DNA of 54,169 nucleotides, counting the filler, from Basidiobolus ranarum (taxonomy: Eukaryota): NCBI GenBank assembly GCA_040143965.1. It is 2 parts of 2 records of this genome, joined end to end, with 100 filler letters (N's around TTAATTAATTAA, not from the genome) between each part and the next. Parts side by side here need not be neighbours in the genome. Positions count along the whole stretch, not along the records: positions 27,197 to 54,169 come from JASJQH010007002.1; 1 more part is not named here. One strand, given 5' to 3'. A program made the translations under genes and the position numbers. Below are positions 1 through 54,169 of the stretch, one piece after another. The notes below the pieces were generated by a model. It saw only the letters and a program-made list of their open reading frames with translations, did not search any database and was not told where the DNA came from. The first letter of the stretch is position 1, and the number at the start of each line of letters is the position of its first letter.

Positions 1-68
1 ATAGAAATACCGAGTGAGTATATTCAGTGAAAGATAATAATCATTTACGTTTCAATATCATTAACAAT

Positions 69-111
69 TCCTCATTGGTCCAGTGGTTAGGATTTCTCGC
101 TCTCACCGAGA
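69..111 (+). pseudogene. Truncated tRNA-Glu(CTC), 5' half only
   Basis: TCCTCAT-TG-GTCC-AGTGGTTA-GGAT-T-TCTCG-CTCTCAC-CGAGA forms a D-arm and a perfect anticodon stem-loop (CTC at 102-104). No T-arm (GGTTCGA) or 3' acceptor strand follows. Confidence 0.8.
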
Positions 112-314
112 TTCGTTGATTGGCCAGCTTTAGCGATAAATCTAACTATTATCAGACATAGTCGAAATTCATAGAGAACATTCGAAAATAATCATCCAAG
201 TTGGCATGTCCAAAGATTTATTTTCAACAAGACATAGTAATGAAATTAGAGCTCACGAAATTATACAACTACAATCTCTATTCAATAAAGTAGTCGTAGG
301 ATTCAAAATTGATA

Positions 315-1593
315 TTACAACCATTCCAACGCTAAGATTTCTCTTCTTACTCTCTCTTCTACAGTGTACACGGTAGTTACTTTAAACTGGCCCTCGCGCT
401 CAACCAATTGACGGAAAAGGAGAACGCTACCATCACATCCAAAGTACATCGATTTAGCTGCAACATATGCAACACCACCACGTTTGAGTAAAGCTTTGAT
501 GAGACCGTACAGTTTTCCATGCGATTCCACGGAGTAAATGGTCTCTGATGTAAGCAATACATCATATTTGTTCTCTTCGGTGAGATTCAATAGAGTCTAG
601 TGAAACGAGTTTGCACACTTTAAGTAAAGAGATACGAGAAAGCATTCTTATTTTGATTTCTTACCGGCAGACTTTCCCAATCTCCAGAGAAGAACTGAGT
701 TCTATTTGATAATGCCTGGAGGACTTGGTTATTATCCACGTCTTCGATATCAAGTTCAATGAGTCCGTTAACTAGTTCCGAATCTGATTGTGGGCGTGTG
801 ATCGTATTAACCATAACATTAGGGATGGTAATTAATCTAATGACTTGCTCATTATAATCTTGCATATGAACAGTACAAGTTTGATGTTGAACAAGACAAT
901 AAAGGGAAGGTAAAGCAGAACCGCAACCAATCTAAAGGCAACAGGATACAAGAATTAGTTTCCAAACAAGAAATATGAAACTGTCATACTAGCGTTGCAA
1001 ACTTACTTCAAAGATTTTCTTATCATCAAAGAAATCTTTTGATAGTTGTGTGGACATATAACGAACCAAGTCTATGGAACATTCCCAAGTTTTGAAACCA
1101 CCTGATAGTTTTATATAAACGAGTGTAAGTGTTTGCTTGGATTAAATCTTTTTTTACCGACTAATGATTCCGACCTTCATAAATCCCAGCTACTAAATCT
1201 GAGTTATCTTCTAGTCCAACAATGTTTACACGCTCTCCGTTCTCGATCTGGTCCTCTTGCGCGAGTTGGAACTTGACATCTGATAAATGTCTCTTATAAA
1301 TGGGCTGCAAGTCTTGAGCGAACAAGATGGGCTCCACAACCAAGTTTGTAGGCTATATGCAGATTAATAACCGTCGATAAGTTTAAAAAACATACTAAAG
1401 TATTGTTTACCAAAGGAAGTATGAAGTCTGGCGAAATTTCGCGACTGGGTTCGCAAGGTTTGATAACTTCAACATTCACTTGATCAACGTTATCGTCATC
1501 ATCCTAGTAAGTAGGAAATGTAAATCCTCTAGAATATCTCGTGGCGCAAAGTATCAAAACAACAGTACATACTACAAAGTCGAAACGAAACAT
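315..1593 (-). CDS. HPM1: Histidine protein methyltransferase 1 (METTL18/Hpm1 family), 6 exons
   Basis: Spliced translation: MFRFDF...SDLVAGIYEGGFKTWECSIDL...LE|IGCGSALP...QDYNEQV...FFSGDW...YDVLLTSETIYS...AAKSMYFGCDGS...REILALEWL*. All introns are GT-AG. Confidence 0.9.
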
Positions 1594-2324
1594 CTATATT
1601 TTTAGGCTAGGCTTCCAAGTCCAAGAAAGGTGTACTTTTGTGAAGTAACAGCGAACCGTAAATCACCAGATTCGGGGGGTTTTTTTTACCAGCAAGTGCA
1701 AAATTTGATTTTCAAGTTCTGATTGATGTTTCATTTAACTAGAAAACATACAAGAAATCAAATAACATGAAAAAAACATTTGCCCAGTTTGTTGCAGTAT
1801 TAGCTCAGAACATTGTTTCTTCAGCAGTGAGCAGGATCGCGAGTGCTAAATCTAAATTTATACTTGTTCATCTTGATAGTCATTGCCCAATTATATTCGT
1901 AACTGAGATTTCGATAGAACCAATCTTCTGTATCTCTGGATTTTATAAATACGTATTCCGTTTTAGTACTGTTTGTTAAGGCAATTGTTTTAGTGAGTGG
2001 TTCCTAACTAATACTTAGGGTTAGCAAGGCATTAGGTAGGCATTTGGTACTAGTGATAAGAATCGACTCTGGGCGTAGATTGAAATCATATCAAAATTAC
2101 GGTGAAACATTTCTCTATAAAAGGATATTGATCATTGATAGAAAAATCCCGATAAGAGGGATGTCGCTTTCTACATGCACAAATAAAGGTTTGTTCATAC
2201 TACTTTGAATATATCTGATATCAAGGACGCGGATTTCACGCTACAGAGAGGTCAAGATTGAAGTATTTATAAGAGGCCTCATTCGTGACGGAAATCTCAA
2301 TTTCATTCATTTAATCAATTAGAA

Positions 2325-3650
2325 ATGCGATACAATAGTCCACTCGCACAGGTGCTTCTTGTAGGTCTTATATGCTTCTGTTGTCCTGGAATGTTCAACG
2401 TCATCAACGGTATGGGTGCTGGAGGCCAGATAGACAACAACACTGCTAAGAATGGAAATGTTGCTCTTTATGCTTGCTTCGCAGTATTCGGCTACCTTGG
2501 GGGTGGTTTCTACAATGTTCTCGGTGGTCGTCTGTGTATGTTGATTGGTGGCCTTGCCTATGCTCTGTACTCTGGTTCTCTTCTCAACTACAACGTACAT
2601 CATAATGCTGCTTTTGTTATTGGAGCTAGTGCTATCCTTGGTGTAGGTGCTGGTATACTCTGGACCACTCAAGGAGTGATCATGATGTCGTATCCTGCTG
2701 AAGATCAGAAAGGTCGCTGTGTTGGTCTGTTCTGGATCATCTTCAATCTTGGTGGGGTCATGGGAGCCTTCATCCCATTCGGCCTCAACTTCCATTCTGA
2801 CTCGGGGGTTGTGAGTAACTCCACCTACTTGGCCTTCCTGGTCATCATGGTCATTGGTGCCTTTATAGGTCTTGCCATCCTTCCACCAGAGAAGGTTATC
2901 CGTGATAATGGTACTCGTGTACATGTAGAAAAGTTCAGCAATATCGGGCATGAGATTGTTCAGATCTTGAAGTTGTTCACTAACAAGCACATGCTATTAC
3001 TCACTCCTCTCTGCCTTGCATCTAACTGGTTCTATTCATACCAATTCGGAGATGTGAATGGAGTATTGTTCAACCTTAGAACCAGATCATTCAACAATGC
3101 ATTTTACTGGGGATCTCAGATGTTGGGAGCCTTCTTACTCGGTTCATTCCTTGATAGCTCTCGTTTCGGAAGACGTACCCGAGCTCTCTATGGTCTCGTC
3201 GGAGTTGGGGTTCTTTTCACGGCCACTTGGGCTGGAGGTCTTGCTCTTCAACTTCAATACACTCGTGAAGATCATCCTGTGGATATCGACTTCATCAAAG
3301 GTGGTGGTGACTTCTGGCCCAAGTGGTTGTTGTACATTTGTTACGGTCTCTGTGATGCGGCTCTTCAAACCTATGCCTACTGGCTCATGGGAGCATTATC
3401 TAACGACTCTACGGTTCTTGCCAGATATGCCGGCTACTACAAAGGAGTACAATCAGCTGGAGGAGCGATTGCTTGGAGAATTGATGCTGTCAATACCGCA
3501 TTCCTCACCCAACTAATCATCTCTTGGGCATTATTCACTATCTCTATCCCATTCACCTACCTTGTAGCTAAAAGCGTCAAAGATACGTGCAATGATAGTG
3601 ACAGTGACAGTGGCAGCGACCGTGATATAAAGGCGAAGGAAACTGCTTGA
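2325..3650 (+). CDS. UNC93-like MFS transporter (Ngt1/NOPE1-like), copy 1, intronless
   Basis: 441-aa multi-TM ORF with RYNSPLAQV..G.ICFCCPGMFN, FWIIFNLGG, SNWFYSYQF and YAGYYKGVQSAG motifs. Confidence 0.9.
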   Translation: MRYNSPLAQVLLVGLICFCCPGMFNVINGMGAGGQIDNNTAKNGNVALYACFAVFGYLGGGFYNVLGGRLCMLIGGLAYALYSGSLLNYNVHHNAAFVIGASAILGVGAGILWTTQGVIMMSYPAEDQKGRCVGLFWIIFNLGGVMGAFIPFGLNFHSDSGVVSNSTYLAFLVIMVIGAFIGLAILPPEKVIRDNGTRVHVEKFSNIGHEIVQILKLFTNKHMLLLTPLCLASNWFYSYQFGDVNGVLFNLRTRSFNNAFYWGSQMLGAFLLGSFLDSSRFGRRTRALYGLVGVGVLFTATWAGGLALQLQYTREDHPVDIDFIKGGGDFWPKWLLYICYGLCDAALQTYAYWLMGALSNDSTVLARYAGYYKGVQSAGGAIAWRIDAVNTAFLTQLIISWALFTISIPFTYLVAKSVKDTCNDSDSDSGSDRDIKAKETA

Positions 3651-4422
3651 GCTCAAATTTTGAATACTGTATCTTTATCCTCAGACATAACTACATTCGT
3701 ACTTTACTGTGAATATCAACCCATTATATCGCTCAGAATTACATCAAACATTAATGAATGAAGCAGAGAATTGCTTTTAAATTTAAATACATCGTGCTAT
3801 AGAAGTTCTAAATAAACATCATTTTCACATAACTAAATACTATTATGTAACTAATTGATCCAAAACTATATTTGAACTATACTGAGACTTATGATCTTTG
3901 ATATATGTTTAACTAACTTGAATTTCTTTTGCCTGCATTATACATACACTCTCTATGTTGCTCCATCTACATGAATTTGATTTATTTACTATATAGAGTA
4001 CACTTATATACAACCGTGCACTATAATGCCCAAATTGCGCTCAGGTCATGACGAGTTTCCCATATTAATACAATAAGTTTACCGAGGATATTGGGATTCA
4101 ATATTCTACCTATTTGTAAACCCAAGTGACCATTGCTTCGCAAGAAAACCATTAATATGTTATATCTTTTGATCTAACAAAATTATTACAAGTTCAGTAC
4201 CCTACCAAATCACGCCAATCAAGTATGAACGTTTACATAAAACAATCAATAAGAATTTTTTTTTGAGATTTGGCAACTAAAGGAAGCTAAGTGATATTCG
4301 GTAATAAAATCTATTCGAAGTTGAATGAACTAATGGCTACACTGTAAAAAAGAATGTGATATATTGTCTTAATTACAATTTTCTAGTGATTATTGCCCAG
4401 AATTATCTTCCTATATCCAGAA

Positions 4423-4788
4423 TTGTGACGCAGTAGTCTGCTCACACTGGTGTTTCTTGTAGGTATTATATACTTCTGCTGCACTAGGGTGTTCAACATC
4501 ATCATCGGTGGCTAAATAGACAACAACACTGTCAAGAACAGGAATGTTGCTCTCTATGCTTACTTCGCTGTATTCAATTATTTCGGAGGTGGTTTCAACA
4601 ATGTTCTCGGTGGACGTCTGCATCTGTTGTTTGGATTCACCAGAATGCTACCGTTGTTATTGGAGCTGGCGCTATACTCGGTGTCGATGTTGATATACTC
4701 TGGGCCACTCAAGGGGTGATCATGATGATGTATCTTACGAAAGATCAGAAAAGTTGCTGTGTTGATCTGCTCTGAATCATTTTCAATC
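4423..4788 (+). pseudogene. Degraded 5' fragment of the UNC93-like transporter
   Basis: Aligns by eye to the first ~430 nt of the neighbouring copies (e.g. atagacaacaacactg, acaatgttctcggtgg, aagatcagaaa). The ATG is lost and there are deletions, frameshifts and stops. Confidence 0.85.
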
Positions 4789-5363
4789 GAGATGTTATGG
4801 GAATTTCGTCCTGTGCTATACAATGATTTATGTTCATCAACTTTTTTGCTTATTAAACGTTATAATGTTACCAACTACCAGTAGTAGATTCGTACATTAG
4901 ACCAGGGACAAAAATGATAGCCCTGGTCGTGCTTAAGATGTAACCTAAAAGGTAAGAAAAGTATCACCAATTATATAATATTTATCAAAATGCAAGAATT
5001 ATTAACCCCAGCAATGATATACGTATTAGAGTTGATTATAAGTATATATAAGGATAATCAAAATATTCTCAGTCTAGACACATTGTTCAAATTACTTTCA
5101 TAACTGTCGATCCATAATTTTACCAAATATAATATCGCCAATCTATGGTTCCACAAACTAGTATATCAACATGCCACATATTCAACTCCATTTCCCTTGA
5201 AAATTTATACTATGAGAGTGCTCAACGTCATCTTAGCCTTTACCATAGTTTATTTGTTAACCATGGAATGTCATGAAATACTACGCTATAGTATCTTGGT
5301 ATTCATCGATCATTCGTTTCCCGAGATTTAGCCCTAAAATTCATGCACTAGTAGAAGTATCCA

Positions 5364-6665
5364 ATGAGATATAGTAGTCCGCTCACACAGGTGCTTCTTG
5401 TAGGTCTTATATGCTTCTGTTGTCCTGGAATGTTCAACGTCATCAACGGTATGGGTGCTGGAGGCCAGATAGACAACAACACTGCTAAGAATGGAAATGT
5501 TGCTCTTTATGCTTGCTTCGCAGTATTCGGCTACCTTGGGGGTGGTTTCTACAATGTTCTCGGTGGTCGTCTGTGTATGTTGATTGGTGGCCTTGCCTAT
5601 GCTCTGTACTCTGGTTCTCTTCTCAACTACAACGTACATCATAATGCTGCTTTTGTTATTGGAGCTAGTGCTATCCTCGGTGTAGGTGCTGGTATACTCT
5701 GGACCACTCAAGGAGTGATCATGATGTCGTATCCTGCTGAAGATCAGAAAGGTCGCTGTGTTGGTCTGTTCTGGATCATCTTCAATCTTGGTGGGGTCAT
5801 GGGAGCCTTCATCCCATTCGGCCTCAACTTCCATTCTGACTCGGGGGTTGTGAGTAACTCCACCTACTTGGCCTTCCTGGTCATCATGGTCATTGGTGCC
5901 TTTATAGGTCTTGCCATCCTTCCACCAGAGAAGGTTATCCGTGATAATGGTACTCGTGTGCATGTGGAAAAGTTCAGCAACATCGGTCATGAAATCGTTC
6001 AGATCTTGAAGTTGTTCACTAACAAGCACATGCTATTACTCACTCCTCTCTGCCTTGCATCTAACTGGTTCTATTCATACCAATTCGGAGATGTGAATGG
6101 AGTATTGTTCAACCTTAGAACCAGATCATTCAACAATGCATTTTACTGGGGATCTCAGATGTTGGGAGCCTTCTTACTCGGTTCATTCCTTGATAGCTCT
6201 CGTTTCGGAAGACGTACCCGAGCTCTCTATGGTCTCGTCGGAGTTGGGGTTCTTTTCACGGCCACTTGGGCTGGAGGTCTTGCTCTTCAACTTCAATACA
6301 CTCGTGAAGATCATCCTGTGGATATCGACTTCATCAAAGGTGGTGGTGACTTCTGGCCCAAGTGGTTGTTGTACATTTGTTACGGTCTCTGTGATGCGGC
6401 TCTTCAAACCTATGCCTACTGGCTCATGGGAGCATTATCTAACGACTCTACGGTTCTTGCCAGATATGCCGGCTACTACAAAGGAGTACAATCAGCTGGA
6501 GGAGCGATTGCTTGGAGAATTGATGCTGTCAATACCGCATTCCTCACCCAACTAATCATCTCTTGGGTATTATTCACTATTTCTATTCCATTCACATACT
6601 TTGTAGCCCGGGACGTCAAAGAGACATGTGTTGATGCTGAAACCAAAATAGAAGAAGCTACTTAA
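5364..6665 (+). CDS. UNC93-like MFS transporter, copy 2, intronless
   Basis: 433-aa ORF nearly identical to 2325-3650 except at the termini. Confidence 0.9.
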   Translation: MRYSSPLTQVLLVGLICFCCPGMFNVINGMGAGGQIDNNTAKNGNVALYACFAVFGYLGGGFYNVLGGRLCMLIGGLAYALYSGSLLNYNVHHNAAFVIGASAILGVGAGILWTTQGVIMMSYPAEDQKGRCVGLFWIIFNLGGVMGAFIPFGLNFHSDSGVVSNSTYLAFLVIMVIGAFIGLAILPPEKVIRDNGTRVHVEKFSNIGHEIVQILKLFTNKHMLLLTPLCLASNWFYSYQFGDVNGVLFNLRTRSFNNAFYWGSQMLGAFLLGSFLDSSRFGRRTRALYGLVGVGVLFTATWAGGLALQLQYTREDHPVDIDFIKGGGDFWPKWLLYICYGLCDAALQTYAYWLMGALSNDSTVLARYAGYYKGVQSAGGAIAWRIDAVNTAFLTQLIISWVLFTISIPFTYFVARDVKETCVDAETKIEEAT

Positions 6666-7088
6666 ATCAAAAGTCATTGAATGATAAACTACCTCATTTA
6701 TTGTGAATATTCTACTCGAAATGAATACCGAAAAATCGAAAATTTTTGATGAATTACCAAGCTATTTTTACGTTTATTTATTTTTTATTCAATCCAAGCT
6801 GATTGTTTATCATTATCACATCTTCCTCATATGGTATTAATGAGTATTTATTGATTTGGACGTCTAATACAGTTTATTTATATTACCCCAAATAATTGAT
6901 TGATTCATCATGGGTAATAATAATGTTAAATATATGAAGGATACTTTGGGTGTGCTTCGAAAAGCATGAGATTTTATTGTAATTATGATATGCTAAGATT
7001 CACTTGAAATTTAAGTAGTAAGTGGGAGGAACAATAAATATACATGGAATTGATATGAAAAATTTCGGATATATGAGGGGAATTTCCT

Positions 7089-8393
7089 TTAAACAGAATC
7101 AATCTGTTTCTCATTGTTCTCCACGTTATTGGTTTCTTTGATATCCTTGGCAATTAGGTATGTGAATGGAAGAGCAACCGTGAATAATGCCCATGATATA
7201 ATGAGTTGAGTGAGGAATGGTGAATTAATTGCGTCAATTCTCCAGGCAATGGCACCACCAGCCGATTGGAGACCTTTGTAGAAACCAGCATATCTGGCAA
7301 GAATGGTGGAATCATTGGATAGGGCACCCATGATCCAGTAGGCATAGGTTTGAAGAGCAGCATCGCATACACCGTAACAGACATACAATAACCACTTGGG
7401 CCAGAAGGATGCAGGATCGCTAATGAAGTCAATGTCGGAGGGATGACTTTCACGAGTGTATTGAAGTTGGAGAGCAAGACCTCCACCCCAGGTAGCCGTG
7501 AAAAACACTCCTACAATAGCAAGACCATAGATAGCTCTGGCACGTCTTCCGAATCGAGGATTATCGAGGAAAGCACCCAGTCCATAGGCACCAGCCATTT
7601 GTGAACCCCAGTAGAAAGCATTATTGAAGGATCTGGTACGAAGACTGAACAATACACCATTGACAGCTCCGAATTGGTATGAGTAGAACCAGTTAGATGC
7701 GAGACACATGGGGATCAATAAAAGCATGTTCTTGTCAGTGAAAAGTTTGAGAACCTCTAGAACTTCTTTCCAAATGTTGCTGAACTTCTCAACATGAACG
7801 CGACTACCATCATCACGGACAACCTTCTCTGGTGGAAGTAAGGCTAATCCAACGAAGGCTCCAACAACCATGATAACCAAGAATGCTAAGTAGGTAGAGT
7901 TGCTTACAGCGCCAGATGTGGAATGGAAGTTGAGTCCGAAAGGAATGAAAGCGCCCATGACACCTCCAAGGTTGAAGATGATCCAGAATAGACCAACACA
8001 ACGACCTTTTTGATCTTCAGCGGGATATGCCATCATCACTACACCCTGAGCGGTCCAGAGAATACCAGCACCAATACCAAGGACAGCACTGGCTCCAATG
8101 ACGAAAGCAGCATTCTTGTGCTCATTATAGTTGAGGAGAGAACCAGAGTATAGAGCATAAGAAAGACCTCCAAACAACAAGCATAAACGTCCACCGAGGA
8201 TATTGTAAACACCACCACCAAAATAACCGAATATAGCAAAGCAAGCGTAAAGGGCGACATTTCCGTTCTTGGCAGTATTGTCATCCATCAAACCACCGGC
8301 ACCCATACCATTGATGACATTGAACATACCGGGGCAACAGAAGCAGACAAGGCCTACAAGAAGCACTTGTGCAAGAGGGCTATTGTATCTCAT
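7089..8393 (-). CDS. UNC93-like MFS transporter, copy 3 (older paralog), intronless
   Basis: 434-aa ORF colinear with copies 1 and 2, with many synonymous and conservative changes. Confidence 0.9.
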   Translation of the reverse strand: MRYNSPLAQVLLVGLVCFCCPGMFNVINGMGAGGLMDDNTAKNGNVALYACFAIFGYFGGGVYNILGGRLCLLFGGLSYALYSGSLLNYNEHKNAAFVIGASAVLGIGAGILWTAQGVVMMAYPAEDQKGRCVGLFWIIFNLGGVMGAFIPFGLNFHSTSGAVSNSTYLAFLVIMVVGAFVGLALLPPEKVVRDDGSRVHVEKFSNIWKEVLEVLKLFTDKNMLLLIPMCLASNWFYSYQFGAVNGVLFSLRTRSFNNAFYWGSQMAGAYGLGAFLDNPRFGRRARAIYGLAIVGVFFTATWGGGLALQLQYTRESHPSDIDFISDPASFWPKWLLYVCYGVCDAALQTYAYWIMGALSNDSTILARYAGFYKGLQSAGGAIAWRIDAINSPFLTQLIISWALFTVALPFTYLIAKDIKETNNVENNEKQIDSV

Positions 8394-10096
8394 AATGAAG
8401 GAAAATAAACTATAATCTTTAATTGTGAGATGCAGACCTCTTTTATATGCAACTAACGGTCGAATGTTTTAATAATTAGTTGAAAAAAACGGGACCAATA
8501 TTTTTAGATTTTTAGTCTTTTGGGTTCCATTCAAATAACTTGTGTCACGTATCAACAGAATATCTGTGGATTCCATTTCATTTCCAAGGATTTCATGATT
8601 TTACACCATCCGATTTCTGTATTTAGTTCATACTTATTCTGTTACTTTTTTTGTCACCGTATACGGCACAATCCTCTGTTACACACGTTTCAAGCTTTGG
8701 TACACAAACCTAATCACCTGCACTTATTATCCCTCTAATTATCTCGAAGTTCATTTAGAATTATGGATTCATCGAATTCGGCCCTATTTCTCTTAATTCA
8801 AGATGAATGTCTCAGTTGACAGACTCGGAAGAATAACTGAGTTTCCCAATTTGGTGATTGAAAAAGTGGGGGAGTCATTTTAGGCAAAACTCACACTGTG
8901 GAATGATTGTACCACCTGGAGGTCATCTGATTTGTCTCGATACACTCGTATCAAATATCCATGGTTTATTTCATAGAAATTATCGAATATAGACAATAAG
9001 AGTACATCCAAATTATGGTACACTGACATAGAAAGCTAGGATCACTATTCCGGTGAAACGGTTGGAATGACAGTTCAAGACCGCTGGATTCTACTGGCTG
9101 ACTTTCTACAAATCAACTGGTAAGCAACGGAAATTGCATGTTTACTTGATGTTCGAGAAAGCGTAGGAAAGACTATGGGCGTAGGTATGATTAGTATGAC
9201 TAATGGAAACAATGGGCTAGGCCATGTTGATCTCATTTGTTACTCAATCTTCATGTGCTAACAACCACTTGGGCAGAGCTCTGGCTGATCGTTGGGAAAG
9301 GCCAAACCTATTTGAATGTTTGCAGTAATTCAATCAGGATATTTGTGGCTTTGTGGTTGATGATCGATCTAGTCGTAGTGAACATCTCGACTAGAAATTA
9401 CCGGTATTGTTGTGTTCGTTGGTAAAGTCCGACATTAAATTTGGTGATGTTGATCTATGGTGGAAATGGCCTGTTTATTTGCCATAAAGTAATCGAATCA
9501 AAGACAATCCTAATTCATCCCAGATGGGCATATGACAACACAACAACGTTACTACATGAAGCTGGTGAAGTTTTATTCAACCTTTAATTTAGGTTATTTA
9601 CGTCGGAGTGACCTTCTTTAGATTTGTTTTCGACTCCGTTTCCAATTCTGTACAATTATCTGACTCCTTCGTTAATCATGTGGTTATGGTAAAAGCCAAT
9701 TAGACTCTGTAGACTCTTCATGGACACCATGAAGTTGCTAAATAATGTCGAATATTGCTCTAGTTCGGTTAAATGGAGATTCACGTGAGAAAAGTGGGCT
9801 CTTAGCACTCGAAGTTGAAATCTGCCAGAGTAATCATTGGATTAAGCCACTTCTACACGGTGCAGTGTGATGGATTTCATTTAATCTTAACCACGGTCAC
9901 AGCATTTTTGTGAGAAAACCGGTTCATCGTGCAGCACGAACTATTCTCCATTTTAGGGAATGTACGACTCTGACGAAGCTCTTAATTAGGAAAGCGGTTA
10001 TGGGGTTATGGATGGTGGTAGTTATAGTGATATTGGAGAGGTCACTTTGGTAACTATTCTTCATTTACCACGTTGCGTTTACCCCTCTGCGGTAGG

Positions 10097-10215
10097 ATTG
10101 ATAAAGAGTTGGATGAGGTAGTGACAAGAATTAATAAGGAGTTGGATGAGGTAGTGACAAGAATTAATAAGGAGTTGGATGAGGTAGTGACAAGAATTAA
10201 TAAGGAGTTGGATGA
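10097..10215. repeat. 33-bp tandem repeat, about 3.6 copies
   Basis: Unit aataaggagttggatgaggtagtgacaagaatt repeated directly. Confidence 0.95.
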
Positions 10216-10216
10216 T

Positions 10217-11545
10217 TTATTTAAGTACAATTTCAATGGGATCCTTTCTGGCGAAATACACTTCATGCAATCTCAGAGCATATTTTGAAAATGTTGATCT
10301 AGGTGTACCTACAAAATAGTATCCACGAGAGGCAACTACCGAATCTACCATTGGAATGAGATGCGATGTAAGGGGGATTCCGTCTTCGGGGTTGCGTTCA
10401 TCGAATAGAGAAGACGTCTCATTTCTAAAGTCTGAATATATGAAGGTACATGGATACTCTTGGAATAATGGAAGCAGTAGTTTCTCTTCTCGTGGATTGT
10501 TTAGATCTGTGGCTAGATACAGTATTGGGGAATGAAAGGATGCATAGGCTGATCTGGTCAGGCATGACTCCAACGAGGGCGGGCTCCTAGGATCGAATAG
10601 AGTGGCGGGTTCTGAACCTTGTATATTTGCAGGGACTATCCTGGTAGCAAGCATCTCTTTGATTTCATCAAGAATGATCTTTAAATTCTTTGATAAATCC
10701 TCGGCAAAGTAAAAGTCGGAAGCACGCAAGTGAATCCCATAATAATTCTCGGAACCTCCCAACTTTTTGGTTAGTTTTTTGGAAATTTCGTGTACCACCG
10801 GTGAATCATATACCAACTTCCGACGTAATTGTTCAAAGTAAGCAGTATTTTCCGGGATATCTGTTTGAATTCGCCAGCTCGAAAATAATGAGCCAAAGAA
10901 AATGAGCTTGTTGGGGATTTTCTTCAATTCATCTAACAAAATCACCCGATTGAACTGATTTAAGGCGAATGTACTATTGAGACGGTCAACGATGGTATAG
11001 TTATACAAAGTGGTATCCTTGATGTAATGTATCTCTTCATCGATTTTAATCCCATGCATATCCAACTCGTTGCTCGCAAACTCTGCTTGTTGCTTGAAGT
11101 TTATCGTATTTCGAAACTTTTCTAGGTTAAAAAAGTATTTCCACGGCATTTTAGTCCAAGTTTCATAACCGGTACACTCTAGTGGTAAATCTTTTAATTT
11201 ATAATCCCCGCAGTGACCCAAAGTCTTTTTGCTTTTACTCGTAAGCCAGTTATGTAAGCTGTTAAACGAACGCCACGGAATGGGTGGGCCCAAAAGAACT
11301 GGAGGAAGTAAAACTGTTCTATTGAGTAATTTAGCCAAGAATAAAGCATTTTCTAATTCTATTCGTTGATTGTGAAAGCCACTGTGAGGTAGATAAGTGA
11401 TGAACTTCTCTGTAGGCGTAAAATTGGTATACGCATCTGAAGTATTTTCTTGACGCTCCCATAAAGATGAAAATAGGTAGCAAGCGCAAAAAAACCATAT
11501 GAGAAGGAGAAAAGCCATTATTCCTTGGCGGTAATACTTCACCAT
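10217..11545 (-). CDS. O-fucosyltransferase-like glycosyltransferase (type II membrane protein), intronless
   Basis: N-terminal TM segment; TYLPHSGFHNQRIELENA..LA..LNRT..LPP, GIHLRASD, LYLATD and FVGTPRSTFS motifs. The probable ATG (MVKYY) is at 11545. Confidence 0.85.
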   Translation of the reverse strand: MVKYYRQGIMAFLLLIWFFCACYLFSSLWERQENTSDAYTNFTPTEKFITYLPHSGFHNQRIELENALFLAKLLNRTVLLPPVLLGPPIPWRSFNSLHNWLTSKSKKTLGHCGDYKLKDLPLECTGYETWTKMPWKYFFNLEKFRNTINFKQQAEFASNELDMHGIKIDEEIHYIKDTTLYNYTIVDRLNSTFALNQFNRVILLDELKKIPNKLIFFGSLFSSWRIQTDIPENTAYFEQLRRKLVYDSPVVHEISKKLTKKLGGSENYYGIHLRASDFYFAEDLSKNLKIILDEIKEMLATRIVPANIQGSEPATLFDPRSPPSLESCLTRSAYASFHSPILYLATDLNNPREEKLLLPLFQEYPCTFIYSDFRNETSSLFDERNPEDGIPLTSHLIPMVDSVVASRGYYFVGTPRSTFSKYALRLHEVYFARKDPIEIVLK

Positions 11546-12195
11546 GGTCTCGAAAATTTGAAGTGAAAATATGAGTGAAATCAAGAGGTAGAACTAAGTA
11601 ATATATTGTTTTGGTGTGTTTTCCCATTTCTCAGGAGAACTCTTCATCTTTAAGGGGCTCGCAGCTTTTCGGAGCTCGAGGATAATTACTCTCAGTTAAC
11701 AGGTAGAAATAGAAAAGGGATTTACGAGGATTGCTCATAGCACTTCGGATAATTTTAATCCTGTGATTCGAATTTTCTCAACTTAAACTACCGGTTAATT
11801 ATCCACATCCTTGCAACCTGCGACCTATCGATTAGTATATATCCGTCATGAGGATGCATAATTCTTGCGATGATACATACTCTAACCAAGCTAAGAAATA
11901 TTCATCACACGTTACTTCTCTACTTGCCTGCTTTTTTCTGCTTTTTTAGCTCCAGTAAGTTCCCATGCATAATGGCTGAGTTCATGACGACATATAGTAA
12001 TATAGAATATATCATTCAAGAATAATCAAATGCGGAAATTGTCTGGCTGATGACATTCACGAACTACTTAACTATACGAGATTTGATAGGACTAAAACCA
12101 ATTTTACTTGGATTTTCAAAGTGGTTTTGGTGTTGCTCCTCAAAATTCATATTTACTCAGCGAGCACCACTTATCATTTCTTTTGTTAACTCGTA

Positions 12196-13913
12196 ATGAG
12201 TATTTCTCGAAAGTTATTAACTTTGTTCATCTGCTTGGCTTTATTGTCACTTAGTCTCGTATCTGCTGGTATGTTCTTTATTTAGTATTCAAAGAAATAC
12301 CTTCTGACTCGTAAACTGTCTTTTTTCCTTACGCTATAGTAGATGTTGAGACCAAAGAGGCTTTAAGCGAGCCAGCCATTGAGCCACCTGTTGAAGTCAA
12401 AAGTATTATTTATTGTCTTTTACGGTATCCTCTTTGTCAGATCTAATTTTAACCCGATTTTTCCTACCTTACTAGCTCTTCCTAAGCCTATTCAAATATC
12501 CGACTTTTATGTCGAATTTGTCTTAATCGCCGTTATTGGTGCTTATCTCACCCAATATTTCCGTGGAAAGGGAGTCAATGAAAAGCTCGCTAAGCAATGG
12601 TAGGTTCACATAAATTTGTTCACATTGTAATATATGAAAATGGCTTCTAACTCTACCAATTCTAGGTTAAGTACCTATCTCCCTCTTTTCCGTGAGAATT
12701 TCGCTCACATCGGAAATGATAAGGGACACTTTTTGATGAAAGATGGACACGCGGATTATATGTTCTATGCTACTGGTAGAGCTCATTGTCGCTACCTTAT
12801 GGGAAATATCAAGGTATATAGGTTACGCGTATTAAACCTTTTTCTCAGTAACTAACAAAATCCCTTTTTTAGTTTATTAGTAGACATGACGCATCTGGTT
12901 TGATGGTTAATCTGTACTTTCAAAGTGTTGATCTTATCGTATGTTTTTCTTTTACTATTTTAAATACTTTAGAACGTTTCGTAACCCACCGAAATTCTTT
13001 TTATATTAGACCATGGTTGTTCATATGAACGAGGGTGAATATGACGATTTCTTTTTCTCCATCGTTCCTAAGAAGAAGGCTCATATCATACGTAAAGATA
13101 GATATGATATCGTAAGTGCAACATTTATATATATTGTCAAATTTATATGTATTCAAGGAGTTCTTCATTTGCAATCTAGAACACCTTCGGTAGACAAATT
13201 AATCAAACCAAGCTTCCCAACTCCTTCTGTATTTTCACGGAGCATTCCGAAGTAACCGATTTAATCCTTTGTGAAGAACTTATCAAAGCATTGGAGGAAT
13301 GTGAGGAATATGTGGAAGAAATTTGTTTCTCAGATCAACCATCAGCCCAACCTACTAGGTAACTAGGATGACTGAATGTCGTAGCTCATTTCTACAAATT
13401 TATTAATCTTTCTGACTATCTTCCAGCCTTGAAGATAAACCAGTTAAAACTATCTCCGTTTCTTTCCGTCTCCCTTCTGCAAATGACATGCATAAGGTGG
13501 CTCAACTACATGAACTCACCATGTATCTTATCGATTATGTCGCAGAGAGAGCTCATTTTACTCGCGAGGTAATTTACTTGGACTCGATTGCACCATCAAT
13601 GCCAAATCCTGGAAATTAATTTGTCTTGTTTATAGTGTAAGAACAAGTTGAAGAAGAGTCGCGAAGAGGCAGCTAAGGTTATTTTGAAGGCCACTTCTCA
13701 AGATCGTGAAGAGGCTATTCAACAACGTAAAGCCGAAGAGCGTCGCAAGAAGCAAGCGGAAGTAAGCAAGATGTCGCCAGAGGCTCAACGCAAGGTATGT
13801 TAAAAATCACCATAAAATGCATTTATATCTTGACTAATATGTATTGTTTATAGTTTGAAGAGAAACAGAAGAAGAAAGAATCTCGTAAAAAGAAATCTGC
13901 CATTAGAATGTAA
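12196..13913 (+). CDS. CCDC47: CCDC47-like PAT complex subunit (DUF1682), multi-exon
   Basis: Signal peptide, one TM segment, G..VNEKLAKQW, ENFAHIG, FYATGRAHC, FSDQP and a K/E-rich coiled-coil tail (SPEAQRK|FEEKQKKKE). GT-AG introns. Confidence 0.85.
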
Positions 13914-14376
13914 AGTTCTATCTTTGATTATGGTGAAGGATTTTTTTCCCGTTAAATTTATGGTTTCCTCGTCTTACGGCATACTTTACATGCATCATTG
14001 TATTGCTCTAGACAAAACCTTATTATTCAATTAGAAACGCGAGATCAATAAAAACCCCAATTTTAATGTAACAATTCTATTTCAAGTGCTATATTTGTGG
14101 GCAACATTTACAATCGATCACAATTAGATAGATATTCGACAAACATTATGTTGTATCCTAAAGGTTTCCCCGATTCCTAATGAATAAAACGGAAAGACTA
14201 CGAATCTTTCCGAAAAAATAGAACCAGAATTGATGCAGGTTGAGAAACTGATAAAATATACAAAGCATTATTTCAAATGTTACGAGGCAAACGAGGGTTC
14301 GTATTACATGGTATCCATATCTGGTTGTTAAAGAGTATCTGATGTTAATATACATGAAAGAAGATGTGGATGCACT

Positions 14377-15824
14377 TCAGGGTCTACCTTCGTCTCTCAG
14401 CACTCCGGGGGTTTCGGGCAGCTCTCCAATCTCCGTCAATGGGCTTTCAACTGAAAAATGCATTTAATGGTGGGTTTGTCGATTATCTATAGATGAAAGG
14501 AAAAAATACCGGTGGAAGCGGGTTTGTCTTCATAAATGTTCATTGGATCATCACCATCATCTTCACTGATCACCCCCTCTTCCTCGACCTCGCCGTTCGC
14601 AGGCTGGTTTTGGTCTTCGGCACCTGATTCACTTGAGCTTGAACTAGGTGATTGTGGAATGGGTGAAGGAAGTGGAGTGTATTTATGCTCTTCATCACCA
14701 ACATTCGAACCATCTGCCGACACTGGCTCCACCACAATTACTGGTTGATCAGCGTTCTCAGGCTTGACCTCATCGTGTTTAACCACCACATCAGAGGGCT
14801 GACTATCAGGCTTATCCGGTCCACCTGGTGTACTTGTCTCCATTGAATCGATGAGATCGTCGGGCTCCGCATCAGAATCGAAGGCCTTTGGCTCATCGGA
14901 TTTATTTTCAGCAACATCCTTCTCTTCTTTCAATGCGCGTTGCATATTGCTTATAGCGTCTAAGATCATTCGGAATTGCTCTTGACGTAGTTCCATGGAT
15001 TTAGTGTGAGTGACATTCTCGGATTCTAATTTGGCTATATCGGTTTTCAATTTGTGTATATCCCTGTGATGTGTGTTTATACTGTTGGTAAAGGTATTGA
15101 GAAATGGGTGACTTATATAATATCATACGAACCTCAGAGAGTCCTCACGATTGGGATGTTGTCTAATCTCTTTTGTCATTTTGTCATACTCTATCTTGTT
15201 GTTAAGTTCAACCTGTGCCTCTTTAAGCTGTTTACTCAAAACTTGTATAGCATTCTGGGTTGCTTTGATATCCTGTGCTGTTGTTGTAGAATACATAAAA
15301 ATGAATACTTTTGAAGGATTGATTCGGAAAATAAATTAAGTTCAGCATACCGATCGTGTCAGAATCTTGAGCAAAGTGTTTAACTTGTACTTGACTCATA
15401 TCTTGGATGAACTGATTTCGCAACATGGTTTGTTCGTACTGAGCAAACTCGGCCACAACTAGTGGAAATTGAAGTTCACTGTATTTAAAGGAAATCATGA
15501 GAAATCGAAGGAATTTAATCTATTTATGCCGAGTAGATTGACCAATGCTGAACATGGTAGAAATTAAACATAACTTACGCTTCTTCCATGGATGCAGCTT
15601 TTATTGAGTTGGACCATGTGAGAAAACGTTTAAGACACCGTTTCAACGGTCTTTCGTCGACAGAAAGACGATTGCGTATGATCGTATCTATAGTATACAC
15701 CCGTAACGTGTTAATGGAAAAGTCGTTTGGTAAGAATTCATCCGGTAGTTTAGATGTTGTGGATGGTTCGAACTTTTAAATAAATATAAATTGAAAGGGT
15801 TTTTTAACACCAACCGTCATCCAT
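14377..15824 (-). CDS. THOC7: THO complex subunit 7 (THOC7/Mft1 family) with a long acidic tail, 6 exons
   Basis: Spliced start MDDDTIIRNRLSVDERPLKRCLKRF, then a coiled-coil region (RRQFxxxxxAI-like: LRQEQFRMILDAISNMQ). The last exon ends ...RDEGRP*. Confidence 0.8.
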
Positions 15825-16066
15825 TTCGTGTTTTGCAGGGTAAATAGAACGTCTGTAAAACAAATGAAAGTAAATTTCAACCTCTTGATAAAAGAACTAG
15901 TAAAAATTGAAGGGATCAATCTAATGCTATTTCCGATTTGATTGTGAAATCTGGATTCCTAATTTCTCCGAACAAGAAAAAATTGGTGTCATTCAATTTG
16001 GATATATATTTGGTGTTTGCTACGATGGTCAATTGTCAACGTGGATTTCCAAGTTGATCGTTTAAT

Positions 16067-16917
16067 ATGTCGTTACGATTTGGTGGGTCTCTGCTAACAC
16101 AACTACCCAGACATTTTCGCACCACTCTTAATAGGAGTCAGTGCCGTAGTTTCTTTGGCCTCCCCTCGGCCTTGAATGAACTTGCGAAATCTCTCTCCTG
16201 CAAAGAGTACAAAGAGCAGAGAGTCCTTGGGTAGGTTCACTCTAAAATACCTAGTTGTAAATGTTCACCTATGTCTCATTCGTAAGAATATATGTACCTC
16301 AAAAACTCAACCCATGCAAACAGTCATTGACCATATTTCAACTTTACGAACAGATACTCTCAACAACAACTATACGACGTTGTATCTAATGTGAATGACT
16401 ACCATAAATTTTTACCCTGGTGTACCGAATCCACAGTATTTACTTCTAGACCACAACACGCTCACTTTGGCGAACGTAAGGTGATGGAAGCTGAGCTGGT
16501 AGTAGGGTTCCAAGCATTCAACGAGCGTTACACCTCCGAGGTTACTTGTGATAATCCAACCCAAGTTAGGGTAAGTACTCCATGCACTCATCAATCTACT
16601 TATATATTTGCATGTATACAGCCGATTTAAATACAACCATTCACTAGGCAATCGGATCAAATTCAATATTATTCAAACATCTCGAGAATCGGTGGGTATT
16701 CACCCCGATCACCACCCAAAAACAAACCCCTAAAGGATCGCTATGCCAACTTGATTTTTATGTTAATTTCGAATTCGCTTCACCAATTCATGCACAAGTC
16801 TCCAATCTGTTCTTCGACCAAGTGAGCAGCTTGATGATCAAAGCTTTCGAAGAACGTTGTCAACAACTGTATGGACCACCCACTCAGGTTCCTTATGAAC
16901 TCCAAGGAAAACGTTGA
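16067..16917 (+). CDS. COQ10: Coenzyme Q-binding protein COQ10 (START domain), 3 exons
   Basis: Mitochondrial-type N-terminus; YSQQQLYDVVSNVNDYHKFLPWC, AELVVGFQAFNERYTSEV and FDQVSSLMIKAFEERCQQLYG. Confidence 0.9.
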
Positions 16918-17307
16918 TACCTCTCTTCATCCATCCCATCTCCACATCCATACTCATTCCCATTATAATCTCCACAATCCCTCAGCTTATGCTTCTTATT
17001 CATATACCATTGCATACTCAGATATAAACAAGTTGTCTTATCAAGAATTTGGAATATTGTTAAATGAGGGCTTTACTGTTACAATATTTTAGAGGTAGGA
17101 AGCTGCCCTTTTACGTAGATACGTGATAAGAGGGCTTGCTTGACCATGAAGAGCAGTTTTAAGGGTATTTATGATACAGTTAGGAGTGGCGAAGGATGAA
17201 ATCGAATAAATAAAGATACATTGTAGTGGAATGCTGATGAATAAAGTGACATCAATTGTATAGAAGTTCGGAAAATTCGCTAATTGGAGATGAACCCCCC
17301 CCCCATT

Positions 17308-17997
17308 CTACCACACTCGATAGGAATCTCTTAGATATCGACGTGGTGGCGATTGATGAGGACTACCAAGCTTGAGATCACCTAACCTCCAAGCGGCTTC
17401 TTTCGTCTGTTTTCCGCGAACTCCTGAATAGTTACTGCTTGTCTCAGAAAAGTCGGAATCAACGGAGTTGTTCAACAAATTCAGAGTTGAACTATGTACT
17501 CTTTGTGGACTAAGTGAGTATCCCTCCTCACCATCTAATAGTTCCCCAAATTCGCTACGTCGAGTCTCATGTTGTCCTCCCCTATTAGAAGGATTCGGTC
17601 TTGTGGACGGAATATCTTCGAACATGTAACAACTACTATTCACTTCTTTTTCCAACTTCTTCCTTTTAGCTCTACGAGATCTGATACAACATATCACCAC
17701 ACATAGTAACGTAAGTACTATCACACCACATACAAAAACAGCAATGTAAAGTGGAGATATGTTGATAGAACCAATAGTGATACCTCGGCCTTTGGCCTCC
17801 TCTTCAAAGAATTTTTTTAGGCTGTCACCGGTACTAGGGCTCGGATTTGCTTTCTCTATCTCCTCCTCTCGTTTGTACAGTTCTTTATTCTCTTTACCAC
17901 TGAAATAAGTAGAGACGGGAACTGAATATACGACACCTTGTGAGCATATGACCAGCAATATTCTCAAAGGATAACTTATTGAACGTTGACTTCTCAT
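17308..17997 (-). CDS. Hypothetical single-pass type I membrane protein
   Basis: About 229 aa: signal-like N-terminus, a KR site, one TM helix (LYIAVFVCGVIVLTLLCVVICCI) followed by a basic stop-transfer run and a Ser-rich tail. Confidence 0.7.
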   Translation of the reverse strand: MRSQRSISYPLRILLVICSQGVVYSVPVSTYFSGKENKELYKREEEIEKANPSPSTGDSLKKFFEEEAKGRGITIGSINISPLYIAVFVCGVIVLTLLCVVICCIRSRRAKRKKLEKEVNSSCYMFEDIPSTRPNPSNRGGQHETRRSEFGELLDGEEGYSLSPQRVHSSTLNLLNNSVDSDFSETSSNYSGVRGKQTKEAAWRLGDLKLGSPHQSPPRRYLRDSYRVW

Positions 17998-18564
17998 AGA
18001 ATATGAATACAATGTAGAGTTTGGGTCAGAATGGTTGGAAATGGTAGGAAAGTAGACAAGTTTAAAAAAAAGAAGAGAATGTGGTTGAAATAATTATGGA
18101 GTGTTTGTCTGGTATAGGGTATTAAGTAAATAGAGAAAAATTAAGAAGCGGAGCTGAACGAAACGAAACAAACGTTAGAGAGTAGCTTAAACGGAGAGGA
18201 AGGAAATGTGGGGCAAAGCTGGGTATACTATAAGTTAAAATGAGTGTAACACTATTTCAATATAAATCATATGAAGGTAACATAATTTCAATTCAAGCCT
18301 TTTAATTGCAGTAAATCTATAAAAAGCAACCAGTGATTCATGGCCTATGAGATGTCCCACAGACGTGGTACAGGAATGTAGCAGTGTTTCCATTGATCAG
18401 TGTTATAGGCACTGGCGCTGGATTGATAAAAATTTTCTAAACAAATAATATTGTTTCGCATTAACATCGCTACTAGCCCACGTTGTATCATGACACTAGT
18501 GGCCATTTCCATAAGTTCTTGCTTAAATTTTGGGTTTTTTATTGGGTTGATTTGAAAATGAGAA

Positions 18565-19182
18565 TCACCCCCATTTCTCCACATCGTTATATCGGTAGCC
18601 ATGCAGTGGTGGAGGCCTAAGTGAAGGTGGCAAGTTTTTCGGTAAATCTTTCGGTATAGTGTATTTGGCAGAGTTTGAGGAGTTCCCTTTCTTCTCAGTG
18701 CGATTAAGCAAGGTAGCCAAGTCAGGATCTGTAAGAAGAGAGTCATGTTAAAGAATGAATATCTTTGGTAGCTGTTAGCTGATACATACGTGAATGTAGA
18801 TCTTGAGGCACTCCAAATGGAAAATGCGAATATTTACAGCTTAAACCATATTCACATCTACCAATACTCATAAACTTCCGACAAGGTGGGGCACCAAGTT
18901 GTTCTTGAATTAATACTACCGGATCTAGTTATTTCGAACAAGAATAGTCAATACGATACATATCAGGAGTAATCGAGAAAAAGAGGACAGTTTACCACGA
19001 AAGGAATCGTAATGTAATTTAACTTGTGATTGATGTCCGGTGCTTTCCAAATGCTTTTTTCTGGACTCTAGATTGTCTGGGAATTGACGATCACAAAAGT
19101 CACAGTAAACTACTCACCAAAAGTTAACGCAAAACTCATTTGTTGTATCGACCTTTTAGATGGACTTACATTTCTTCACCAT
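18565..19182 (-). CDS. ZMAT5: Zinc finger matrin-type protein 5 (U11/U12 snRNP 20K), 4 exons
   Basis: Exons 19182-19170, 19109-18996, 18924-18790 and 18728-18565 give MVKKFYCDFCDRQFPDNLESRKKHLESTGHQSQVKLHYDSFRDPVVLIQEQLGAPPCRKFMSIGRCEYGLSCKYSH...LPPSLRPPPLHGYRYNDVEKWG*. This is a U1C/matrin finger, a CCCH finger and the LPPSL..PPP..WG tail. Confidence 0.92.
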
Positions 19183-20281
19183 ACTCTGGTTGTATTCTTA
19201 TCCACTTTAGATGAGGGGGTCTAGTAATGTAAATATAAATACCCAATACCCAATACCTAATACCTAATACTTGATATATAATATCTAATTTCTGGATTTC
19301 TCACAATTTTATCCCAAACTTATGCAAAATTGATAGAATCCAGATAAGCATTAAACTGTTTGATACTTTGTCGATCAACTAGTTTAAAGTTCTGGTTTTC
19401 GGATTGAATGGATATTGGTTGGGGTTAGGGCTAGGACTGGATTGAATCGAAACCGTCCTTTATTGGAAAACGGTACCAGGAAATTAAGAACATCTTTTAC
19501 ACATGTTTTGACCTTTCATCGACTCTGTCTGGTTCAAGGTGAACTACCCCATGAACATGAAATACCAAATTGGATGGTCTCCGATCGGACGAACCGTTGA
19601 GTGAGTTCAGACCACACGTTGTGGTAAAGACAGTTTTATCGTCTCTAGAAGCTGGAATCAGGACTCATACCCAGCTAATTGCTTGAAGCTAGTCTCTAGC
19701 ATCAAGACCCATGGTTTATCATATACATATAGTGAGTGTATATGTGATGGAGTAGCTTGTGCTATGGTAACTGAGGTTGAGAGTGTGGGTTGGGATTAGT
19801 GATTCGTGATTTGTGATTCGTACTCCAGCCAAATTAATGCATAGACATTATTTCAGCCCCTTAAACACCTCGGTCACAACGCGATGTTGACGCCACTACT
19901 ATTGTGCGAATCAATGGATGTTACCAGGATCCTCTCATGGTTTCGGATCTTACTCCTCGTGCATCGTCACCCTCCAGCTGATCTTGATCGTGATCAGGGC
20001 TATATTTTTTGTATTAGGATTCAATTGATTCGCAACAACTTTTAAGCTTGAGCATTCAGAGGACCTGTACTTTAAAGGGGCTCTACTACCCTGATCTGCT
20101 CTTACTATTACCCTGATCTGCTATCTGTTTTCTTTATAAACATTGAATGCTCCCGAGTAGGTCCTGTGCGTGGTCACTGATACTACTACCTTCGTCTGAT
20201 CATCAACAGTCGCACAGTCTTTATATATACACCATTAACTCTTGTAGTTCCATAAAGTCGAGCTAACTCAAATAGTTTATA

Positions 20282-21262
20282 ATGTCGTGGTGTGGAAAAT
20301 CCATTTCTGATCAACTGTTTTTCAGTCAACCTGCGAAATATGAGAGCAAGAATTTCGACCAAGGACCTATGCTGTCCAGAAGTCTCTTGGACCATCCTAA
20401 GTTTCCATTGATGTGCCAACCTGCACTGGAAGTAAAATCTCGGTACCAATCTCACTCTGAAGTAAACTTTGATGGTCCATTTGGTCACCATATACTCCCT
20501 TCGTTATTCAGATACTCTCTCGTAAATTCAAACCCGCTTTCAGTTCATCCTGACTCTTTAGAAAATCCATCAAGTCCAATTTCGGATGGCTTCAATATTC
20601 CTCCAGTTTCCCCAGACTACTTTCTAAAATACAACCATGGTTTTGTAACACCATCTAATGACTTGCAATACTCGGAGAATGCCCTAGAAGCAGAAGCGGT
20701 CTCATCAAGCGAATCAGAGCCACCTCTCTCTTCCAAAATCACCATTGGAATGCTTCTCAACCATGAAGATGATGACGGAATCGGTTCTTCTGAAAAGCCT
20801 CCACAACGTAAAAAGGCAAAACGGGAAAGAAGACACACTATATCAACATTAACCGACCTCTCACCCTCAGTGCCAAATAACCTTTGCACTAGTAATTCTG
20901 CTGCAAGTTCTCCAGCACCTACCAAACTATCCTTCACTACAGAATTGTACCTCAACTCACCTAAAATCTCAAAATCTCATCCCGATTCCCCTAAGTCCAA
21001 TGAGAATCCGGTCAGGAAATCCTCCCTACCACAACCTGAGAAAGTTCATGCATGTACGGTAATGGGATGTGAGATGCGATTTAAACGTCTGGAACACCTT
21101 AAACGCCACCATCGCGTACATACAATGGAGCGACCATTTTCTTGTCCATTTCCGGGATGCGGAAAAACCTTCTCAAGGCAAGATAATCTTAGACAACATA
21201 CTCGTACTCACCAGAGACACCATACTGGTAACAAGAGGTATACTCGTCAACAAACCCTGTAA
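20282..21262 (+). CDS. C2H2 zinc-finger transcription factor (two C-terminal fingers)
   Basis: [53 protein letters not shown], an S/P-rich disordered body and a basic NLS-like RKKAKR. Confidence 0.9.
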
Positions 21263-22365
21263 AATAGATTTGTTCACAAATGGTGTCCTTGAACACCGCT
21301 CCTTGTAATCCCCATAGATACAATCGAGCCAGTTACTCAGGTGATTTATCCTCCCCTTTTCTCAGACACAATACCTCAACGGGTTCGATACTCGTCCCAG
21401 AGCTTCACTTGAAGCACATATATTAGTAGAAAAGCCGGCTTTTTCTTCCCACTTTCTTATATGTTGATCTTTTATTTTCTTTAATAAAATCATGTGCATT
21501 GGAGTACCATTTTGAATGTATGATACTGATGACCTTGGCAACGTATGAAACGTATAAAGAGTGCTGGTACTAGATTTGTTAAACAATCAGCTGGTTTTGG
21601 TGTATTATCAGCATCGTTCCATTAATTCATCCCTTAACCCACCCCCATCCCATTGGAGAGTGAGTTCAATATTTCCAGATATCAGTAATTTCTTGGCATA
21701 CGAGAGTTTGGAGAAACAATGTGATTTGATCTATGATCTGGTGATCCTAATAGGTGATTCGAATGGAATGCGTGTAGTATAAATGGAGCGAAATCAATCC
21801 CAATCCCTAAATAGTTAAGAAATAAAATTGAATATATAAATGGCCCTAGCCTATGTTCAGATCTGAATCTATACCATGTTGGAGTTATTGGCGTCAACTT
21901 GCCTTTTCATTAACAGGATTTAGGACTAGGACTAGGGAGAAGTGATAGGATTAGTAACAACGGTAGCCGAAGAATGTGAGTGGAGACTAACGATTTGGAT
22001 TTTCCATTTAGTACCAACTTGAGCACTTGTAACCGATTTTCTCTTTATGGTAATTGTCAAACAATTAGTGACTAGAATTGACAACCACAATTAGAACCCT
22101 AATTCACATTACCACAATCAGAACCCATAATAGAGTCGTTAGTGTGGACAATGATTGGTTGTGATGACTGGTAGTTCCTAGAGGAGTAGGGTTACTGGTA
22201 TGTATCATCAATCGACTGGCGAGTTAATTGGCTTATGACTAGCTCAGTTCATCATTGTCGAAATAACCATCTTTATTTACTTGACCTCCTCCTTTCTCGC
22301 TAACTATTCCTTTCTAGGGACATACCTCAATACTTTTGGTATTGTAGGGTAAATCTAATTGAGTA

Positions 22366-23769
22366 ATGTTTCGTCTACATAGGAGATTGGTGGTTGTATT
22401 TACTATCGCTTTAATCTTTGTCTTTACCATAACGAAATATAAAAAAAGGGAATTCTACGTAAATAACCTTGATGGTTTAAACCTAACACCCCCTTTCTCA
22501 AACCAAACCCATCAAGAAAACCAAGTGTATAAACCTGTACCACAGGAAAATCCTAGTAATATCTCCAATAGTAAACCCGAGGAGAAGCAAGAAGAAAAAT
22601 TCCTGACTTATTTGCCGCATAGTGGTTTTCATAACCAAAGAATCGCCCTAGAAAACGCTATTTTACTTGCTAGATACCTCAATAGAACCTTATTGGTCCC
22701 TCCTGTATATCTCGGAGATGCACAATCTTGGAAGCCTTTCGACGACCTCAGTGCTGCACTGGAAAAGAGAACGAAACTCGGAATGGCAGCATGTTCTAAA
22801 TACTCTGGTCTGCCTCCCACGAAGGGACCCAAGAAGTGCGCACTCTATTCTGGGTGGACTATGTTACCTTGGAGTTCTATCTATAGTTTAGACTCACTTC
22901 AAGGGTTTGTGAGGCTCAGAGAGCGGGATAGTATGAGTATTTCAAGTTTAGAGCAATACGGTATTAACATAAACCAAGATATTCACTTTATTAAGGATAC
23001 TTCGCTCTATGACTATCGAATATTCGATTACTTCCCTCCGGGATATATCGTTGGTAAATATGAACAGAAAATCATGGTATCTGAACTTCAAGAAATCTCT
23101 GATAAATTACTACATATTGGCTCAATATTTGGAAACCTTCGGGTCACCACTTTGTTGCGTGGAAATGCAAAAGAATACAAGTATATTCTCGATAAACTTC
23201 AGTTTACCAATCCTACCTTAATACGTGGGTCTCAATCCATTGTGAATCAATTGGGAGGTATGGGTAACTACCTGGGAATTCATCTTCGTGTTGGTGATGG
23301 TGCCTTCAGTTACAAGGTTGAAGAAAATGCCAGAGGAATCTTGGAGTTGATGGCACGCATGTTACCTGTGGTCAATGGTGAAGGAAACGAAGATCAATAT
23401 GAGGAGAAACACCCTACTCTCTCTGGATGTCTAAATCGAAACCCAATAACTGTTGCTAAATCACCTCTAGTATATCTCGCTACTGATGCCCGCAATCCCC
23501 GTGAAAGAACAGATTTCTCACCAATATTCGATAGATTCCCGTGTACATTCATTCTCAGTGATTTTATCGACAGTTCAGCAAGTATTCATGAAGAGAACCC
23601 CTGGGATGGTACCTCTATCCATAAATACCTCGTACCGATGATTGACGCTATTACGGTTGCTAAAGGGGAATTTTATGTTGGAACAAATCAATCTACATTC
23701 TCTATGTTCGTCCGAAGAATGCACAACCACTATCTTGGCCGACCAGATCCTTTAAAGTTAAAATATTAA
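22366..23769 (+). CDS. O-fucosyltransferase-like glycosyltransferase, paralog of 10217-11545
   Basis: TM anchor; TYLPHSGFHNQRIALENA, GIHLRVGD, VYLATD and YVGTNQSTFS motifs. Confidence 0.85.
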   Translation: MFRLHRRLVVVFTIALIFVFTITKYKKREFYVNNLDGLNLTPPFSNQTHQENQVYKPVPQENPSNISNSKPEEKQEEKFLTYLPHSGFHNQRIALENAILLARYLNRTLLVPPVYLGDAQSWKPFDDLSAALEKRTKLGMAACSKYSGLPPTKGPKKCALYSGWTMLPWSSIYSLDSLQGFVRLRERDSMSISSLEQYGININQDIHFIKDTSLYDYRIFDYFPPGYIVGKYEQKIMVSELQEISDKLLHIGSIFGNLRVTTLLRGNAKEYKYILDKLQFTNPTLIRGSQSIVNQLGGMGNYLGIHLRVGDGAFSYKVEENARGILELMARMLPVVNGEGNEDQYEEKHPTLSGCLNRNPITVAKSPLVYLATDARNPRERTDFSPIFDRFPCTFILSDFIDSSASIHEENPWDGTSIHKYLVPMIDAITVAKGEFYVGTNQSTFSMFVRRMHNHYLGRPDPLKLKY

Positions 23770-23960
23770 ATGACTTCATCATACACCATTGTAAATGATC
23801 CATATTAATTCATCCATAATAAATAATCATTTGTAAATCCATTAATAAATTTCCAATCACCCAACTTGTCTACTTTGGTATTTTTCAACAATATCCGAGA
23901 TTATATTAAGGAAAATTTCTCTTCAACAGTTTGAACAGTCTGGACAATACACGAAGGAAT

Positions 23961-24844
23961 ATGTTATTTAGAAGTGTGTTTGTAGTTAAACCTTGGAATA
24001 TCTCCAGAGTTTCTTTAGGATATTCGAACAATTTTCAAAATGCTTTCAAGCAATTCAATAGATTTGAAAGTACACTTCCACCTAATTGGGCTCAGAATTT
24101 TAGAAAAACCATGATTCCTTACAGTTAGTATTATTTATGAAATAATGTAACTACTTACATAACTAACTTATCCCCCTTCCTTCACGGTAGAAACTTTTGA
24201 GACAAGTTTTAATAGAAGTAGTGGCCCTGGTGGTCAAAACGTTAATAAAGGTAGGAACCTTACTTTCCTTTCTATATCTTCTTTCTTGTATGGTGAGTAA
24301 ACGATATAACCTTGTAAATTAGTTGCAACCAAAGTGGAAATGAGATTTCTTTTGGACGACGCTAACTGGCTACCAGAATATGTACGTCAAAAAATAGTGG
24401 AGCAGGTATGTGAATAGAACTTTATTATTATAACAAACAGTAGAATTAACTCTGCTCACTCAACCCACAACCTAACTTCAAGAATAGAAATCGAATAAAT
24501 AAGAAGGGAGAGTTCGTGGTAACCTCGGATAGAACTAGATCACAAGTGAAAAACTCGGACGATTGTGTCGATAAAATCTATCAAATAATTCTTATGGCTG
24601 GTGAAGTCCCAAAGGAACCAGATCAAGAAACCATCGACCGAGTAAAGAAATTGTAAGCTTTATCCTCTACCCCTTATCCCTTATCCCTTTACCCTAAAAT
24701 CTTACACTAAGTGACACTATTCCATATATTAATCGATGCCTTCTTTCTTTACATAGACAAAAAATCGAGAAAGAGAAGAAAAAAGAAAGCAAACAATTTC
24801 AAGCGAAAAAGAAGAGTAGCAGAAAGTTCAAGGGGGACTTCTAA
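23961..24844 (+). CDS. ICT1: Mitochondrial ICT1/ArfB-like peptidyl-tRNA hydrolase (RF-1 family), 5 exons
   Basis: SFNRSSGPGGQNVNK|VATKVEMRF...NRINKKGEFVVTSDRTRSQVKNSDDC...basic tail. The GGQ motif is intact. Confidence 0.88.
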
Positions 24845-25486
24845 CTTCCCGACATTCTATCCTCCCTAACCCTAATATAACCGTACATATATATTAAAAT
24901 GATCAATAAAAGGCATAGAGATATGATTCAGATCCAGGTGGTTCATTAGCATTTGTTATTCAGTGTAGTTGTGAGCTGCTTTACTACAACAAATCAATAA
25001 TATTTAGACGAGTCGGGTGGGCCAATAAATGAGGCTGGATTAAGCACCCTATACCAATCAAAGCATATTTACAGTCAGAGCTAGTTTTGATTGTAATGCC
25101 ATGTAATGGTGTCAGTGTGTGACTATTTTGATTTTGCTTGTAAGATAAACACAAGTAATCTTGAGAAAAACATTTTTGCTGGGTTTCGCTCTCTTTGTTG
25201 CACTTTTTCCATAACATCTTTGCTTTATCGAAGTTACTTTTGGGTATGTGGATTAAATTCTTGACTACGATGTTTCTATGAGTATTGACCTATTCATCCT
25301 TTGATAGTTTCAGTTATTTGTTGTTGTATAGGCCTAATCGTATCCATATTCTTAAATATTTGTGGATTATTGATTTTTCTTTCTTCCAAGTAGAAAACCC
25401 CCAGATAGAATAACTTGTTTCGAAAAATCTCGGTGTATTTTGCATTTATCTAACTGTATCTACAGTACTTACCATATCTATCAATC

Positions 25487-27096
25487 ATGGCACCCGCTGC
25501 AAAGTCTTCTCCCTTGGCCCAAGCTGATGGCCCACCTGCCAAAAAACCGAGAAAACAACCTAATACTAAAGCGAAGAACCAAAAATCGGACGGTTCTAAA
25601 GTCCTAACGAAACAGGAAGAAGAAGCAATGAGTGATGCATACATCGCTAAACTCATGCAGCAAGAAAACTCTCGCGTAATGAATTATTACGATGAATATA
25701 GCAATCAGGCTTATTTTCATGAACCTGCTGGAGAGGAGGATTCTTTCGATGATGACGACGATTATTACACCCCAAATAGAGAAAACAAGACCAAAAAGCG
25801 AGGTATATCTTAAATCCCTTCCCTTCCCCCACTAAATTCATTCTATCCCAACCATCTAAATAGTGAGTCGTTCACAACCTCATAAATATCTCGAAATTCA
25901 TTATTTCTTCTACATTTTAGCTGCACCACGGTCCCAGAAGAAAAAGGAGAAAACAGAGGATGATACACCCAAATCTGACACATCTAAAGATGAAATCAAT
26001 AGCGAAACAAAGGAGGAAACCACCCCTCCAACTAAACCTAAGAAAAAAGCCGACAAACTTCCAGATGGATTTAACACTGGCCCTTACACCGATGATGAGG
26101 AAGTGCTATTCTTGTCCGGTCTGGAACTCCATGGACGTGAATGGAAAAAGGTTTCTTTCACACAGCAACTCTGATCATTACACATCATACTTATTCAGAT
26201 TATACCAGCTTGTTCAACATATGGGAACTCGAAATGCTGAATCCATTAGAAGTCATGCGCAAAAGCATTTCATCAAATTATATAGAGATGGTCTCGCTCT
26301 TCCTCTGAAGGTATCAGTGTTCGTAATACCTCTGATCCTAACTCACAGTCTAACCGGCCCTACAGGTTCAAGAATCCGGAAATGGATATACTTTATCTGG
26401 AAAAGAACTTGATCCCAATTCTGCAGCAGCTAGACCCTACTTGTCGAGAATCCTCGATAACGCAGCCGTCAAAGCCAACCAGACTAACAACGCAGAAAAA
26501 TCCGAAACCAGCGGTACTCCAGATTCCAACGAAAGTGTTGTCAAATCTCCCGACAGAAAAAAGCCCAAAGTTGAAAAGAAAAGGTTCATAATTTTCGCAT
26601 TCTGAAACCCCGGAAGCACCCAAGTTAACTTATTTAATTAGCGCCACCAAGAAACCTCGCGAGCCTCCTAAAATCCTCGATAACGTCCCCCACGAGGAGA
26701 GAGAGGCCTATACCAATAGTGGACGGACTAACTATTCTAAACACAAACTCCGTAGAACAAGACCATCTCTTAATTTCTCACAAATCACCGGAGACGCGTA
26801 AGTATTTGTTTATTAATAGAAGTTAACTCTCAAGTTTAACTGATGTTGGTCAATAGAGATCCTCTCACTATGCTAAAATGCGAGCATTTCTGTGGCCAGC
26901 CTGGATCTGGAATAAGAGGAGCACAACCCTTCTCCATCAACGTGGAATCCAATGTTCTGATTGGTATGGACTTTCATGCACATTTGATGACTACAGAGAT
27001 TATTGGATTCCTGGCAGGGCAATGGGATCGCGAGAAGAAGCTGCTCTTGGTGAATGCAGTGTTCCCATGTCGCTCGCTTCAAACTGGCCAAAATCA
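25487..27096 (+). CDS. SANT/Myb + MPN domain protein (MYSM1-like), 3' end lost in the gap
   Basis: NTGPYTDDEEVLFLSGLELHGREWKK|LVQHMGTRNAESIRSHAQKHF (SHAQK-class Myb), then DPLTMLKC...MDFHAHLMTTEIIGFLAGQWD...VFPCRS (start of an MPN domain). GT-AG introns. Confidence 0.8.
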
Positions 27097-27196
27097 NNNN
27101 NNNNNNNNNNNNNNNNNNNNNNNNNNNNNNNNNNNNNNNNTTAATTAATTAANNNNNNNNNNNNNNNNNNNNNNNNNNNNNNNNNNNNNNNNNNNN
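27097..27196. other. Assembly gap / artificial contig-join spacer
   Basis: 44 N + TTAATTAATTAA (stop codons in all six frames) + 44 N. Confidence 0.97.
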
Positions 27197-27423
27197 CTAA
27201 TGTGTAGAATATGTTAAGGAAGGCCCTAGAAACATGTGTGCAAAGTTTGGGGCTTCTAGCACAAGTTTGAAAAATCTATATATTTGAGAACTTCTAAGTT
27301 GGTAAAAATATTCCAAGTAAATTCCGATTGAGAATAATTGATAATATCTTAGTTCATTATAAGATAACTAAGTACTAAGCTATATATGACTATATAGGTG
27401 TTTAGGCAATGCTAATTTCAACA
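27197..27423 (-). mobile_element. Dispersed repeat fragment ending in ...TTTCAACA
   Basis: Reverse complement of about 48706-48910. Confidence 0.8.
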
Positions 27424-27846
27424 GTATTCTGCTTCTATCATTGAGAGTGCTATGGTAGGTTGTTTCTTTGAATTCCAAGCAATAGCTCCATTACAGCCAA
27501 GAAATTAGTATCCTATTGTAGATCTCTGAGATATAACATGCAGAGGGTTGGGAAATAGCTCTGATTGAGACATGAATCAAATGGTTCAACTGGCCATTTT
27601 TATACTTTTCATAGCATCAGGAATTGATCAGTGTCAAGTGAATAGATTAGTAATTTTGATAGATAGAGAAATTATTGTAGAAGTAATTTGGGAGTTTGTT
27701 TGAAGAGATTTAGAGAATGAGAAGAAACGTTGGTCTTCACATATTGATTAGAAAGTTGACATTTATAGTTTTGTTAAGACAAAAGCAAACAAGTGCTTTG
27801 ATATCTTAAAAAAGGTCCTTGGTGTTAAAGTATTTTGGGAGTCTGT

Positions 27847-28060
27847 TCTATATTTTAAGGATATATTACATAAGAGCAAGAAAAAGTAGTATTGCATTCC
27901 AATAGAACATGTGTACTGTTAAAGTATCTAGGGAATCTATTGGAGGTGGTTTGGAGAACTAGAGATATTGGTGGTTTTCACTTACTGATTTATTGAGTTG
28001 AAAGTTAATATTTATAGTTTTGTCAAGATGTAAACAACCTAACATGTAGAATGTGTCAAG
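27847..28060 (-). mobile_element. Dispersed repeat, internal fragment
   Basis: Reverse complement of about 48890-49106. More degenerate subrepeats lie at about 27680-27846. Confidence 0.75.
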
Positions 28061-28145
28061 GAAGGTACAATAGGTAATGAAGGAATAGTGAGATTTAGGA
28101 CATTAGTGGAAGAGATTTGAAGAGATAAACATTAAAAGAAACTAT

Positions 28146-28202
28146 TGTTGAAATAAGCATAGCCTAAGCACCTATATAATCATATATAGCTTAGTATTCT
28201 AG
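28146..28202 (+). mobile_element. Dispersed repeat, terminal fragment starting TGTTGAAATAAGCATAGCCTAA
   Basis: Direct match to 48706 onward and inverted match to 27370-27423. Confidence 0.8.
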
Positions 28203-29736
28203 GTAAATTCCTCCTGAGGTGATATCTTAGTTCAATATTGAATAACTAAATACTGAGTATGCTCTATCTACAGGGTCGGTATATGAAACAGGTTTAATAT
28301 ACGTGGCTTCAAATTCATTTTACCGTTTCTAACTTAATTGAATTGGAATAGAGATAGAGCCAACTGTTTCCAGGTTGGCCTAATGATCGAATATGCGGAA
28401 TCTCCAGGTCACCTGATTTTCCATCAATGACATCACCTAATATATTGCTGTTAAGAAACTTCACAAAGTAAATGAGAACCTGTTTCATTACATATCAGCA
28501 AAGTCGTTTAGGAATAAAAGTTTGTAGCAACAGATGGCTCTAATATGTATATATATATATATCGGATTATATACTTAATGTATAATTACTGGTTCAATAC
28601 TGCTGTCATAATTACCGACTTAATTTCCTTCTTAAACAGTTACAGAAAGATGCAAGTTGTAGGTTGTTGTGAATGACCAGCGTTGTCATTAACTTATTTA
28701 TTATCCAACACTACAAAAACATGTTTTTCAAGGATCTTGTTGAGTAAAGTAGCGATAGTAAATGTTTATTTTCTTGTGACTACTTCCGTTTATGAGTCAT
28801 TCCCTAGAAGTTTTGTCACGTAGAAAGTGGTAGTAGAAAAGTGACAGTCTCCTTGGTTCTTTTAGTGCACCTTGCAAAAATACTAAATAGCTATACTAAG
28901 GTTTTACAAGAGTTTCCATTGAAAAATAGACTCTTCATAGCTGCTAAGCATTGTAAAGAGAAAGCTGATTAAACCAAGATAGTCATCATCACCGACTTTA
29001 TCATAACACATATTAACTTGCATATAAGTCAAGAGTTTTTCTCAAACTTTGCGTCATTTGGAACCATCCATTTGGGCATCAAGCTATGGATACACTGAAG
29101 CTGATCAGATGCTCATGGTACAGCAACTTCATTAGTAGAAGCTCATTCCCCATTGTCAATTCGAAATGAATATCATCTAACATAAGCCTTGTTTGATATA
29201 CAATGCAACGCTTGCTTGGATAACTAATCAAGCTGGCCGGAGTAACCAAATACTAAAAATTTCAATGTAACCTTGGGAATAAGAATGGCTCAGCAGAGCC
29301 TGTCGAATCATCGCCTGAAAAATAGATCCAAAATCCAACTTCCAATCTCGGAATTTTCTAGTCCAATGCTCTAACACGAAACAAGGAGACGTGCGAATGC
29401 TTCCTTGATGGGCATGGCACGAGATTGCACACCCACCACCAAGATACCAGCACATCAGTTGCTCACCAATTCTCTGAAGTCCTGAAAATATCGCTCGAAC
29501 CCGTGCGTATATTGGTCATGAACTGTTTATCAAGCCTTTACAAGAGAGATTGATACGAGTAACACCTACGGAAAATGGGTTCTCTAGGGAAGGATTGGCC
29601 AGACTTGGTTACTTTTGGCCAATCCAAACCCTTAATTTATGGATTTCCGCTGCAATTCACAATCGAAATTGGTTTCGATGATGGTATTTGCTTGCTACCT
29701 GGTCCTATGCTTGAAGTCCAGCTACAAGATCATGTG

Positions 29737-29754
29737 ATGAGTCATCTGAGTCAT
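29737..29754. promoter_or_regulatory. Tandem Gcn4/AP-1-type bZIP sites
   Basis: ATGAGTCAT-C-TGAGTCAT about 160 bp upstream of the UBC8 ATG. Confidence 0.5.
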
Positions 29755-29913
29755 TTGCTCGGATTAAGTAGAAATTTATAATCGCTTTGAAGAATAGAGA
29801 TCATCACTGGTGCATAGGGAGTGGTCAATTCATTCGCGACATACTTATTGAAGCTTTCTTCCTTAATTTTCCCTTTTTTACCTTAAGACTCTTCCTCTAC
29901 AATTTTAGCACAT

Positions 29914-30814
29914 ATGTCGTCCCCCAGAAGACGCATTGAAACTGATGTTATGAAACTGTAGGTATTTTTTTGGTTGAACCTTGAATTTCTCGTTGTTTAT
30001 CTAACAGGCTTTCTTTTTGTTTGGTTCTGCCCTAGACTAATGAGTGACTATGAAGTCACCTTAGTTAACGATAACATGCAAGAATTTTATATTAGATTCC
30101 ATGGCCCCGAAGATAGTAAGTGATGTTTACACATAGATCCATACAACGACTTTAACAGAGCTAACGCTATATGTTCATTTAGCACCTTTTTCAGGTGGTG
30201 TATGGAAGGTTCATGTCGAACTACCTGACCAATACCCCTACAAGTCGCCATCCATAGGCTTTATGAATAAGATTTTCCATCCCAACATAGACGAATTGTA
30301 ATTATATGAATATTTTCATAACCACCACCTCGATCCTTCCAAGTCAACCAACCATTTTTCACTTTTATATTAGGAGTGGTTCAGTATGCTTGGATGTTAT
30401 TAATCAAACCTGGAGTCCTATGTTTGGTGAGAAACTTTTTCCAACAGATATGAAAACTATTTTCTATTCTATACTTATCCAACTTCAAATAGACATGATC
30501 AATATATTCGAAGTTTTCCTCCCTCAGCTTTTAAGATATCCAAATCCCACAGATCCTTTGAATGGGGAAGCAGCAGCTCTTTTAATGCGTGAACCTTCTC
30601 ACTATGAAAACAAAGTTAAAGGTAAAGTGAATTGGATTATCGCTCTAGTTGACGTTGACAATCAATTTTAATGGAACCAATTTTTACGATAGATTATGTC
30701 AATCGTTATGCTACCAAAGAAGCCGCAGATGCCCTTGATGATAGCTCTGAAGATGAAGATATGAGCTCTATTGGATCTTTTTCGGATGAAGAAGCCGCAG
30801 ATATGGAATTGTAA
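29914..30814 (+). CDS. UBC8: Ubiquitin-conjugating enzyme E2 (Ubc8/UBE2H), 6 exons
   Basis: [22 protein letters not shown]...[38 protein letters not shown]...DPLNGEAA, with an acidic tail. Confidence 0.95.
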
Positions 30815-32717
30815 TTAAACCGAATACAAAAGCTAATTATACACGCATTCTTCTATATGACACTAGTTAACATGGAAGTTCAGATTGTACCCTGAAAGCA
30901 TCTAATTAAATGGATAGCTTTCTGTTCAAAATTAATAAATTTCCGGTCTTTTTCAAATAATTCCTCTCTTGCTATTTAAAATATGGGTGTGAATTCTCAA
31001 TATATACATATAAAGGACCAAAATTTTCAACCAAATTTAGAGAATATTCACTTTCCATTGAATTAAATTGAATTGATTCCATTCCATTCCATCCAATTCC
31101 ATTAACAACAGATAGAAAATATCCATCGCAGATCAACTCGATACAAATGGAGATAGTTCTTCATAATCTTATAATCTAAACCGATAACAGTAACGTGTAC
31201 GATATTGTTTGAATTACCTGGGTTGTATCAAGCAGGATGTTCATAATCCACCTTCCAGCCGTCAACATGAGAAACCTTTTCTTCCATCTGTGCTTCAGAA
31301 AGTTCCATTTTAGGCTAGAAATACTGTATAGATTTTGGAAACAAGTAAGTAGAACCACGATACGGTTCACTCATCACAACACTATGGATAGTATTGCAAC
31401 AGAGTCTCAAGTATTCACCCCCCCCTGGTAAGTATAAAGCCATACGATACGATGAATGAAGAGACAAGAAATCCGTCCATTTAAAGGAAATTGTTTGAGT
31501 GGACTGGGGGATGTTCCTCGAGCTGTGATGAATTCACTTGAGGCCATGAAGTATATAGAGTAAATATGAATTCCTTAAAGAGTCAACGCCAGAAAATTCA
31601 TTTACATGGATTGATTCCATATCCCTGACTAATGGTAGAGATTATGAGGATATTGATCATACTTGGTCACAAACACAAACACAAATACAATCACCATCAC
31701 TACCAGTTTATCCATGAAGCATGCCCCTCCCCTCCCGTTGGGTTCCCCGCTTGCCTTCACTTGGCTCTATTCGTCCAGGCTATTCCGGAACCACGTGTAT
31801 TCCCATTCCATGTCTACATATAAAACGGCCTAGTTATACCTATTTAGGACAGATCTGAGAGGATTTAATGCATTCAAACTTGTGGGTTGGACTTCCTTTT
31901 TGGACTGAATTTCTTTACTACATTCATAGGAAGAGGGGGATGGGTGAGATGGAACGAGGCGGAGCAGATGAGTGAGAGGTTTGGGGCAGTTATTACTAAC
32001 TGAGTGAGTAGGTTCACACTTGGTTAACATTCTGAAAATTCTCCCACTCGTCAGATTAGGATGCATCGGATCAGATCGGATGAGCCATACTGTTCATAGA
32101 TTAAAATTTTATTGGATGGGTTTTCCTCTTGAAATAAGAATTCATTTGAAAATTCCATGATCCTTTGATGTCGCCATTGAGTCGCTAGTTCACAAACACT
32201 ATGCATTAACTGCATCATTGAAACAAGGGGTGGTATCAAATGGAATGACAAGAAGATACGTCGTGTGATCTTATTTACACATAATCAAATTCAATTATAA
32301 TTTCCTCGCTAATCCCCATGATTAGTACAGGAACGGGTGGAAAAAGTGAACATGAGGTGGTGGATGAGCCGATGAAAAATAGGAAAAAAGTGAGCTGTTG
32401 GAATTGAATACAGCCAAATTAAAACTAAGAACAAGTGAGGGGGGAAGGGAAGGGTGAGGGAAAGGCGACAAGATAAGAGGCGTGCAATGGTTGCCAGATG
32501 AGTAATTGTTGTTTTTATCGAGTTACTGAATCTCACGCGAGACTCATTAGAAAGCGATGAATGAATGTGAGGTGTTTAGGCTCTTAAGACTAGGTCCAAT
32601 AAACTGGGATGTTGTACCTCTCATCAAAGAAGAGCATATGTCGAGAATGTTTACCTAGATCTGTGATGTTGGTTGTTAATACAAGATATAGTATATAGAA
32701 TTTACATATGCCATGGT

Positions 32718-35700
32718 TTACCTAATGCTTAATTCCATTTGATTCAATTCTAAATCATCTACTGAAATCAAGTCATTGGTGAGTCTAGATGACCGAGTTT
32801 TTTCTAGCTGCTCTGAACCGCTGTTGCGCGTGGGGTTTAACCGTATTTTACTTGGATTATCTCCAGGATAGCCTGCTTTCGTGCTAGCAAATTTCTCGAT
32901 TTCCCGGACAATATCCAAGTCTTCATAGAACCATACCTGCTTAACGAAAAGCACTAGATAGCGGGGTAGGAGTGCGAGCACCACTGATACAAGATACGTA
33001 ATCCAGAAACTGGGCGATTGAAATATGAACAGTCCGGTTCCGTAGGAGTCCGCAAGAGTCAACAGAGTATATACCAACGCAAACAGGAACGCAATCAAGA
33101 TACTGCCAAATACCGAAGCAAACATCATCCAATTCCATGAATAAGCATTAATACCAACTTCTAAACTAACGACTGTAATAAGAGTGACGGCTACGCAAGT
33201 GGATAAATCATAAATCCCAGCATCTTGTCCTCCCCAGCTTATAACATTAGTAGTATAAACGAAGTAAAATGCAAAGTAACATATCGCGGATTGATACAAG
33301 CCTTCAATAATGTACACCCAGAATCGAGACATACCATAGCGACTCTGTTTGATACCAAGTTTGTACAAATTGGGGTTTTCTAAGGCGTGTTCATACCCTA
33401 CTGCTCGGTCGCATGTACCAATGATCACCACTGGTATTGTGGTAAAGATAATGTTATAAAGTTGGATCCATGCGTAGTCGTAGAATAAGTTGGCCGAGAA
33501 ACCGCAATAGAATTGATACCATAGAACCGCAACTACCCAGATGACATTTTTGTAGAAAGAGTTGAGAATCATCTCAGCAATTCTGAGGTAAGACCAAAAT
33601 CCATGTACAAGAAGTAGATTTCTTAGATACTTAAATTGAGAGATGGTGTAATCTGACGCCATAGCAGCTTGCAAGCCTTCTTCACCGGAGATAGCTACAC
33701 CAACATCTGCAGCTTGAATCATACTTACATCGTTAGCGCCATCGCCAATAGCTAAGCATACTGCATTTCTTCCTTTACGTATCAAATGGACAACTTGAGC
33801 CTTTTGCAATGGACTAGTACGACAGCAGACGACTGAGCGACAAAGAGGGGCAATCTCAAGTAGTAGTGCTCTAGTATCCATGTCATCCAAAATAAATTTC
33901 AAAGCACTTCCATCAATAACCAAGGCATGTAGCATAGATTCTCTACAAAAAGTGGAGGAACGACGTGGTAGCGGCATTTGATCGTAATAAGATGCACTAG
34001 TTCTAGGGTTAGAGGAATCTGTTTCGGTGGAGGAATCCCCACGAATATTTGCAACCACACTTAAGAACTGCTCTTTAGCAACAGATACATCATCGCCACG
34101 GATAGTCCAAAGTTCCATCTCATTTGTTAACAGATTACAAGCAAATCCAATGTTGATAGCTGTCTCCATCTTATCTCCAGTGAGCACCCAAACTTTCATT
34201 CCAGCTTGTCTTAGCGATAATATACATTCGGGTACATTCTCTTGTAGTTTGTCCTCAATTGCTGTTGCTCCGATTAAAACTAGTTCCTTTTCAATCTCGC
34301 TGCAACACTCCTCCATTTCTTCATCACGATCATCTAAGCTGGTGGAAGCCTGTTGATAGCGCTCCTCCCACTGTGAATATTGCTCCTCGGTGAGGATTCT
34401 ATAGCCCAGGCATAAAGTACGTAAACCTAGTATAGAAAAGGAGATCAACAAACAATTAACAAGCACAACTATGCATATGTAACTTACCTTCATTGGAATA
34501 CTCATCGATATGATCCGAAGTAGCACTTATCATTTCCTCTTGATCGTTAGCCAATCTCTCGAAGATGATGTTATCAGCACCTTTACAGAATAGTACGACA
34601 TCATTCCAAGGTTTAGGTCTTCTGATGATAACAGACATTCTCTTACGTGTACTGTTAAATTCCAAAACTTGTAAGAGTTGAAAGGTTACTTCTTCACCAA
34701 GAACATCGATTGTGATGGAATCCTTATTTCTACTCAGGAAGGTAAAGCCTAAATCCTTTGCTGCAGATACTAGAGCGTTCTCATCAGGGGATTCTGCTCT
34801 GTATTTCAATTCATCTTCTTGATTTGAGGCTTCACCTTCTTCCGGTTTTTCAATGATTACTGTATGACAAACAGCTAATAACATAAAGAACTCACGAATC
34901 TTGTGACTCTGTGATTCACTTAAATCCGATTTGCCATCTTCTTCTTCCCTCATATCTTCGAAGATCTTCGGGTCGGCAAATGTAATAGTGTTTGGATCGA
35001 TATTGGCATATTTGGGGGAATATGTGCGTTTCATTTCCTCCATGAATTTTTCATACAGTTTCTCTGGGTCAAAATTCGTTTCTGATTCCGTAGGATCTAT
35101 CCCTTTCCTTACTTTGGCCCCCTTTGCTGCATCAGTTTCGCCTTTGAGTGATTTCCCATAAGAGCGACCGTTAATAGAGCATCTACTGAACTCCATAATA
35201 TTCCTAGTTAAAGTGCCAGTTTTGTCCGAAAAGATATATTCGATTTGTCCTAAAATTCATCACAAAAATGCCGGTACAAGATCAGTAAGAAAGTTCAGTT
35301 TCAAAGAGATTATTCACCCATATAGTACCTAAATCATCTGAAAGATTCCACGATTTGGGGATACATACGGAGTCCGTTGGCTCGTAATACATTTGAATAT
35401 CTCGGTAGATAAAGTAGGCTTGCCATGTCTTGACAAATTCAATACTGACGTATAGTGAAATCGGAATGATGTTTTGAAAGATAATCAAACTCGCCCTTAG
35501 TTGAAAAGAAGACATTCTCTCTTGGTTAACAATCACAGGATAGAAATGAAATGCAAAGAATAATGATGCCTTACCAGAATGTAACGAACCCAGCTTGAAA
35601 TGGTGTCCCTGCTTCAGCTCCTTCAACAGTATCAGCAAAGGTGGACTGATTGAGGCCACTAGCAACGGCGCAAATTAAGCATAACACAATCAAAATTCCG

Positions 35701-36942
35701 AAATTGATCACAATCTAAATGATTTAAAAGTCGAATAAATTCAGTAAGAATATAACATTGCTGTGATAGTATATCTTAACTAACCTGTTGGTTCATGGTC
35801 TTTTCTATGCAACTTCTCTTCGATGGAGTATTTCCAGAATTTAACATAATTTTGGTATCACCACCAGTGAAGACGACTACGCCGATTACATAACCAGTGT
35901 TCCTTAAGACATGCCCGCGTAGCAATGTGTTGTTTATGTTTATGGGAACTAGCTTGGAGTTTTTAGAGATATCATCATTGGGACTAGATGCGTTCTGGTT
36001 GATGATATGCATTGTTGCTTGGTATGTGTAAAGATGCGATGAAGGTGGATCTGACTCGATGAAGCATTGAAAATCGACGCAATCCTTGGCAGTCTTCATA
36101 TGGGATGTTTCGTCAAGACAAACTCTTGTTTTCAAGTTCGTTTCACCGTCCAATTCTTTAGTTTCTATGTAACATTCTCCATCCTCCTCCGATGTTGCTA
36201 AAATGATGATATCCGCGGGGACTGACTGATTGTTTTTAAGATAAACCAAATCTCCCACACGTATATCTTGCCATAAAGCGCATGCGAACTCAGCATTGGG
36301 TGCATGAGCAGGAGGCAACTTTTGAGACTGGATATCATGGGAGTCATCGTCAACACTCTGATTACTTGTAAATCCAAACAAATTGAACTTGATGCATGGA
36401 AACAGCAAAAAGTCACTGATGGAATGACCCACACGTGTCCAGATGCTTACGTTGTGATCAGGATAGTTGGTATTCACCCAGTGCTGTAAGGTTTGTGCTT
36501 GTGAGCTGTTATATCTCCTATCCGAAACGTGACGTTTATAATCTTCGAAGCCATCTTTTATAGCGGTTATTCCTATCACGGTAGAAATTGGGAGTACAAC
36601 GAAAACTGGACTACCAACATCAAAGTAGGGTAACAACTGTAATACGGCTAGGAATAGAAAATAAACATTGGCAATTCGACGGAATTGTTCGAACAAGTTC
36701 TTCGGTATAAAAGATAAAACTGTATATTTAGAGGTACGGATTCTATTGCTGGCAAATTGAGTCTTGGGGAGACCATGCCGATTTAGTGCACTGGAAGGTA
36801 GATTTATATTGACATATACCCGTCGGTTTCCGAAACGCGGATGCCGTGAAGGGGAACGAAGAAGGGTTTGCTCCAGACGTTTACGCTGTGCTTGTTGTCG
36901 GTGTCTGAGCAGATGCTTTCTTCCAGGTATAAGTCGCACCAT
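32718..36942 (-). CDS. P4-ATPase phospholipid flippase, Dnf1/Dnf2-like, 5 exons
   Basis: NRIRTSKYT, LDGETNLK, PISLYVS, PKSWNLSDDLGQIEYIFSDKTGTLT, KGAD, TGDK, GDGANDV and C-terminal TM helices. Confidence 0.92.
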
Positions 36943-39900
36943 TGATATATGTGAAGCAAGGGAAAATACTTTATAGAGGTTCGCTCAATTGCAGAACTAA
37001 AGGAAAATACTATTTTAGTCAGACGTATACGCCAGTACTGGTAGAAGATAGCTAATTACCGTCAGCCTCGACTAAATTAGGTTATTCAAAATACTCTACT
37101 TTTTGGTACTGTGGTGTGTTTACTTTTCGATGGAATATTTACAAAGAAGTGAAAACACAGGGAAGCACCGATTATGTAGTGAGTGGCGATAAAGAGAGGG
37201 AGAGAGAAATAGATGGAAGTTAGGAATTGAGAGGGGTATTTCTTGGGGTTGGTGTACCACTACTTTATTGACGCTAAGAGGAGGGAAGAGAAGAGAGGGC
37301 AAAGAAAGGAGTAGAAAGTGTTAACACACTAAATGGATAGTTATGGTAGAATTATAAAAAAAACTGGAATTATTATTTAGGGCAAAGTAACCATATTAAA
37401 AGACCGATATTTCAAAATAGGAATCAAATAAAGTTCCCATACCAAAGCAAGCAATAGCTTTTTTGAAGTATGAGAATGGATGATCGGGACGGAAATTATT
37501 TTTTTACTCCCGGACAAGATGCATGATCACACACCATCTTGAGAAATTCCAAACTAGATTTCTCAACTGTGCCGTCACTCGGGTAATTTGCAGTACCCCA
37601 CTCCTTGATGTTTGCTTTTCTTCTTGCCAGACATGCATTAGAGCCTCAAGAGATGCCCGAGTGGTGGAGACCTCAAGTTAAGAAGGCGTGGTGATCGTGG
37701 ATACATTAACGATGAGGCAGCCCTTGCTCAGAAGCTACCCGAGGATCTCCTGGCATTAGATTGCCCTAATTTGCCCAAAATGCAATAAGCTTAATCACCG
37801 TATTAATGGTGCCAGATATCATTAACTATAGCAAAGCACCAACGCCAACTCCCGTTTAGGAAATAAGATGATGAAATGAAACACAAATTAAACAAAGGCA
37901 ACATACAACGCAGTAATTATTTATTTCTGCCATAAGCTAGCAATGTGCTTGCCACTGATCCGATTGGAATGGCAGCCAAATACTCCGTGATGGATAATCG
38001 CTGCACAGCACGAAATAAGTCCGAGAACGAGAGGACACCGCTCCAAATCCGCACAAGTATGATGCAAAGCCAAAATCAAGAGAGTCCCAGCTGGCTTTGG
38101 TGTCAATGTGCATATTTTTAGACCTAATAGAGAGATTGGGTATGTTTATGGGATAAATAGCCGTACTGCGCTCAGTCGAGCTAGCACTCCATAATCCGAG
38201 CCCGCTATTGATCCCTGAATTGGCAACCGTCTACGATGATGTCGCTCATCGTCTTACCAAAAATAGCCTCTCGTCATCCCAAATCAATCACCCCTTGTCT
38301 AAAATTAGTCCCTTCCATTCCCTAATTATTCGAGATGATGAATATAGCCTGTGAAACGATTTGGATGGAAATAAACAAATTGGCGATCTCTTTATTAATA
38401 ATCACTGGCTCCTGATGAGTAATGTCGCCGCTGCTTGGGTTATGTGACACTAGTCATCATATAGCCTTTATTATACTAATCTTGGAACAAACTAGAAATG
38501 CTATTGAGCTCATTTATAAGCCTGTATTTGTTTTGAGGGCCATCCAATCACCTGGCCTTTCGCTCTATCTTGACGTTATTCCACACGATATCTAGATATT
38601 TCTATACAGAAAATCATTTGTTGCTCATAAGCACCCACATGATTGCTACATTAGTAAATGCTAACCTAGTTGGGACTCAATATAAGCGCATCTGAACGGC
38701 AGCCTTGTAGCAGTGATCCTAATGCACATGTGGAACTCATTATCCTGAGCCACAAAGATGCATAGTATGGTGTTAGGTAAGTATTGTACTCGATTTCTGC
38801 GGGGCCCTATTGGAGTCCTGTTGCCAACACCAAGTAGTGCCACTCGAGCAGGATGATGGTTTTGTAAATGGCCTCAGGCAATGGCGCCAGAGTATGCATT
38901 GCCCTTTACTTGTAGCTAATCTGAGTCAGTGTTCTCTTGGCAAAGATCAAACCTGTACCAAATTGAGTCAACTTGAGAAGTATTCATATGATTGCCAAAG
39001 AATGATCAGTTTGCGCATCTGAAGAACTCTTTCTTCAGTGGCATATTACTTCCTCCTAGCGAGTTTGAGAAATCAGGTTCTTCTTTTACAGCTTAATAAT
39101 GCCAAGAGTGCACAAAGACGGAGAGCAATTACTACCCATTTGTAGAATCATGACCTCAAATCATAGAACTGGACAAGAAAAACCTGTTATTGGCTACGAT
39201 TTAAGGCCATGGCAACGAAATAAGCGCCATAGTCGTGAATGATTTGGATGATGATAGTTTCAAAGCACTACAGTAGATCTGAGAGTATATGGTATTCTTG
39301 AAGTACGAAGATAAGTAACAATAGACACAAGTGAGAGTTCAGTTCAAAAAAAGCAGAAAACTAGATTTTCAAGTCTTACAGAAGCATTTAGTCTAATTTG
39401 TATATCAGTCATATCCGTAATTTATTTGTGAAATGGTTGATCCAAAAGTGCCGCATTTAGCTTTTATATCCTGGAGGAATTGATAGGGGGTTTCCAGCCC
39501 ACTTGACCTATTTCCACATTCCGCTTATACTTGATTTCCTAGTTGCTTCTAGCAAGATAAAGAAGTGGATTATTCTAGGTATCTTCCAAGGCACCTTTAG
39601 CTCTACCAAATATTTGTCCAAAATCTCCTTGCAAAAGGTTTGGATTTCATCTGATGTCTGGTTTTCTGTGTTGAAATATTCAAGAGACTTCTATTAGAGT
39701 ATTTAACAAGAAATATCTTGGATGTTTTGAAGATATGCTTTATATAATCTTTGATCTTCTACTCCAAACATATTGTTTTCTTTTGGAAATCTGATGAATG
39801 ACATTACCAAGCATTTGAAGAAGCTGCGGGTTTTTTATTGGGAGTTGGCAACATTTCCTCTGGTTTCTTGGTTTCCTAAAGATTTTTATGGTTGAAGTCT

Positions 39901-40781
39901 AGTTGGGAATAATCTTACATTTTAGACTAGAGGATTCATCCAAATTCAATTAGCTCTAGATATTCCCTTGAGAGATGCCCTAAGATGGAGATTCAGCAGT
40001 AGAAGCCAACTTCACTAAAACTGGGTAACTACTCACAAAAACACTTGAGAATGGTACGCAGTATGTAGAATCTGTACAACTAATTCATGTACCTTTACCC
40101 GCGAAAGATCATTCCATAACCCCATATTAACTACTCGAGAAAAACTGAGTCACGGTTTTAGCAAAGCCTAAGCTTGCATCAAAATTGCGTTAAGGCATCT
40201 ACGTGTTAGTCTAAGCCATGGAGACTCTATGCACTTTGCAGGTTCATTCACCTTTGGGAAAAAAGAAAAAGCGACAATTCATGGGTAACTCTGACTCAAC
40301 TCATGAGACATATTCTTTCAGCAGTCACGTATATGTATATCGTATTGGAGGTGCCTCCTTGCTGTCATGCAAGCATTGAAGATCTGTTTCAGATCAAGGT
40401 AAGGGTCAAGTAAAACATTGATCGTTAGGTATTTGGCTGAGTGACATCAGCCCATATACTGAGAGTTTGCCAAACCTCTCCACTTCTATAGACGACTCTA
40501 TGCTGGCCAGGTGTAATAAATGGGCCATCTCCTGCAGGTGATATTTCTCTTTGTTTGAATTGCATTGACCTCAGCTTTGGCAGTTTTTCGTCTTTTGAAC
40601 ATTTTATACATTTGGTATCTTGACCTACCTTTGCACATACACGTATCCTTGTATATATTATCTCTTACTCCCAATTCCAGTTTTATTGTAAGTAATAGAT
40701 GTCATTACGACATATCAAGACACTTTTTAATAAGAAACTATTTTTCTTCGGTAGGTACATATAGTCCAGTCAAAGTACTGA

Positions 40782-42044
40782 ATGTCAGCTTCTTTATCGT
40801 CAAGCTTTCAGCAGAATCCAAATGTAGCGCTGCAAAATCTTCAGCAGTTATTCTTGAGTTTCGCCACAACAGTTGATTCTTTCAATATCCAATCACCTAT
40901 ACATCGTTGGTACCTGCTAGCGACTATATGTCAATGGTATCTGGACGAGGGGCTTTTAAAGGAGGAGGAGCTTGAAGAATCCTTCCATGGAATGTCTAAA
41001 GATATGAAGAGTATCTTGAAGGTTGAGCCATGTACTATTAAACCTTCAGTCCATATATTTGAGCAGGCTAAATTTATACTTGAAAAAATGAAAGTTGTTT
41101 TATCCTCAAGCTTCAAGCTAACCCCACCTTCTGGCAGCCAGGGTAACTTTATGTACAGTTTAGCGTGTACTAATAATAGTCCAACCATACCATGCAGTCC
41201 ATTACAAGACTCGGCAATCATCCGTCGCCGAGTCTCAATGAACGAAGCTCGTATTTCAAGACGCGAGAAGCCAACTACACATCAAGCAAAAGGTCATCAC
41301 CAACGAAGTAGTAGCTGGCCCAATTCGCCCTCAATCAATACCGCAAATTTGCCAGCATATGAAATATCAACGGAACATCTGCCTCACTACACATGCTCCG
41401 TTCACTACGAAGGATTCCTCCATAGAAAGATGGAATTCAACGCGGAGGGAGATCTTGCTAACGACAGATCCTGGCGGTAAATATGCATTTATATCATTCC
41501 TTCTCTAGGGTATATTCACTGAACGGAATTGTACAGCAAGCTGTATTTCATGTTATGGGGAACCTCACTGCGAATCTATAAATACAAGCCCAGTCCATTC
41601 TATGTTAGTATTTCCAGAATTTTCGGATTTAAGTAGCAATTTCCACTAACCAAATTCAAGCAGTATCCTGATCCTTTTGAAACATTAAGTATGCAAAAAA
41701 CCAAGGTTGGCTTGGCTGTAGATTATCAAAAACGAAAGCATGTATTTAGGGTATTTTACTTTGATCAAAGGATTTGAATCACGCAGATATGCTAAAGTTT
41801 GTAAATGCAGATTCGAATAGGTGAGGGGCAATTTTTATTGCAAGCTAAAACTCGTAAAATCCTATTGGAATGGATCAACGAAATTCAGTCATCCATTAAC
41901 ATTGCCATGCCACTGGAATCTCGGGTAACAGACTCTTTATACTTTAGCGACACTCTGAATGGCCATAGCTAATCTGGAATCATTACCATTATCTAGAGAA
42001 TGCCAACTTTCACCACCTCACCCCAAGTTATTCATGGGTTCTAG
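40782..42044 (+). CDS. PH-domain protein, 5 exons
   Basis: EGFLHRKMEF....ANDRSWR|KLYFMLWGTSLRIY...VGLAVDYQKRKHVFR|IRIGEGQFLLQA....EWINEIQSSINIAMPLESR|RMP, a fungal PH-domain pattern. Confidence 0.8.
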
Positions 42045-43018
42045 GACGATATCAACGCTACATGGATTGTTGAAGCGAAAGGGATGACGGCAACTTCAGT
42101 CTGTAATGACATAACCCTAAAACTGCTACACCATTCTCTAATCTTCTTAATTGTGGATATATGTTTTTTAAACAATAATTATAACCAGCCTAAAGTTTGA
42201 ACGTTCTGTTATGAATCATTAAACCCTGCTTTCGCACTAACTCGCATCTCTCTGAACTTCACGATAAGCTACCTTCTCGCCATTTTTGTCAAAGTCTATA
42301 ACCTAGGAGCTATAACATGTACATCTAGTGGAAAGTTTCAATAAAAGCTAGTGGTGATTGTAAGATAACGGCGAAATACAATGACTGACACACTTCATCA
42401 GTCTACGAGCGATTGTGTTAAGTGGTACATTTTGTACAAAGATGTGAGGAGTAAGAATGGTCTTCATTGTTCGTATGCGATGGTGATTCCATTCTAGGAT
42501 CAATTCATTAAATCGAACTTGTAAGCTACGCATTATAAAATGGCACTAAATCCTTATCTGCAATACACCTTGTTCCAAGTGAATCTATCCATGTCACTCA
42601 TTTTCGTCCTCTGTGACTTTCAATCCCATCCCATCCAATCCCATTCCTCATTTCCTTTTATTAATTAATTGAACGGCATTCATTCAAGTGGCAGGCCCAT
42701 AGTTCCATATTGGTAATGCTAAGTAGTATAAGAACCCTAGATTTCATATTTAATTTCATCAAACAAATCATGCATTTCGTTCATTCATCTGAGAAATGCA
42801 AAGGGGAAAAAAGGTGATAGTAAATCCAATGGGAAAAGTGCATTTCTAAATGAATTCCCATTGTTTTGGTCAATATGTGACTAAGTAAAGCAAAATCCTT
42901 TACTCCCCTCAAATAAGCATGAATCCGATGATTATTCAACCAAGATACGAATTTTTTTCAGGTCCTATATTGACAACTTGAGGATTAAGGATTCCCTTTC
43001 TACTACTTATTTTACCAT

Positions 43019-44107
43019 ATGAAACGTAACGCAGAACAAAACAATTTAGAGTTCGATTTTGCGGAAGCATTAGAACAACCGAGAAGGCGGCGAGGTGCTG
43101 TCAATCTGGATGGTTACGGTAGTGAGGCAGCTAGTTCCGAATCTGAAGGGGAGGAAGCTGCTCCAGTAGAAGAGGATATGTTTGCTGAACCTGAACCTAA
43201 GCCCACTCAACAGTTAAATATGAATGATATTGAGGGTCAAATCTTCGATTCCAACACAGAACTTAACGAAAACGGTGAACCAATTTTAGAGGCGTTCAAT
43301 ATGAAAGAAGAATTAGAAGAGGGTTCTTTTGATTCACAGGGGAACTATGTTAGAAATAAGAAAGATCCAAACGCTTTTCATGATAGTTGGCTAGAAGGTG
43401 TCACTAAAACTGATATGGAAAAGGCCAAAAAAGCTCAAGAAAAACAGGATGCGATCAGACGCGCTCAAGAAAACAAAGAGCATCGGGAATTAGGCCAATG
43501 GACTTCAGAGGAAATGAAAAAGGAGATTTTGAATCTTATGAAGCCTGGCGAGACAGTGTTAAACACTCTATCAAGACTAAATGGTGGCAGAAAAAAAAAT
43601 CCCCGTATTCAACAACGAAAGAACAAGAGAAAAGCCGACGAGCTAAATGCAGAATCGGAATCACCCGCTCAGGTCGCCGAGGAAGAAAAGAAAAAGAAGG
43701 CTATAGAAAGAATGACTGATCTTTGCGATCGGATGATGGCAGCTGGCGACTTTAATATTTACGAACAAACTTATGAGCAAATTGTTCGTAGCCTACGTCT
43801 TGAAGATAAAATTCCAGATGATTGGGTTCCTGGCACTCAACTATTACCACCCTTCAGTGAGATACCTGAAGTTGACATGAGCGATGATGTCGCGACCGAT
43901 GTAGCCTCAAATGACTTGTGGGAATATAAGTGGGTCGGTGTGGAGAATAATGACGAAACGTATGGTCCATATCCCACTTCTGATATGAAGAGTTGGAAAC
44001 AGCAAGGATTTTTCTATGGTGGCAGTATTGTCGTCAGAAGAGTGAATCAGGCTGATTCTCCATTCCTCGACCTGGAAACAGTAAATTTTGATGACCTATC
44101 TACATAG
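43019..44107 (+). CDS. LIN1: LIN1/CD2BP2 (U5-52K) GYF-domain protein
   Basis: EAFNMKEELEEGSFD..GNYV, DSWLEG, MKPGETV..TL.RL and a C-terminal WEYKW...YGPY....M..W...GFF. Confidence 0.88.
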   Translation: MKRNAEQNNLEFDFAEALEQPRRRRGAVNLDGYGSEAASSESEGEEAAPVEEDMFAEPEPKPTQQLNMNDIEGQIFDSNTELNENGEPILEAFNMKEELEEGSFDSQGNYVRNKKDPNAFHDSWLEGVTKTDMEKAKKAQEKQDAIRRAQENKEHRELGQWTSEEMKKEILNLMKPGETVLNTLSRLNGGRKKNPRIQQRKNKRKADELNAESESPAQVAEEEKKKKAIERMTDLCDRMMAAGDFNIYEQTYEQIVRSLRLEDKIPDDWVPGTQLLPPFSEIPEVDMSDDVATDVASNDLWEYKWVGVENNDETYGPYPTSDMKSWKQQGFFYGGSIVVRRVNQADSPFLDLETVNFDDLST

Positions 44108-45500
44108 CTTTATATCTTAAATTGCTACTAAACTTTAAGAGACATGAATGACAACTGTTGATGAATAAACAAGCATCATGAACAAGCGAGCCAAAGAAGA
44201 TCTTACATTTGTCGTTATGGAGTGTGATTTCATTGTTGGAGAGCAGACTTGTAATAGAGACGAGCAAGATTGCCAAATGGAATATAAACTGCATGAATGT
44301 GAGCTAGGTATAAAAATAATAAAGAATATACCCGTGAATTTGGGTTTAGAGACAAGATGCTATTCGTTATATTGCTAATTATTAATATGCAAGAGAATCA
44401 GAGTGGATATTTGAGCGAGTAGTGGAATATCAGGATATGATGAGCCACGATCTGCCTCAAATCCTCTACCTCATTTGACAATTCAAGTGTGATCAGAATA
44501 TGTGAATATTAAAGCAATTCAAATTTGTATCTTACATGATGTGTATATGCATACAAGTAAACAATAGTCAGGTGGTATTTTCGCTTCGTCCGATGCCAGC
44601 CTAGAATACAGACTGACTGGTTTGAAGGGCAATATTTCACCTACTCGTAGCAAGGTATGAAATTTGGATTTTCAACAGGTGGATACGATTTTTGGATCAC
44701 TTGGTGGGGAAACTACATAGATCTTGACCCTAGGTTTTGGAATATAACTAGTGAGATGAAGTTGCTGCACTAACTTAGCTACCTAATTCACGCATAGATG
44801 TACCATATCCTTGAAAAGCTCGCCATTGTCTAAGATATCAAAGATGCCCTAGCGAAATAGCTACGCGTTCCTCTAGATTGTCCAATTCTCTGTGTTTGGT
44901 GTTCCCAAGTTTCGGAAGCATAGTTTTGTGGGTTAATTCTGATGATGTGCTGGGTTATTCAACAATTTACCGAATCTCTTTTAGAAGGTTGATTGATAAT
45001 GCTTAGCACGCGCTTTATCCTCTAGGGTTTACTAGGTATCGCCAATTATAAATCAATGTATTTCCGATTTAGTTTACTTGCTGTCATTTTGTCAGAATAC
45101 CTGTTCTACACTGCCTCAAATGGTAATTATAATTGTATTTAAAATGTTAGCGATTTGGGAATATTTGTTGCAAAATGGAATGCATTTATTATTGCATGAC
45201 AAACGATTAACAATAATAGAAATATGTATTTGAAATAGTCAGATGTTTCATACCTCAAATGGGTTCTCCAATAATCCGGTTGCTTTGATTTCAAATACTA
45301 CCAATTCAATTTAGATGTGGCCCCAAAGCACATTGTAAAGAGAAAATTCATTTGTGTAGCACCTGGAAGATACCTGACAAGATTCAATGATAGCCTATGC
45401 AGTACTTTCTCACAGTGCGGAATGAAAACATGAAAAGTACTATATAACCAAGGAGATAGCATCATTAACACAACGTCTCTGGCATTTCTTATATCTCAAA

Positions 45501-45701
45501 ATGTTCAACTCTTTAGTCCGTACCAAAGCTTCCGCCGGGATTCTTATTCCTACCCTTCGCCGTAATATCAGCCACCATACTACCGCTCAAGCTGGGAAGG
45601 CCAAAGGGTTGATCGGTCCCTTGGCTATCACGGCCTCTGCATCATTTTTCGTATATGGTTTGGTCGTACTTGGCCTGCCCACTCGGTCCAAGCAGGAATA
45701 A
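45501..45701 (+). CDS. Putative mitochondrial single-TM microprotein A (66 aa)
   Basis: TATATAA at 45441, AAA-ATG start context, an Arg-rich acid-free N-terminus and a C-terminal hydrophobic helix. Paralogous to 46386-46595. Confidence 0.65.
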   Translation: MFNSLVRTKASAGILIPTLRRNISHHTTAQAGKAKGLIGPLAITASASFFVYGLVVLGLPTRSKQE

Positions 45702-46385
45702 TGTATGTTCAGAAAGTTAGATAGATAATGGTGAGCAATTAAAACGAATTCTGAGATTTAGTATAAATTGATACCAGTTGTCTATGCATTCATTCTCAAA
45801 GTCAATAAAGCATTTTTCATATTCAATTACACTACCGATTATTGAGATAAATCCTGAACTAAAATGAAAAATTTCCGTGGGTAATTGCGTGTTTTGTTGG
45901 CTGAGGATTTTGCCAAGTTGGTCACTTTGTCACTCCAATGCCGATGTAGGATCATATTCAGACTGCAAAGGTCTACACAGACGGTCCAAATTAAAAGTCA
46001 CAAACTGATGCTCAATTCCAATTGGTAATATTCTCCATGTTTCATCTGTTCAGTTCATCTGATCTAGAGCTACGCAGACATGGTTTGATTCCATCGTTTC
46101 CAGGACCTCCACACATTAAACCTTCAGACAGTAACACGGATAATCTAGACTTTACTGTATTATTCTCATGATTGGCTCACTAATTGAGCACCAACATAAC
46201 GTGTATGCGGGATAAAATATCAAGCCGGAGTAGAGAATACGAATGTGCGAAGCAGGAACTAAAGGTGAATGAAGGAAGTGCCTTGGTTCTAGACTCAGTC
46301 AGTAGTATGTTGTATATAAGCCTCTCCGTCTCTTACCTATTTACCATCAAATAATCATTCCACCTTTAAGCCTCTACCCACCAAT

Positions 46386-46595
46386 ATGCTAGGATCCGTC
46401 GTTCGCAGCAGAATTTTCTCTCAATCATGCGGCCCTACCCTTCGTCGTAATCTCAGTACCAGCCATACAACTGCTCAGGAGCTTAAATCTAAAGGACTAT
46501 TCGCCCCCACTGTTTTCTTAATTGTATCGTCCGTATTCCAGTACGGATTACTTATTGCCATTATACCATCCCAGCCTAAGAAGGCCGACGATTAA
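46386..46595 (+). CDS. Putative mitochondrial single-TM microprotein B (69 aa)
   Basis: TATATAA at 46313. Shares PTLRRN.S..HTTAQ..K.KGL..P and YGL with microprotein A. Confidence 0.65.
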   Translation: MLGSVVRSRIFSQSCGPTLRRNLSTSHTTAQELKSKGLFAPTVFLIVSSVFQYGLLIAIIPSQPKKADD

Positions 46596-48705
46596 ACTTT
46601 CGCTAACCATAATCCCTGAACTGTAATTGGCAACTATGCATATGTAAAGTGATTCTAATAAAGTTGACTCTGTTTACATTCAAATCCATTTCCAAGTCAT
46701 AATCAAGCAGTATTGGTGGTATGTTTACTAAATTGGGCATTAAGTATCCTGCCATGAACCATAGTATTTCGCTAACAATGTACCAAGGTAAGTAATGATC
46801 GTAACTGTACTCATTCGTGAAAACATGGCCTATTCTCCGAATTAACTACTAGCCTGTAGAGATTAAGGAATTCAATCACCCACACATAGGCACTGATAGC
46901 CGAGGGAGGCGATAAAGTAGCGACTTGACATTTACTTGGGTGCTTTTTACAATTGTGATTTGAACATACTAGTTTAGGTGTTACCATAACAATTAATCTG
47001 GAGTTTGATGGGATTTTTGCCAGTCACAATGACTATTACCAAAATCTAGTCCCTTATAGTCGGTAAGTAAAAGTAGGACCAGGGTCATTTGACAGTGAGA
47101 TTTACATTCAGTATCGAGATTCCTCCTACCATGAGAATGCTACTAGGCTTCTTAATAAGTATGTGGTACATCATAGTGAATTTTAACAAACAAGAATTCA
47201 TCCATTGGCGAAACAATAGATGTTGACATTTTTAGCATTTGTGGTAATTTTTAATGATTAATTGAATCCTTTTAACAGTCAATTCCTACTAATGGGTTCC
47301 ATTAAATCGTGCCTAGTTTCTGGCTACTGTTGGTAACCTAGTCACTAATGGTAACCTGAATATTCCATTACTAATTCAAAGTTCTACAATGCGCTCGAAA
47401 CATCGCCTATTTATGTCCTACTTACAGGTTCTCAATTTGCAGTGGCGAAAAGGTGCTCTAAAAGTAGCTTCTTTCGATGAGGCTAGGCGCCATTTATGCC
47501 GTTGCTAAATACCACCATCTGCTGCTTAGGATTCCTTGTGCCACGGTTCTACCAAACAATGTCATAAATTGAATATTTGTCTTAATGTTTTGAGCTCGAC
47601 AAGGCTCAGTGACATCGTTTAATTTAATGACTATACCATACATTAGTAATATCATAAATATAGGATGGAATATGAATGGTTGGTGATCACGGGCACTTGC
47701 AGTAAATGCACAAATGTGTAGAATATCAATCTCATCATGGTGAAAATGAGGATCTTACAACTACGTACAGTAACTTCCTTTGATATCTCTAGATTCTCTA
47801 GCTCTGGAGATAGCTAGCAGAATTGCCTTTCTCCACTAGTATTCATGAAAAGCAGAGTGGCGGATCTTGTGGAGACATAAAAAATGTTATTATAGACTAT
47901 CCTGGAACAGAGAGATAGACCAGCGTATCTCTTTGTTACAAGATGCTCAGACAATATGCATAGAATGAAAATTATTCGAGTATCAAAGGTATTTCTTCCA
48001 TCTAAACATGATTTTAGAAATGCGGAATAAAGGAAAGATAGATGTTGACTAGTTTCATTGCGCAATATGAGATTGCCATCATACCTCAGCACTACCAGAT
48101 GGAGTATTGTAGGTTGAGATACCATTATATGGAACTATGTTATATATTCGCTATGAATATGAGTGAATAAGGTTGGCCAATGATTTTTCTATTATACTGA
48201 GACAACGAAGCTATGCAATTTTTAGAAATACGCTGATAGAAATGTATCCAGGACGTTGGAAGATTATTAGGGAACCCTTGAATATGTACCAAACTGTTAC
48301 ATCTCGCAATATTCATCAAATATACTCCAATTAAGAGTATTTAAAGGATAACAAGCAAATTGTTGAAATATTAGAGTTAAGCATCTAAATGTTCGTATAT
48401 TATACATACGGTGTAGACTTGAATATTCGATCACTACGAAACGAAATATATTTCTTAAGATTTATCGGCTCACAGTGACCTAAATGTCGATGAAAAGATA
48501 TCATATCTGTACAGATGCAATAATGTGCAGCTGATGAAGGTGTGTGCACCATCTCCCTTGCTATTAGTGTAGGATATTGGGACGAAAACATCAAAAATAT
48601 GTATATCACAACTTGGATAGGGTTTTCTTGGGTATCGGGGTAGATTCTAAATAACTTGGACAAACCTTCCTTTTAGTTTCAAACAACATATTTCTATATG
48701 GTACA

Positions 48706-49106
48706 TGTTGAAATAAGCATAGCCTAAACATCTATATAGTCATATATAGCTTATTATTTAGTTATTCCATATTTTCATTAAGATATCATCCACTATTCTC
48801 AATCGGAATTTACTTATAAGTTCTCAGATATATAGAATTTTCAAACCTGTGCTAGAAGCCCCAAACTTTGTACACATGTTCCTGGGACCTTTCTTAACAT
48901 ATTCTACATGTAAGTTTGTTTACATCTTGACAAACTATAAATGTCAACTTTCAACTCAAATATATCAATAAGCGAAAACCACCAATTTCTCTAGTTCTCC
49001 AAGCCACCTCCAACAGGCTCCCAAAATACTTTAACAGTACACATGTTCTATCGGAATGCGATACTACTTTTGATGGCTCTTATGTGATATACCCTTGAAA
49101 TATAGA
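48706..49106 (+). mobile_element. Dispersed repeat copy (about 400 bp) starting TGTTGAAATAAG
   Basis: Matches three fragments within 27197-28202. Confidence 0.8.
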
Positions 49107-50408
49107 TGTACTCTTGATAACTACATGTTCAACTCCATCTCCTAGATTCACTTCTGGATTATTGAAATATATTTGAATACATTACTACTGAATTCCTTTC
49201 ATCTATATGCTGCCTGCTAATTTTTTTCTTATACAAAAGCACTATTGTATCAAGCTAGCAATTTTTATTCCAGTCACTTTCTATTTTGATCTGGATCAAG
49301 TGATCAAGTCAGTAGGTAACAACCTCGAATATTATACATTGTCTCTCCAATAACGAACAAGTACTTCCTTGTATGTAGTTGCTTCCCTGCCTTGAGTATG
49401 GCTTTTTCTGTGCCATAATAAGCATAGTTTTTGAAATCTGTAGCGATTGTTTAGCCATCTCTCTGATGAAGCTATACTATCTAACACCGGAAAATTAAGT
49501 ATGAATGCATGTGAAATTAACAAATCAATCATCTAGAATGGATTGTGTAGCTTGAGACATAGATTTGGCACTATCCAGCGCCATCAACTTTCCTCTATTT
49601 TATTGAGTTAAGGTTGGACAACAACCCTCCGTCTGATGGTCCAGTGGGCCGAACAATCAATATTCCGCTAAATTCCAACATCATCAAATTATGATAATCA
49701 TTGGGTACGAAGTGGTGGCTAAGTCACTCACACGCATATTGGATTAGCCCAATCAGAATTCTAGCTTAGATACTTCCACCATTGGTTGATACAGCATTTA
49801 GCATAAGCGACAACAAGGTCTTGTGAGCGCATTGAAGCAGTTTGTTCAGTATCTCTATTTACATATACAATTAAGCTGATGAAGGCACCTGACAATTCAA
49901 CGTATTGAATTATTAGGTCGTGAATACTACCTCCAACTTGGTCTACTCTATGCTGAAATATAGTACGCATTCATCTCCCCAACGGCTCTACATAAGATGA
50001 TGGGAATTCAACTTGAATATCCAATATAAACCGTGAACCTTCGGATGGGCTAGAACAAGTAGAACCTTTATCCGGGTCAGATTTTCCGAATCAAGCTTGA
50101 AGCCGGTTTACTCTCAGTATAGATAATGTCGATTTATTCAAGTAGCCGCAAATTCAAATAACGAAACAGAGTATATGATACAACGTATGGAATAAGAAGT
50201 CCACGACAGGAATATCTAGAAGGGTTAAGTAACATAGTCGAAAACTTTTGAACTGCAAATTGAGAATGATCGAAACGCTAGAACATGAGGTGACGATTGG
50301 AAGTCGCCTCAAAGGGCATAATACAACTAACTATATGAGTCTAATGACTGGAATCTGATACGCTCTTAAAATAAGCCCATGAATTATCAAATGTGAAGCC
50401 ATACTATG

Positions 50409-51469
50409 TTAACGTACTTCATAAACAGGTGGCAATTCACAGGTAGAATCAATCGCTCTATATGCCGGTGGTGAGAGAGTTACCTCATTGTACTCAAGCG
50501 ATTGTACGACAATGGGAAATCGATGAATTACTGTGTCCAAGATTAATCCTCCTTGAGATATACAAAATTTCACTTCCAATTTATGACAGACTTCGATGTA
50601 ATCCGGTCCACAGTCACTTTTAACGAAGTCTGGCACTTGTACGTTGATTGTCGCTTCCCAGTCATTGACATTTGGAGGCCGTGAATAGTCTTGAACAAGG
50701 TTCGCTAGTTTTTTACTTTGTACTGAAGGTCTGACAAAGCTTGCACTCCTGTAAATAGTGTACTCTCGCATACTCGAATGAATCCGATCCACCTCCAGTA
50801 GCGGGTCTGTTATATAGAAGTGAAATGTAACAGGAAATATTTCTCCAGGTGCGAACGTATTAGCAGGAATTGCAGCTTCGTAATACATCCGTGAAGCCCA
50901 TGTTCCCGATATCATGATATTTGGTGAGTCAGCAATGTCCGAAGTAGAGGGTAGTGGAACTCTATGGATGGTAAGAGGACAAGAAGCCTTTAGTGTACGG
51001 TGGAATCCCGGTTTTTCAAGAACAGCATATAGTTTGTATATAATTTTCCCATGAGAAACTTTAACACTCTCTGGAAGTTTTCCACTCAATGGATACTCGA
51101 AATCATATTGGTGTTGTCCTTTGGGTAGGGTGTATAGTTGATGGGATAGCTCAAGGATGGGCCAAGTTTCATCTATTAATATTTGCTCTTTCCTAGGCAT
51201 ATCTATAGTGAGATTGAAGAAATATTAGTTATTGGTTCCTCTGAAGCACAACCCTTTCCAAGAATATTCATACCACTGGTCATCTTGAGCTTCAATTTTC
51301 CCTTTAATCGTAAAGATATGAATTTAACCTTCGTATCTTTGATTAAGTTAACCAGCACAGCGCCACGCAGCGCACAACCAACAGATTGATCTGCTGAACC
51401 ATGCATGGTGAGTGTATCTTCCTGTAAAACAACTTCAACGCTACTTGACATCTGAGGATTACTGGGCAT
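50409..51469 (-). CDS. Alpha-arrestin (arrestin-N/C domains with PPxY motifs), 2 exons
   Basis: LRGAV.VNL....KVKFISLRLKGK, then LPKGQHQYDFEYPLSGKLPES...GKIIYKL, and C-terminal PPAY and PPVY. Intron at 51203-51273. Confidence 0.88.
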
Positions 51470-53534
51470 GTTGAGTTCTTCAAGATAATAGGAAATGATC
51501 TCTGGTGCTAGAATGGTTAAAAGTAAAGCTACGAGATACGAATCCACAACAAGCTGGTAATCTGAAGTTTTAAGAGGAAAAGAGTACACGAAGTCAAATG
51601 ATAATCCGAAAGAGCACAATCCAATTTATACTCAAAAGCCCCAATCATGGTCACAACCGAGACAGCTTATAAAATTGATTGTAGTGGTAATATCCCTTTC
51701 GTCTGGGAAATCAGACGAGTTTGACCGGAGAAATTTCTAATCTCAATTCATTGCCATGCGTGAACCCGAACCTTTCCAATATCCAAATTTAGTTATTCAT
51801 TGAATTTTACTCTAGCAGATGGCGTCAAAAACTGAAGCTCCCAGTCAAATGCTAGCAGACAATTAAAGAGTTTTCCGGTTTATCAGAGTTATAGTTGACC
51901 AAAAAGAAAGCCACCTATGGAGAGCCTCAAATATTCTGCATTGAAAAGGCTTACTTAGGTGTCACGAGATATCCCTAATCCTCCATAGGCTAGTTCAGGA
52001 TTGGCAGAATGATTCTAACTACTATTTCCTCCGAAAACTGCTTGACCCTAAGCCAAAGCGGTCATTTTAAGGTTCTCAAGCGAGGACAACCAATAGAAAT
52101 GACAGGATATATGGAGTATCTCTAAAATAAGCATCTAGCGGATAGAAGCTGTCATCACACTGCTTGTAAACAATGTAGATGCTACACGAAACTATGACGC
52201 TTCACGTTTGCTCATATTACGAAATGTACAAGACTTGCTTTGTTAGACTGCGATATCCAAGGTAATAGCACTTTCAGGTAATCACAGAGAATAATGTGAT
52301 ATTGATTTTGAATGGGGTTAGGGCAATTAGTGATTTCCCAACACCCCATATCGTCATTAGCCTTCCAGTGTGAAGCCGGTTTTCTTGTCCCTCTTTGAGA
52401 ATCGAAATGGGCATCATTGCGTAAGCGAATGAAATTCCAGTGATGTAAGAGTGAATTTGATCAGTATACAGCTAGTCTGATGCATTCTAGAGCCCAAAAA
52501 TATATATTGAGCATTTAAGCCTGTATACTCATTAAAGGAAGCTATCGACCCAACAACCGGAATATCAAGAAGTGGGCAATCTGTTGCTTAGAGATCAACA
52601 TATCGGAAAAACGCAACCGCTTACGCGAAGATGATTTGATTTGCCCAATATAGCCTGCGATTCTTGGCGACAGCTGTTTATATTTATATCTATCTCCTGG
52701 TCCAAATCATTATTTGCAGATGGATGGATAATCTCTATATCTATTTGCCTGTTTGGCTGGTGATGCGCAATTGGGTGTGAAATCGGTGTTTTGGTTCAAA
52801 CACGCCGCCAAAGACAGCAAATTTTGATGAGATATAGATCTTATACCCTAGGTTCTGATCAATTCGCATCTTTGAATGCCAGAGGATACACCGACCAGAG
52901 TCAGTACGTTAATGTTGACAACAGATAGAACAAGCTTTGCTAAAGTCAATCAGATACTTTTATATTGGTATTTGTGGTACTACCATGAGCATATATATAG
53001 ATTGAAATACAAAGTGTAGAGGACAAGTGATAATTTGCTTGTTTTAATATAGGCCACAATAGTACATCATAAGTCTACATTATAAACGTTGGATATGATG
53101 GTCTGTCTTGAATGGCTCTTACCTACCGCATAGTATGAATGTTAGACAATGTAAACTATGTTGAAGCCTACATATGGATCACCTACGAGTGATAAGTCAG
53201 AATTAAATCAACTGATGGGTTTGTATGCTAAATCGCCAGAGCTTAATAGAATATGTTTGATAGTTTCAGTATCTCCAAGAATACTGCTGCTCTGAGCTAA
53301 TTACTGTGACCATAAGCGATAAGGTCTTGTTCTCTGACTGATACTTTTTTATATATTGGCATTACATCGGCAAACCTTAAGCTTGAATATACATGTGTAT
53401 TACACTCCCAGTGCTGTATTACTTATTTATTATGCAGCTGGTAATTTTGATATGGTCATTGACGTTTACTTTCTTCTGGATAGCGCTGGTTTGCTATGAC
53501 CGATCAGGTAGTTTAGCTTTCCCCTTCTACTTAC

Positions 53535-54169
53535 ATGTCCATTGGACTTGAAACAAAAATCGTTAATCTTAAGAAACACAGATATAAAGAGCTTTTTGCA
53601 AATGATACAGTGATCTTTGACCAATCATAAATTAGAAATACACGATTTATATATAACACAAAAAATCCATCAATTGTCTTTACAGAAAACCGAATTTTTA
53701 GAGAAAGAATCCATGATATTTCAAAAGGGTCTGGAATAGAAAGAAAGAGATAGAAGAAGAAAAAGGTAAACTTTTTAAGGTTTGCTCTGTATATATAGTG
53801 TACGGTTTATTTAATATACATACTATCGTGTTTAGTTGTAGTCAGACGCAAGTATTGTAGTAAACCTAAGCATCACACAAAGAGAAGTAGTCAATGTGAG
53901 CATTTTGAATCAACATCGACTTCTGGTAAGTATAGACATTTTGCGTACATAGAGTAGCCTCTGACAACAGCTCGAATGCGATATATGTGTGTAGTTGGCA
54001 CAAAGCACAACAAAAGTACTGTGTATGAAAAGAACGAAGCAAAAAAACAAAAGACTAGCGCAAAGAGGTACACTGAGCCAGAAGAAAGTAGTCCTGTATG
54101 TTTGAGCTGTCATCAAGAAGGCCATAAGAGCTCAAGATCAAAGGACTGCCCAAATCACAAGATGACTAA
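53535..54169 (+). pseudogene. Partial, probably decayed, spliced zinc-knuckle gene of likely transposon origin; runs off the window edge
   Basis: GT-AG introns at 53766-53835 and 53926-53994 flank in-frame exons encoding RKYCSKPKHHTKRSSQC and CLSCHQEGHKSSRSKDCPNHKMT. The putative upstream exons contain stops, so the 5' boundary is uncertain. Confidence 0.55.

Follow-up and report, generated by a model that had tools for sequence, protein, structure and literature searches.

The last 460 bases of the window, the 54,169-nt stretch of Basidiobolus ranarum DNA analysed here, very likely comprise the 5' end of a Fanzor1-family gene, most likely one that has decayed. Fanzor1 proteins are DNA endonucleases of eukaryotes that derive from TnpB, are guided by an omega RNA and travel in transposons; they are under development as compact eukaryotic genome editors. 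The visible pieces of the putative gene would be a short leader exon, a small exon encoding a first zinc knuckle (knuckle 1) and the start of a main exon containing a Lys/Arg-rich stretch and a second knuckle (knuckle 2), with two short phase-1 GT-AG introns between the three. In intact relatives the main exon runs on into REC, WED/RuvC and the TNB zinc ribbon, parts that here would be expected past the right-hand end of the window. An earlier note on this sequence had proposed the N-terminus of a Fanzor-like protein, a reading that is now supported by N-terminal homology, by the match of a profile of relatives to structures in the PDB, by the predicted fold of one relative (P0020) and by the continuity of a second locus, L002.

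Gene layout at the window end

Scanned in six frames, the 54,169 bases contained exactly two matches to the motif [C/R]-x2-C-x4-H-x7-C, both on the plus strand and in the identical frame modulo 3. Knuckle 1 (RKYCSKPKHHTKRSSQC, 53847-53897, +) has Arg in place of the first Cys, and knuckle 2 (CLSCHQEGHKSSRSKDC, 54099-54149, +) is an intact CX2CX4HX7C in a frame that stays open to the edge, as the earlier note had described. Its remark that the spacing differs from that of the retroviral knuckle also holds, the distance from His to Cys being seven residues rather than four. The features assigned to this end of the window, together with the flanking host gene, are as follows.

50409-51625, minus strand: arrestin gene, the flanking host gene
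53713..53765, plus strand: candidate leader exon (exon 0), tentative, with an ATG at 53713; translated in two frames
53766..53835, plus strand: predicted intron 1, 70 nt, GTAAAC...TTTAG, phase 1, matched in position and phase by an intron of L002
53836..53925, plus strand: exon 1, with the degenerate knuckle 1 (R-x2-C-x4-H-x7-C), ending in phase 1 (G|GTAAGT)
53926..53994, plus strand: predicted intron 2, 69 nt, GTAAGT...CTGAC...TAG, phase 1, with an in-frame TAG inside
53995..54169, plus strand: exon 2, a Lys/Arg-rich stretch followed by knuckle 2, open at the window end

All three window exons can be joined in one frame. The in-frame joining of 53836-53925 to the exon that begins at 53995, across an intron with its acceptor TAG at 53992-53994 and a branch-like CTGAC, had been proposed from the sequence and was confirmed on it. 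Exon 2 completes the split codon (G+TT) and contains no stop up to base 54167 of 54169. Its Lys/Arg-rich stretch (EKNEAKKQKTSAKR, about 54027-54068) lies ahead of knuckle 2, which is followed by PNHKMT, and the window edge falls directly after ...CPNHKMT. In tblastn alignments, exon 1 matched knuckle 1 of P0045 (CKDCNKSGHHTKRSSQL, in which HHTKRSSQ is identical), P0035 and P0025, and the alignment with P0025 had a 22-residue gap across the translation of the 69-nt intron 2. For intron 1 an alternative acceptor at 53841|53842 (TTGTAG|TC) is equally good and leaves the frame unchanged. Both introns are predictions, with a position and phase that are conserved among relatives at only about 30% identity.

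The assignment of 53713..53765 as a leader exon is tentative. The frame that would be spliced on is YFKRVWNRKKEIEEEK (53717-53764 plus G53765, phase 1); it lacks an ATG and is directly preceded by a TGA at 53714-53716. The ATG at 53713 is one base out of the splicing frame and reads MIFQKGLE*, with a stop after eight codons. By tblastn, the leader exon resembled the N-termini of P0029 and P0030 (KAMYERKKQIENEK) weakly (E about 0.8-0.9, not significant alone). The counterpart in L002, MLYKMPSIEARKYLENLVKQKRVKNQGEK, is intact, likewise ends in phase 1 and is followed by a GTAAGA intron.

Elsewhere in the 54-kb window tblastn found no further match to the Fanzor family, and the 53.5-54.2 kb region is not repeated within it. 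Rfam gave no match in 51600-54169, a tRNA scan of the intergenic region was likewise empty, and the CpG profile showed no element boundary.

Relatives and their Fanzor1 identity

The knuckle pattern is not rare. When the window was shuffled 200 times by mononucleotide, 12% of the shuffled versions held the strict motif at least once and 5.5% held two loose motifs; a Pfam search of the two window exons returned no family at E <= 10. It is homology, therefore, that carries the case. Exon 2 and the start of the protein P0001 share 95% identity over 98% of the exon (E = 1.1e-25), and a tblastn match between the window and P0045 spans both knuckles (E 4e-23). Exon 2 also shares 23 of 41 residues (56%) with the N-terminus of P0026 (pairwise E = 6e-12) and is 58% identical to P0010, a protein named 'cytochrome c553' by its source, which is suspected to be a CxxCH artefact. 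The matches are to the N-termini of Mucorales and Umbelopsis proteins in which the same knuckle and basic flank precede a Fanzor1 REC/RuvC/TNB body, and alignments A2 and A3 both show a conserved knuckle column. Judged by sequence, the window's own residues are thus homologous to the N-terminus of proteins that are themselves identified as Fanzor1 below.

As a HMMER query, P0001 retrieved 41 proteins at E <= 1e-3 from a set of 1.84 billion representatives, seven of them at E <= 1e-10. The relatives named by organism are all from Mucorales or Umbelopsis (Mucor flavus, M. lusitanicus, Cokeromyces, Thamnidium, Apophysomyces, Parasitella, Phycomyces, Helicostylum, Rhizopus and Mycotypha among them), with the exception of one contig filed under a bacterial metagenome-assembled genome (MAG). 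The earlier note had placed such knuckle proteins in Mucoromycota-type fungi; all named relatives are Mucoromycota, but the host, Basidiobolus, belongs to Basidiobolomycota.

Eighteen proteins match P0001 via its knuckle region, and in 14 of these the start of REC (LG....TRK) follows directly after the knuckle. P0028 ends at ...NLG, P0036 is without the LG..TRK motif but has a RuvC-I DPGR further on, and P0011 and P0034 are unrelated multi-knuckle proteins. Models of the zf-CCHC type matched P0011 and P0034 (for P0034, PF00098 at 3.2e-8 and PF15288 at 1.2e-6), and P0025 had a weak match to zf-CCHC_6 (PF15288 at 0.0024). At least one strict CX2CX4HX7C was present in 21 of 46 family proteins. 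Tandem knuckles were found in P0013 and P0046 (both Umbelopsis), P0025 (Cokeromyces) and P0035, while P0034 has three; a first knuckle with one changed ligand occurs in P0039 (H to Y) and P0045 (C to L). The full-length relatives P0020, P0026 and P0043 have a single knuckle.

The identity of the relatives was addressed through domains, profiles, motifs and fold. PF07282, the TNB ribbon of TnpB and Fanzor, scored 31.5 bits in P0020, above its cut-off of 26.3, and 23.8 bits in P0026, below it. A profile of 12 members (A1) matched the solved chains of GtFz1 (9cer, 6.3e-9) and SpuFz1 (8gkh, 1.3e-7) in the PDB, the next match having an E of 0.46. P0020 alone matched 8gkh at 1.8e-4, the W-x-RD end motif included. 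P0026 alone had no PDB match at E <= 0.01, and a word-index search with it found no protein besides P0026 itself.

P0020, of 690 residues, has its knuckle at residue 63, LDPGR at 433, TS-x2-CxxC at 620 and WQRD at 655; its catalytic Glu was identified by eye from the context DEFKTSKTC. These motifs are those of the Fanzor/TnpB signature, D ... [TS][TS]-x2-C4 ... RD, as given by Bao and Jurka (PMC3627910). An AlphaFold2 model of P0020 (mean pLDDT 68.5, pTM 0.60) was confident over REC residues 110-400 and of low confidence in the RuvC half, because only two sequences cover that half. With this model, Foldseek returned seven matches at E <= 1e-3, all of them Fanzor1 (SpuFz 5.9e-11, PpFz 2e-9 and GtFz 4.5e-7 among the E values), followed by one at E 0.7. 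In the protein Atlas, P0020 falls in an 86-member Mucoromycota cluster labelled 'Cas12f1-like TNB'. By homology and predicted fold, then, the knuckle-bearing relatives are Fanzor1. The likeness to the solved members (SpuFz1, 8GKH and 9CEU-9CEZ; PpFz1, 9CF0/9CF1; GtFz1, 9CER) lies in profile, fold, TNB ribbon and the D, TS-x2-CxxC and RD motifs of the relatives, whereas the identity of those members to P0020 is only 14-17% and the window itself shows no catalytic parts. The Fanzor1 members with solved structures are described as omega-RNA-guided double-strand DNA endonucleases in PMC11423790 and PMC10530073.

A link between the knuckles and RuvC at the level of DNA was provided by L002, the 2,784-nt contig encoding P0035, which was retrieved by scanning genome contigs with that single protein. 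One frame running from 1012 to the contig end contains both knuckles, then the REC blocks and RuvC-I (SVDPGRR...), and is broken solely by two short stop-bearing inserts, both absent from homologues. The 5' part of the locus is arranged as follows.

Ending at 959: leader exon of L002, intact, phase 1
960-1009: intron 1 of L002, GTAAGA...GTAG
1010-1087: knuckle-1 exon of L002, ending in phase 1
1088-1153: intron 2 of L002, GTAATA...TTTAG, 66 nt, phase 1, followed by the main exon

The two introns of L002 have the same positions and phase as those in the window. The contig is filed under a Sphingobacterium MAG, yet its Fanzor1 gene is fungal and has introns; almost certainly this is eukaryotic DNA that was wrongly binned with a bacterial genome.

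State of the copy and competing explanations

P0001, the nearest copy, is a public protein of 167 residues that reads KQEQPEKGLVKKIVHAYCYQYVCGG...SASPGVYIP past its knuckle. It starts MGYMCVV where the window reads MRYMCVV, and its Met corresponds to the ATG at 53976, inside intron 2; P0001 is thus without the leader and knuckle-1 exons. Knuckle 2 is identical in both, but 5 of 64 aligned residues differ, so P0001 represents another copy or allele, which might be a paralogue, a homeologue or the allele of a different assembly. Directly past the knuckle P0001 jumps to the YCYQ block. Compared with P0043, roughly 100 residues of REC are missing there, and compared with P0020 about 170. P0001 thus keeps the second half of REC without the first, then degenerates and ends before RuvC. 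A Pfam search with P0001 gave DUF3671 only, at E 0.53. A metagenome scan with P0001 had a sole match, L001, which was discarded as a spurious 33-residue pattern match.

The window copy is probably a decayed relic rather than a working gene. This reading is drawn from the leader ATG, which is out of frame with the exon that it should lead, from knuckle 1, which is without its first zinc ligand, and from the internal deletion and truncation of P0001. The upstream stops that the earlier note had taken to indicate decay are real (MIFQKGLE* and the TGA at 53714-53716), and its view of the copy as decayed is borne out by the signs just listed, the relic status itself being probable. Dead Fanzor1 copies are ordinary. 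The CpG observed/expected ratio was 0.63 at 53401-54169 and 0.72 for the whole window, so that the Fanzor fragment is not CpG-depleted and is a poor fit to an old, methylated relic. One reading of the undepleted CpG is that the copy is either young or unmethylated.

A less likely explanation, though one that keeps some weight, is that the fragment opens a Fanzor1 gene which is intact and active and extends past the edge, with translation beginning either at the in-frame ATG at 53976, as a single-knuckle protein, or in an unrecognised upstream exon. Exon 2 is open and knuckle 2 fully conserved, the full-length P0020, P0026 and P0043 manage with one knuckle, and L002 shows that intact tandem-knuckle genes exist; the level of CpG would also suit an active gene. 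Against these points, the leader ATG lies in the wrong frame, knuckle 1 is short of one zinc ligand, and P0001, the sole near-identical copy seen, has an internal deletion and a truncated end.

It is improbable that the locus is instead a domesticated host zinc-knuckle gene, derived from a Fanzor N-terminus and kept, without the nuclease, for nucleic-acid binding. In favour of such a gene, the locus sits among host genes and its CpG is not depleted; P0001, if it is an orthologue in another assembly, retains the knuckle without RuvC, and P0034 has three such knuckles and no Fanzor part. However, the recognisable REC piece of P0001 that then degenerates speaks for decay rather than for a trimmed functional protein, the damage to knuckle 1 and to the start codon fits such a gene poorly, and the 41 relatives include no conserved family of knuckle-only proteins for which a host function is named.

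The earlier note had offered a Helitron protein as its alternative. That the fragment begins a Helitron Rep/helicase, or some other transposase (MULE, hAT etc.) sharing the knuckle, is very improbable, although elements of the Helitron, Mariner, IS4, Sola and MuDr types carry Fanzor1 genes, according to Bao and Jurka 2013 (PMC3627910). No Pfam family of Rep, helicase or transposase type was found in any of the 41 relatives, 14 of the 18 knuckle-region matches lead into the Fanzor REC start, and so does P0001, the closest copy of exon 2, lead into a Fanzor REC; on the absence of those families and this continuation, a Helitron or other transposase was rejected. The reading that both the ORF and its Cys/His pattern arose by chance in AT-rich intergenic DNA, for which the frequency of the strict motif in shuffled windows and the empty Pfam search might be cited, has a negligible probability and is refuted by homology to P0001, P0045 and other relatives (E 1e-25 to 1e-9 against many independent proteins) and by the intron positions and phases conserved with L002.

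The knuckle module and its genomic setting

Fanzor1 N-terminal regions have so far been treated as variable, disordered carriers of nuclear localisation signals (NLS), and C2HC knuckles in general bind single-stranded nucleic acid. By analogy with other Fanzor N-termini, the Lys/Arg-rich stretch ahead of knuckle 2 may act as a nuclear localisation signal. The knuckle or knuckles may form a flexibly tethered small zinc module that, by analogy with C2HC knuckles in general, would add binding of single-stranded nucleic acid. In the P0020 model the knuckle (pLDDT about 70-77) lies between segments below 50. It is possible, and is put forward tentatively, that the knuckle, single or tandem, is a functional accessory zinc module that adds ssRNA or ssDNA binding and defines an undescribed Fanzor1 clade common to Mucoromycota and the distant Basidiobolus. 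If so, the accessory binding could serve omega-RNA loading, or a grip on the displaced strand or the target site.

Comparison with described Fanzor proteins and knuckles gave both likenesses and differences. The Mucoromycota Fanzor1 proteins of Bao and Jurka (ROr-1 to 4, PBl-1 to 3 and MCi-1 to 10; PMC3627910) come from the same host group as the relatives, Fanzor1 in Mucorales having been known since 2013, and belong to one protein family with them, in which the N-terminal halves vary. Their sequences contain a REC motif, T-A-Y-x-N-N-I, similar to that of the relatives (supplement S3, PMC3627910), whereas by eye the knuckle is absent from the 17 Mucoromycota Fanzor1 N-termini in that supplement. 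The strings CPNH, GHKSSRS, GHKSARS and GHRSARS did not occur in 12 of the 14 supplementary files of PMC3627910, and the passages on 'zinc' examined in Bao and Jurka 2013 concern the C-terminal C4 finger (PMC3627910).

The disordered N-terminal NLS regions of Jiang et al. 2023 (PMC10530073) resemble the window in having a Lys/Arg-rich stretch ahead of the folded body, and the low-confidence linkers predicted at the N-terminus of the P0020 model would be in keeping with them; in that paper, 21 of 22 tested Fanzor N-terminal 100-residue pieces drive nuclear import. Unlike those regions, the window has a zinc-knuckle motif embedded in its N-terminal region. The word 'zinc' did not occur in the main text of Jiang et al. 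2023 (PMC10530073) or in Xu et al. 2024 (PMC11423790). With zf-CCHC (PF00098) and zf-CCHC_6 (PF15288) the window knuckles share a small C2HC arrangement, Gly-His after the second Cys and basic neighbours, but the spacing of PF00098 is CX2CX4HX4C as against CX2CX4HX7C in the window, and neither of the two exons had any Pfam match at E <= 10. The knuckle-region profile A3 likewise had no match in the PDB at E <= 10, which implies that no solved chain, Fanzor1 included, has a sequence-detectable knuckle module.

Within the open-access literature searched, no Fanzor with a zinc knuckle or CCHC was found, nor was the motif CX2CX4HX7C or any mention of Fanzor together with Basidiobolus. The N-terminal knuckle module of Fanzor1 is accordingly regarded, provisionally, as undescribed. 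Its conservation across a whole clade, sometimes as a pair, points to an unexamined accessory module for nucleic-acid binding that could affect guide loading, target search or nuclear handling. The window locus, probably a dead copy truncated by the edge, carries little weight alone. That this family of Mucorales type also occurs in Basidiobolus is a further data point on transposon exchange among early-diverging fungal lineages. The REC piece of P0001 is 54% identical over 84 residues to P0043 of Mucor flavus; the 602-residue ORF of a P4 flippase in the window is 99% identical to a Basidiobolus ranarum protein, 91% identical to that of B. meristosporus and about 45-48% identical to those of Mucorales. 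That the REC piece exceeds the host gene in its identity to Mucorales hints at horizontal spread of the element, although 84 residues prove nothing.

Apart from the Fanzor fragment, the window consists of ordinary host DNA, with three UNC-93/MFS genes, two O-fucosyltransferases, the P4 flippase, a GYF protein and the arrestin. The three UNC-93/MFS paralogues occupy 2289-8468, and their cluster looks like a recent local gene amplification.

2289-3650 and 5355-6665: direct UNC-93/MFS copies, with segments 98-100% identical
7089-8468: inverted UNC-93/MFS copy, 79% over 1262 nt

Short repeated segments at 27203-28198 and 48706-49106, 88-92% alike, inverted and 21 kb apart, look MITE-like; gaps of N at 27097-27140 and 27153-27196 adjoin this pair. 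At the second repeat site the CpG observed/expected ratio falls to 0.34 (48601-49400), the lowest value in the profile, which covered 47-54 kb. A 33-nt tandem repeat at 10094-10215, detected as three overlapping 56-nt register copies that are 95-100% alike, lies just outside an O-fucosyltransferase ORF (10217-11593, minus strand).
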